Shown here in pieces: positions 1-43,521 of a stretch of 43,521 nucleotides of DNA. The stretch lies in IMG/VR virus record IMGVR_UViG_2872185964_000007; one strand, written 5' to 3'. A model generated the notes under the pieces. It was not told the origin of the DNA. It made no database searches and was given only the letters and a program-made list of their open reading frames with translations. The translations under genes were made by a program, and so were the position numbers. Source of the DNA: a virus. Its lineage: Duplodnaviria; Heunggongvirae; Uroviricota; Caudoviricetes. How positions within the stretch are numbered: position 1 is the stretch's first letter; the number at the start of each line of letters is the position of its first letter.

Positions 1-273
1 TTATTTGATATATGAATCCAGCACCTTCAGAACGACATCCAGATCTTCTTCACGTTTTAGCTCATCCCCCTGGTGAACGATGTGTTCCGTCAGATGACCT
101 TTAATCACTTCCCGCATCAGACCGTTTACCGCGCCACGGATAGCAGCAATCTGTTGTAAAACTGCAGCGCATTCGTGCGGCTCGTCGAGCATTTTCTTGA
201 GCGCCACGACCTGGCCCTGAATCTTACTGGCACGCGCTTTCAGTTTCTGTTTATCACGGATTGTATGAGACAT
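1..273 (-). CDS. rcnR: Ni/Co-responsive transcriptional repressor RcnR (CsoR/RcnR family), complete
   Basis: 90-aa ORF matching E. coli RcnR over its full length as recalled; divergent from rcnA with operator-like repeats in the intergenic region. Confidence 0.9.
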
Positions 274-321
274 GGCAACACCTGGTTAACAAGAATATGA
301 AAAATCATAGCACTATTAATC

Positions 322-354
322 TACTGGGGGTAGTATCAGGTACTGAGGGGAGTA
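322..354. promoter_or_regulatory. Two RcnR operator-like sites (TACTGGGGGTAGTA at 322-335, TACTGAGGGGAGTA at 341-354)
   Basis: Read directly; fits the TACT-G-tract-AGTA operator architecture described for RcnR in the rcnR-rcnA intergenic region. Confidence 0.65.
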
Positions 355-391
355 GAATCAGATTGCCGAATTAATACTAAGAATTATTATC

Positions 392-634
392 ATGACCGAA
401 TTTACAACTCTTCTTCAGCAAGGAAACGCCTGGTTCTTCATCCCCAGCGCCATCTTACTTGGTGCGCTTCATGGTCTGGAACCAGGGCACTCAAAAACGA
501 TGATGGCGGCGTTTATCATCGCCATCAAAGGCACCATTAAACAGGCGGTGATGCTCGGACTGGCAGCAACCATTTCGCAGACCGCGGTGGTCTGGTTGAT
601 TGCCTTTGGCGGGATGGTGATCAGTAAGCGCTGA
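392..634 (+). pseudogene. rcnA: rcnA (Ni/Co efflux pump) 5' fragment, first 80 codons only, cut at an IS junction
   Basis: ORF matches the RcnA N-terminus (MTEFTTLLQQGNAWFF...) then stops at a TGA created at the junction with IS110-family sequence; the remainder of the ~274-aa protein is absent. Confidence 0.85.
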
Positions 635-748
635 TATGACTTTCCGTGTCAAACCGGAATCTCTAATTTTGACGATTTTCTTTTTAGGTTTAATTCCCTG
701 AGGGCGACGTAGCAGTAAATCCGACGGTGAATCGGTAATGACTCCAAC

Positions 749-1126
749 TTATTGATAGTGTTTTATGTTCAGATAATGCCCGATGACTTTGTCATGCAGC
801 TCCACCGATTTTGAGAACGACAGCGACTTCCGTCCCAGCCGTGCCAGGTGCTGCCTCAGATTCAGGTTATGCCGCTCAATTCGCTGCGTATATCGCTTGC
901 TGATTACGTGCAGCTTTCCCTTCAGGCGGGATTCATACAGTGGCCAGCCATCCGTCATCCATATCACCACGTCAAAGGGTGACAGCAAGCTCATAAGACG
1001 CCCCTGCGTCGCCATAGTGCGTTCACCGAATACGTGCGCAACAACCGTCTTCCGGAGCCTGTCATACGCGTAAAACAGCCAGCGCTGGCGCGATTTAGCC
1101 CCGACGTATCCCCACTGTTCGTCCAT
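749..1126 (-). CDS. insB: IS1 transposase InsB (expressed as InsAB' by frameshifting)
   Basis: 125-aa ORF matching IS1 InsB as recalled. Confidence 0.9.
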
Positions 1127-1170
1127 TTCCGCGCAGACGATGACGTCACTGCCCGGCTGTATGCGCGAGG

Positions 1171-1446
1171 TTACCGACTGCGGCCTGAGTTTTTTAAGTG
1201 ACGTAAAATCGTGTTGAGGCTAACGCCCATAATGCGTGCAGTTGCCCGGCATCCAACGCCATTCATGGCCATATCAATAATTTTCTGGTGCGTACCGGGT
1301 TGAGAAGCGGTGTAAGTGAACTGCAGTTGCCATGTTTTACGGCAGTGAGAGCAGAGATAGCGCTGATGTCCGGCAGTGCTTTTGCCGTTACGCACCACCC
1401 CGTCAGTAGCTGAACAGGAGGGACAGCTGATAGAAACAGAAGCCAC
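1171..1446 (-). CDS. insA: IS1 InsA
   Basis: 91-aa ORF matching IS1 InsA as recalled. Confidence 0.9.
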
Positions 1447-1674
1447 TGGAGCACCTCAAAAACACCATCATACACTAAATCAGTAAGTTGGCAGCATCAC
1501 CCGGTGAATCACGCTGATATTCGCGGGTTGGATACCGCATTACAGAGGTCCGTCATATGAGCCTGCCACTTTCTTACGTCGCGAATCAGCTTTGTTCCGC
1601 CGTCGCCAAGCGCTAACGTGGGTTACTCTTGTACCGGGCTACGTCGCCTTCAGGGAACTGGTTATTCTCATTTT

Positions 1675-2849
1675 TTATTTGTGACATTGTGGTTGTTGTG
1701 CGACAGACATTGCTATTCGGCCCATATCCCAGATAAAACCCGCCAGCTCACGTGCAACAGCAACAATTGTAATATTGACATTCTTTCCTTTGGCCTGAAG
1801 TTTTCGATACCTCTTACAAAGCCTGAGTTGAGCATCCCATGCTCTGTCAATGACGGGGCGGGGTAAATTTTCCTGCCTTTTTTGTATTGCCGGACTGATG
1901 CGTGCCGGATGACGGTAACTCCACGCTGCCTCGACCAATAGCTTTCTGGCATAGCTGTTTCCGGCTTTGGTAATGCTGCCCTGATGTCTGCTTCCACCCG
2001 ATGAATATTCTGATGGCGTGATACCAAACCATGACATCAGTTGTCGTGGATGTTCAAAACGGGTCAGATCACCCAGTTCAGAAATTAATCCAACCGCAGT
2101 AATAAACTGAATCCCTCGCATGGCTTGCAGCGCCTCTACTACCGGATACAGCCTCCATTCGGTAACGGCCTCCTTCAGGGCGGATTCCAGCCGTTCACAT
2201 TGTGCCTGCCGGTCTTCTATTGTACGACGGTGTTCGTCAAAAGCTAATTGTCGCCAGGGACTTTCGAATGAGTATTTGCTGAGCCAGCGTCGGTGTGCAG
2301 GGCCCCAATCTGCTCGCCCGACATAATGGACCCCATGAACCAGAAGAAACGATTTCAGACGTTGCCTTGCATGCCGTAAATCATCGCGGGCAGATGCCCA
2401 TGCCCGGGCCAAATCCCGGAATGCCTCATCTTCAATGCCGGGTACGTAGACAGCAGAAAGATCTCCTGCACGCAGTGAACGCACAAGTCTGATGGCATCA
2501 CGGCGATCGGTTTTAACCCGCTCCCCCGGTTTTTTCGGGATAAGTGAGGGGCGCAGACCATGCAGTCAAAACCGGATTTCACCAGCCGACGATAAAGTCC
2601 ATAACCACAGGGCCCCGCTTCATAAACGATACTGACCTGCGATGACTTTGACCTGAGACGTTTACAAAGATTCTGAATATCAGTAGGTGATGTGCCAATT
2701 TTACCCATCAGTTCAACAGGTTCTGAATTGATAGCATAAGCGACAGTAATCGATTCTTTGTGAACATCTAACCCGACGTACAATGTGTTATTGTTGTTCA
2801 TGCTGGCCTCCGTGGTGGAAATACCGGGGTGTAGCAACAGCTCACCCAT
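1675..2849 (-). pseudogene. IS110-family DEDD transposase, copy 1, frameshifted
   Basis: Two overlapping ORFs (2355-2849 and 1675-2484) together cover the 391-aa protein of copy 2; the G-run at 2548-2551 has 4 bases where copy 2 has 5 (8567-8571). Confidence 0.85.
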
Positions 2850-2931
2850 GCGGCTCTGACAACGATGTTAACCCGCGTTAAATATCCCACGTTGGCCAGC
2901 ATCTGTCTCACGGAAAGTCATACTGCCTTAC

Positions 2932-3231
2932 CCAGATGTTGTCTCAGATTCAGATTATGTCGCTCAATGCGCTGAGTGTAACGCTTGCTGATAACGTGCA
3001 GCTTTCCCTTCAGGCGTGATTCATACAGCGGCCAGCCATCCGTCATCCATACCACGACCTCAAAGGCCGACAGCAGGCTCAGAAGACGCTCCAGTGTGGC
3101 CAGAGTGCGTTCACCGAAGACGTGCGCCACAACCGTCCTCCGTATCCTGTCATACGCGTAAAACAGCCAGCGCTGACGTGATTTAGCACCGACGTAGCCC
3201 CACTGTTCGTCCATTTCAGCGCAGACAATCA
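2932..3231 (-). mobile_element. IS1-variant internal fragment (insB-like), bounded by IS2 and by the IS1111-type copy 1
   Basis: ORF 2918-3268 is InsB-like but divergent from the two canonical IS1 copies; fragment ends ...ACATCTGG at 2932-2939 (reverse complement). Confidence 0.8.
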
Positions 3232-3242
3232 TGGATTTGCCC

Positions 3243-4148
3243 CTATATTTCCAGACATCTGTTATCACTTAACCCATTACAAGCCCGCTGCCGCAGATAT
3301 TCCCGTGGCGAGCGATAACCCAGCGCACTATGCGGATGCCATTCGTTATAATGCTCGAACGCCTCTGCAAGGTTCTTTGCTGCCGTTACCCCGTCTGGTT
3401 TGGGCATGATACTGATGTAGTCACGCTTTATCGTTTTCACGAAGCTCTCTGCTATTCCGTTACTCTCCGGACTCCGCACCGCCGTGTTCTTCGGTTCAAG
3501 TCCCAACATCCGGGCGAACTGGCGTGTTTCATTAGCCCGGTAGCATGAACCATTATCCGTCAGCCACTCCACTGGAGACGACGGAAGATCGTTGCCGAAG
3601 CGGCGTTCCACCGCACCCAGCATGACGTCCTGTACTGTTTCACTGTTGAAGCCGCCGGTAGTCACCGCCCAGTGCAGTGCCTCACGATAACAGCAGTCCA
3701 GCGCGAACGTGACACGCAGTCTCTCTCCGTTATCACAGCAGAACTCGAACCCGTCAGAGCACCATCGCTGATTGCTTTCTTTCACGGCCACTCTGCCTGT
3801 ATGTGCCCGTTTCGATGGCGGTACAGCAGGTTTTCGCTCAAGCAACAGCGCATTCTGGCGCATGATCCGGTAAACACGTTTGGCATTGATCGCAGGCATA
3901 CCATCAAGTTCTGCCTGTCTGCGAAGCAGCGCCCATACCCGACGATAACCATACGTGGGCAGCTCTCCGATAACATGGTGTATACGGAGAAGCACATCCG
4001 TATCATCAGTGTGACGACTGCGGCGGCCATCCATCCAGTCATCGGTTCGTCTGAGAATGACGTGCAACTGCGCACGCGACACCCGGAGACAACGGCTGAC
4101 TAAGCTTACTCCCCATCCCCGGGCAATAAGGGCGCGTGCGCTATCCAC
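3243..4148 (-). CDS. insD: IS2 transposase OrfB (InsD)
   Basis: 301-aa ORF matching IS2 InsD as recalled. Confidence 0.9.
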
Positions 4149-4467
4149 TTTTTTGCCCGTCCATATTCAACGGCTTCTTTGAGGAGTTCATTTTCCATCG
4201 TTTTCTTGCCGAGCAGGCGCTGGAGTTCTTTAATCTGCTTCATGGCGGCAGCAAGTTCAGAGGCAGGAACAACCTGTTCTCCGGCGGCCACAGCAGTAAG
4301 ACTTCCTTCCTGGTATTGCTTACGCCAGAGAAATAACTGGCTGCTACACCATGTTGCCGGGCAACGAGGGAGACCGTCATCCCCGGTTCAAAGCTCTGCT
4401 GAACAATTGCGATCTTTTCCTGTGTGGTACGCCGTCTGCGTTTCTCCGGCCCTAAGACATCAATCAT
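4106..4467 (-). pseudogene. insC: IS2 OrfA (InsC), frameshifted by an apparent 4-bp deletion
   Basis: InsC N-terminus ([13 protein letters not shown]...) and C-terminus (...[17 protein letters not shown]...) lie in different frames; element is 1327 bp versus the 1331 bp I recall for IS2; break near 4338-4342. Confidence 0.7.
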
Positions 4468-4558
4468 CTGTACTCCAATGACTAGTCTAAAAACTAGTAT
4501 TAAGACTATCACTTATTTAAGTGATACTGGTTGTCTGGAGATTCAGGGGGCCAGTCTA

Positions 4559-5370
4559 GCAAGTCGTTTTGGTTATGCTGCAAACCAGATACGCCGTGAC
4601 CGTCCGCTGACACATGAAGAACTGATACGCCATGTACCCAGTATTTTTGGGGAAGACCGGCACACCTCCCGCAGTGAACGGTATGCGTACATTCCCACCA
4701 TTACCGTCCTGGAAAATCTGCAGCGGGAAGGCTTTCAGCCGTTCTTCGCCTGCCAGACCCGTGTGCGCGACCCGGGCCGCCGGGGATACACAAAACACAT
4801 GCTGCGTCTGCGGCGGGCCGGAGAGATAAACGGAGAACATGTCCCTGAAATTATTCTGCTCAACTCTCATGACGGTACCTCCAGCTACCAGATGCTGCCG
4901 GGTTACTTCAGGTTCGTCTGCCAGAACGGGTGCGTCTGTGGCCAGTCTCTGGGGAAGTGCGTGTTCCACACCGGGGAAATGTAGTGGAGAAAGTTATCGA
5001 AGGGGCTTACGAGGTGGTGGGCGTGTTTGACCGGATAGAGGAGAAGCGTGATGCCATGCAGTCGCTGGTCCTGCCGCCACCGGCACGCCAGGCGCTGGCA
5101 CAGGCGGCACTGACTTACCGTTATGGTGACGAACATCAGCCCGTCACCACCGCCGACATTCTGACGCCGCGACGCCGGGAGGATTACGGTAAGGACCTGT
5201 GGAGCGCATATCAGACCATCCAGGAGAATATGCTGAAAGGCGGGATTTCCGGTCGCAGTGCAAAAGGAAAACGTATCCATACCCGGGCCATTCACAGCAT
5301 TGATACCGACATTAAGCTCAATCGCGCATTGTGGGTGATGGCAGAAACGATGCTGGAGAGCCTGCGCTGA
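4559..5370 (+). pseudogene. DUF932-family (YfjQ/YafZ-like) cryptic-prophage protein, 5'-truncated by IS2 and frameshifted
   Basis: Protein similarity begins immediately after the IS2 terminus; ORFs 4424-4984 and 4930-5370 are consecutive parts in different frames. Confidence 0.6.
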
Positions 5371-5451
5371 TGCCGTTTCCCTGAGTGAGGGAATCATTCA
5401 GCTTTCGTTCCTGAAAAACACACATTTATTTGTTATTTAAGGAGTTATCTC

Positions 5452-5930
5452 ATGAAAACCGTTTCTCAGAATACCCCACAATTTATTCAGCTACAACACC
5501 AGAGAATAATCCGCCTCAGTTGGTTGCCAGCCTCGTCCCTGATGAACAGCGCATCAACTTCTGGCCGCAGCATTTTGGCCTCATTCCACAGTGGGTGACC
5601 CTGGAGCCCCGTGTCTTCGGCTGGATGGACCGTCTGTGCGAAGACTACTGCGGTGGTATCTGGAATCTGTACACCCTGAACAACGGCGGGGCATTTATGG
5701 CACCCGAACCGGATGACGATGATGACGAAACATGGGTACTGTTCAATGCCATGAACGGTAACCGCGCAGAAATGAGCCCGGAAGCCGCCGGTATTGCCGC
5801 CTGTCTGATGACGTACAGTCATCATGCCTGTCGTACGGAGAATTATGCCATGACGGTCCATTATTACCGGTTGCGGGATTACGCCCTGCAGCATCCGGAA
5901 TGCAGCGCCATTATGCGCATCATCGACTGA
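5452..5930 (+). pseudogene. KlcA/ArdB-like antirestriction protein (CP4-type prophage family), probable N-terminal frameshift
   Basis: ATG at 5452 has a strong RBS (AAGGAG at 5438-5443) but its frame stops after 48 codons; the conserved body (...TPENNPPQLVASLVPDEQRINFWPQHFG...) is in another frame with no ATG. Confidence 0.55.
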
Positions 5931-5945
5931 ATGGAGAGAAGCACA

Positions 5946-6422
5946 ATGCAACAACTTTCCTTTCTGCCCGGAGAGATGACTCCCGGCGAGCGCAGCCTCA
6001 TTCAACGGGCCCTGAAAACCCTGGACCGCCATCTTCATGAACCCGGCGTGACCTTCACCTCCACCCGTGCAGCACGGGAATGGCTGATTCTGAACATGGC
6101 GGGACTGGAGCGTGAAGAATTCCGGGTGCTGTATCTGAACAACCAGAATCAGCTGATTGCCGGTGAAACCCTCTTCACCGGCACCATCAACCGCACGGAA
6201 GTCCATCCCCGGGAAGTGATTAAACGCGCCCTGTACCACAATGCCGCTGCCGTGGTACTGGCACACAATCACCCGTCCGGTGAAGTCACACCCAGTAAGG
6301 CAGACCGGCTTATCACCGAACGTCTGGTACAGGCACTGGGCCTGGTGGATATCCGGGTGCCGGACCATCTGATAGTCGGTGGCAACCAGGTTTTCTCCTT
6401 TGCCGAACATGGTCTGCTTTAA
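5946..6422 (+). CDS. RadC-like JAB-domain protein (YeeS/YkfG/YfjY family)
   Basis: Family match including the HNHPSGE motif; GGAGAG RBS before ATG 5946. Confidence 0.75.
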   Translation: MQQLSFLPGEMTPGERSLIQRALKTLDRHLHEPGVTFTSTRAAREWLILNMAGLEREEFRVLYLNNQNQLIAGETLFTGTINRTEVHPREVIKRALYHNAAAVVLAHNHPSGEVTPSKADRLITERLVQALGLVDIRVPDHLIVGGNQVFSFAEHGLL

Positions 6423-6484
6423 CCCTTCACAACCACATCACACCTGTTTTCACTTTTATCTTCTGTCTTCAGAGGTATCCCATT

Positions 6485-6706
6485 ATGAAAATTATCACCC
6501 GTGGTGAAGCCATGCGTATTCACCAACAACATCCGACATCCCGTCTTTTTCCGTTCTGTACCGGTAAATACCGCTGGCACGGCAGTGCTGAAGCGTATAC
6601 CGGTCGTGAAGTGCAGGATATTCCCGGTGTGCTGGCCGTGTTTGCTGAACGCCGTAAGGACAGTTTTGGTCCGTATGTCCGGCTGATGAGCGTCACCCTG
6701 AACTGA
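6485..6706 (+). CDS. DUF987 protein (YeeT/YkfH family)
   Basis: 73-aa ORF matching the YeeT family as recalled. Confidence 0.7.
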   Translation: MKIITRGEAMRIHQQHPTSRLFPFCTGKYRWHGSAEAYTGREVQDIPGVLAVFAERRKDSFGPYVRLMSVTLN

Positions 6707-6779
6707 GTGGGAATTCTGATGAGCAGAATTATCGCCACTACCGGACCATTCTTAGCCGATTTTCTGTAAGGATTTTATC

Positions 6780-7148
6780 GTGTCAGACACACTCCCCGGG
6801 ACAACACTTCCCGACGACAATCACGACCGCCCCTGGTGGGGGCTGCCCTGCACCGTGACGCCCTGTTTCGGGGCACGTCTGGTGCAGGAGGGTAACCGGT
6901 TGCATTACCTTGCCGACCGCGCCGGTATCAGAGGCCTGTTCAGCGATGCAGATGCGTACCACCTGGACCAGGCCTTTCCGCTGCTGATGAAACAACTGGA
7001 ACTCATGCTCACCAGCGGTGAACTGAATCCCCGCCATCAGCATACCGTCACGCTGTATGCAAAAGGGCTGACCTGCAAAGCCGATACCCTCAGCAGTTGT
7101 GGTTACGTTTATCTGGCTGTTTATCCGACGCCCGAAATGAAAAATTAA
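6780..7148 (+). CDS. cbeA: Type IV antitoxin, CbeA/YeeU family
   Basis: 122-aa ORF matching the YeeU/CbeA family; paralog (CbeA vs YafW vs YfjZ) not resolved; CP4-44 assignment suggested by the YeeW-like gene downstream. Confidence 0.7.
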   Translation: MSDTLPGTTLPDDNHDRPWWGLPCTVTPCFGARLVQEGNRLHYLADRAGIRGLFSDADAYHLDQAFPLLMKQLELMLTSGELNPRHQHTVTLYAKGLTCKADTLSSCGYVYLAVYPTPEMKN

Positions 7149-7236
7149 CTCTCCAGAATAGCCTTCTGCTACGGCCTGGTGTTTTCACCACGCCACTTTT
7201 CCATTTTTATATCTGCATATCAGGAAAATCTTCAGT

Positions 7237-7611
7237 ATGAAAACATTACCTGTATTACCCGGGCAGGCGGCCAGTTCTCGCCCGTCTCCTGTTGAAATCT
7301 GGCAGATACTGCTGTCCCGACTGCTGGACCAGCACTATGGCCTCACACTGAATGACACACCTTTTGCCGATGAACGTGTGATTGAGCAGCATATTGAGGC
7401 AGGCATTTCACTGTGTGATGCGGTGAACTTTCTCGTGGAAAAATACGCGCTGGTGCGTACCGACCAGCCGGGATTCAGCGCCTGTACCCGCTCTCAGTTA
7501 ATAAACAGCATCGATATCCTCCGGGCTCGCAGGGCGACCGGCCTGATGACCCGCGACAATTACAGAACGGTAAATAACATTACCCTGGGTAAGTATCCGG
7601 AGGCGAAATGA
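7237..7611 (+). CDS. cbtA: Type IV toxin, CbtA/YeeV family (cytoskeleton-targeting)
   Basis: 124-aa ORF matching the YeeV/CbtA family; immediately downstream of the antitoxin; paralog not resolved. Confidence 0.7.
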   Translation: MKTLPVLPGQAASSRPSPVEIWQILLSRLLDQHYGLTLNDTPFADERVIEQHIEAGISLCDAVNFLVEKYALVRTDQPGFSACTRSQLINSIDILRARRATGLMTRDNYRTVNNITLGKYPEAK

Positions 7612-7802
7612 TGACACTGGAAGCCGACAGCGTTAACGTACAGGCGCTGGATATGGGACACATTGTCGTTGACATTGATGGTGTTAATATCACTGAACTG
7701 ATTAATAAGGCCGCTGAAAACGGTTATTCACTCCGCGTGGTGGATGACCGTGACTCTACCGAAACACCGGCAACTTATGCCAGCCCTCACCAGTTGCTGT
7801 AA
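7608..7802 (+). CDS. YeeW-like small protein
   Basis: 64-aa ORF overlapping the toxin stop by 4 bp (ATGA), as in CP4-44. Confidence 0.5.
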   Translation: MMTLEADSVNVQALDMGHIVVDIDGVNITELINKAAENGYSLRVVDDRDSTETPATYASPHQLL

Positions 7803-8316
7803 GACAATGCAGTGATACAGGGTATAGTGCCATTAACCACAGAAACAGCACTGTTGTCCTGTATTTAGCAGGCAAGAGAAGATGTCCTTACCCTGCGCCA
7901 TCTGCAGCTTCTGCACCAGAACCGGTGAATCTCACTCAACAGGCTTCATTTCTCCTGACGCCAGCCTGAATACAGCTGGCGTTTTCATTTATAAACAGAA
8001 AGGAAAACCGATAATAATGGAATGGACGCCCCGACCATGAAGCAACGGTAGGATATTACTGATAAACCTTCCAGTGGAGGTGCGTTATGGCCGTTTTAAC
8101 GATTAGCATTGACCTGACAAAAAATGAATTCCAAATCCACGGTCTGGGTAGGAACAGAAAAATCTAAGCTCAGAAAACGGATTAAAGTAAGGCAGTATGA
8201 CTTTCCGTGAGACAGATGCTGGCCAACGTGGGATATTTAACGCGGGTTAACATCGTTGTCAGAGCCGCATGGGTGAGCTGTTGCTACACCCCGGTATTTC
8301 CACCACGGAGGCCAGC

Positions 8317-9444
8317 ATGAACAACAATAACACATTGTACGTCGGGTTAGATGTTCACAAAGAATCGATTACTGTCGCTTATGCTATCAATTCAGAACCT
8401 GTTGAACTGATGGGTAAAATTGGCACATCACCTACTGATATTCAGAATCTTTGTAAACGTCTCAGGTCAAAGTCATCGCAGGTCAGTATCGTTTATGAAG
8501 CGGGGCCCTGTGGTTATGGACTTTATCGTCGGCTGGTGAAATCCGGTTTTGACTGCATGGTCTGCGCCCCCTCACTTATCCCGAAAAAACCGGGGGAGCG
8601 GGTTAAAACCGATCGCCGTGATGCCATCAGACTTGTGCGTTCACTGCGTGCAGGAGATCTTTCTGCTGTCTACGTACCCGGTATTGAAGATGAGGCATTC
8701 CGGGATTTGGCCCGGGCATGGGCATCTGCCCGCGATGATTTACGGCATGCAAGGCAACGTCTGAAATCGTTTCTTCTGGTTCATGGGGTCCATTATGTCG
8801 GGCGAGCAGATTGGGGCCCTGCACACCGACGCTGGCTCAGCAAATACTCATTCGAAAGTCCCTGGCGACAATTAGCTTTTGACGAACACCGTCGTACAAT
8901 AGAAGACCGGCAGGCACAATGTGAACGGCTGGAATCCGCCCTGAAGGAGGCCGTTACCGAATGGAGGCTGTATCCGGTAGTAGAGGCGCTGCAAGCCATG
9001 CGAGGGATTCAGTTTATTACTGCGGTTGGATTAATTTCTGAACTGGGTGATCTGACCCGTTTTGAACATCCACGACAACTGATGTCATGGTTTGGTATCA
9101 CGCCATCAGAATATTCATCGGGTGGAAGCAGACATCAGGGCAGCATTACCAAAGCCGGAAACAGCTATGCCAGAAAGCTATTGGTCGAGGCAGCGTGGAG
9201 TTACCGTCATCCGGCACGCATCAGTCCGGCAATACAAAAAAGGCAGGAAAATTTACCCCGCCCCGTCATTGACAGAGCATGGGATGCTCAACTCAGGCTT
9301 TGTAAGAGGTATCGAAAACTTCAGGCCAAAGGAAAGAATGTCAATATTACAATTGTTGCTGTTGCACGTGAGCTGGCGGGTTTTATCTGGGATATGGGCC
9401 GAATAGCAATGTCTGTCGCACAACAACCACAATGTCACAAATAA
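8317..9444 (+). CDS. IS110-family DEDD transposase/recombinase
   Basis: N-terminal LYVGLDVHK motif typical of the family; GGAGG RBS before ATG 8317 (ORF track begins at upstream ATG 8269). Confidence 0.85.
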   Translation: MNNNNTLYVGLDVHKESITVAYAINSEPVELMGKIGTSPTDIQNLCKRLRSKSSQVSIVYEAGPCGYGLYRRLVKSGFDCMVCAPSLIPKKPGERVKTDRRDAIRLVRSLRAGDLSAVYVPGIEDEAFRDLARAWASARDDLRHARQRLKSFLLVHGVHYVGRADWGPAHRRWLSKYSFESPWRQLAFDEHRRTIEDRQAQCERLESALKEAVTEWRLYPVVEALQAMRGIQFITAVGLISELGDLTRFEHPRQLMSWFGITPSEYSSGGSRHQGSITKAGNSYARKLLVEAAWSYRHPARISPAIQKRQENLPRPVIDRAWDAQLRLCKRYRKLQAKGKNVNITIVAVARELAGFIWDMGRIAMSVAQQPQCHK

Positions 9445-9713
9445 AAAATGAGAATAACCAGTTCCCTGAAGGCGACGTAGCCCGGTACAAGAGTAACCCA
9501 CGTTAGCGCTTGGCGACGGCGGAACAAAGCTGATTCGCGACGTAAGAAAGTGGCAGGCTCATATGACGGACCTCTGTAATGCGGTATCCAACCCGCGAAT
9601 ATCAGCGTGATTCACCGTCGGATTTACTGCTACGTCGCCCTCAGGGAATTAAACCTAAAAAGAAAATCGTCAAAATTAGAGATTCCGGTTTGACACGGAA
9701 AGTCATATCAGCG
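9445..9713 (+). ncRNA. Candidate guide RNA (seekRNA/bridge-RNA type) in the 3' non-coding region of the IS1111-type element
   Basis: Long-range inverted repeat 9462-9481 / 9629-9648 (19 of 20 complementary); position matches where IS1111-subgroup elements encode their guide RNA; no transcript evidence. Confidence 0.35.
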
Positions 9714-9736
9714 TCAACGGAGCACCGTATTGACGC

Positions 9737-20437: not shown

Positions 20438-20650
20438 TCAGCCAGCAGGCCATCCGACAACATAACTGCGGATCGCCTTCAGGTCTGTCAGCGCCTCAAC
20501 CTCGGCTTTCATCTGCAACTGCCGTGTATTAATCTCCACTCCCTTCGCAAACATCGCCTGCTCTGTCGCTTCACTCAGTGCCATCCATGATGCTGCCGTC
20601 ATTGGCACATCATTATTATCAGCATCCGTCCGGAAAAATTTCTCTGGCAA
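20438..20650 (-). CDS. Hypothetical protein
   Basis: 70-aa ORF downstream of the tail-fibre region; no family recognised. Confidence 0.3.
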   Translation of the reverse strand: MPEKFFRTDADNNDVPMTAASWMALSEATEQAMFAKGVEINTRQLQMKAEVEALTDLKAIRSYVVGWPAG

Positions 20651-20725
20651 CTTAAAACAATATCCTATATATCCGGCGTCTCCGGTATGTAGAACGTGAA
20701 GTTTTTAAAATTATTTATTTACCAT

Positions 20726-21283
20726 TTAACTAATTTTTAGATCCTGGGGTACTCCCGTCTTTTTCATTGCCTCCACGAAAGCGGAACTAACAGAACCTGA
20801 CCAGTAATACTGGAACCCACTAACAACGCCCTGATAAATCATGGTTTGTGTAGCACCACCTACGTTTACGGTGATATTACCTGCTTTACCACCGGCTAAA
20901 TAAACAGCAGCTGTCGGTGTAGAGTTCGTCAAAAAGTGAGAAAGTGTAACGACAGCCCCTACCAGCCTCCCTGATCCGCAGCTTGCGGCGTTTGTAATTG
21001 TACCTTTACTTTTTTCTTCTAAAGGCCAGTCAGCGCCAACTGCGCCCCAGTTATCAACCTTGTCAGAGGATTTCCATTTATAGTACTCAGTTGCAATTTT
21101 ACAGCCCATAGTTCGCCCAACCATTTGGCTCATCATAAAAGGTTTACTCAGTCCCAGTTTGGTTCCGGCGGCTCCCATCCACTGCTCACCTGTTTCGCTC
21201 TTAGCCGAAGAGCCTACCCATCCCGATGTTACCCCCATCTCATCTCCCCCTTCTGAATGCGTGGGGTGAGTGTCACCCCACAA
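20726..21283 (-). CDS. Hypothetical Gly-rich protein downstream of the tail fibre gene (possible fibre tip/adhesin)
   Basis: 185-aa ORF; position and composition only. Confidence 0.3.
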   Translation of the reverse strand: MWGDTHPTHSEGGDEMGVTSGWVGSSAKSETGEQWMGAAGTKLGLSKPFMMSQMVGRTMGCKIATEYYKWKSSDKVDNWGAVGADWPLEEKSKGTITNAASCGSGRLVGAVVTLSHFLTNSTPTAAVYLAGGKAGNITVNVGGATQTMIYQGVVSGFQYYWSGSVSSAFVEAMKKTGVPQDLKIS

Positions 21284-21323
21284 TTTAAATTCAGTAGAAA
21301 CCAGAAACTACAACAGCTGTCGT

Positions 21324-22564
21324 TTACTTCTCCCGGAGTTCTTTAATCTCATGACGAAGTGTTTTAAAGCCCTCGACTAACAATGCAATTATGCCGTTGT
21401 AGTTAAGACGCAGACGTTTTTCACCAGATATAACGTCTGCGTCTTCAGTTACCAGTTCAGGCAATGCTTTTTGTGCATCCTGAGCAATTAAACCAACCGA
21501 CGTTTGCCAACCGTCGGCAGAGTACTGTATCTCGTAAAGATAACCAGTAAGTGCCTCCAGACGATCTAACGCATTATCCAGTTTTACCAGATTTCGCTTG
21601 TTGCGTTTATCCGAACGGATCTGAATATCGTTAAATGAGCCGTTTCCGGTCACCGTCAAATTGCCATTAATACCACCATTAAAAGTTTGTGCCTGAGTCC
21701 ATGTATTGGCAGTAGTAAGCAGTTCTGTTCCTTGCCCGGGGCTCCTGTGTCTCCCTTCGGCCCCTGAGGACCCGCGGGCCCCGGTTCCCCCTTTGGCCCG
21801 GGAGGTCCCACCACGGTGGGGATTCGGTTTACGGCCTCTTCCGCCGCTATCCTGCTTTGTTCCGCTGACTGTGCGCTTTCTGTTGACTCCCGGGCTTTTT
21901 CTGTTGCGGTCGTTGCATCCCTGACTGCATTACCGGCTGCACTTTCTGCCGTCTTTTTTGACAACTCAGCATCTGTTGCACTTTGTAATGACTCACTGGC
22001 TTTTTGAGCGGCCGCAGAGGCCGAGGACGAGGACGCCTCCTCTGACTGCTTTGCTGAGGCTGCACTTTCTGCCGCCTGCCGGGCTGACTCCGATGCATCC
22101 CCTGCTGAAGTGTCAGCATTTGCAGCGCTCTCTTCTGCCTGACTGGCTGATATGCCGGCATTCCTCGCTGACGTCTCCGCCTCTCCGGCATTCTTCTTCG
22201 CCTCCTCTGCGTTACGCACCACCTCTTCCACCATCAGTTCAAAGCGACGCAGTGCCTCCGGACGGGCATCATCCTCCGTCATGGCACCGAGAAAATCATT
22301 CAGCGTACCGGGTTGAGAATCTTCATACACGGTGATAGTCCCGGCATGTGACGGCGGGAATCCCTCCACCAACAGAATAACGCTGTACTGACCATACTCA
22401 ACGTCCATACTGTAACGCCCGGCTTCATCCGGATTTTCTGAGGCCAGCGTGTTCACCACCACCGTGGTACTGTTACGTTTTGCTTTCAGCTGGATTGTGC
22501 AGTTCTGTACCGGTTTTCCTGTGCCGTCTTTCAGTACACCAGAAATCTTTACTGTCATATTCAC
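21324..22564 (-). pseudogene. Side tail fibre: lambda Stf-like N-terminus, collagen-like Gly-X-Y repeats, C-terminal peptidase-S74 chaperone domain; frameshifted
   Basis: N-terminus MNMTVKISGVLKDGTGKPVQNCTIQLKA matches lambda Stf; the collagen-repeat frame and the downstream frame (...GTELLTTANTWTQ... NGSFNDIQIRSDKRNK) differ by one base within CCCGGGG at 21735-21741. Confidence 0.65.
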
Positions 22565-22622
22565 CCCACAAAAAAGCCCGCCTGAACCGGCGGGCTGTCA
22601 TGACACTGTGTTACCTGGCTAA

Positions 22623-23212
22623 TCAGAATTTATAGCCGACACCCACGATGAAACCGTCAGTGCGCCAGTCGCCACTACCGGAACCTTCATAAGCAATATC
22701 AATGGCCACGGATTCGGTCGGGTTAAACTGCACGCCAGCCCCCCACGCCAGAGACGTGTTGCTGTGGCGACCGTCATCACTTCCGGTCAGCACGTCGTGC
22801 GTTTTCCCCTTGTTGTCAGTTACGCGGAGATAATCCCCGGAGAAAGTCGACACACGGCTGTAAGCCACACCCGCCATCGCATACGCGCTGAACCATTCAT
22901 TCACGGCCCCGCCATTACGCTGAACCAGCGGTTACGAACGGAATCTTCATGCCAGCGGGTATCGCTGTAGTGCGTTTTTTTCTCATCTTCAGCATTGGCA
23001 TAACTGAAGGACGTAATCAGCCCCAGCGCGTCCGTAAACTCATAACGGTATTTCACGTTAATCCCGTTCAGATTATCGCTGCCGGGAGCGTTCGTACGGG
23101 CATGAAGATACCCCGCGCTCAGTGTGGACTGATGTTCAGACGCCCATGCAGGCGCACCGGATACGGACAGACAGATGGCTGCGGACAAAATGGCTGCACA
23201 AACTTTACGCAT
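22623..23212 (-). pseudogene. lom: Lom/Ail-family outer membrane protein, frameshifted
   Basis: Signal-peptide half (22901-23212) and beta-barrel C-terminus ending ...GVGYKF (22623-22904) are in different frames. Confidence 0.7.
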
Positions 23213-23279
23213 AATTACCTCTCGCTTTTCTGCAATAAAAAAGGCGCCATTTCTGGCGCCCGTATATGGGTTATAAAAT

Positions 23280-26200
23280 TCAGCTGATACTGATGCCTGC
23301 GGTGGCTTTCTTCATCACCACAACCAGCAAATCGCTGATACTTGCTGTGGGATACCAGTTATTCACCAGCCATGCTGATACCGAAAACTCCAGCGTCATG
23401 TGACCGTGACCGGCAGGCATATCAATAACGCCACTGTAAATCAGCGTATTATCCAGCGCGGTACGGTTATAAATTTCAGCACCGTTTTTCCGCACTATCA
23501 GACGGCATGAGGAGTAAATATCAGTATGCTCTCTCTCATGCTTAGCGCCGCTGAATGCCACCGCCGGAATAACAATTTGCCGGTCAAAAGGCTGATCGTC
23601 ATAAATCCTGACGGTAACGGTCCCTGATGGCCACCGCTCCGGTGCCCGGGAGTCCCGCGGAAAAGCCTTACCCACTGTTTTAACGAGATCGCCTTCAATC
23701 TGGTTCGCGGACAGTTTTCCCAGAACCCGGCAGTTCTCGTTAATCGTGACGTTGTTGAGCGTCCCGGAGTTCGCATTCACGTTACCGCTGATATCAGCAT
23801 TTCTTGCGGTCAGCCTGCCCTCCGGCGTCAGGGAAAACGTCGGGGATTGCCGGACGAGGTGATACTCACCGCAAACAGCCGCTTCAGGAACACATCGTTC
23901 ATGAACAACTGATTCCCCTGCGCCACAAATAACGGCGTGGTGTTGCCGTCCTCCGGGTTAATCATCGCAATACGGTCAGCCAGCAGCAGTATGTTGCTCA
24001 GGGGCTGGCCATCAGTATCCTCAATCCCCGCTCCAATACCGGCAACATAGGGTATGCCATTTTTTGTTTTCTGTACCTTCAGCATGTAAAGTGCAGCAAG
24101 GTCATCATTTGTGTCCTTCTGCACGCGCTGTATCTGCTGTATGGTGGCGCTCTGCTCCTCCAGCGTTTTACTGACCGTCTGTGTGATTTCATTGCGGGTT
24201 TCGGTGATGGTGGTCTTCATCTCCGCCATCTCATCCGCAAGCTGGCTGTTGTCTATCAGCTCCCACAGCCCCTGAGCCAGATGCAGTTTTCCTATTTTTT
24301 CCCGAAACAGCCCCAGATACCCTTCTGCATCATTGCTGGCCCGTCCACTGGCCTCCACAAAAGCAGATTTCCCCACCAGGTTGACGCTGCGCACGTAAAA
24401 CCAGAAATCCTTCCCGGGCTTAATGTGCGGGCCGGATACACTCCACTGACTGCCGGTCCCCAGATAACGGGCAGAGGTTTCCACCTGAGATGTGTCTGCG
24501 ATTTTTGCCTCCGAAAACCAGAGCTCAAACTGTACCGTCGGGTCATACACCGCAAGACGCGGTACCGCTGTTATCTGAAAATACCCCGGCGTCAGTTCAA
24601 TGGTGGCGGGTTTTGCTGGCGCGTTAATCCGGAAGGTGGTAGTGGCCGGTTCGCCCTGCTGGCCATAACTGTTAATTGCCCTGACTGTCAGGGTGTATTC
24701 CCCGAGCGGCAGACCACTGAAACGATGCTCTGTATCCGCAGTGATAGCGGTGGTCACCAGACGGCTGTCTTCTCCGCTTCCGCTGGTCAGTCGCAGACTG
24801 AAGCGCACCCCTTCACCACCCGCGGCGTGTCCCATTTCGCCTGTGCCAGATACTGGCCGTCAGCTGCGCTCACCTCCACCGTCAGGTGCTGCACTGCCGG
24901 TGGGATGACGCTGTTCAGGGAGCCTGACTGCGGCTCAAAGCGGGCACCGTTATCCACGATGGCTTCTTTTTCCGGTACGTGCTGCACCGCCGTGATGGCA
25001 AAGGTGCCGTCCGTGTTTTCCCGGACGGAGACACAGCGGAACAGGCGACGGCGCAGTGACGGCAGGGAGAGTCCCCACACCCCGTATGTCTCCACACCAT
25101 CAGGCAGGGTACTGACCTGTATCCGGTCCGGCGCGGGGTGTGCGGTGATGTCCACACTCACCGGCTTACCGCTGCCGTTAATCAGGTTCACCGCCGATGT
25201 ACCTGTCTCCGGCAGGGTAACCTCACGGTCCAGCGTCAGGGTGCGGGTGGCAGCATCAATGGACAGGACACGTCCGCCGGTCAGGGTCCCGGCATAGTCA
25301 TTATCACAGATTTCAATAATGTCACCGGGTGTGTGCCGCAGCCCCTGAGACCCGAGCGTGAAGTCCACCGTCTGCGTTTCCAGCAGTTCGGTCTTTATCA
25401 CCCACAGTCCGGCACGGTGGGCCTGACCGCGGCTGGTACAGCCGAACGCGTCCATCTTCAGCAGATTGCGCCCGTAGCGCAGTATGGCTTCCGGGTCTTC
25501 CACCAGTTCCGTGGAGGTCTGCCAGCCGTTCTGCGGGTCGGTGTAATTCACCTCCACCGCCGTGTGCCGGTCCTTCAGGGCACTGAAGCTGTAGCGGAAC
25601 CCCACGCCGTTATCATCCACCACCACATCGCTGTTGGTGTACGGCCACACCACATCCGACAGGCGGTCCTGAACAAACGTCAGCATCTGGCCGTTCCATA
25701 CCGGCATACAGCGCATCGCAGAGCAGAAATCACTGAGAACGTCCCACGCCTTACGCTGTTGTGCCAGGTACGCATTAAAGGTCATCCGCGGCTCGGTCCC
25801 CCCGAAACCATCCGGGACCGTCTGGTCGCAGTACTGCCCGATGGCATACAGCGCCCACTTGTCCACATCCGCCGCCCCCAGACGTTTTCCCATGCCGTAG
25901 CGCGGGTGAGTCAGCATGTCCCACAGGCACCAGGCCGGGTTGTTGCTGTATGCCGGTTTCAGACTGCCGTCCCAGATACCACTGTACGTGCGTTTTTCCG
26001 GGTCATAGTTTGACGGCACCTGGATGATGCGACCGCGGATATGGTAGTTCACCGTCATCTGCTGACCACCAAACTGCTCCGCATCCACCTGCATCCCCAC
26101 AATGGCCGTGTTCGGGTAGCACTGTTTCACATCGATGATTTCGGTGTATGACGACCACAGCGTCTTATTCTGCAGCTGGTCCGTGGTGCTGTCCGCCGTC

Positions 26201-26751
26201 TCCCTGACCATCCGGATGTTAAAGGGCCGGGGAGGCAGATTATCCAGAATCACCGAGGCCAGGAACTGTGAGGTGGTCTTGCCGTTAATGGTGACGTCCT
26301 TTTCCGTCACCCAGCGGCCATTACGCTGTAACTGAATCAGAATCCGGACAGAGGAAGGATTACGGTCGCCCTTTGACGTGGTCTGCACCAGTGACTGCAC
26401 CCCGAAGGTAACCCGCAGGCGGTCAATGTTCGCGGACGTAATGGTGCGCGTCACCGGTTTTGCCTTCGTCACTTCCACGCCCAGTCCGGTTTCAGCTCCG
26501 GAGGACTCAAAGCCTTCCGGTGGTGTCTGCTCCTGCTCCCCGGCGCGCCAGACCGCCGTCACACCGTGTATCACGGGATTGCCGTCCGTGTCCGTCAGTG
26601 GGGTTTTGTTCACCAGAATACTCTGCAGTCCCTTCACCGGACCTTCTATCGGTCCCTCACCAATCGCATCAATCACACTCATCATCTGCGTGGATTTGAG
26701 ATTATCCTTCGCCTCACGAGGCGTGTGTGCCTTACCGCCACCTTTTCCCAT
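23280..26751 (-). pseudogene. Tail tip/host-specificity protein J (lambda J-like), split into three ORFs
   Basis: N-terminus MGKGGGKAHTPREAKDNLKSTQ matches lambda J; frame breaks near 24808-24811 (C-run) and ~23780-23830. Confidence 0.85.
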
Positions 26752-26851
26752 ACAGCCTTCCCCTGAATAAATTAACCGCCACTTGCCATTCCGTACAGAA
26801 GTCGGATATCCTTCGCCCGAAAAGCATGAAACACATTTCTGCCATGCTAAA

Positions 26852-26888
26852 GAAAACCCGGTATCAGCAGATACCGGGGTTTTCTTTC
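26852..26888. terminator. Bidirectional intrinsic terminator-like hairpin in the I-J gap
   Basis: 9-bp stem CCCGGTATC/GATACCGGG with AGCA loop, A-tract upstream and T-tract downstream. Confidence 0.55.
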
Positions 26889-26954
26889 ATGCCCACCGAT
26901 AATCCTGTTGGTTAAAACCGGTAATGGCATAAAAATTCTGAATATCTTCACATT

Positions 26955-26982
26955 TTCACACACTGACTGTGGCGCTTATAAT
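26955..26982 (+). promoter_or_regulatory. Sigma70-like promoter: TTCACA, 16-bp spacer, TATAAT
   Basis: Read directly; perfect -10 hexamer, 5 of 6 match at -35. Confidence 0.45.
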
Positions 26983-26988
26983 TTCGCT

Positions 26989-27086
26989 GCGTTAGTGTTT
27001 TTTTGCCCGAGTAACAAAAACAACTCCTTCACATTGATCTTCATTTGTCTGTCCCCGCAGCTCCGCGATCACTGCGGGATTTTTTT
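26989..27086 (+). ncRNA. Candidate ~100-nt small RNA (moron) antisense to the tail operon
   Basis: Predicted start ~7 bp after the -10; ends at hairpin CCCGCAG...CTGCGGG (27054-27078) followed by ATTTTTTT; no credible ORF. Confidence 0.4.
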
Positions 27087-27767
27087 ATGTTTTATCCCTG
27101 TCGCCCGATAACCACGACCTTTCCGCCCCGCCTTCATCACGGGTGCTGATGTCCTGGGATATACGGCGGGAGCCAACCAGCATTTCCCCGTAAGGCACCG
27201 GCATCGGGTTCCCCTGGGCAATCATGTTATCCAGCGAGGAAAAGTACGTGTTCTGTCTGCCGTTATCCGTTGCGCGGTAATCCGGTGTTTTTGCCTTCGG
27301 GCCAGCATCTGGGCCACACCGCCCAGAATCATGCTGGCTCCAAGTGAAAACAGCATCGTGGTGGCAGAAAAACCACCGGCTGCCAGGGCTGAACCCATAA
27401 CGCCATTGATGCCCCGGCAGTGAAGAAAGAGCCCACGATGGCTGCCGCCCCAACACAATCTGCAGTCCACCCTTTCCGGCCCGGCCAGTCGCGGCACAAT
27501 GTGGATGACCGTTCCCTCACCCAGCTGTTCGTGAAGACGGGCATACACCGCCTCCGGTGCCGTGTCATCACCGGCAATACGTATCTGGTACCAGCCTTCG
27601 TTCATCTGACGGCGAAAGCCCGGCATCTGCATCGACAGGGCGCGAATGGCTTCCGCTGCCGTGTTCACATACAGGCTGAGGCGGCGGCCAAATCGTTGTA
27701 AATCCCCGTGAAGGCAGATGCGTGCCAGTGGCGGTGACGCCAGACAGAATGCGTTCGTCGTTGCCAT
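27085..27767 (-). pseudogene. Tail assembly protein I (lambda I-like), multiple frameshifts
   Basis: N-terminal, middle and C-terminal thirds fall in three ORFs (27222-27767, 27329-27577, 27085-27456). Confidence 0.75.
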
Positions 27768-28407
27768 TTTTCGGAATACCTCTCCCGTTTACTCAGTTGT
27801 TCAGGCAGATGGTGAAGCAGCTCACCGTTGCCGCAGTAAATGGTGGCATGGTTCGGTACCGAAGCACCAAAGCAGCACAGCAGAATATCGCCCGGCTGTG
27901 CAGAGGACAGGGGCACCCGGTAAAAGCCGGTGACCGCCATATTGTCCAGGTACAGGTTCTGGCCGTTGCGCCACCAGTCATCCTCGCGATGAAAATCCGG
28001 CATATCAATTCCCGCCAGATGGTATGCATCCCGGAACAGCGTGTAACAGTCCGTCACCCCGTGCTCAAAGCGCCGTCCTGTCAGATGTGGCACACAGCGG
28101 AATTTATGAATTTCCCCCGGCAGACCAGCCACCAGGGCAGTGCGCTTTTTATCTGCAGCCGCCGGTCAGCCTCGCTCAGCCAGGGCAGCTCACCGGGATG
28201 ACTGTGGACCAGTGCCACAATCTCCCCCTGCATCTCTGCCCGCAGCCAGTCTTCCGGTGCGATACGAAAATACGCCTCCGGCTCTGCAGAAATATTCACA
28301 CAAGGGATATACCGCTCCCCCTCCGGCGTGCTTATCACGAAGCCGCACGACTCCGCAGGCGCACACCGCCGGGCATGCGCCAGAATCGCTGATTCAGTCT
28401 GTGTCAT
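27665..28407 (-). pseudogene. Tail assembly protein K (NlpC/P60-like), frameshifted
   Basis: MTQTESAILAHARRCAPAESCGFV... to WWLVCRG in one frame, then IHKFRCVPHLTGRRFEHGVTDCY... in another. Confidence 0.75.
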
Positions 28408-28417
28408 AAACCGGGAT

Positions 28418-29116
28418 TTACTGCGAAAGTTTATTAATGGAAAGGAAACCGCCAAAATTGCCGACATTCCTGCGCAGTTCACACCCGCGCATGCACTTGC
28501 TGCATCTGTCCTTACGGATATCCGTGGTGGGTTTATCGAACTCATCCGCCACAGCCCCACCCGTGTAACCACACTCATCAGAGCGGTAGGTCCACATACA
28601 GGTGTTCGCCAGCATGATACGACCGGGAAACAGCGCCCCGTCCGTCTCGGTCGGTGTAGCCAGCACAAACGAGGCCGTCATGGCTGTCAGCTGCGACATC
28701 TGCTCCACCACCCAGCGGTCACTCAGCTCCTGCTCCGGGTCCGCCTCCGGATTGCCCGCAACGAAATTCACCGCATCCAGAAAACGGGCATACACCCGGC
28801 GGCGGACCACCGTGGCCCCCACCAGACTCTGCAGGTCTTCCGCCATCCCGGTGACCAGACCGAACAGATTGGACACCGTCAGCGACGGTCTGGCACTGCT
28901 GCCCCGGCCGTTCATCTCAAAGCCGCTGCCGTCAATCGGGTATGCCTCATACTTACGCCCCTGCCAGGTGACCGGCTCCCCTTTTTCATTCAGCTCATTA
29001 CAGAAAAAATACCGCTCACCACCCTGCACCGTCAGGTCAATTTCCCAGAGTACCACCCGCGGTGACTGCTCTGACTTAACCGACTCGTTCAGCCTTTCTT
29101 CGCGAATATCCTGCAT
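28418..29116 (-). CDS. Minor tail protein L
   Basis: 232-aa ORF collinear with lambda L. Confidence 0.85.
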   Translation of the reverse strand: MQDIREERLNESVKSEQSPRVVLWEIDLTVQGGERYFFCNELNEKGEPVTWQGRKYEAYPIDGSGFEMNGRGSSARPSLTVSNLFGLVTGMAEDLQSLVGATVVRRRVYARFLDAVNFVAGNPEADPEQELSDRWVVEQMSQLTAMTASFVLATPTETDGALFPGRIMLANTCMWTYRSDECGYTGGAVADEFDKPTTDIRKDRCSKCMRGCELRRNVGNFGGFLSINKLSQ

Positions 29117-29445
29117 CAGTTCACCACCTGCTTAAACTCCGCGCTGAACTCAACGCGCAACATCCCGACCCGCGCAGACCACCCGGCACAGGTCACCTTT
29201 ATCTGCCGGTATGCATAAGGCGGTGTCCACAGAAACGCCTTCCAGCCACCGTGCTCTGCCAGGAATTCCTCCAGATGCCGGGCTTCCTCCCGGGTCACGG
29301 AAAGCGTCACCCGGTATGTTTTCAGGTCAGCACTCAGCCCTGCCGCCATACGCTGCGAATAGCCGTCACCAAAACGCACTTCACGCACCGATGGCCGCGA
29401 GTTCACCTCCATATCCGGTTTCACTTTCCAGCGAAAGGTTTTCAT
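29116..29445 (-). CDS. Minor tail protein M
   Basis: 109-aa ORF collinear with lambda M. Confidence 0.85.
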   Translation of the reverse strand: MKTFRWKVKPDMEVNSRPSVREVRFGDGYSQRMAAGLSADLKTYRVTLSVTREEARHLEEFLAEHGGWKAFLWTPPYAYRQIKVTCAGWSARVGMLRVEFSAEFKQVVN

Positions 29446-32052
29446 CGCCCGCTCCCCGATAACAGACCGCCATCACGCAACTGCAGCCGGAGCTCATCCT
29501 GCGCACCTTTACGGGCCATCTCATACACCGCTTTCATCAGCTGCGGCCCTGCCTGCCCGTTGGGGCCGTCGTTCTGAATCACCACGTGATTGTTCTGATT
29601 AAAATTAATGCCTTCGGCCCGCCGCATCTGCGCCGGACTTCCGGCACCGCCGACATAACCACCTTCCGCATACCCGCGCATCAGACGATACAGGTTGCCG
29701 ACACCAATCCGGCTGGTCGCCTCCTTCGTGAAGACAAACTCCCCGCGATGGACAATCCCCGCAGGCTCATATTTGCCGCCCGTCCCCGTAAATCCTCCGG
29801 TCGCGAAATGGAAGTTCGCCGCCGCAGCCTGAATGGCCGTCCCCGTGGAAGCGGATGCGCCACCACCGAAAGCACCACCAATGGCGCTGCCGATACGCCC
29901 GACAATCCCCACCATCGCCTGCTTCAGAAAAATCTCTGTCAGCATGGAGAGCACGGAACGGGTGAAACCACGCCAGTTCTGTTCGCTGCCGGTCAGCATC
30001 GCCGCCATATTCTGTGCAATACCGTCAAAGGTCTGCGTGGCCACACTTTTTACCTGCGAAAAACTGTCCGTCGCACTTTCCGCCCACTCGCCCCAGCCGG
30101 ACTTCATCCCGGCCATCCAGCTTCCACGAAGCTGCTCCTCCGCAGACCAGGTGTTCTTCAGTGCAGATGTGGCCTTCGCCAGCGCAGCCGGATTATCACC
30201 GTACACCTCACGAAGGCGCTGCTCTTCCGACTCCCGCTGCGCCTGACGGTCGGTGAGTCCGCGGGCTTTTGCGCTGATTGCCGCCTGCTTCGCGCTCTGC
30301 TGCTGTTCAAACCGCGCCGCCTGCTGTGCCAGCTCATTCAGCCGCTTCTGGTGTTCAATCTTGTCTCCCAGCTCAGCCAGCTGGCGTTTGTACTCCAGCG
30401 TCTCTTTCTCATGAGCCAGCAGGGATTTTTCCTGCCAGGATAACTGCCGTTTCGTGGCAGCCTCTTTCAGGACCGCATACTGACTTTCCGCCTTCCATAA
30501 ATCACGGCGCTGCCGGCTGATTTTCTCATTCGCACCGCTGTGTTTTTCCAGCGTCCTGAGCTCAGCTTCAAGGGCAAGCAGAGCCTCTCTTGCCTGCTCC
30601 TCTTCCCTCTCCCCGGCAGAGCGCGTTTTCGGTGATGTATGCTTTTTACCTGTCAGCTCTTCAGCCAGACGGCTGACGGCTTCCTGCTGCCCAAGACCTT
30701 TGCTGACGCCTGTTGCACGCGAGCGGTTGATGTACCCCATTTCCCCCTGGCGTATACGCGCATCCCGTTCCGCAATGGATTTTCTCAGCGCCAGTTCATC
30801 GCGTTTTGTTTTCTCAATAAATACGCGGTTCTCTTCTGCCAGTTCACCAAACAACGCACCAACGCCGGGCACATTCTTTGTCGTTTCCCAGGCTGACTGA
30901 ATAAATTCAGCCAGCGCCAGATCCCCCTGCACAAGCAGCAGCTTCACCTGTTCAACGGTTCCGGCCACCACGTCAGTGATCAGACTGAGTGCCCCAGTGT
31001 ATGATCACCTATCCATGCCCATGCGTCAGAAGTCCAGGTTTTAACATCGTCCCAGATTTTTTCCACCGGCGTGGCCGCTTTATCAAGTTGCTCCAGACGT
31101 GCATTCATGACATCCGCAAACAGGGACATCGCCTCCGTCACCGCAGCCTGTTTACCTTTCGTGCGCTCAAGCTCATCAATATGGCGTAACTGGGAAACGC
31201 TCAGGAAGTTATACTGCTGATTCAGGGAGGCCAGCGCCTTCACCGGATCTGCTGCAATCCCTTCAAAGGCTTTTTCCACCTTCCCGGCATCGTCCCCCAC
31301 CGTCTGCAGCCATCTCTGAGAGGTTTCCCCCATGATCCGTAGCTGCCCGGCGGTATATTTCCCGCTTTCTGCCAGACGGGCCAGATTTTCTGCCGCCTGT
31401 CTGATACCACCACCGGCTTCATCGCTGATCACCCCGGCCATTTTCCACAATTCTGCCGTTGTGGTGGCAGCCGCCCCTCCGGTCAGGATCAGTGAACGCA
31501 ATAAGGCCCGGTCAGCCTGCTCTGCCTGCCAGGCGGCGGCAGCAAGCGCGGCCAGTACGGCAACCCCGCCACCTGCCGCCACACGGACCACCGACATAAA
31601 TCGTCCCAGCTCACCGGCATTCCGGGCATTTTCAGCCAGTGCATTTGCCGTATCTGACAGCGACTCCTCTGATGATTCAGAGGCATCCCTGATCCCGAGA
31701 AGTTCCTCCTTCAGCAGGGTAAGCAGGCTGAGCGGTTCACCGAATGAATCGCTGATCTGCCCCCCTGCTGCAGCATGATAAGGAAGGGATTCTGACCACC
31801 GGCAAGCTGAGTGACAATATCCGTGAACTGTGCGGGCAGTGTGCGCATGGCAGCCTTATACTGTCCGACTGATATCCCGGCTTTTTGTGCAGCCAGCGCC
31901 TGTCGGCTCAGCCCCTGTTCAACAGTACTGGCGGTTTTTCTGGCATCCGCCTCCAGACTGGAAAAATGACGGCGTACCCGGGCCATCTGTTCATCAAACC
32001 GGGCCGCATCCAGACTCAAATCAATAACCAGATCACCCGCTGGCTGGGACAT
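29442..32052 (-). pseudogene. Tail tape measure protein H, split into three ORFs
   Basis: 31711-32052 (N-terminus MSQPAGDLVIDLSLDAARFDEQMARVRRHF), 30980-31597 and 29442-30971 are consecutive parts of an ~850-aa lambda H-like protein in different frames. Confidence 0.8.
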
Positions 32053-32055
32053 ATC

Positions 32056-32863
32056 TCACACCTCCGGAAATCCCGCTGAAGCCATCATTAATGCAACATC
32101 ATCCTCGCTGACATCCACCACATTCGCAGAAGGTGAAATATCGCGCCCTCCGTCCCCTCCGAACCGGACGCCTCCGGCAACTCCTGTCGCTTTCTGCATC
32201 AGCATTTCTTCCTCGTCCGGCATCTCCGTCTGCTCTTCCTCACACGCTGGAGCAAGCAGACTGAAATCCGCCGGATGCATATCCGGATCGCCAAAAAACA
32301 GGCTGAGTACGGCGTACATCAGCCCGGAAAAATGAGCGTCCAGTTGGGTATCCTGAAAATAATGCGTGCAGTAAAAACGTCGCCAGTCGGCATATTCGGT
32401 GGATGTCATCCCGGCAAGCATGGCGCGCCAGTCGGGTCTCCCCATCTCTCGCGCCAGTTTCAGGACAAGTTACCGGCTCAGTCGCTTCTGCTTTCCCGGT
32501 TTGTTCAGGATCGGCATCGTGCCGGTTATCCAGCATACCTGAAAGATAAAGCACCCGGTTCGTTGCCTGATTCAGTGCATCAGCAGGCCATCCCAGCATC
32601 ACTTCACGGCGGATCTGCTGCATCTCTGTCTCCGGAGAGGCCAGAGTGCCTTTGAGGGAATGGGTATGCCATAGCGACATCGCCACAAGCAGGGATGCCG
32701 TTTCCAGATATCGCTGGTTAATGTGCACGACATCATGCTTCGTTGTCTCCTGTTGTTCTGCGTCTGAAACAAACTTTATATAATCAAACCGCTGCAGCGC
32801 AGACAATTCGGAAAGCGTGACAGACACACCGTTATATTCAAATTGTTCTGTTTTCAGAAACAT
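32056..32863 (-). pseudogene. Tail assembly chaperones G and G-T region (frame relationship disturbed)
   Basis: G-like N-terminus MFLKTEQFEYNGVSVTLSELSALQR from 32863; slippery heptamer GGGAAAG at 32491-32497 (minus strand); T-like sequence is in the +1 frame relative to G, not the expected -1. Confidence 0.55.
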
Positions 32864-32876
32864 GTATTACCTCCGT

Positions 32877-33629
32877 TTACCCTGCAGCGCCCGCTTCAGT
32901 AACGGTGACTTCAGCCACTGCGGCGAACTGACCATTTCCGCTCACCACAAGGATCTGCACCTTACCTGTCGCCACGCCGTTTACCGTAATTGTCATATCT
33001 TTCACACTAATGGTGGCTTTCGACGGATCGGCGGAAACCGCTCTGAACGTCTTGTCGGTTGCACTTTCCGGCTCAAAAGAAACCGTCAGGGTGGTTGTTT
33101 TCCCTTTTGCCACCGTACCGGATGTCGGCGTCACCTTAATCGCACTGACCGGCGTAATTTTGCTGCGTTCTTCCGCTACAGAAGGTTTACCCACGTTAGT
33201 GACTTTCACCGTGCGGGTGATCACTTCTTTCGCCGTCACGGCCTTACCGATACTGCTGACCCAGCCACGAAACACATCCACCGTGCCATTCGGAAAACGG
33301 ATTTTATAGGCCCGGACATCGCCGCTTTCAAACCAGCCTATAAGCCCTTTCTGGCCTTCCTCTCCCGGTTTCCAGGCCAGCGTAAAACTGGTATCACCTG
33401 CAGATTTCTGCCCCTGCCCGGTCGCGTTCCAGTCCGCGTCTTCATCATCCAGGTAGTTATCATCGTAGGATTCTGCCGTCATCTCGCCCGGCGTCAGATC
33501 CTTCACCTTAGCCAGTCGCTGCCAGTCATCGTCTGACAACGGGTTTGCATAAGCATCACCCTTGCCGTTGTAAACCCACAGAGTGGTACCGGCACCTTTT
33601 ACCGGCTCAAGGGGATTTGGTGTTGCCAT
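32877..33629 (-). CDS. Major tail protein V
   Basis: 250-aa ORF collinear with lambda V ([10 protein letters not shown] motif). Confidence 0.85.
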
Positions 33630-33636
33630 ATCGTCC

Positions 33637-34032
33637 TCACATCTCGTATGTAATGGAATAAGTCAGATCTGCAGAACTCCATAACGCCATATCGTCATCA
33701 CGACGATACTCATAGCCCTGCGTAACCATCGTGGTAATCAGTCCTGCCAGTGCCGGGATCGCAGTCATCGCCGGGTAAATCCGGCTTTCCATCCACTGAT
33801 CAAGCTCTGAATCCGGTACCTGTGCCGGTAAAAACACCTCAATATGCAGCGTGGCCCGCCAGGTATCTGCATCCAGCTCTTCACCGGTATACTCTGCATC
33901 CGTCAGATAAACCGCGATCGCAGGAAAATCCTCTTCGTCAAAAACAACGGGGCGACCATCAAACAGCGTCGCCCCGTGTTCATGCTGCTCGAGTGCATCC
34001 AGCACTGCGGCACGAATGTCAGTGTGTTTCAT
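33637..34032 (-). CDS. Tail terminator protein U
   Basis: 131-aa ORF matching lambda U length and sequence pattern. Confidence 0.85.
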
Positions 34033-34604
34033 CGTTTTATCGCAATCCTCAGTTGTTGTTTCAGCGCGTATGCCAGTTCTTTAGGCAGGCGTTCACGCCG
34101 GATACGGTCAACATTCTCATCAAATGCCTGTTTCAGTGGGGCCGCCATCGGGATTTTCACCACCTGAATGGGAAGGCGATTACGCTTTTTCCTTCCCTTG
34201 TCGTCATTGCCCTCCTCATATCTGGCCTGGGGAAGACGTTGCATAACATGCCAGCGCCCATTATTTAATCGCTGGATAAATGCCCGCTGATAACGATGCT
34301 GACCGGCTTTGAGTATGCTGTTCGGACGACGTCCCAGCATTCTGATCCCCAACTTAATCACAGGGAGATCACCGCGGTTAACGATAATTCTGGCATTCGG
34401 ATTTCTGACCGTCGCCCGTTTCAGTCTGGACCGTTCCTTTACCAGTTTCCGTCTCACCCTGGTTTCCCGGGCAACCTGTGACGAAGACTGATTAATCGCC
34501 GTTGTGGCCACGCGGTTAATCGTCATTGCTGAAGCCGCCGGAATGGCGTTTTTACGAACCCGGCTCAGATTATCAATCGCCTGATCAAGCCCTTTTATCG
34601 CCAT
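34029..34604 (-). CDS. Tail completion protein Z
   Basis: 191-aa ORF collinear with lambda Z. Confidence 0.8.
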   Translation of the reverse strand: MAIKGLDQAIDNLSRVRKNAIPAASAMTINRVATTAINQSSSQVARETRVRRKLVKERSRLKRATVRNPNARIIVNRGDLPVIKLGIRMLGRRPNSILKAGQHRYQRAFIQRLNNGRWHVMQRLPQARYEEGNDDKGRKKRNRLPIQVVKIPMAAPLKQAFDENVDRIRRERLPKELAYALKQQLRIAIKR

Positions 34605-34616
34605 AATTTCACCCTG

Positions 34617-34971
34617 CGTTTATCGTCGCCGGTTAACAGCGGGTGGTTGCCCACGGTTGAGCCAGAGATAACAGCTTCCCCGTCATCCGGAGAAATACGA
34701 TCCACCCAGAACATCTCGCCGTTAATGGTCAGCGTGTCACCACGCCGCACGGCACGCACCGTATCCGTCCGCACAAATAATGACGGGCTGCTTCCTTCAA
34801 TACGGACCCCGCCACCGGCAAAACCCAGCGACTCCGGATCGTCAAAAACCCCTGAACTTCGCTTCCACGCTGTGCTCCCGAGGTGAACTGCGCACAGAGC
34901 CCCATCACTTCAACAATCGTGCTGTCCACCCCGGCAAGGGCAGCATCAAAGGCATTCTGAAAATCACGCAT
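34617..34971 (-). pseudogene. Head-tail joining protein FII, frameshifted
   Basis: Only the N-terminal ~45 residues (MRDFQNAFDAALAGVDSTIVEVMG...) are in the ORF frame; start of gene overlaps FI stop as in lambda. Confidence 0.55.
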
Positions 34972-35347
34972 GCTCAGCCGTTCCGTGCTGTATCATGGCT
35001 GTCGCCAGTGGTGATGGCACCATAACACGCATGCCCCGGTACGTCAGTTCAACGGGACGGCCTGTCTCCGGGCAATACCCCATCACATGCAGGCATTTCC
35101 GCACACGGACCGCTTTAACATCATCCGTAGCATCCGTGTTGTTCAACTGCTCACCATCGTCTGTGTGATTTTGATCAGCCCCGCTCTCATCAGAGTGCAT
35201 AATGCCCTCCGGGGAAACAGCAAGCTCCTCTTCCCACTCAGACACACGTTGAGCAATATCCGCAGCACTCCCCGACATATCCGCCTCGCGCCCCAGCAGG
35301 CCAGCCAGTTGACGAAGACGATTCAGATTTTCTTCTTTTGTTGCCAT
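34964..35347 (-). CDS. FI-like DNA-packaging protein
   Basis: Position between E and FII; AGGAGG RBS before ATG 35347; weak similarity to lambda FI. Confidence 0.5.
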   Translation of the reverse strand: MATKEENLNRLRQLAGLLGREADMSGSAADIAQRVSEWEEELAVSPEGIMHSDESGADQNHTDDGEQLNNTDATDDVKAVRVRKCLHVMGYCPETGRPVELTYRGMRVMVPSPLATAMIQHGTAEHA

Positions 35348-35398
35348 CTCAGCCTCCTGTGAAAAAAGACACGGGGGCATTTCGCCCCCGCTCACGGA

Positions 35399-36426
35399 TT
35401 ATTTCACCTGTACCACCACAAACTCATCCGGATCCGGCAGCACCATCAGCGGTGCGGACTGCGTCATGGTGAATTCACAGGACGGATCGCCCACAGTCAG
35501 CCAGTGTTTCGGATAACGGGAAGAGGCCACCACACCTTCGGACAACGCCTGCGCATCCTGAATGGCACCATAGCAACGAATGCCCTCTGCTGCCGTATTC
35601 CCCAGGACCAGTGTGCCCTCCGGCAGATAACGTTTTTCGGTACCGTCCTCTGCCACATAAGACGTTTTCGCCACCACAATGGCCAGATCGCCGTAATACC
35701 CCTTGAAGGACACCACCGCCCCAGGTCTTTCACTGCCGTTTCGAGTTGTGAATTTGAGCCGCGACGGGTATCCAGTTTTTCGCGGAACAGCTTAAAGCCA
35801 TTCAGCAGACGCCAGACCGTACCGTCCATAATGGCGATATTCACAAGGCCGCTGGCCTGATCGCAGTAGAGGTCAATATCATGCGTCGGATCAAACGTAT
35901 CACGGTCCTGCTCAGACCATTTTTTACCGTCAGCCTGCTCAATGTTATTTCCTTCAGAGCGCCCGAAATCCACCTCGACAGTATCAAACTGATCCCCTTC
36001 CATGGTGTATTTGCCATACAGCACGGCATTCACCGCCTGCATTTCTTCCACCTGGACAATGGCGTGCTCTTCCTGTTTGAGGTTATCGGTAATGATACGC
36101 AGACGACGGTAGGCCGGGTCGTTCAGCTGAGCCGGATCTTCACCAGGAAGGCGCTCAACCGCCTGCTGGTAATTAAATTCGTGTTTGGGCTTGACGTAGC
36201 CCGGACGTAACACGCGGGTTTCACCACCGCGATGGCGAAGCACTTTTCCTTCAACGATCGGGGAGACATAGGCCGCCACCGGCGTTTTTCCGGTAATTTT
36301 GTCCAGCATCACCTCTTCGGTGTGGAAATTCACCGTACGGCGGAAAAACAGCTCCAGAAACAGCGCACGGAATTTCACTTTTTGTTCGGTATAACCGAGT
36401 AACTGGCGGGTCGTAAACAATCCCAT
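35399..36426 (-). pseudogene. Major capsid protein E, frameshifted
   Basis: N-terminal ~250 residues in 35497-36426 and the C-terminal ~100 (...MTQSAPLMVLPDPDEFVVVQVK) in 35399-35716. Confidence 0.8.
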
Positions 36427-36483
36427 AAATCAGTTCCTTTCATTAAGAAATCAGTCAGGCCAACGCGGTGGCCTGATAACGTG

Positions 36484-36831
36484 TTACGGCAGCGCCGCGT
36501 GACTCAGGGCTGTGCCGGCAAAGGCATTTGCCTTTTTGTGTTCATCCCCACTGTCAGGCCAGCGGATTGCCTCCGTCGCAAAGGTCCCCGACTTGTAATA
36601 GGTCAGCACCGTCTCTGTGCCTTCAAGCGGCAGTACCAGTATGCCAACCGCACTACCGGCTTTCTGTCCATCCCAGACCACCAGTTTCCCGGTGGCTTCA
36701 TCCAGCATCAGGGGCGTCAGAGCCGGTGTTGCCGAGGAAATCCCGCTGCTGCCTGTGGCGGTGTGAGCCGGATCATTACCGGCAAAAATACGTACTTCCG
36801 CACGCTGTTCAGTGATGGTTTTCGTCACCAT
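36484..36831 (-). CDS. Head decoration protein D
   Basis: 115-aa ORF with the NDPAHTAT and TYYKSGTF motifs of lambda D. Confidence 0.75.
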   Translation of the reverse strand: MVTKTITEQRAEVRIFAGNDPAHTATGSSGISSATPALTPLMLDEATGKLVVWDGQKAGSAVGILVLPLEGTETVLTYYKSGTFATEAIRWPDSGDEHKKANAFAGTALSHAALP

Positions 36832-36867
36832 TTTGTTAAAACCTCATATTGATGGTCAGCACTGACT

Positions 36868-38372
36868 TCATGGCATGGCCATGAGCATTTTCACGTCCGC
36901 ATCACCGTCTGCTGACGTCTGTGACACGCCACCCCGCACCGCTGCCGGTGAATGATTCGCCATGAAATGTTCAAACAGGGCGGTTGTGGATGCAGAGACC
37001 GGTTCGGCCTTACCTGATCCCGCAGCCAGCACAGCCCGGGCGTTCTCCACGGTCATTCCCGGGCAGGCCGCCAGTTTTTCAGCCTGCGCTTCTGCCCCTT
37101 TTGCCTCATCCAGGGCCATGATCTGATCACGAAGTGAGGGCCCGGCATCCGCCAGTGGTGCAGCCGCCAGGATCGGGCGGGCTTTTTCCACCGTCATCTC
37201 CGGCATCGCCGCCAGCGTTGCCGCCAGTTGTTCACGACCGTTCGCTTCTTCACACGCCATAATGCGATCGGCTTCACTCTGCGCGGATGCCACCGGCTGC
37301 TGCGGTGCCGCCGCGGCCAGAATCGCCCGGGCCTGTTCAACGCTCATGCCCTGTTGCCCTGCCAGCATCGTGGCAAGCTGTTCACGTCCTTTCGCTTCCT
37401 GGCATGTCAGGATCCCCATCACTCGCTGGTTCTCCTGCACGGCGGCTTCCGTTGCAGTTAATTGCGGCATAGTGCCTCCTCTGACATTACTGTTCAGCGC
37501 CGTGGCCATCACACTGATGGCATCCGACGCATTGATTAATTCATCCGCCAGCCCGGCCTCAATGCCGGACTGACCTTCAAAAACAGCGGCCTCTGTTCCC
37601 GTGACTGCATCAACAGACAGACCGGTAAACATCGCCACTTTTTCGGCAAACATCCGGCGCGCCGCATCAATCCGCTGCTGCATGTCCTGGCGAACCTCTG
37701 CCGGCAACGCTTCAAACTGATTGCCATCCACCTTGTGCGCCCCTGAGTAAATCAGCGTGATATCCACACCGGCCTGCGCCAGATGACCGGCATAGCTGAC
37801 ATGGCTCATCATCACGCCAATGGAACCGATACGGGATGTCTGGGTAACCAGCCGTCGGGAGCAGGCCGACGCCAGCAGCATGGCCGCAGAACAGGCCGTG
37901 TCATTACACAGTGCCCAGACCGGCTTCTGCTGCCGGAGGCGGTAAATCATGTCAGCGCAGTCAAACACGCCGGCGGCCTGCCCGCCCGGACTGTCAATGT
38001 CCAGCAGTATGCCCCGCACCTGGCTATCTGCCATTGCCTGCTGAAGACAGGTGACAATGCCGTCATAGCCAGTCATTCCGGAAAATGGCCGCATCCCCCC
38101 AGCCGGTGCACCAGCGTGCCGGTCACCGGCAGTACCGCAATACCGTTCACCACCCGGTAAACACGGGCCGGTCGTTTACCTCCGGCCATGTACTCGTCCG
38201 TTTCAGCCAGCATCCCGGGAGCATCAAGCTGTACCTGCTGTTGCGGTACCGAAAGACTTGCTGCCCCCATCTCGCGCCCCAGCGCGCAAAAGAAAACCCG
38301 CGCATAGGCGGGCTCCAGAAGCAGCGGTTCATTGAATGCTGCTGCAATAATGTGTGAAAGATTACGTCTCAC
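36868..38372 (-). pseudogene. Head maturation protease/scaffold C (S49 family), frameshifted
   Basis: N-terminal ~100 residues (38073-38372) and the body (36868-38094) are in different frames. Confidence 0.75.
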
Positions 38373-39134
38373 GTGGTGTTGTCTCCTCTTCCGGCCTGCG
38401 ACTCTCCGCTATCTGCTGCTGATACGCCTGCGCTATCCACACCGGACGTGAGAGTCCGGCTTTTTCCCGCTCTGCAGATTCCCTGACCTGCTGGCAGAAA
38501 ATGTCCTGATAATCCTCGCCCATCAGCGCCAGCTCTTTCTCATACGTGCTCAGTCCGGCCTCAATGCGCATCACTGATTCCTGAACCTCCTTGAGCCCGT
38601 CAATGGCCATTCTTCCGGCTCCAATCCACTCAGCCCGTGACCAGGCTGATCGCGCCTGATAAAAATCAAACCGTGCCCGTGGCGGACGAATAATCCCCGA
38701 AGAAGTGCCTCTTCCAGCCAGCAGGAAAACATCTGCGTGGCCAGCCGGGACGCAATAAATTTTCGCCGCCCCATAAAATAGCGCCACGACTCATTGGCGG
38801 ATGCGCGGGCACTTGAGTAACTGACCTTCGAGTAATCACGGGACAACTGTTCGTAGGAAACGCCAAGACCGGCGGCGATATACCGCAGCAGCGCCTGTTC
38901 AAGCGCCGAAAATCCATTGTCTGAATCCTGCGCGGTCTGAAGTTTCAGATCATCACCGGGGAAAAGGTGCGGAATTTTGACACCGCCCAGCATCACGCTA
39001 TTCGTGTCATACCAGGTGGAGAACTTATCCAGAATATTAATAAGCGGATTATCCTTCTGCCCCTGCGGCGCACCGGCGATATATTCAAAGGCCTTTTCGG
39101 TATCAAGGTCACTTTCAATCGTCGCTGCATACAT
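38362..39134 (-). pseudogene. Portal protein B, 5'-truncated and frameshifted
   Basis: Only the C-terminal ~300 residues remain (ORFs 38571-39134 and 38362-38787); no upstream head genes or terminase follow. Confidence 0.75.
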
Positions 39135-39560
39135 CGCCTTTATGAAAAGACAGGAAAAAATAAAATTTAAAAACAGTACATTACGAATGCTCAGACCTAT
39201 CGTTTAAAGGAGTCGCAATACACACTGCAATACACGATTATTTATAAGATGAGCGGCATCCGTCATAAAGCTGGTGGATGCTTTTTCTATGCATATATGC
39301 ACAGTTTTAGTAGGCGTTAATGTCGATATAGGGATCCCCATATCGAGATTGGATACCAGGCTTTTTTAATCAGGCTGGTGGGCTTTACCTGTTTTGTATG
39401 AGTGGTCATCATGACCATGTCATAACAAAAACCCCATATTCGTGGTTTTTCTGTGTCGGGCTATTCTGTCGTTGCTGTGCTGATTTGGCTGGTGGGCTGA
39501 ATCATCATTACGGCGATGCAGCTATGTAGACGTTCCGGCCTCCTCAAATTGAGGATTGTG

Positions 39561-39718
39561 GAAGAATCAATGGGTTAGTCTTACTTTCCCGACATCCCCC
39601 AATGGGGGTTTCGAAACAATCAATAGCTTAGGCTTACTTCCCGATTTCCTGCATTGCAGGTTTTCGAAATAATCAATGGGTTAGGCCATCGTGCAATTTT
39701 GCACTTTGCCAGCCAGCG
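39561..39718. repeat. Three tandem ~53-bp units, each with a conserved 5' half and a short GC hairpin followed by a T-tract
   Basis: Units start at 39561, 39613, 39666 (conserved GAAnAATCAAT..GGTTAG..CTTACTT..CCCGA); hairpins CCCCCaatGGGGG, CCTGCattGCAGG, GTGCAatttTGCAC differ in stem sequence but not position. Confidence 0.6.
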
Positions 39719-39933
39719 CAATGTCGCGTTATCAGTCCTCAGATGTGAGGGATGTAGCCAGCTTTTCCCCAGTGGGGGATATCCAGCACCGACGGCTTAA
39801 CTGTGCGTGCCAGCACAAGGTAGCCTTGAACTACTTACTGCATCCCATCTTACAGGCCGTGCCTTCCGGCTTAACTTTTTGCAATGCAACAAGTCAGCCA
39901 GCGCAATTTTGCGTTATCGGGAATATCAGCAAG

Positions 39934-40215
39934 TTACCGCCGCAATCGTTCCGGCTTCTTCCACTGGTAAGTATTTTTCGCGCTCTCCCTCCGTTGTTGA
40001 GAACGGCGACGATATGCCAGCAACTCAAGGACTCTTGTTCGTATGTTGCGCATATCCACGCCGTTAAGCTCAATACCGTCACGGCGCATCACCTCAGCCA
40101 CTACACGCACATAATTATCTGCGGTCACGCTGTCCGGCTGCGTGGCCTGTTCGTCATGCTGCTTGCTGATTCCACAAGCACGGCGGATTAATCGCAGTAT
40201 TTCGGATTCAGTCAT
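39934..40215 (-). CDS. Hypothetical basic protein (93 aa)
   Basis: ORF only; no family recognised; lies between the repeat region and the IS911-like element. Confidence 0.3.
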   Translation of the reverse strand: MTESEILRLIRRACGISKQHDEQATQPDSVTADNYVRVVAEVMRRDGIELNGVDMRNIRTRVLELLAYRRRSQQRRESAKNTYQWKKPERLRR

Positions 40216-40339
40216 AGCGTACTACGTTACTTATCTTTATTCGGCTGCAACTTATCCGGTACGTTTCCGGCAGTTTCCATCAGATAATCGGACAGCTGAG
40301 GTGTACTGGCAATAGCGGACACTACCATTTGTTCTTTTT

Positions 40340-41158
40340 TTAAGCAGCCATCTGATGATATTTTTCCCTGAAGGCTGCCGGGGAGATATTCCCCAGACGA
40401 GAGTGACGACGCTGACGATTGTAGAAAATCTCAATGTATTCCCGTATTACTGAGATGGCTTCATCCCGGTTATTAAAACGATAGTGGCTCAGGCTCTCAT
40501 TTTTCAGCGTTCCCCAGAAGGTTTCCATCGGAGCGTTGTCGTAACAGTGACCTTTACGCGACATTGATGTTTTCAGACCAGACTGCTCCTGTATGACCCG
40601 GTAATCGTATGCGCAGTACTGTGAACCTCGATCAGAGTGGTGGATTAGCCCGGCAGGTGGGCGCTGGCTCCTGAGCGCCATAAACAGGGCTTTACCTGTC
40701 AGCTCTTTTGTCATGCGCTCTCCCATGGCGTAGCCGACAATTTCGCACGTATAAACATCTTTGATGCCAGCGAGGTACAACCATCCCTCCTGTGTGGCAA
40801 CATACGTCAGGTCCGCCACCCAGACCTGATTTGGTGCTGTAGGAGCGAACGTCTGGTTCAGCAGATTTGGCGCAACTGGCAGATTGTGGTTCGGGTTCGT
40901 AGTCGCTCTGAACTTGCGTTTCTGCTTACAGCGTAGCCTTAGCTCCTTACGAAGACGTGCCAGTCGGTCACGACCAACGATGATGCCATTCTCTGCCAGC
41001 TCCGTCTGGAGCCGCCGGGTTCCATATGTTTCGCGAGTGCGGATATGTGCCACCTTAATCTCCAGTTTTAGCCGCTCATCACTTTGTTTTCTGTCTGAGG
41101 GTTCATGCTGTACCCAGTTGTAATAACCGCTCCTGGATACACCAAATACCTGACACAT
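40340..41158 (-). CDS. IS3-family (IS911-like) transposase OrfB (integrase core)
   Basis: 272-aa ORF from the first ATG; the true OrfB frame overlaps orfA and is expressed by -1 frameshifting. Confidence 0.85.
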   Translation of the reverse strand: MCQVFGVSRSGYYNWVQHEPSDRKQSDERLKLEIKVAHIRTRETYGTRRLQTELAENGIIVGRDRLARLRKELRLRCKQKRKFRATTNPNHNLPVAPNLLNQTFAPTAPNQVWVADLTYVATQEGWLYLAGIKDVYTCEIVGYAMGERMTKELTGKALFMALRSQRPPAGLIHHSDRGSQYCAYDYRVIQEQSGLKTSMSRKGHCYDNAPMETFWGTLKNESLSHYRFNNRDEAISVIREYIEIFYNRQRRHSRLGNISPAAFREKYHQMAA

Positions 41159-41193
41159 CGCTTCAATGGGAAATTGTTGTCGCCATTGTTCGA

Positions 41194-41496
41194 TTAACGC
41201 GTATTTTTCAGCGACTCCTGTGCAAAATACGCTGTTGCTTTTTTTAATATATCTCGCTCAAGGCGAGCTTCATTTAACGCCTTACGCAGTTGCAGAATTT
41301 CAGATTCCAGTTCAGCCACCGTGCGGGAACCAGGAGTACCGAGCCCTTTTCTGGCGGCGGTAACCCATTGTCCTAAAGTGCCTTCAGGAAGGGATAATCG
41401 GGAAGCGCCTTCACTGATCGAAAGTTGATTTTCAAGAACCGTTCTGACAGCTTCGGCTTTGAACTCTTTAGAGTAACGTTGGTTTTTTCTGCTCAT
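41194..41496 (-). CDS. IS3-family (IS911-like) OrfA (HTH/leucine zipper)
   Basis: 100-aa ORF matching IS911 OrfA as recalled. Confidence 0.85.
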   Translation of the reverse strand: MSRKNQRYSKEFKAEAVRTVLENQLSISEGASRLSLPEGTLGQWVTAARKGLGTPGSRTVAELESEILQLRKALNEARLERDILKKATAYFAQESLKNTR

Positions 41497-41651
41497 TATT
41501 AGCTCCTTCTGATGCCATTCTATTTCAGGAAGGAGTGTCCGTTAAACTCAGGCTACCTCAATCAGCGCCAGTCAGTCAGCCGGAGCAAAAACAGAAGCCC
41601 CACTCATTCCGGAACAACCTTCTTAATAACCCATTTCAACGAGAAAATCCT

Positions 41652-41921
41652 ATGTCAGAAATAAAATCGCTGGTCACTGCTGAGGCAGTGAAGGAAGTCC
41701 TGCGCTCTGAAGAAGTCCGGAGCGCACTGAAACAGCAACTTCGGCAGAACCTTGAGGCGCGTCTTGATGCAGAAGTGGATTCAATTCTGGATGAACTGCT
41801 GGGCGCACCGACTGTTCCGGAGCCGGAAGGCATTGCGGATGACAGTGCTGTTTCAGATGGCGTCGGGTCTCAGCCTGACGGTAGTGAAGGGCCTCAGCCT
41901 GACGGCGAAATGATGATGTAA
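41652..41921 (+). CDS. Hypothetical small acidic protein (~89 aa)
   Basis: ORF only (track begins at upstream ATG 41535); no family recognised. Confidence 0.3.
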   Translation: MSEIKSLVTAEAVKEVLRSEEVRSALKQQLRQNLEARLDAEVDSILDELLGAPTVPEPEGIADDSAVSDGVGSQPDGSEGPQPDGEMMM

Positions 41922-42122
41922 CCATGCGCAGGGGTGTCGGTGTGAGCTGATGCCCCACTTGTTGTTGTGAGCTTCCGGATTGCGGGAGACGGGTATGTAC
42001 CAGATGGAAAAAATCACAACAGGTGTGTCATACACCGTAAGCGTAAACTGACCGCCGTATGTAGCCATTAAGCCTGTATTGGTAACGTAGGTGCCCACCT
42101 TTTCAACTAGTGGACACCTGTT

Positions 42123-42541
42123 ATGGAACAGAAAGCATTATCTGCAGAACCCGCAGATCATTTTCAAATGAGTTTAAACTTCAAATGGTTAAACTGGCTT
42201 CACAACCAGGAGCCTCTGTTGCCCGTATTGCCCGGGAACACGATATCAATGATAACCTGCTGTTCAAATGGCTCAGGCTCTGGCAGAACGGAGGGCGCAT
42301 ATCGCGGCGTCTTCCGGTAACAACCTCTTCTGACACTGGCGTTGAATTATTACCTGTGGAGATAACGCCGGATGAGCCGAAAGAACCGGTGGCTGCTCTT
42401 ACTCCGTCTTTATCTACTCAGACTACAGTTAGTGCCAGCTCCTGCAAGGTGGAGTTCCGTCACGGTAACATGACGCTGGAAAATCCTTCACCAGAGCTGC
42501 TCACAGTGTTGATCCGTGAACTGACCGGGAGGGGACGATGA
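42123..42541 (+). pseudogene. IS66 tnpA, frameshifted
   Basis: C-run of 3 (GAACCCGCAG, ~42147-42149) where copy 1 has 4. Confidence 0.8.
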
Positions 42542-42810
42542 TCTCACTCCCGTCAGGCACCCGCATCTGGCTCGTTGCTGGGATAACCGATATGCGTAAG
42601 TCTTTCAACGGGCTGGGTGAACAGGTACAGCATGTGCTGAATGATAATCCCTTCTCCGGTCACCTGTTCATCTTCCGTGGCCGACGGGGTGACATGATTA
42701 AAATCCTGTGGGCTGATGCTGATGGTCTGTGCCTGTTCACCAGACGCCTGGAGGAAGGCCAGTTTATCTGGCCTGCTGTGCGTGACGGCAAGGTATCCAT
42801 TACCCGCTAG
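42538..42810 (+). pseudogene. IS66 tnpB, premature stop
   Basis: TAG at 42808-42810 where copy 1 has TCG (Ser); the protein loses its last 26 residues. Confidence 0.8.
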
Positions 42811-42918
42811 CAACTGGCAATGCTCCTCGATAAGCTGGACTGGCGTCAGCCAAAAACATCCCGCCTTAACGCACTGACAATGTTGTAAAAATGTCATGGC
42901 CGGATTATAAAAACGGCC

Positions 42919-43521
42919 ATGAATCAAAAATACCTCATTCGCATTGCAGAACTGGAATGCCAGCTCCGTCAGAAAGACCAGCAACTGAGTCTGGTTGAAG
43001 AGACGGAGGCCTTCCTGCGCTCTGCACTGGCCCGCGCCGAAGAAAAGATCGAAGAAGATGAACGGGAAATAGAACATCTGCGGGCTCAGATAGAAAAACT
43101 GCGCCGGATGCTGTTCGGTACCCGTTCTGAAAAACTGCGTCGTGAAGTTGAACAGGCTGAGGCCCTGCTGAAACAACGCGAACAGGACAGTGATCGTTAC
43201 AGTGGGCGGGAAGACGATCCGCAGGTTCCCCGCCAGTTGCGACAGTCTCGTCATCGTCGCCCGTTACCGGAGCATCTGCCCCGCGAAATAAATCGCCTGG
43301 AGCCAGAAGAAAGCTGTTGCCCGGAGTGTGGCGGTGAGCTGGATTATCTGGGGGAAGTCAGCGCAGAACAACTGGAACTGGTGAGCAGCGCTCTGAAAGT
43401 GATCCGCACAGAACGGGTAAAAAAAGCCTGTACAAAATGTGACTGCATCGTTGAAGCACCGGCACCATCCCGTCCGATAGAGCGTGGTATCGCGGGCCCG
43501 GGTTACTTGCCCGCGTGTTAA
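42919..43521 (+). pseudogene. IS66 tnpC, frameshifted near the window edge
   Basis: G-run of 3 (GGGCCCGGGTTAC, ~43499-43502) where copy 1 has 4; reading frame ends in TAA at 43519-43521. Confidence 0.75.

What the first reader, a model, noticed from the sequence alone, without database searches (positions are those of the whole stretch)
9445..9713. 3' non-coding region of the IS1111-type element looks like a structured guide RNA (seekRNA/bridge-RNA type)
The intact element (8187-9713) has a DEDD recombinase ending at 9444 followed by ~270 bp of non-coding DNA before its terminus. That is the architecture of the IS1111 subgroup of IS110-family elements, whose recombinase is programmed by a non-coding RNA encoded downstream of the gene. 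Within this region 9462-9481 (TTCCCTGAAGGCGACGTAGC) is the reverse complement of 9629-9648 at 19 of 20 positions, predicting a long-range helix enclosing ~147 nt. The region also contains short stretches resembling the insertion target (GTAAG at 9543-9547, AGCGCT at 9505-9510). In the disrupted copy, IS1 landed inside this region (equivalent to 9609-9617).
Basis: partly seen in the sequence, partly recalled or inferred. Interest (0 to 1): 0.6.

Follow-up and report, generated by a model that had tools for sequence, protein, structure and literature searches.

The report
Guide RNA gene of insertion sequence ISSso6
The non-coding tail of this mobile element (ISSso6) encodes a conserved folded RNA whose loop matches both strands of the element's insertion site, an ordinary example of the RNA-guided "seekRNA / bridge RNA" system described in 2024.

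Summary
The kind of system is already known, and ISSso6 is already catalogued as having a bridge RNA in its right end (Durrant 2024, Suppl. Table 5).

- **Element.** It is ISSso6, an IS110-family element of the IS1111 group. A K-12-like empty site shows its true extent is 8192-9711 (1520 bp). The flanking GTAAG and CG belong to the target.
- **Fold.** Across 37 homologous elements, 9458-9652 folds into six helices: 98% of cells are paired and 21 pairs show compensatory changes. A covariance model finds the same RNA, on the tnp strand only, in relatives of 49-56% protein identity that were not in the seed.
- **Target guides.** One internal loop carries two guides. 9504-9511 is complementary to the top strand (core plus right flank). 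9542-9546 (GUAAG) is identical to the left flank plus core. Both covary with each element's own flanks (0 of 20,000 permutations).
- **Target.** The specified target is GTA-AG-CG(C/T)TAAC, the terminal inverted repeat of ISEc23-type IS66 elements.
- **Donor.** AUAUCAG (9599-9605) copies the right end and probably reads the donor. No left-end guide was found.
- **Limit.** No transcript data could be tested here.

The parts
8187..8191 (+). Target-derived GTAAG (left target GTA plus core AG). Not part of the element.
   Evidence: The empty site GGATTAAAGTAAGCGTCAACGG is contiguous in a K-12-like genome. The same 5 nt precede the element at six different left flanks.
8192..9711 (+). ISSso6 copy 1, 1520 bp (GCAGTATGAC...GTCATATCAG). 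The register is ambiguous by the shared AG.
   Evidence: Comparison of occupied and empty sites. RefSeq annotates an 'IS110-like element ISSso6 family transposase' here.
8196..8209 (+). Left subterminal inverted repeat, TATGACTTTCCGTG.
   Evidence: 14/14 complementary to 9694-9707.
8317..9444 (+). tnp, a DEDD recombinase of 375 aa.
   Evidence: Pfam PF01548 and PF02371. D12, E61, D99, D102 and S267-S268-G269 are invariant in 15 homologues.
9458..9652 (+). Structured RNA domain (predicted long seekRNA / bridge-type RNA).
   Evidence: Covariance model R1 scores 201 bits on the + strand and 33 bits on the - strand. Consensus fold.
9460..9481 (+).
   Evidence: Pairs with 9629-9650. In this helix 11 of 22 pairs show changes on both sides, and 98.2% of cells are paired.
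9629..9650 (+). P1, 3' strand.
9482..9569 (+). Target-binding domain (P2-P5), 88 nt. This is the size class of the 82-96 nt 'peak' seekRNAs.
   Evidence: Helices P2 9482-4/9567-9, P3 9491-4/9557-60, P4 9498-9501/9550-3, P5 9513-20/9529-38. Size comparison from PMC11187229.
9502..9512 (+). 5' side of the target-binding loop, GUUAGCGCUUG. It acts as a right-target guide, complementary to the top strand. 9504-9508 pair with RT5-RT1, 9509-9510 (CU) with core AG, and 9511 with LT-1.
   Evidence: Complementary to each element's own right flank at 50, 49, 42, 43 and 36 of 53 elements. 134 of 203 Watson-Crick positions against 58.7 in permutations, 0 of 20,000.
9539..9549 (+). 3' side of the target-binding loop. 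It acts as a left-target guide: 9542-9544 GUA equals LT-3..-1 and 9545-9546 AG equals the core (same sense as the top strand, so it pairs with the bottom strand).
   Evidence: Identical to each element's own left flank at 25, 28 and 30 of 30 elements. 61 of 95 positions against 30.2 in permutations, 0 of 20,000.
9580..9597 (+). P6 hairpin in the multiloop.
   Evidence: 5 pairs, 99.5% paired, one pair with a compensatory change.
9599..9606 (+). AUAUCAG plus C. The heptamer is identical to the element's last 7 nt (9705-9711) and is a candidate left-donor guide. The next base, 9606, matches RT1.
   Evidence: Invariant in the 37 sequences. 31 matches with ATATCAG have right ends CATATCA[G/A], and 9 with A[T/A]CAGAG have right ends CATGAGAG. 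9606 equals RT1 in 46 of 53 elements against 24 expected.
9624..9629 (+). UACUGC, complementary to left-end GCAGTA (8192-8197). Only a candidate right-donor guide.
   Evidence: Read from the sequence. No NCR column pairs with left-end position 1, so this remains inferred.
9690..9695 (+). TTGACA, the -35 box of the promoter formed when the ends are joined (TTGACA-17 nt-CAGTAT).
   Evidence: T246 to C250 are invariant and the last A nearly so in 37 elements. Spacing computed on the joined ends. The precedent is ISEc11 Pjunc (PMC11187229).
9694..9707 (+). Right subterminal inverted repeat, CACGGAAAGTCATA.
9712..9718 (+). Right half of the target, CGTCAAC. These are bases 6-12 of the terminal inverted repeat of an ISEc23-type IS66 element (about 9712-12212, minus strand).
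631..2926 (-). ISSso6 copy 2, split by an IS1-like insert (734-1501, 768 bp; 9-bp duplication GATTCACCG) between the AUAUCAG segment and the 3' strand of P1.
   Evidence: The model still scores 123 bits on 1480-1661.

Best explanation
Positions 9458-9652 encode the guide RNA of ISSso6, an IS1111-group member of the IS110 family.

**Transcription (inferred).** The RNA is most likely co-transcribed with tnp. The promoter would be the one created when the excised element circularises (TTGACA-17 nt-CAGTAT). The transcript would then be trimmed.

**Fold (shown by covariation).** A long closing stem (P1) encloses two parts:
- an 88-nt target-binding domain, and
- a multiloop holding a small hairpin and single-stranded conserved sequence.

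**Target reading (shown by covariation).** In the internal loop of the target-binding domain:
- The 3' strand (GUAAG, 9542-9546) pairs with the bottom strand, covering three bases to the left plus the core.

Together they specify GTA-AG-CG(C/T)TAAC. This is the outermost part of the terminal inverted repeat of ISEc23-type IS66 elements.

**Recombination (by analogy).** The DEDD/serine recombinase then exchanges strands at the AG core, without a target duplication. This step is inferred from ISEc11 and IS621.

**Donor reading (partly supported).** The multiloop heptamer AUAUCAG copies the element's right end plus core and probably pairs with the donor's bottom strand. How the left end is recognised was not resolved. 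It may be read by RNA or through the subterminal repeats by the protein.
For: **Identity and architecture.** RefSeq annotates ISSso6 here. The protein has the DEDD and Transposase_20 domains. The subterminal repeats are 14/14. The long non-coding region lies downstream of tnp.

**Exact insertion point.** An empty site fixes the junctions.

**Structure.**
- The RNAalifold consensus of 37 non-coding regions, from elements mostly 60-81% identical in protein, has 50 pairs, 21 with compensatory changes.
- On the 46 pairs tested, 98.1% of cells are paired, against 34-40% when the partner is slid. No shuffle of 500 reaches any of the five measures.
- G-U pairs (for example 33 of 37 at one P1 pair) and the model scores (201 versus 33 bits) pick the tnp strand.
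- Model R1 detects the RNA downstream of tnp in every scanned 49-56%-identity relative that retains DNA past the stop codon (E 1e-15 to 1e-27). None of these was in the seed.

**Guides.**
- An unbiased scan of columns against flank positions gives clean diagonals: RT1-5 with 9508-9504, LT-1..-3 with 9544-9542, and LT-1 with 9511.
- Permutation tests give 0 of 20,000 for both guides.
- The guide base opposite the second core position is C whenever the right junction reads AG. It is U in every element whose right junction reads AA.

**ISSso6 sites.** At five sites with both junctions intact, the flanks are GTA-AG and CG(T)(C/T)AAC. A sixth right half lies in rcnA.

**Donor heptamer.** There is a perfect two-class association with the right-end sequence, 31 against 9 matches.

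**Precedent.** seekRNAs of ISEc11, ISPa11 and ISKpn4 have the top-strand match 5' of the bottom-strand match (PMC11187229). ISSso6 is listed with a bridge RNA detected in the right end (PMC11208160 Suppl. Table 5).
Against: - No transcript, RNA-protein complex or transposition data could be examined.
- No sigma-70-like promoter lies just upstream of the RNA, so expression depends on inferred co-transcription.
- Rfam 15 has no matching family.
- No guide for the left end could be identified. No column pairs with left-end position 1, and candidate segments are not in register between subclades.
- The donor-heptamer covariation rests on one split of the tree and is 6/7, not 7/7, in the second class.
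- The ISEc23 repeat occupied in this window has one mismatch (RT4) and one G-T pair to the guide.
- The rcnA site (AGTAAAGCGCTTAC) matches the left guide only over AAG.
Confidence: 0.9

Rival explanations
1. The RNA reads only the target (a seekRNA in the strict sense). The element's ends are recognised by the protein through the 14-bp subterminal repeats. The AUAUCAG copy would then be conserved for another reason, for example RNA processing or protein binding.
For: No left-end guide was found. For ISEc11 the short RNA that carries only the target matches is sufficient, and the role of the long RNA is unknown (PMC11187229). The subterminal repeats are long and covary with each other across the family.
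Against: The heptamer is single-stranded in the consensus, invariant within the clade, and changes together with the right end in the CATGAGAG subclade. Its 3' neighbour tracks RT1. Durrant et al. report donor-complementary bases in multiloops of IS1111 RNAs.
Confidence: 0.3
2. The conserved palindrome and motifs act as DNA, not RNA. They could be recombinase or host-factor binding sites, or a cruciform near the right end.
For: Inverted repeats near transposon ends are often protein-binding sites. No transcript has been shown here.
Against: Frequent G-U pairs would be C-A mismatches on the other strand, and the model scores 201 against 33 bits between strands. Compensatory changes keep pairing, not sequence. 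Loop bases covary with flanking host DNA, which a DNA-binding site has no reason to do.
Confidence: 0.03
3. The structure is a 3' UTR stability element or terminator for tnp, or a chance palindrome.
For: It lies directly after the stop codon. A long GC-rich stem could stabilise the mRNA.
Against: No U-run follows P1. Six helices and two covarying guide segments far exceed what a terminator needs. No shuffle folds as well.
Confidence: 0.02

Closest known systems
seekRNAs of IS1111-family elements ISEc11, ISPa11, ISKpn4 and ISPst6 (Siddiquee et al. 2024, PMC11187229)
   Same: The RNA is encoded in the long non-coding region downstream of tnp, in an element with subterminal inverted repeats. [quoted passage not shown] The top-strand match lies 5' of the bottom-strand match. 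A promoter forms at the circle junction. The predicted sizes (88-nt target domain inside a roughly 191-nt stem-closed RNA) resemble the reported short (82-96 nt) and long (148-172 nt) forms.
   Different: The recombinase is only about 22% identical to those proteins (Suppl. identity table) and is longer (375 aa against about 340). The target is different (GTAAGCG(C/T)TAAC). Nothing has been tested experimentally for ISSso6.
IS621 bridge RNA (Durrant et al. 2024, PMC11208160; Hiraizumi et al. 2024, PMC11208158)
   Same: The strand logic is the same. [quoted passage not shown] Both cover the core dinucleotide. The guides lie on the two sides of an internal loop, and guide and target covary across orthologues. 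A segment copying the donor's left side (the right end plus core) is present.
   Different: The RNA is in the right end, not the left. The order of the guides in the loop is reversed. The core is AG rather than CT. The donor-matching bases sit in a multiloop rather than a second internal loop. No right-donor guide was identified. The base that tracks the non-cognate DNA (9606 with RT1) adjoins the bottom-strand guide, whereas the IS621 handshake guides adjoin the top-strand guides.
IS4321 / IS5075 (IS1111 family; Partridge and Hall 2003, cited in PMC11208160)
   Same: These are IS1111-group elements whose natural target is the terminal inverted repeat of another transposon family.
   Different: Their target is the 38-bp repeat of Tn21-family transposons. 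Here it is the first 12 bp of the repeat of IS66-family (ISEc23-type) elements.

Membership tests
IS110 family, IS1111 group | DEDD (RuvC-like) N-terminal domain plus a C-terminal PF02371 domain with a conserved S/T-G motif | tested here: met
   PF01548 at 2.6e-11 and PF02371 at 8.2e-24. D12, E61, D99, D102 and S267-S268-G269 are invariant in 15 homologues.
IS110 family, IS1111 group | Subterminal inverted repeats of 7-17 bp with short terminal extensions | tested here: met
   8196-8209 and 9694-9707 are 14/14 complementary. The extensions are GCAG and TCAG.
IS110 family, IS1111 group | The longer non-coding region lies downstream of tnp | tested here: met
   267 nt downstream (9445-9711) against 125 nt upstream (8192-8316).
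IS110 family, IS1111 group | Site- and orientation-specific insertion without a target duplication beyond a shared core | tested here: met
   Empty and occupied sites differ by exactly 1520 bp, with AG shared. Five ISSso6 sites read GTA-AG-CGT(C/T)AAC.
IS110 family, IS1111 group | Circular intermediate with a junction promoter | tested here: inconclusive
   Joining the ends in silico gives TTGACA-17-CAGTAT, and the -35 box is conserved in the family. No circle could be observed.
seekRNA / bridge RNA | Conserved secondary structure of the non-coding region on the tnp strand | tested here: met
   21 pairs with compensatory changes and 98.1% of cells paired. Model hits on the + strand in all relatives.
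seekRNA / bridge RNA | Internal loop with two guides pairing with opposite strands of the target and overlapping at the core | tested here: met
   9504-9511 and 9542-9546 flank loop P4/P5. The complementarity is given.
seekRNA / bridge RNA | Guides covary with the natural target across orthologues | tested here: met
   0 of 20,000 permutations for each guide. Clean diagonals in the unbiased scan.
seekRNA (IS1111 type) | Top-strand match lies 5' of the bottom-strand match | tested here: met
   9504-9511 (top) precedes 9542-9546 (bottom). The rule is stated in PMC11187229.
bridge RNA (bispecific) | A second loop with left and right donor guides that pair with the joined element ends | tested here: inconclusive
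   A left-donor-like AUAUCAG is present and covaries in two classes. No right-donor guide was found.
seekRNA / bridge RNA | The RNA is transcribed, binds the recombinase and is required for excision and insertion | not testable with these tools
Rfam curated family | Match to a curated covariance model | tested here: not met
   Only two chance miRNA matches, at E 2.4 and 8.9. Rfam 15 appears to hold no model for this RNA.

The most novel reading that the evidence does not exclude
The ISSso6 clade may be a distinct architectural variant of the IS1111 guide RNA, in three respects:

- Donor reading would use a single right-end-copying heptamer in a multiloop. Its 3' neighbour tracks the first base of the target's right flank, giving a junction-spanning contact on the bottom-strand guide. 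That contact would serve excision or strand exchange, unlike the IS621 handshake guides.
- The left end would be left to the subterminal repeats.
- ISSso6 itself would be naturally programmed to insert into the terminal inverted repeat of IS66-family (ISEc23-type) elements. It would thus be an RNA-guided IS that disrupts the outer end of another IS family.

None of this appears in the papers I could search.
Probability: 0.35. Interest if true: 0.45.

Novelty: already known. Interest (0 to 1): 0.27.

Why it matters
The result shows that a sequence-only reading can pick out an RNA-guided recombinase module. It also provides the guide code for one more natural system:

- a 12-bp target, GTA-AG-CG(C/T)TAAC;
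- guides at 9504-9511 and 9542-9546;
- about 30 orthologous guide types with their natural flanks.

This set could serve people who engineer IS1111-type recombinases. Biologically, it explains why ISSso6 copies in E. coli and Shigella sit at the ends of IS66-family elements. It does not change what is known about the mechanism.

Tried and rejected
- **Rfam scan of 7800-10100 at E up to 10.** Only chance miRNA hits came back.
- **Promoter and terminator scan.** No promoter lies upstream of the RNA, and no terminator follows P1.
- **Search for a left-end (right-donor) guide.**
  - Mutual information between left-end position 1 (G/T/A) and every NCR column gave no pairing-like column.
  - The segment between P2 and P6 is complementary to the left end in the L059 subclade (UCUGUCU against AGACAGA), but not in ISSso6 or other subclades.
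  - UACUGC (9624-9629) is complementary to GCAGTA but does not covary.
  - I therefore leave this unresolved.
- **Element boundaries 8187-9713.** I first accepted them and then rejected them once the empty site was found.
- **Reconstructed empty site joining copy 1's left flank to copy 2's right flank.** No genome has it. The right part is rcnA, with AGTAAAGCGCTTAC. So the two copies did not simply swap flanks with each other, and more than two copies must be involved.
- **A small protein in the NCR (ORF 9579-9821).** I rejected this. The ORF runs out of the element, and the family alignment has indels that are not multiples of three.
- **L005 outlier.** Its poor guide match is explained by two extra bases at its right junction, compared with L128 at the same target.

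Full report
**What is in the sequence**

- The inverted repeat is real. 9462-9481 and 9629-9648 match at 19 of 20 positions, 147 nt apart, and this is the longest inverted repeat in 8100-9800.
- As RNA, 9445-9713 folds to -88 kcal/mol (z = -4.15), and 9455-9655 gives z = -4.99. None of 200 shuffles folds as well.
- The upstream ORF carries PF01548 (DEDD_Tnp_IS110) and PF02371.
- 14-bp subterminal inverted repeats lie at 8196-8209 and 9694-9707, a perfect match.
- RefSeq annotates the same DNA in E. coli genomes as 'IS110-like element ISSso6 family transposase'.
- A second copy lies on the minus strand (2926 down to 631). A 768-bp insert with IS1-type ends (734-1501) splits it, flanked by the duplication GATTCACCG, which equals 9609-9617.
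- Two small corrections apply. GTAAG is at 9542-9546, not 9543-9547.

**Ends and target**

The span shared by the two copies (8187-9713) includes conserved target bases.

- A reconstructed empty site, made of copy 1's left flank plus GTAAG plus CGTCAACGG..., occurs as one contiguous piece in a K-12-like genome. It is covered at 80% or more in 3,212 genomes. The sequence there reads GGATTAAAGTAAGCGTCAACGGAGCACC.
- The insertion is therefore exactly 1520 bp: GCAGTATGAC...GTCATATCAG, window 8192-9711. The register is ambiguous by the AG present at both junctions.
- The right flank is the end of an IS66-family element that RefSeq calls ISEc23 family. Its other inverted repeat is intact at 12206-12212 on the minus strand.
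- Other ISSso6 copies have different left flanks but the same junction, GTA-AG | CGT(C/T)AAC. These are L001 and L002 from E. coli, and L083 and L124 from metagenomes.
- Copy 2's right flank is rcnA, whose uninterrupted form reads AGTAAAGCGCTTAC.

**A conserved RNA fold**

- A protein search found thousands of relatives. Eighty loci were fetched from genomes, at 49-81% protein identity.
- The non-coding regions of 37 distinct elements align well. RNAalifold predicts 50 pairs, 21 with compensatory changes.
- Counting 46 of these pairs gives 98.1% of cells paired, against 34-40% when partners are slid by 1-3 columns. 100 cells changed on both sides, against 21.7 in shuffles. No shuffle of 500 reaches any of the five measures.
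- In window coordinates the helices are:

| Helix | 5' strand | 3' strand |
|---|---|---|
| P1 | 9460-9481 | 9629-9650 |
| P2 | 9482-9484 | 9567-9569 |
| P3 | 9491-9494 | 9557-9560 |
| P4 | 9498-9501 | 9550-9553 |
| P5 | 9513-9520 | 9529-9538 |
| P6 | 9580-9584 | 9593-9597 |

(coordinates)

- Frequent G-U pairs favour the tnp strand. So do the scores of a covariance model built from 34 of these sequences: 201 bits on the + strand against 33 on the - strand.
- The model finds the RNA downstream of tnp, on the same strand, in every scanned 49-56%-identity relative that retains DNA past the stop codon (E 1e-15 to 1e-27). None of these was in the seed.
- It also scores the IS1-cut copy at 123 bits.
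- Rfam 15 has no matching family.

**The target-binding loop**

The internal loop between P4 and P5 holds the only two hypervariable segments of the alignment. I compared every alignment column with every flank position of the same element.

| Flank position | Window position(s) | Relation | Elements |
|---|---|---|---|
| RT1 to RT5 | 9508 to 9504 | complementary | 50, 49, 42, 43, 36 of 53 |
| LT-1 to LT-3 | 9544 to 9542 | identical | 30, 28, 25 of 30 |
| LT-1 | 9511 | complementary | 26 of 30 |

- Permuting which flank belongs to which element gives, for the right guide, 134 of 203 Watson-Crick positions against a mean of 58.7. For the left guide it gives 61 of 95 identities against 30.2. Neither observed value was reached in 20,000 permutations.
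- The base opposite the second core position is C whenever the right junction reads AG. It is U in every element whose right junction reads AA.
- For ISSso6 the guides read 5'-GUUAGCGCUU-3' (9502-9511) and 5'-GUAAG-3' (9542-9546). Together they specify GTA-AG-CG(C/T)TAAC.
- The L002, L083 and L124 sites fit with one G-T pair. The ISEc23 repeat in this window has one further mismatch, at RT4.
- The strand logic is that of IS621: the left guide pairs with the bottom strand, the right guide with the top strand, and both cover the core (PMC11208160). The order in the loop is reversed, which is the rule reported for IS1111-type seekRNAs (PMC11187229).

**Donor side**

- The multiloop contains AUAUCAG (9599-9605). 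It is invariant in the 37 sequences and identical to the element's last seven bases.
- Across 40 model matches, the 31 with ATATCAG belong to elements with right ends CATATCA[G/A]. The 9 with A[T/A]CAGAG have right ends CATGAGAG.
- This fits a left-donor guide. However, it rests on one split of the tree and is 6/7 in the second class.
- The base after the heptamer (9606) equals RT1 in 46 of 53 elements, against 24 expected. The segment therefore mirrors the right junction by one base into the target. This may matter for excision, which for ISEc11 needs the correct flanks.
- I could not find a guide for the left end. Recognition through the subterminal repeats remains possible.

**Expression**

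- No sigma-70-like promoter precedes the RNA.
- Joining the ends gives TTGACA-17 nt-CAGTAT, and the -35 box is conserved across the family.
- Co-transcription with tnp from this junction promoter, followed by processing, is the model proposed for ISEc11. Here it is inference only.

**Comparison with what is known**

- All tested defining features of an IS1111-group element and of a seekRNA are met.
- The bispecific 'bridge' feature is only half supported.
- Durrant et al. predicted bridge RNAs in 93% of IS1111 elements. Their Supplementary Table 5 lists ISSso6 with the RNA detected in the right end.
- Of the six papers that mention ISSso6, none has the name in its title or abstract, and none looks like a study of its RNA or target. 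I did not read them.
- The finding is therefore correct but already known in kind, and it is catalogued for this very element.
- What this work adds is the fold, the guide positions, the exact ends and the natural target.

**Consequence for copy 2**

IS1 sits between AUAUCAGCGU and CCGUCG. It therefore separates the two strands of P1 and the donor-matching segment from the rest of the multiloop, while the 88-nt target domain stays intact. Copy 2 probably cannot make the full-length RNA. Copy 1's RNA could serve it in trans, as shown for ISEc11 (an inference).

Noticed in passing
window 9712-12220 and 2927-2945: An ISEc23-type IS66 element (about 9712-12212, minus strand) is inserted in an IS1 variant with the 8-bp duplication ACATCTGG. 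One copy of the duplication is at 12213-12220. The other now adjoins the left end of ISSso6 copy 2 (2932-2939). So flanks have been exchanged among ISSso6 copies, or between IS66 copies, by homologous recombination. In K-12-like genomes copy 1's site holds only an IS66 remnant carrying a 138-nt partial transposase CDS.
   Followed up: partly
window 500-630 (minus strand): The right flank of ISSso6 copy 2 is the nickel/cobalt efflux gene rcnA. The uninterrupted gene, found in 5,416 E. coli genomes, reads AGTAAAGCGCTTACTGATC. This site fits the right guide well and the left guide poorly. The matching left half of rcnA is not next to either copy in the window.
   Followed up: partly
window 12206-12212 (-) and 42037-42043 (+): Two unoccupied IS66-type ends (GTAAGCGTAAACTGACC) are present in the window. 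By simple counting they fit the ISSso6 guides about as well as the occupied end. A second IS66-family element probably starts at 42037.
   Followed up: no
window 9606: The base after the AUAUCAG heptamer covaries with the first base of the right target flank (46 of 53 elements against 24 expected). This resembles a handshake-type contact, but on the bottom-strand guide. The signal is absent in the CATGAGAG subclade.
   Followed up: partly
L001 3784-3966 (E. coli C311 chromosome): A divergent match to the RNA model (42.9 bits, E 1.8e-12) lies about 800 nt downstream of ISSso6, at the end of a degraded, frameshifted transposase gene. It has its own loop sequences (…CAUAUAG…, …GAAUAAGAG…). It could be an orphan guide RNA of another, degraded IS1111-type element.
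   Followed up: partly
L069 3850-4044 and 4228-4422: One Desulfosarcina element carries two identical-scoring copies of the RNA in tandem downstream of tnp.
   Followed up: no
L005 versus L128: The same element type sits at the same target in two organisms, but L005 has two extra bases (GC) between the right end and the target. This could be an imprecise junction or a later mutation.
   Followed up: no
window 8088-8168: A short ORF just left of copy 1 (MAVLTISIDLTKNEFQIHG...) resembles the N-terminus of IS110/IS1111-type recombinases. It may be a remnant of another element. It is conserved at this locus in K-12-like genomes.
   Followed up: no

What the first reader, a model, noticed from the sequence alone, without database searches (positions are those of the whole stretch)
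26752..27086. 333-bp insert between tail genes I and J carrying a promoter-plus-terminator unit: candidate prophage sRNA moron
In lambda, I and J are essentially contiguous; here a 333-bp non-coding insert separates the I stop (27085) from the J start (26751). On the strand opposite the tail genes it has a near-consensus promoter (TTCACA, 16-bp spacer, TATAAT; 26955-26982), ~90 nt without a credible ORF or RBS, and an intrinsic terminator (stem CCCGCAG/CTGCGGG, 27054-27078, then ATTTTTTT). A second, bidirectional hairpin terminator (26857-26878) insulates the unit. The predicted RNA has a C/A-rich stretch (GAGUAACAAAAACAACUCC), the kind of sequence bound by GcvB-type sRNAs, so a regulatory or sponge RNA is plausible. 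Whether it matches any reported prophage sRNA cannot be judged without a search.
Basis: partly seen in the sequence, partly recalled or inferred. Interest (0 to 1): 0.6.

Follow-up and report, generated by a model that had tools for sequence, protein, structure and literature searches.

The report
Known prophage small RNA PasB

Summary
The tool scan finds the promoter TTCACA-16-TATAAT (26955-26982), the intrinsic terminator (27054-27078 plus T7) and the bidirectional hairpin (26857-26878).

The right-hand unit (26938-27100) is 100% identical to the pasB locus of EPEC E2348/69. The published 83-nt PasB maps to window 27004-27086 (+). PasB was Northern-validated, drops strongly without Hfq, has 37 RIL-seq interactions, and is about 100-fold more abundant than the silent flanking I and J genes.

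At about 80% identity the same unit is EcOnc22/23/24 of EHEC Sakai Sp15/Sp14/Sp11: Hfq-CRAC peaks, a ~85-nt Northern band, and RNase E-CLASH hybrids.

The sRNA-moron reading is therefore supported. The GcvB-sponge idea is not: there is no CACAACA motif and pairing is no better than shuffled controls. A small ORF on the tail strand shows no coding signature.

Additions from this work:
- The papers I read do not link PasB to EcOnc22-24; they belong to one diversified family (63 unit variants; 1813 of 5426 complete E. coli genomes).
- Some prophages carry tandem arrays of 2-4 units between I and J.
- The J-proximal hairpin has a counterpart in lambda, so it is probably ancestral.
- "I stop 27085" results from a single-base homopolymer deletion.

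PasB's targets and physiological role remain unknown.

The parts
26752..27084 (.). I-J intergenic region as it reads in this window (333 bp). It consists of a J-proximal module (26752-26928) and the pasB unit (26938-27086).
   Evidence: 99.4% identical to Sakai prophage Sp12 between ECs_2235 and ECs_2236.
26938..26960 (+). Conserved promoter-upstream block CTGAATATCTTCACA with the -35 hexamer TTCACA (26955-26960). It contains the inverted repeat TGAA-N4-TTCA.
   Evidence: The -35 hexamer is invariant in almost all of 63 unique units; mean majority fraction 0.85 for 26941-26960.
26977..26982 (+). -10 hexamer TATAAT, 16 bp from the -35. The predicted primary start is about 26989-26991.
   Evidence: In variants it reads xATAAT or TATCAT, but GTGCAT in one array subfamily.
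26993..26998 (+). TAGTGT, a second -10-like TAnnnT element, invariant as T-A-N3-T in all variants. It lies 6-7 nt upstream of the mapped mature 5' end.
   Evidence: Alignment. The position relative to the PasB 5' end comes. A promoter role is inferred, not shown.
27004..27086 (+). PasB sRNA, 83 nt as annotated in EPEC E2348/69 (NC_011601.1 1466343..1466261). Homologue of EcOnc22/23/24.
   Evidence: Table S6 of PMC8550237. Direct mapping and 100% identity (alignment A3). The Northern probe is the reverse complement of window 27059-27081.
27013..27024 (+). AAC AAA AAC AAC, an (ARN)4 motif and candidate Hfq distal-face binding site.
   Evidence: Sequence. A-rich ARN-like runs recur at this place in other variants although the sequence differs. 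ARN motifs were reported for Hfq in PMC4104026. The role is inferred.
27022..27044 (+). Conserved single-stranded core AACTCCTTCACATTGATCTTCAT, which includes the anti-Shine-Dalgarno-like CUCCUU. Probable seed region.
   Evidence: Unpaired in the MFE fold. Mean majority fraction 0.84, against 0.69 and 0.57 in the flanking segments. This is the part of EcOnc22-24 found in CLASH hybrids. Zhu et al. place the PasB seed just upstream of the terminator.
27054..27086 (+). Rho-independent terminator: stem CCCGCAG/CTGCGGG, 11-nt loop, then A and U7. Expected Hfq proximal-face site.
   Evidence: In the consensus fold of 19 diverse variants, 7 pairs are kept and 2 show compensatory changes, e.g. CCCACAG/CTGTGGG in ECOR29.
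26857..26878 (.). Perfect 9-bp hairpin CCCGGTATC-AGCA-GATACCGGG with T-runs on both sides (bidirectional terminator-like). Positional counterpart of the I-J hairpin of lambda and of Sp15-type junctions.
   Evidence: Lambda hairpin. Sp15-type hairpin in alignment A1.
26752..26928 (.). J-proximal module specific to the Sp12/window type. It carries no annotation anywhere. It holds a weak + strand promoter-like site (TTGCCA-18-TATCCT, 26783-26812) and the hairpin above.
   Evidence: Present in 1446 of 5426 genomes, always at 95% identity or more, with no annotated feature under it. Promoter-like site. Function unknown.
26976..27044 (-). Spurious 22-codon ORF (MKINVKELFLLLGQKNTNAAKL*) on the tail-gene strand, antisense to PasB.
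   Evidence: The ATG is lost in 21 of 63 unit variants, ORF lengths run from 10 to 41 aa, and poly-A length varies. Among 39-41-aa versions, variable columns by codon position are 14/19/19.
27085..27767 (-). Tail assembly gene I, broken here by five 1-nt homopolymer deletions. The intact stop corresponds to 27092-27094.
24787..26751 (-). 5' part of host-specificity gene J (654-aa ORF). J continues in other frames downstream.

Best explanation
Window 26938-27086 (+) is the pasB gene. It is a self-contained moron inserted between the stop of tail gene I and the ancestral I-J hairpin of a lambda-like prophage.

- Transcription. In the lysogen, where the late tail operon is silent, host sigma-70 RNA polymerase transcribes it from its own promoter (TTCACA-16-TATAAT). 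Transcription runs against the direction of the tail genes and stops at the CCCGCAG/CTGCGGG-U7 terminator just before gene I.
- Product. The RNA is an 83-nt Hfq-dependent sRNA (27004-27086). Either it is trimmed from a roughly 97-nt primary transcript, or it starts at a second -10-like element, TAGTGT.
- Action. Hfq most likely holds it through the 3' U-tail and the (ARN)4 tract. The single-stranded conserved core (27022-27053, containing CUCCUU) then pairs in trans with host and accessory mRNAs.

Shown by others on an identical sequence: the RNA exists, its size, its dependence on Hfq, many Hfq-mediated RNA partners, and expression independent of I and J.

Inferred here: the promoter assignment, the Hfq contact sites, the seed region, and the regulatory outcome. 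The physiological role is unknown.
For: 1. Identity with PasB.
- Window 26938-27100 is 100% identical to E2348/69 PP6 (A3).
- PasB coordinates 1466343..1466261 map to window 27004-27086.
- The PasB Northern probe AATCCCGCAGTGATCGCGGAGCT is the reverse complement of window 27059-27081.

2. Published data on PasB (PMC8550237).
- Northern blots corroborated the sizes of the Pas sRNAs; PasB is listed at 83 nt.
- Its RNA-seq differential-expression values (supplementary Table S2, which I read as the delta-hfq versus wild-type comparison) are log2FC -6.8 in the activating and -2.4 in the non-activating condition.
- It has 37 RIL-seq interactions.
- BaseMean is 482/1082, against 4.8 for I and 15 for J.

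3. Homologues EcOnc22/23/24.
- They lie in the I-J gaps of Sakai Sp15, Sp14 and Sp11 on the anti-tail strand.
- The Northern band is about 85 nt and is destabilised in delta-hfq. The probe maps just 5' of the terminator.
- RNase E-CLASH hybrids contain GCCUGAAAAAUAACUCCAUAACGUUAAUCUUCA.

4. Conservation fits a promoter, seed and terminator design. The -35, the core and the terminator arms are conserved, while the 5' U-run/A-rich part is variable. The terminator shows compensatory pairs.

5. The promoter and terminator are found by the scan.

6. The unit is widespread: 1813 of 5426 complete E. coli genomes, up to 11 places per genome.
Against: - No experiment was done on this window's strain.
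- The 5' end is unresolved. The TATAAT box predicts about 26989, PasB is annotated from 27004, and CLASH fragments of the homologues start at the equivalent of 27005.
- The MFE of the RNA is not lower than shuffles (z = -0.74). Apart from the terminator, no structure is conserved.
- The Sp12 copy itself was not listed among the Hfq-CRAC peaks of Sakai.
- Targets are low-count in CLASH (1-2 hybrids per partner in the rows seen), and none has been validated.
- The RNA is perfectly antisense to the I-J junction of the late mRNA, so a cis role cannot be excluded.
- Rfam 15 has no model that matches it.
Confidence: 0.92

Rival explanations
1. PasB acts mainly in cis as an antisense RNA. It pairs with the I-J junction of the late tail-operon mRNA, either of its own prophage or of related co-resident or superinfecting lambdoid phages. 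This triggers cleavage or blocks J expression. The variable 5' part and the tandem arrays would give specificity against different phages.
For: The RNA is fully complementary to the tail-strand transcript; the cis site is by far the best duplex in the window at -68.8 kcal/mol, against a mean of -11.4. The unit always sits at the same place, between the I stop and the J-proximal hairpin. Arrays of 2-4 divergent units exist. Minus-strand RNA from the I 3' region is present in EHEC CLASH data.
Against: Hfq dependence and 37 RIL-seq partners elsewhere in the genome point to trans action. No I/J partner appears in the stored part of the RIL-seq table, although that file was cut when stored and the tail genes are silent under those conditions. 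No induction experiment exists. Phages carrying the unit are inducible, for example ASU11.
Confidence: 0.12
2. The insert is, or was, a protein-coding moron. A small protein of 22-41 aa (MKINV...NVKxFRNFIPS) would be encoded on the tail-gene strand between I and J, and the + strand signals would be incidental.
For: An ATG with a GGGGA/GGGAGA Shine-Dalgarno-like sequence is present in 42 of 63 variants. ORFs of 39-41 aa ending at the same place occur in four sublineages. Some of the first differences between types are synonymous. Gene callers annotated small ORFs here in phages ASU11 and PhiR12_1.
Against: The ATG is replaced by ACG or deleted in 21 of 63 variants. ORF length ranges from 10 to 41 aa, and poly-A length changes shift the frame. 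Variable columns by codon position are 14/19/19, with no third-position excess, and the middle of the peptide is not conserved. The conserved C-terminus coincides with the PasB promoter. In this window the ORF stops after 22 codons inside the TATAAT box. The flanking tail genes are near-silent in lysogens while the opposite strand is abundant.
Confidence: 0.03
3. The RNA is an anti-sRNA (sponge) for GcvB, like AgvB, acting through its C/A-rich stretch.
For: The stretch GAGUAACAAAAACAACUCC is C/A-rich. Prophage anti-sRNAs against GcvB exist in EHEC (AgvB, PMC4104026).
Against: There is no CACAACA consensus. The duplex with GcvB R1 is -16.2 to -21.0 kcal/mol (z = -0.65 to -1.45 against shuffles), while AgvB gives z = -2.3 (the GcvB sequence was recalled from memory and only partly checked against primers). 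The stretch is replaced by unrelated A-rich sequence in EcOnc22-24 and other variants. AgvB lies at the PR' moron site, not between I and J.
Confidence: 0.03

Closest known systems
PasB (pathogenicity-associated sRNA B) of EPEC O127:H6 E2348/69, prophage PP6 (Pearl Mizrahi et al. 2021, PMC8550237; Zhu, Shabalina & Storz 2026 preprint, 10.64898/2026.05.13.724894)
   Same: The sequence is identical over the promoter, the RNA and the terminator (window 26938-27100). The position between tail genes I and J and the strand opposite the tail genes are the same. It is the same gene.
   Different: The J-proximal half of the gap differs: E2348/69 has the Sp15-type hairpin module, whereas this window has the Sp12-type module (A3). 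Nothing is known about expression in this window's strain.
EcOnc22 / EcOnc23 / EcOnc24 of EHEC O157:H7 Sakai prophages Sp15, Sp14 and Sp11 (Tree et al. 2014, PMC4104026; Waters et al. 2017, PMC5286369)
   Same: Same I-J location and strand. Same -35, same terminator stem, same conserved core (AACUCC.UAAC.UUAAUCUUCAU). Hfq-bound, about 85 nt, destabilised without Hfq.
   Different: About 80% identity. The 5' U-run/A-rich segment is different and 6 nt shorter, and the -10 is AATAAT (A1). The papers I read do not link PasB with EcOnc22-24: Table S6 of the 2021 paper lists EHEC homologues for PasA and PasD only, and the 2026 preprint has no occurrence of 'EcOnc'.
AgvB / AsxR anti-sRNAs of EHEC prophages (Tree et al. 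2014)
   Same: Prophage-encoded, Hfq-binding short RNAs with their own promoter and terminator, carried as non-coding morons.
   Different: They lie downstream of PR' near stx or other moron genes, are 51-60 nt long, share a different conserved 3' domain, and sponge GcvB or FnrS. No sequence similarity, and no GcvB consensus in this RNA.
Lambda I-J junction (J02459 15445-15504)
   Same: Same gene order K-I-J. A hairpin followed by a U-run on the tail strand lies upstream of J.
   Different: Lambda has only 60 nt and no sRNA unit.

Membership tests
PasB sRNA | Sequence match to the 83-nt PasB of E2348/69, including the site of its Northern probe | tested here: met
   100% identity across 26938-27100 (A3). 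PasB maps to window 27004-27086. The reverse complement of the probe equals 27059-27081.
PasB sRNA | Location in a lambdoid prophage between tail assembly gene I and host-specificity gene J, opposite in direction to them | tested here: met
PasB sRNA | Own promoter and Rho-independent terminator with a U-tract | tested here: met
   Both are conserved across 63 variants.
PasB sRNA | Expressed as a discrete roughly 83-nt RNA whose abundance depends on Hfq | not testable with these tools
   Shown in EPEC on an identical sequence. Not shown for the strain this window comes from.
EcOnc22/23/24 family (EHEC) | Homology to the Hfq-CRAC peak and Northern probe region in the I-J gap of Sp11, Sp14 and Sp15 | tested here: met
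   About 80% identity over the unit. The probe and CLASH fragment align to window 27005-27057.
Moron (Juhala et al. 2000 sense) | Extra DNA between conserved phage genes, with its own promoter and terminator, expressed from the repressed prophage | tested here: met
   Lambda has a 60-nt gap without the unit. Promoter and terminator. In EPEC, pasB is about 100-fold more abundant than I and J.
AgvB-type anti-GcvB sponge | GcvB R1 target consensus CACAACA and stable pairing with the GcvB seed | tested here: not met
   Motif absent. Duplex energy within the shuffle range. The stretch is not conserved.
Any Rfam family | Covariance-model hit at the gathering score | tested here: not met
   0 hits in the whole window. 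Best sub-threshold hits are 22.9 and 21.3 bits, against gathering scores of 52 and 40.
Small-protein moron or type I toxin on the tail strand | Conserved start codon and reading frame, with a codon-position substitution bias | tested here: not met

The most novel reading that the evidence does not exclude
PasB is only one allele of a large, diversifying family that includes EcOnc22-24 and always sits at the I-J junction. The promoter, core and terminator are fixed, while the 5' segment is hypervariable. In some prophages, recombination has stacked 2-4 different alleles in tandem.

The most novel reading not excluded is that these RNAs serve inter-phage competition. Each allele would pair with the I-J junction of the late mRNA of related phages and interfere with production of the tail tip protein J, in addition to or instead of regulating host mRNAs.
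Probability: 0.1. Interest if true: 0.6.

Novelty: already known. Interest (0 to 1): 0.2.

Why it matters
PasB is one of the most widespread prophage sRNAs of E. coli and is often the only Pas sRNA in non-EPEC/EHEC strains. Its targets and role are still unknown.

For this scan the practical result is that the finding is a correct rediscovery and can be annotated as pasB.

The modest added value is threefold:

- PasB (EPEC literature) and EcOnc22-24 (EHEC literature) are one family. Data from RIL-seq, CRAC and CLASH can therefore be pooled to define a seed and targets.
- The family is much more diverse than the "few nucleotide differences" reported for PasB, and it forms tandem arrays.
- The unit has a fixed insertion point relative to an ancestral I-J hairpin.

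Tried and rejected
1. AgvB/AsxR identity. I first suspected AgvB because of the GcvB remark. AgvB lies at the PR' site and has a different sequence, so I rejected this.

2. Rfam. The gathering search of the whole window and a permissive search of 26650-27200 gave nothing meaningful.

3. Coordinates of EcOnc22-24. In the current Sakai record they seemed to fall on the J-proximal hairpin. This was resolved by finding a shift of about +136 nt between the genome version used in 2014 and NC_002695.2, using the CLASH read sequences.

4. Small ORF on the tail strand. It looked promising because of synonymous-looking changes and an in-frame 6-nt indel. Start-codon loss, length variation and the codon-position count ruled it out.

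5. A conserved 5' hairpin (U-run against A-run). It is not recovered by RNAalifold and not consistently by single-sequence folds.

6. Trans targets inside the window. A duplex scan of both strands gave only the cis-antisite as an outlier.

7. Taxonomic range. My 17-base pattern for the species-representative genomes was too short for 596 Gb and returned mostly chance hits. The true hits were Escherichia albertii and three tiny, probably contaminant contigs. Divergent relatives outside Escherichia could have been missed.

8. First viral scan. It failed because I wrote the loop one base too long.

9. svsR and HnrS. These other prophage sRNAs lie at the cI 3' end and elsewhere in Sp9, Sp10 and Sp12. 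They are unrelated to this locus.

Full report
**Observation**

- A + strand promoter TTCACA-16-TATAAT lies at 26955-26982, with 11 of 12 matches.
- A + strand intrinsic terminator follows: stem CCCGCAG 27054-27060 / CTGCGGG 27072-27078, then A and T7 at 27080-27086.
- A perfect 9-bp hairpin at 26857-26878 has T-runs on both strands.
- J starts at 26751 on the minus strand.

Two details need correction.

- Gene I in this window carries five single-base deletions relative to intact I of Sakai Sp12 and E2348/69. All five are in G or C homopolymers. The stop at 27085 is therefore a frameshift artefact. The true stop corresponds to 27092-27094, and the gap in intact relatives is about 340 bp.
- Lambda's I and J are 60 nt apart, not contiguous.

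**What it is**

The 361-bp query is 99.4% identical to E. coli O157:H7 Sakai prophage Sp12, between ECs_2235 (J) and ECs_2236 (I). It occurs in about 1600 of 5426 complete E. coli genomes. The right-hand 172 bp alone occur in 1813 genomes, with a median of 2 and up to 11 places per genome, at 75-100% identity.

Two literature trails converge on this unit.

*Trail 1: EcOnc22-24 in EHEC.* Tree et al. 2014 (PMC4104026, Table S2) list three homologous Hfq-CRAC peaks, EcOnc22/23/24, on the + strand of Sakai prophages Sp15, Sp14 and Sp11.

- The Northern band is about 85 nt and is destabilised in delta-hfq.
- All three lie in the I-J gap, opposite to the tail genes.
- Their gap aligns with the right half of this window's gap at about 80% identity (A1).
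- The Northern probe and the RNase E-CLASH fragments from Waters et al. 2017 place the RNA exactly on the promoter-terminator unit. This holds once a shift of about 136 nt between genome versions is taken into account.

*Trail 2: PasB in EPEC.* Pearl Mizrahi et al. 2021 (PMC8550237, Table S6) describe PasB in EPEC E2348/69 at NC_011601.1 1466343..1466261, 83 nt, in prophage PP6.

- I fetched that locus. Window 26938-27100 is 100% identical to it (A3).
- PasB maps to window 27004-27086.
- The published probe is the reverse complement of window 27059-27081.
- Northern blots corroborated the sizes of the Pas sRNAs.
- PasB's RNA-seq differential-expression values in supplementary Table S2 are log2FC -6.8 and -2.4. 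I read this table as the delta-hfq versus wild-type comparison; the stored excerpt did not state the contrast.
- It has 37 RIL-seq interactions.
- It is about 100-fold more abundant than the flanking I and J genes: baseMean 482/1082 against 4.8 and 15.

Zhu, Shabalina and Storz (2026 preprint) found 1,158 PasB hits. [quoted passage not shown] The finding is therefore the known sRNA gene pasB.

**Anatomy and conservation**

I collected 120 IMG/VR loci and 8 E. coli loci and extracted 167 units, of which 63 are unique.

- Conserved: the block CTGAAnnTCTTCACA with the -35 hexamer, the -10 (xATAAT), a GCGTTA motif, the core AACTCC(T/A)TAAC(G/A)TTAATCTTCAT, both terminator arms and the T-run.
- Variable, with indels: the U-run/A-rich segment and the few bases before the terminator.
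- Only the terminator is a conserved structure, with two compensatory pairs. No consistent 5' hairpin is predicted, and the MFE is unremarkable (z = -0.74).

A-rich ARN-like runs recur at this position in other alleles although the sequence differs.

The 5' end is unresolved. The TATAAT box predicts a start near 26989. PasB is annotated from 27004, and CLASH fragments of the homologues start at the equivalent of 27005. A TAnnnT element (TAGTGT, 26993-26998), invariant in all 63 variants, sits 6-7 nt upstream of that end. The mature RNA is thus either processed or started from a second promoter.

**Alternatives tested**

*GcvB sponge.* There is no CACAACA motif. The predicted duplex with GcvB R1 is within the shuffle range, while AgvB stands out. 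The GcvB sequence was taken from memory and partly checked against published primers. The stretch is not conserved. This reading is not supported.

*Protein-coding remnant.* A minus-strand ORF (MKINV...) starts in the conserved core, and some alleles have 39-41-aa versions.

- The ATG is lost in 21 of 63 alleles.
- Lengths range from 10 to 41 aa, and poly-A length shifts the frame.
- Substitutions show no third-position excess: 14/19/19.
- The conserved C-terminus is simply the PasB promoter read backwards.

This reading is rejected. The ORFs annotated here in phages ASU11 and PhiR12_1 are probably gene-caller artefacts.

*Cis-antisense role.* The RNA is perfectly complementary to the I-J junction of the late mRNA, and nothing excludes an effect during induction. 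Hfq dependence and many distant partners nevertheless make trans action the main reading.

**Additions from this work**

1. PasB and EcOnc22-24 are alleles of one family. The papers I read do not make this link: Table S6 of 2021 gives EHEC homologues for PasA and PasD only, and the 2026 preprint contains no 'EcOnc'.

2. The family is far more diverse than the near-identical variants analysed for PasB.

3. The I-J gap comes in discrete size classes: about 230-247, 333-338, 412-416, 469, 704-706 and 900-947 bp. The long classes are tandem arrays of 2-4 different promoter-sRNA-terminator units.
   - One unit type in these arrays has a different terminator, CTCCCGT...ACGGGAG.
   - The units are separated by spacers that look like 3' fragments of gene I. 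This points to stacking by recombination between prophages.
   - Two such arrays are in complete chromosomes.

4. A hairpin with a U-run on the tail strand lies upstream of J in lambda, in the Sp15 type and in this window. The 26857-26878 hairpin is therefore probably an ancestral junction element, and the pasB unit is inserted between the I stop and that hairpin.

5. The J-proximal module of this window (26752-26928) is a uniform block with no annotation, found in 1446 genomes. Its function is unknown.

**Verdict**

The GcvB idea is not supported. The element is already known as PasB, a homologue of EcOnc22-24, so interest is low. The role of PasB remains open. The family-wide view, and the speculative idea of inter-phage antisense interference, are the only parts with some novelty.

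Noticed in passing
window 27085-27767 (gene I), 23828-26751 (gene J), 26857: Gene I has five 1-nt deletions, all in G/C homopolymers, relative to Sakai Sp12 and E2348/69. J is split into ORFs of 654 and 335 aa. The 26857 hairpin lacks one C compared with Sp12. The pattern suggests homopolymer undercalling in an error-prone assembly rather than real gene decay.
   Followed up: partly
L032 (905-bp gap), L127 (947 bp), L076, L129, L058, L103: In some lambdoid prophages the I-J gap holds tandem arrays of 2-4 different promoter-sRNA-terminator units. One unit type has a different terminator (CTCCCGT..ACGGGAG). The spacers between units resemble 3' fragments of gene I (..ISVAEDRKYQAGFKG*).
   Followed up: partly
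L127 positions ~30-90 of the gap; also L103, L076 and Sp15-type gaps: A 7-nt tandem repeat (GTCTGAT) lies just upstream of the J start and varies from 2 to 8 copies between prophages.
   Followed up: no
window 26993-26998: TAGTGT: a T-A-N3-T pattern is invariant in all 63 unit variants and lies 6-7 nt upstream of the annotated PasB 5' end. It may be a second -10 element, or a motif at the 5' end of the primary transcript.
   Followed up: partly
window 26940-26959: The inverted repeat TGAA-N4-TTCA overlaps the -35 hexamer and is conserved in most variants. It could be an operator for an unknown regulator. PasB is reported to be higher in the non-activating growth condition.
   Followed up: no
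window 26752-26928: The J-proximal module is present in 1446 of 5426 genomes at 95% identity or more and carries no annotation. On the + strand it has a weak promoter-like site (26783-26812), a small hairpin (AGCATG/CATGCT) and the 26857-26878 terminator, so it could be a second, diverged sRNA-like unit. A sub-threshold Rfam hit to STnc310 (21.3 bits) covers the hairpin.
   Followed up: partly
L219 (lambda J02459 15445-15504): Lambda's 60-nt I-J gap contains a hairpin CCGCC/GGCGG followed by UUUUGUCAUUU on the tail strand. It is the likely ancestral counterpart of the J-proximal hairpins seen here.
   Followed up: partly
L137 (Asaia platycodi, 546-bp contig), L148 (Parendozoicomonas haliclonae, 460 bp), L164 (Streptomyces flavalbus, 3.4 kb): Very short contigs in assemblies of unrelated bacteria carry the PasB/EcOnc22 unit at 90-100% identity. 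This is most likely contamination with E. coli or phage DNA.
   Followed up: no
L215 (phage ASU11 gp9c), L216 (phage PhiR12_1, 32-aa CDS): Hypothetical proteins are annotated inside the I-J gap of deposited phage genomes. They overlap the PasB unit or the J-proximal module and are probably spurious gene calls.
   Followed up: partly
Sakai coordinates in PMC4104026 and PMC5286369 versus NC_002695.2: Published EcOnc coordinates are shifted by about 135-137 nt relative to the current RefSeq record around 2.17-2.90 Mb. Used naively, they put EcOnc22-24 on the wrong feature.
   Followed up: yes

What the first reader, a model, noticed from the sequence alone, without database searches (positions are those of the whole stretch)
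39561..39718. Three tandem 53-bp repeats with a hairpin at a fixed position but different stem sequences
Units starting at 39561, 39613 and 39666 share a conserved 5' half (GAAnAATCAAT..GGTTAG..CTTACTT..CCCGA), and each ends with a 5-bp GC-rich hairpin followed by T-rich sequence: CCCCCaatGGGGG (39596-39608), CCTGCattGCAGG (39648-39660), GTGCAatttTGCAC (39691-39704). The stem sequences differ while position and pairing are kept, which suggests selection on structure (RNA hairpins or recombination-site-like DNA structure) rather than on a protein-binding sequence. Further related palindromes follow (CCCCAgTGGGG ~39766-39776; TTGCAaTGCAA ~39870-39880) plus direct repeats CCAGCGCAAT..GCGTTATC at ~39713 and ~39897. 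The array lies just beyond the truncated prophage end and downstream of an unassigned 93-aa ORF. Possible roles are a small-RNA or antisense array, replication iterons, or recombination sites.
Basis: seen in the sequence. Interest (0 to 1): 0.6.

Follow-up and report, generated by a model that had tools for sequence, protein, structure and literature searches.

The report
Phage-gene site copies in satellite
The three repeats are real and lie in the non-coding tail of a phage satellite sitting inside a prophage portal gene; each copies a short palindrome-plus-IHF-site segment found inside the roi regulator gene of a different class of lambda-like phages, so the satellite probably binds IHF and helper-phage Roi-type proteins there.

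Summary
The array has a 53-nt period in the window and 54 nt in cleaner assemblies. The register is [13-bp palindrome]-10 nt-[IHF consensus WATCAANNNNTTR]. A fourth palindrome upstream (39542-39554) belongs to unit 1. A fourth complete unit overlaps the stop codon of the 93-aa gene.

The "truncated prophage end" is the attR junction of a helper-embedded PICI satellite, a published class, inserted in a lambda-type portal gene. Only its last 1.16 kb survives here; an IS3-family element cuts it at 40297.

Each unit is 88-96% identical, on the same strand, to about 50 nt inside the roi (Rha/KilAC anti-repressor) gene of lambdoid phages. The three palindromes match three different roi allele classes. 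HK022 roi carries the same module; Roi is reported (from memory) to bind its own gene next to an IHF site.

No other part of roi is present, no reading frame is conserved and there is no Rfam hit. The T-run is not conserved, the satellite cos lies elsewhere, and copy number varies from 1 to 5.

Best reading: phased IHF sites paired with Roi-type operators, a DNA-level helper-protein binding array. An RNA antisense to roi is not excluded. The array appears undescribed in the literature I could search.

The parts
38571..39134 (-). 3' half of a lambda-family portal gene (helper prophage), interrupted by the satellite
   Evidence: Pfam Phage_portal_2, profile positions 238-354 only. In E. coli CFSAN064035 the two portal halves flank a 10.4-kb satellite.
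39128..39140 (.). attR identity block of the helper-embedded PICI (CATACATCGCCTT)
   Evidence: Comparison of the attL and attR junctions in L002. Near-identity to the satellite of CFSAN064035 starts about here, although the flanking prophages are only 70-80% alike.
39215..39235 (+). doubled arm-type motif GCAATACACACTGCAATACAC of the PICI attP
   Evidence: Reverse complement of the HE-PICI motif tgTGTATTGCantgTGTATTGCa published in PMC10111431. Three further copies lie next to int in L002.
39270..39495 (+). three co-oriented Chi sites (GCTGGTGG at 39270, 39374, 39488)
   Evidence: They are the only three Chi sites in the 43.5-kb window and are conserved in close relatives.
39542..39577 (+). 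unit 1: palindrome CCTCAAATTGAGG (39542-39554), spacer, IHF consensus AATCAATGGGTTA (39565-39577)
   Evidence: 96% identical over 50 nt to the anti-repressor (roi-type) gene of phage phi330. IHF pattern hit.
39596..39630 (+). unit 2: palindrome CCCCCAATGGGGG (39596-39608), spacer, IHF consensus AATCAATAGCTTA (39618-39630)
   Evidence: 88.7% identical over 52 nt to roi of HK629, VT2-Sakai and Stx phages, whose palindrome is the imperfect CCCCCAATGGTGG.
39648..39683 (+). unit 3: palindrome CCTGCATTGCAGG (39648-39660), spacer, IHF consensus AATCAATGGGTTA (39671-39683)
   Evidence: Palindrome plus TTTTCGAAA is identical to a third roi allele class (L148 type). It also matches roi of CP-1639.
39691..39704 (+). 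orphan palindrome GTGCAATTTTGCAC with no IHF core after it
   Evidence: Sequence; palindrome scan.
39710..39733 (+). degenerate copy of the left part of the terminal unit (CAGCCAGCGCAATGTCGCGTTATC)
   Evidence: Direct repeat D4, 92% identical to 39895-39918. No IHF core follows.
39902..39936 (+). terminal unit: palindrome CGCAATTTTGCG (39902-39913), spacer, IHF-like core TATCAGCAAGTTA (39924-39936); its final TTA is the reverse complement of the 93-aa gene's stop codon
   Evidence: At this same position 10 of 18 distinct relatives keep a palindrome, with different arms, plus the core.
39934..40215 (-). 93-aa gene, last gene of the satellite late zone (phrog_1561, function unknown)
   Evidence: The AlphaFold2 model has three helices and a basic tail (pLDDT 69) and gives no structural match.
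40227..40296 (-). 3' remnant of the satellite's Nu1-type small terminase gene, cut by an insertion sequence
   Evidence: Alignment to L001 7094-7163. Pfam Phage_Nu1 on the intact homologue.
40297..41530 (-). IS3-family insertion sequence that truncates the satellite (ends approximate)
   Evidence: rve and HTH_Tnp_1 ORFs. Homology to the intact satellite stops at 40296.

Best explanation
The array is a non-coding DNA element at the tail of a phage-inducible chromosomal island (a helper-embedded PICI). It lies between the last late-zone gene and the attachment site. Each unit of about 54 bp is a copy of a module that sits inside the roi gene of lambdoid phages: a 12-15-bp palindrome, a spacer of about 10 bp, and an IHF binding site.

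I propose that the units act on double-stranded DNA. Host IHF would bind and sharply bend each WATCAANNNNTTR core. A dimeric Roi/Rha-type winged-helix protein would bind the adjacent palindrome cooperatively, as reported for HK022 Roi at its own gene.

The three palindromes in one satellite correspond to three roi allele classes. The satellite could therefore capture, either to sense or to titrate, Roi proteins from several kinds of lambdoid phage, whether helpers or competitors.

Shown: the homology, the architecture, the conservation, and the exclusion of the cos, att, ori, coding and terminator readings. Inferred: actual IHF and Roi binding, and what that binding does for the satellite. The likeliest consequences are a helper-dependent nucleoprotein block or insulator at the end of the late operon, or a sponge for a phage protein that restrains lytic growth.
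For: Context.
- The window's portal fragment, att core and arm motif match the published HE-PICI architecture.

Homology to roi.
- Units 1 and 2 hit only roi or anti-repressor genes in 50,697 phage records, on the same strand as the gene in all but a few records.
- Other unit types do the same.
- Unit 3's palindrome and spacer are identical to a third roi allele class.

IHF site.
- The conserved core equals WATCAANNNNTTR. The window has 6 hits against 1.26 expected, and 3 of them are the array.
- In the 47-kb phage HK629 the strict consensus occurs only 4 times: three hits cluster around the annotated attP, where lambda's known IHF sites lie (the identification with H1, H2 and H' is from my own knowledge), and one is inside roi.
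- In HK022 the only hit between O and Q lies inside roi, next to CTGCATTGCAG. This fits Clerget & Boccard 1996, whose abstract I recall from memory; the paper could not be opened.
- In 24 kb of L002, 4 of 5 relaxed IHF hits are array units.

Selection acting in the satellite itself.
- 26 of 29 distinct units keep a palindrome at the fixed place, with 12 arm sequences.
- The spacer is 10 nt in most units.
- Palindromes followed by the core occur 19 of 125 times on one strand, 0 of 128 on the other, against a background of 0.6%.
- Unit 2's palindrome is perfect in the satellite but imperfect in the coding phage copy.
- The unit next to the 93-aa stop codon shows compensatory arm changes among relatives.
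- Chimeric units combine the palindrome of one class with the core of another.

Three roi classes also differ in the putative recognition helix (KQS, KIS or KVS, KRT) in step with the palindrome triplet. This is weak evidence because the two are physically linked.
Against: - No binding data exist. The Roi-site claim rests on my memory of an abstract, and the palindrome has not been shown to be the Roi site.
- The helper prophage in CFSAN064035 has no roi gene between P and Q, so the array is not tuned to its resident helper.
- About half of the unit types have no phage roi counterpart. CAGCCGTTGGCTG, for example, occurs only in satellites in IMG/VR. Some other protein, or none, must recognise those.
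- The whole tail region is rich in unrelated palindromes.
- The module next to the gene end is lost in 8 of 18 relatives.
- No strong terminator separates the array from the upstream operon, so it is probably transcribed and an RNA role cannot be excluded.
- The benefit to the satellite is conjecture.
Confidence: 0.5

Rival explanations
1. Antisense RNA array. The satellite late operon (terS and the 93-aa gene, minus strand) or the helper's late transcript reads through the array. This would give an RNA complementary to the most variable part of roi mRNA from three allele classes. The RNA would pair with roi mRNA of helper or competing phages and silence it.
For: - The window + strand equals the roi sense strand in nearly every phage hit.
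- All satellite genes lie on the other strand.
- No convincing minus-strand terminator lies between the 93-aa gene and the array.
- Identity is 88-96% over about 50 nt.
- All family units have one orientation relative to the satellite genes.
- Carrying several alleles would make sense for a broad-range silencer.
Against: - Differences from the phage alleles fall in the N positions of the IHF core and in the flanks, while the IHF-specified bases and the dyad symmetry are kept or improved.
- Chimeric units mix classes, which would weaken pairing.
- Several unit types match no phage gene.
- No promoter, Rfam family or Hfq-type terminator is present.
- Loops of 1-3 nt are unlike those of known kissing antisense RNAs.
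Confidence: 0.17
2. RNA hairpins at the 3' end of the late operon. They would act as weak terminators or as barriers to 3' exonucleases (REP-like mRNA stabilisers). The resemblance to roi would be historical only.
For: - Four hairpins are predicted on either strand (z = -2.3).
- The position is just downstream of the last gene.
- Stems covary.
- The tail region contains many other palindromes.
Against: - On the gene strand no hairpin is followed by a U-run. On the other strand the T-run is present in only some unit types.
- This reading does not explain the invariant IHF consensus at a fixed 10-nt distance on one strand only.
- Three of the dyads are symmetric to within 1 nt, which a hairpin cannot use.
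Confidence: 0.1
3. Neutral scars of recombination. The units would be short patches captured from phage roi genes during satellite-phage recombination and then duplicated, with no function in the satellite.
For: - The late zone of these satellites is reported to capture phage DNA (PMC10111431).
- Copy number changes by unequal crossing-over.
- The module is missing in some relatives.
- Three Chi sites lie next to it.
Against: - Only the same 50-nt segment of roi is ever present, from several alleles, and never the flanking gene sequence.
- Palindromes and IHF positions are preserved through many substitutions and in unit types that have no phage counterpart.
Confidence: 0.1
4. A cis site for the satellite's own DNA transactions: an accessory packaging site (cosB-like), a replication origin with iterons, or a distal part of attP.
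For: - IHF sites are typical of cosB, attP and some origins.
- The array lies between terS and att.
Against: - The satellite's lambda-type cosQ-cosN lies upstream of terS, about 1.0-1.3 kb from the array, in L002. It is absent from the window.
- The att core and arm motifs are 300-400 bp away and are complete without the array.
- The helicase gene is about 4 kb away, and PICI origins are reported to map in the replication zone.
- The palindromes differ from one another, unlike iterons.
- Unit spacing is not conserved among relatives.
Confidence: 0.07
5. A small protein-coding gene on the + strand with an 18-residue repeat. In good assemblies the units are 54 nt and the roi reading frame stays open.
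For: A 74-codon ORF spans units 2 and 3 in the three-unit alleles. The 54-nt period equals 18 codons.
Against: - A TAG lies two codons upstream of unit 1.
- The only ATG is inside the unit 2 palindrome and has no ribosome-binding site.
- Frames and starts are not conserved in relatives.
- The window copy is frameshifted.
Confidence: 0.02

Closest known systems
Roi/IHF site inside the roi gene of phage HK022 and other lambdoid phages (Clerget & Boccard 1996, J Bacteriol 178:4077; recalled from memory, not readable here)
   Same: The module is the same: a palindrome, about 10 nt, then WATCAANNNNTTR. Nucleotide identity to three roi allele classes is 88-96%.
   Different: In phages there is one copy and it is embedded in coding sequence. 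Here there are 3-5 non-coding copies of different allele types in one satellite, and no roi gene.
Helper-embedded PICIs (Tommasini, Mageeney & Williams 2023, PMC10111431)
   Same: The element carrying the array fits this class. It is inserted in, and co-oriented with, a lambda-type late gene. It has the doubled TGTATTGCA arm motif. Complete copies show the Integration, Bro, Replication and Late zones.
   Different: The paper does not mention the array, roi or Rha, or IHF sites in the late zone. The window holds only a 1.16-kb remnant.
Helper-activator binding sites in satellite P4 late promoters (Ogr/Delta sites; own knowledge)
   Same: A satellite carries DNA sites recognised by a helper-phage DNA-binding protein, which couples it to the helper's lytic programme.
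   Different: The P4 sites lie upstream of promoters and share one sequence type. Here the sites are downstream of the operon, are of several specificities, and are each paired with an IHF site.
BIME-1 / RIP elements of E. coli (REP palindromes flanking an IHF site; own knowledge)
   Same: Palindromes are combined with an IHF site in the non-coding 3' flank of an operon, and copy number is variable.
   Different: The REP consensus is absent. The palindromes are 12-15 nt rather than about 35 nt, and they are homologous to phage roi.
cosB of lambda-like phages (R3-I1-R2-R1) and PICI cos-rpp modules (PMC9026076)
   Same: An IHF site is combined with binding sites for a winged-helix protein, close to a small-terminase gene.
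   Different: The satellite's cosN lies on the other side of terS. PICI cosB is described as lacking IHF and R repeats.

Membership tests
IHF binding site | Match to the consensus WATCAANNNNTTR (or WATCARNNNNTTR), with specified bases conserved and N positions free | tested here: met
   Three perfect strict matches at 39565, 39618 and 39671, and one relaxed match at 39924. N positions vary among unit types.
IHF binding site | Physical binding and bending by IHF | not testable with these tools
   Needs a gel shift, footprint or ChIP.
Intragenic Roi/IHF module of lambdoid roi genes | Sequence homology to the palindrome-spacer-IHF segment of roi | tested here: met
   96% identity (phi330), 88.7% (HK629 and Sakai), and identical palindrome plus spacer (L148 class). 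HK022 carries the same module.
Intragenic Roi/IHF module of lambdoid roi genes | Location inside an intact roi (pRha + KilAC) reading frame | tested here: not met
   tblastn similarity to Roi is restricted to residues 42-67, which are the units themselves. No ORF is conserved.
Helper-embedded PICI | [quoted passage not shown] | tested here: met
   A portal gene 3' half abuts the element. Split portal halves flank the complete element in CFSAN064035, with all genes on the same strand.
Helper-embedded PICI | Doubled attP motif tgTGTATTGCantgTGTATTGCa | tested here: met
   Window 39215-39235 is its reverse complement.
Helper-embedded PICI | Integrase of the HE-PICI clade, plus AlpA, Bro and replication zones | tested here: inconclusive
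   All are lost from the window because of the IS truncation. They are present in the complete relative L002. The integrase phylogeny was not run.
Intrinsic (rho-independent) terminators | GC-rich hairpin immediately followed by a U-run on the transcribed strand | tested here: not met
   The scan finds none at the units. The T-run is absent after unit 1 and in most unit types, and no U-run occurs on the gene strand.
Replication iterons / origin | Near-identical direct repeats next to the initiator gene, with an AT-rich region | tested here: not met
   The palindromes differ between units. The helicase gene is about 4 kb away in L002. PICI origins are reported in the replication zone.
cos site (cosN/cosB) | Adjacent to cosN and upstream of the small terminase gene | tested here: not met
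   The satellite's cosQ-cosN (66 nt, 95% identical to the helper's) lies at L002 2234-2299, upstream of terS. The array is downstream of terS and the 93-aa gene.
Known RNA families (Rfam 15) | Covariance-model match | tested here: not met
   No hit with E up to 1 in window 38500-41000 or over the array in L002.
CRISPR array | Identical repeats separating unique spacers, with cas genes nearby | tested here: not met
   The units are contiguous. The variable part is a 13-nt palindrome, and no cas genes are present in the satellite.

The most novel reading that the evidence does not exclude
A phage satellite carries a multi-allelic 'operator mimic' array: tandem copies of the autoregulatory Roi/IHF site from several classes of lambdoid phage. 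With it the satellite would capture the Roi regulator of whichever phage enters the lytic cycle. That capture would either time a step in the satellite's own cycle or disable a phage protein that restrains lytic growth. This would be a DNA-level form of helper sensing or interference not described for satellites. A bolder variant, which I consider less likely, is that the array is transcribed as a multi-allele antisense RNA against roi.
Probability: 0.3. Interest if true: 0.75.

Novelty: new variant of a known kind. Interest (0 to 1): 0.6.

Why it matters
Satellites are known to read their helpers through protein-protein contacts (Stl with Dut, Rpp with TerS) or through helper activators acting on satellite promoters (P4). 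An array of helper-gene-derived binding sites of several specificities would add another route.

It would also give a function to test for Roi, a widespread but poorly understood lambdoid and Stx-phage protein linked to IHF and to lytic growth.

The finding also shows that the roi-internal palindrome covaries within coding sequence across allele classes. This marks it as a conserved cis element of Stx and lambdoid phages.

The practical interest is modest. The window copy is an IS-truncated remnant and is probably inert.

Tried and rejected
- Rfam with permissive thresholds on the window region and on a complete satellite found nothing over the array.
- A scan of genome contigs for relatives of the 93-aa protein returned no confirmed locus.
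- cos hypothesis: rejected once the satellite's lambda-type cosN was found upstream of terS.
- att-arm hypothesis: rejected once the core and the GCAATACAC arm repeats were located and matched to the published motif.
- Coding ORF: rejected.
- roi pseudogene: rejected.
- Terminator reading: rejected because the T-run is not conserved.
- The 93-aa neighbour gave no clue as a possible binding protein. It has no Pfam family, belongs to phrog_1561 (function unknown), gives an AlphaFold2 model of moderate confidence, and has no Foldseek PDB match with E below 0.8.
- The 1996 Roi paper could not be opened. [quoted passage not shown]
- I looked for agreement between a satellite's unit types and the roi allele of prophages in the same genome, using contig names. 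The roi sample was biased towards one class and nothing could be concluded.
- I looked for a phage roi allele with the CAGCCGTTGGCTG palindrome. None was found in IMG/VR.

Full report
**1. The observation**

Tandem Repeats Finder reports one array at 39565-39686, with period 53, 2.3 copies and 78% matches. The repeat finder gives three copies spaced 53 nt.

Two points change the picture. First, there is one more palindrome upstream, CCTCAAATTGAGG at 39542-39554. The natural unit is therefore palindrome, then about 10 nt, then AATCAAnnnnTTA. On this register GTGCAATTTTGCAC (39691-39704) is an orphan. Second, the window differs from 48 complete E. coli genomes (97.7% identity) by single-base homopolymer losses and a 13-nt gap. 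In those genomes and in IMG/VR copies the period is exactly 54 nt.

Folding either strand as RNA predicts all four hairpins (z = -2.3).

**2. Where it lies**

The ORF at 38571-39134 is only the C-terminal part of a lambda-family portal protein. In E. coli CFSAN064035 the same 1.2 kb (window 39100-40296) forms the end of a 10.4-kb element. That element's genes are:
- integrase and AlpA;
- a Bro-N anti-repressor and an Icd-like protein;
- DUF4222, an AAA_25 helicase and SSB;
- a lambda E-type capsid protein and a lambda D-type decoration protein;
- a second AlpA-like protein, a Nu1-type small terminase, and the 93-aa protein.

The element sits inside the portal gene of a lambda-like prophage, and all its genes are co-oriented with the phage late operon.

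The two junctions share the block CATA[A/C]ATCGCCTT. GCAATACAC repeats flank it, at window 39215-39235 and, in three copies, next to int. This is the architecture published as "helper-embedded PICIs". The repeats are the reverse complement of the published attP motif tgTGTATTGCantgTGTATTGCa (PMC10111431).

The window's prophage is only 70-80% identical to that of CFSAN064035. The same satellite family therefore occupies the portal genes of different phages.

In the window the satellite is a remnant. An IS3-family element cuts it at 40297 inside terS. A DUF826 gene and an IS66 element follow.

**3. What the units are**

A sensitive BLAST of 39300-39950 against 50,697 phage records hit only roi or anti-repressor genes. 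These hits were on the gene's sense strand.
- Window 39534-39583 (unit 1) is 96% identical to the anti-repressor gene of phage phi330.
- Window 39589-39640 (unit 2) is 88.7% identical to roi of HK629, VT2-Sakai and many Stx phages.

Roi has a pRha winged-helix domain and a KilAC/ANT domain. The matched segment encodes residues of about 42-60, which is the most variable stretch of the protein.

Eighty roi loci from IMG/VR fall into allele classes. Each class has its own 13-bp palindrome of the form CCnnnAwTnnnGG, followed by TTTTCGAAAAAATCAATAACTTAGG:
- class I, CCCCCAATGGTGG;
- class II, CCTGCATTGCAGG, identical to the unit 3 palindrome;
- class III, CCTCAAATTGAGG or CCTCAATTTGAGG, matching unit 1.

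The three units of one satellite thus correspond to three roi allele classes.

HK022 roi is not annotated in NC_002166. It carries CTGCATTGCAG, then 11 nt, then AATCAATGATTTA. That is the only IHF-consensus match between genes O and Q.

From memory, Clerget & Boccard (1996) reported that HK022 Roi binds a site within its own gene, closely linked to an IHF site, and that IHF stabilises the binding. I could not open the paper. [quoted passage not shown]

**4. The conserved half is an IHF site**

AATCAATGGGTTA, AATCAATAGCTTA and AATCAATGGGTTA all fit WATCAANNNNTTR. The window has 6 matches against 1.26 expected, and three of them are the array.

The consensus is selective. In the 47-kb genome of HK629 it occurs four times. 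Three hits cluster around the annotated attP, where lambda's known IHF sites lie (that identification is from my own knowledge). The fourth is inside roi. In 24 kb spanning a complete satellite and part of its helper, four of the five relaxed matches are array units.

**5. Conservation in satellites**

I retrieved eighty IMG/VR loci encoding relatives of the 93-aa protein (77-100% identity). Their tails carry 0-3 units upstream of the gene-proximal one. All units lie on the strand opposite to the satellite genes.

The consensus is CCGrCnTC, then a palindrome of 12-15 nt, then nTTyCGrrAAn, then WATCARnnnnTTA.

- Of 29 distinct units, 26 have a palindrome with arms of at least 4 bp at the fixed place. 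Shuffles give a mean of 3.6 and a maximum of 9. Twelve different arm sequences are used.
- I repeated the test without using the IHF core as anchor. Nineteen of 125 distinct palindromes in these tails are followed at 8-12 nt by a perfect core on this strand. None of 128 is on the other strand, and the background is 0.6%.
- Anchoring on the stop codon of the 93-aa gene, 10 of 18 distinct relatives keep a palindrome plus core. The arms change in a compensatory way: CGCAA/TTGCG, CCCA/TGGG, TTCGCC/GGCGAA, GCTCA/TGAGC.
- Unit 2's palindrome is perfect in most satellite copies, including the window's, but imperfect in the coding phage copy; one satellite copy (E. coli 10671) has a mismatch of its own.
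- Chimeric units exist, such as a class III palindrome with the core and flank of unit 3.
- Copy number varies. There are three tandem units in the window type and one in L007, L027, L037 and L051. E. coli 10671 has four plus the terminal unit; there the satellite lies next to thiM and a large-terminase gene precedes the 93-aa gene.

The module is therefore maintained in the satellites themselves, and it is not limited to helper-embedded satellites.

**6. What it is not**

- Not cos. The satellite's cosQ-cosN (66 nt, 95% identical to the helper's) lies upstream of terS, 1.0-1.3 kb from the array. This matches published PICI cos-rpp layouts.
- Not att. See section 2.
- Not an origin. The helicase gene is about 4 kb away, PICI origins are reported in the replication zone, and the palindromes are not iterons.
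- Not a roi pseudogene. Protein-level similarity to Roi in every satellite locus is confined to residues 42-67.
- Not a gene. No frame or start codon is conserved.
- Not terminators. The scan finds none at the units. The T-run is missing from unit 1 and from most unit types, and the gene strand has no U-run.
- Not a known RNA family.

**7. Mechanism**

Three observations point to recognition of double-stranded DNA:
- the IHF-specified bases are fixed while the N positions vary;
- the palindrome-to-core spacing is constant at about 10 nt;
- three of the palindromes, including all three in the tandem units, are symmetric to within one base.

The best-supported reading is IHF bound at each core with a Roi-type dimer on the adjacent palindrome.

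Why a satellite keeps several specificities is inference. One possibility is that it captures the Roi protein of whichever lambdoid phage is active, either as a timing signal or as a sponge. Another is that the array forms a nucleoprotein block at the end of the late operon.

Several observations weaken this reading:
- The helper in CFSAN064035 has no roi gene.
- Several unit types have no phage counterpart. CAGCCGTTGGCTG, for example, occurs only in satellite contigs in IMG/VR.
- The tail region is rich in other palindromes.
- The array is probably transcribed, because no terminator precedes it.

The antisense-to-roi reading therefore stays open as the main rival.

The neighbouring 93-aa protein gave no clue. 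It belongs to phrog_1561, its model has three helices and a basic tail, and it has no structural match.

**8. Novelty**

The satellite class is published. The array, its origin in roi and its IHF sites are not mentioned in that paper. They also did not appear in any paper found by six literature searches. A seventh only traced citations of the 1996 Roi paper.

I rate it a new variant of a known kind: protein-binding site arrays, and helper-responsive sites in satellites. Interest is moderate to high for phage-satellite specialists. It is lower for the window itself, where the element is a truncated remnant.

Noticed in passing
window 39270-39277, 39374-39381, 39488-39495 (+ strand): The only three Chi sites (GCTGGTGG) in the 43.5-kb window lie within 226 bp, co-oriented, between the satellite att arm and the array. 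Their orientation is the one recognised by RecBCD arriving from the terS/cos end. Most related satellites have at least one Chi in this tail.
   Followed up: partly
window 38571-39260; L002 1-480 and 10865-11698: The 'truncated prophage end' is a portal gene split by a helper-embedded PICI, a published class. The att identity block CATA[A/C]ATCGCCTT and the arm repeats GCAATACAC were located independently and match the published motif.
   Followed up: yes
L002 2234-2299 (absent from the window): The satellite carries a lambda cosQ-cosN (66 nt, 95% identical to the helper's) upstream of its own Nu1-type terS, but with a different cosB. The terS matches Pfam Nu1 only in its C-terminal part.
   Followed up: partly
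window 40297-43521: An IS3-family element truncates the satellite inside terS. A DUF826 gene (41535-41921) and an IS66 element (orfA, TnpB and the transposase start, 42110-43521) follow.
   Followed up: partly
window 39319-39350 and 39405-39419: Further strong palindromes with no assigned role: AATGTCGATATAGGGA|TCCCCATATCGAGATT and TGGTCATCATGACCA. The tails of related satellites are generally rich in perfect palindromes such as GAGTTGCAGATCTGCAACTC and GGCGGAATTCCGCC.
   Followed up: no
window 39255-39282 (+): A terminator-like hairpin followed by TTTTTC. It contains the first Chi site and points away from the portal gene.
   Followed up: no
roi genes, L085-L164 codons 24-50; L166 about 4700-4830: In phage roi genes the palindrome stays a palindrome across allele classes even though it lies in coding sequence. 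The putative recognition helix (KQS, KIS or KVS, KRT) changes with it. HK022 roi is not annotated in NC_002166.
   Followed up: partly
L002 7791-7863 (+): A weak symR-like Rfam match (32.9 bits, below the gathering score of 61) next to the Icd-like gene in the satellite's Bro zone.
   Followed up: no
window 39366 and homopolymers at 39609, 39640, 39767: The window differs from all 48 near-identical complete-genome copies by a 13-nt gap and three single-base homopolymer losses. These may be sequencing errors or decay of the remnant.
   Followed up: no
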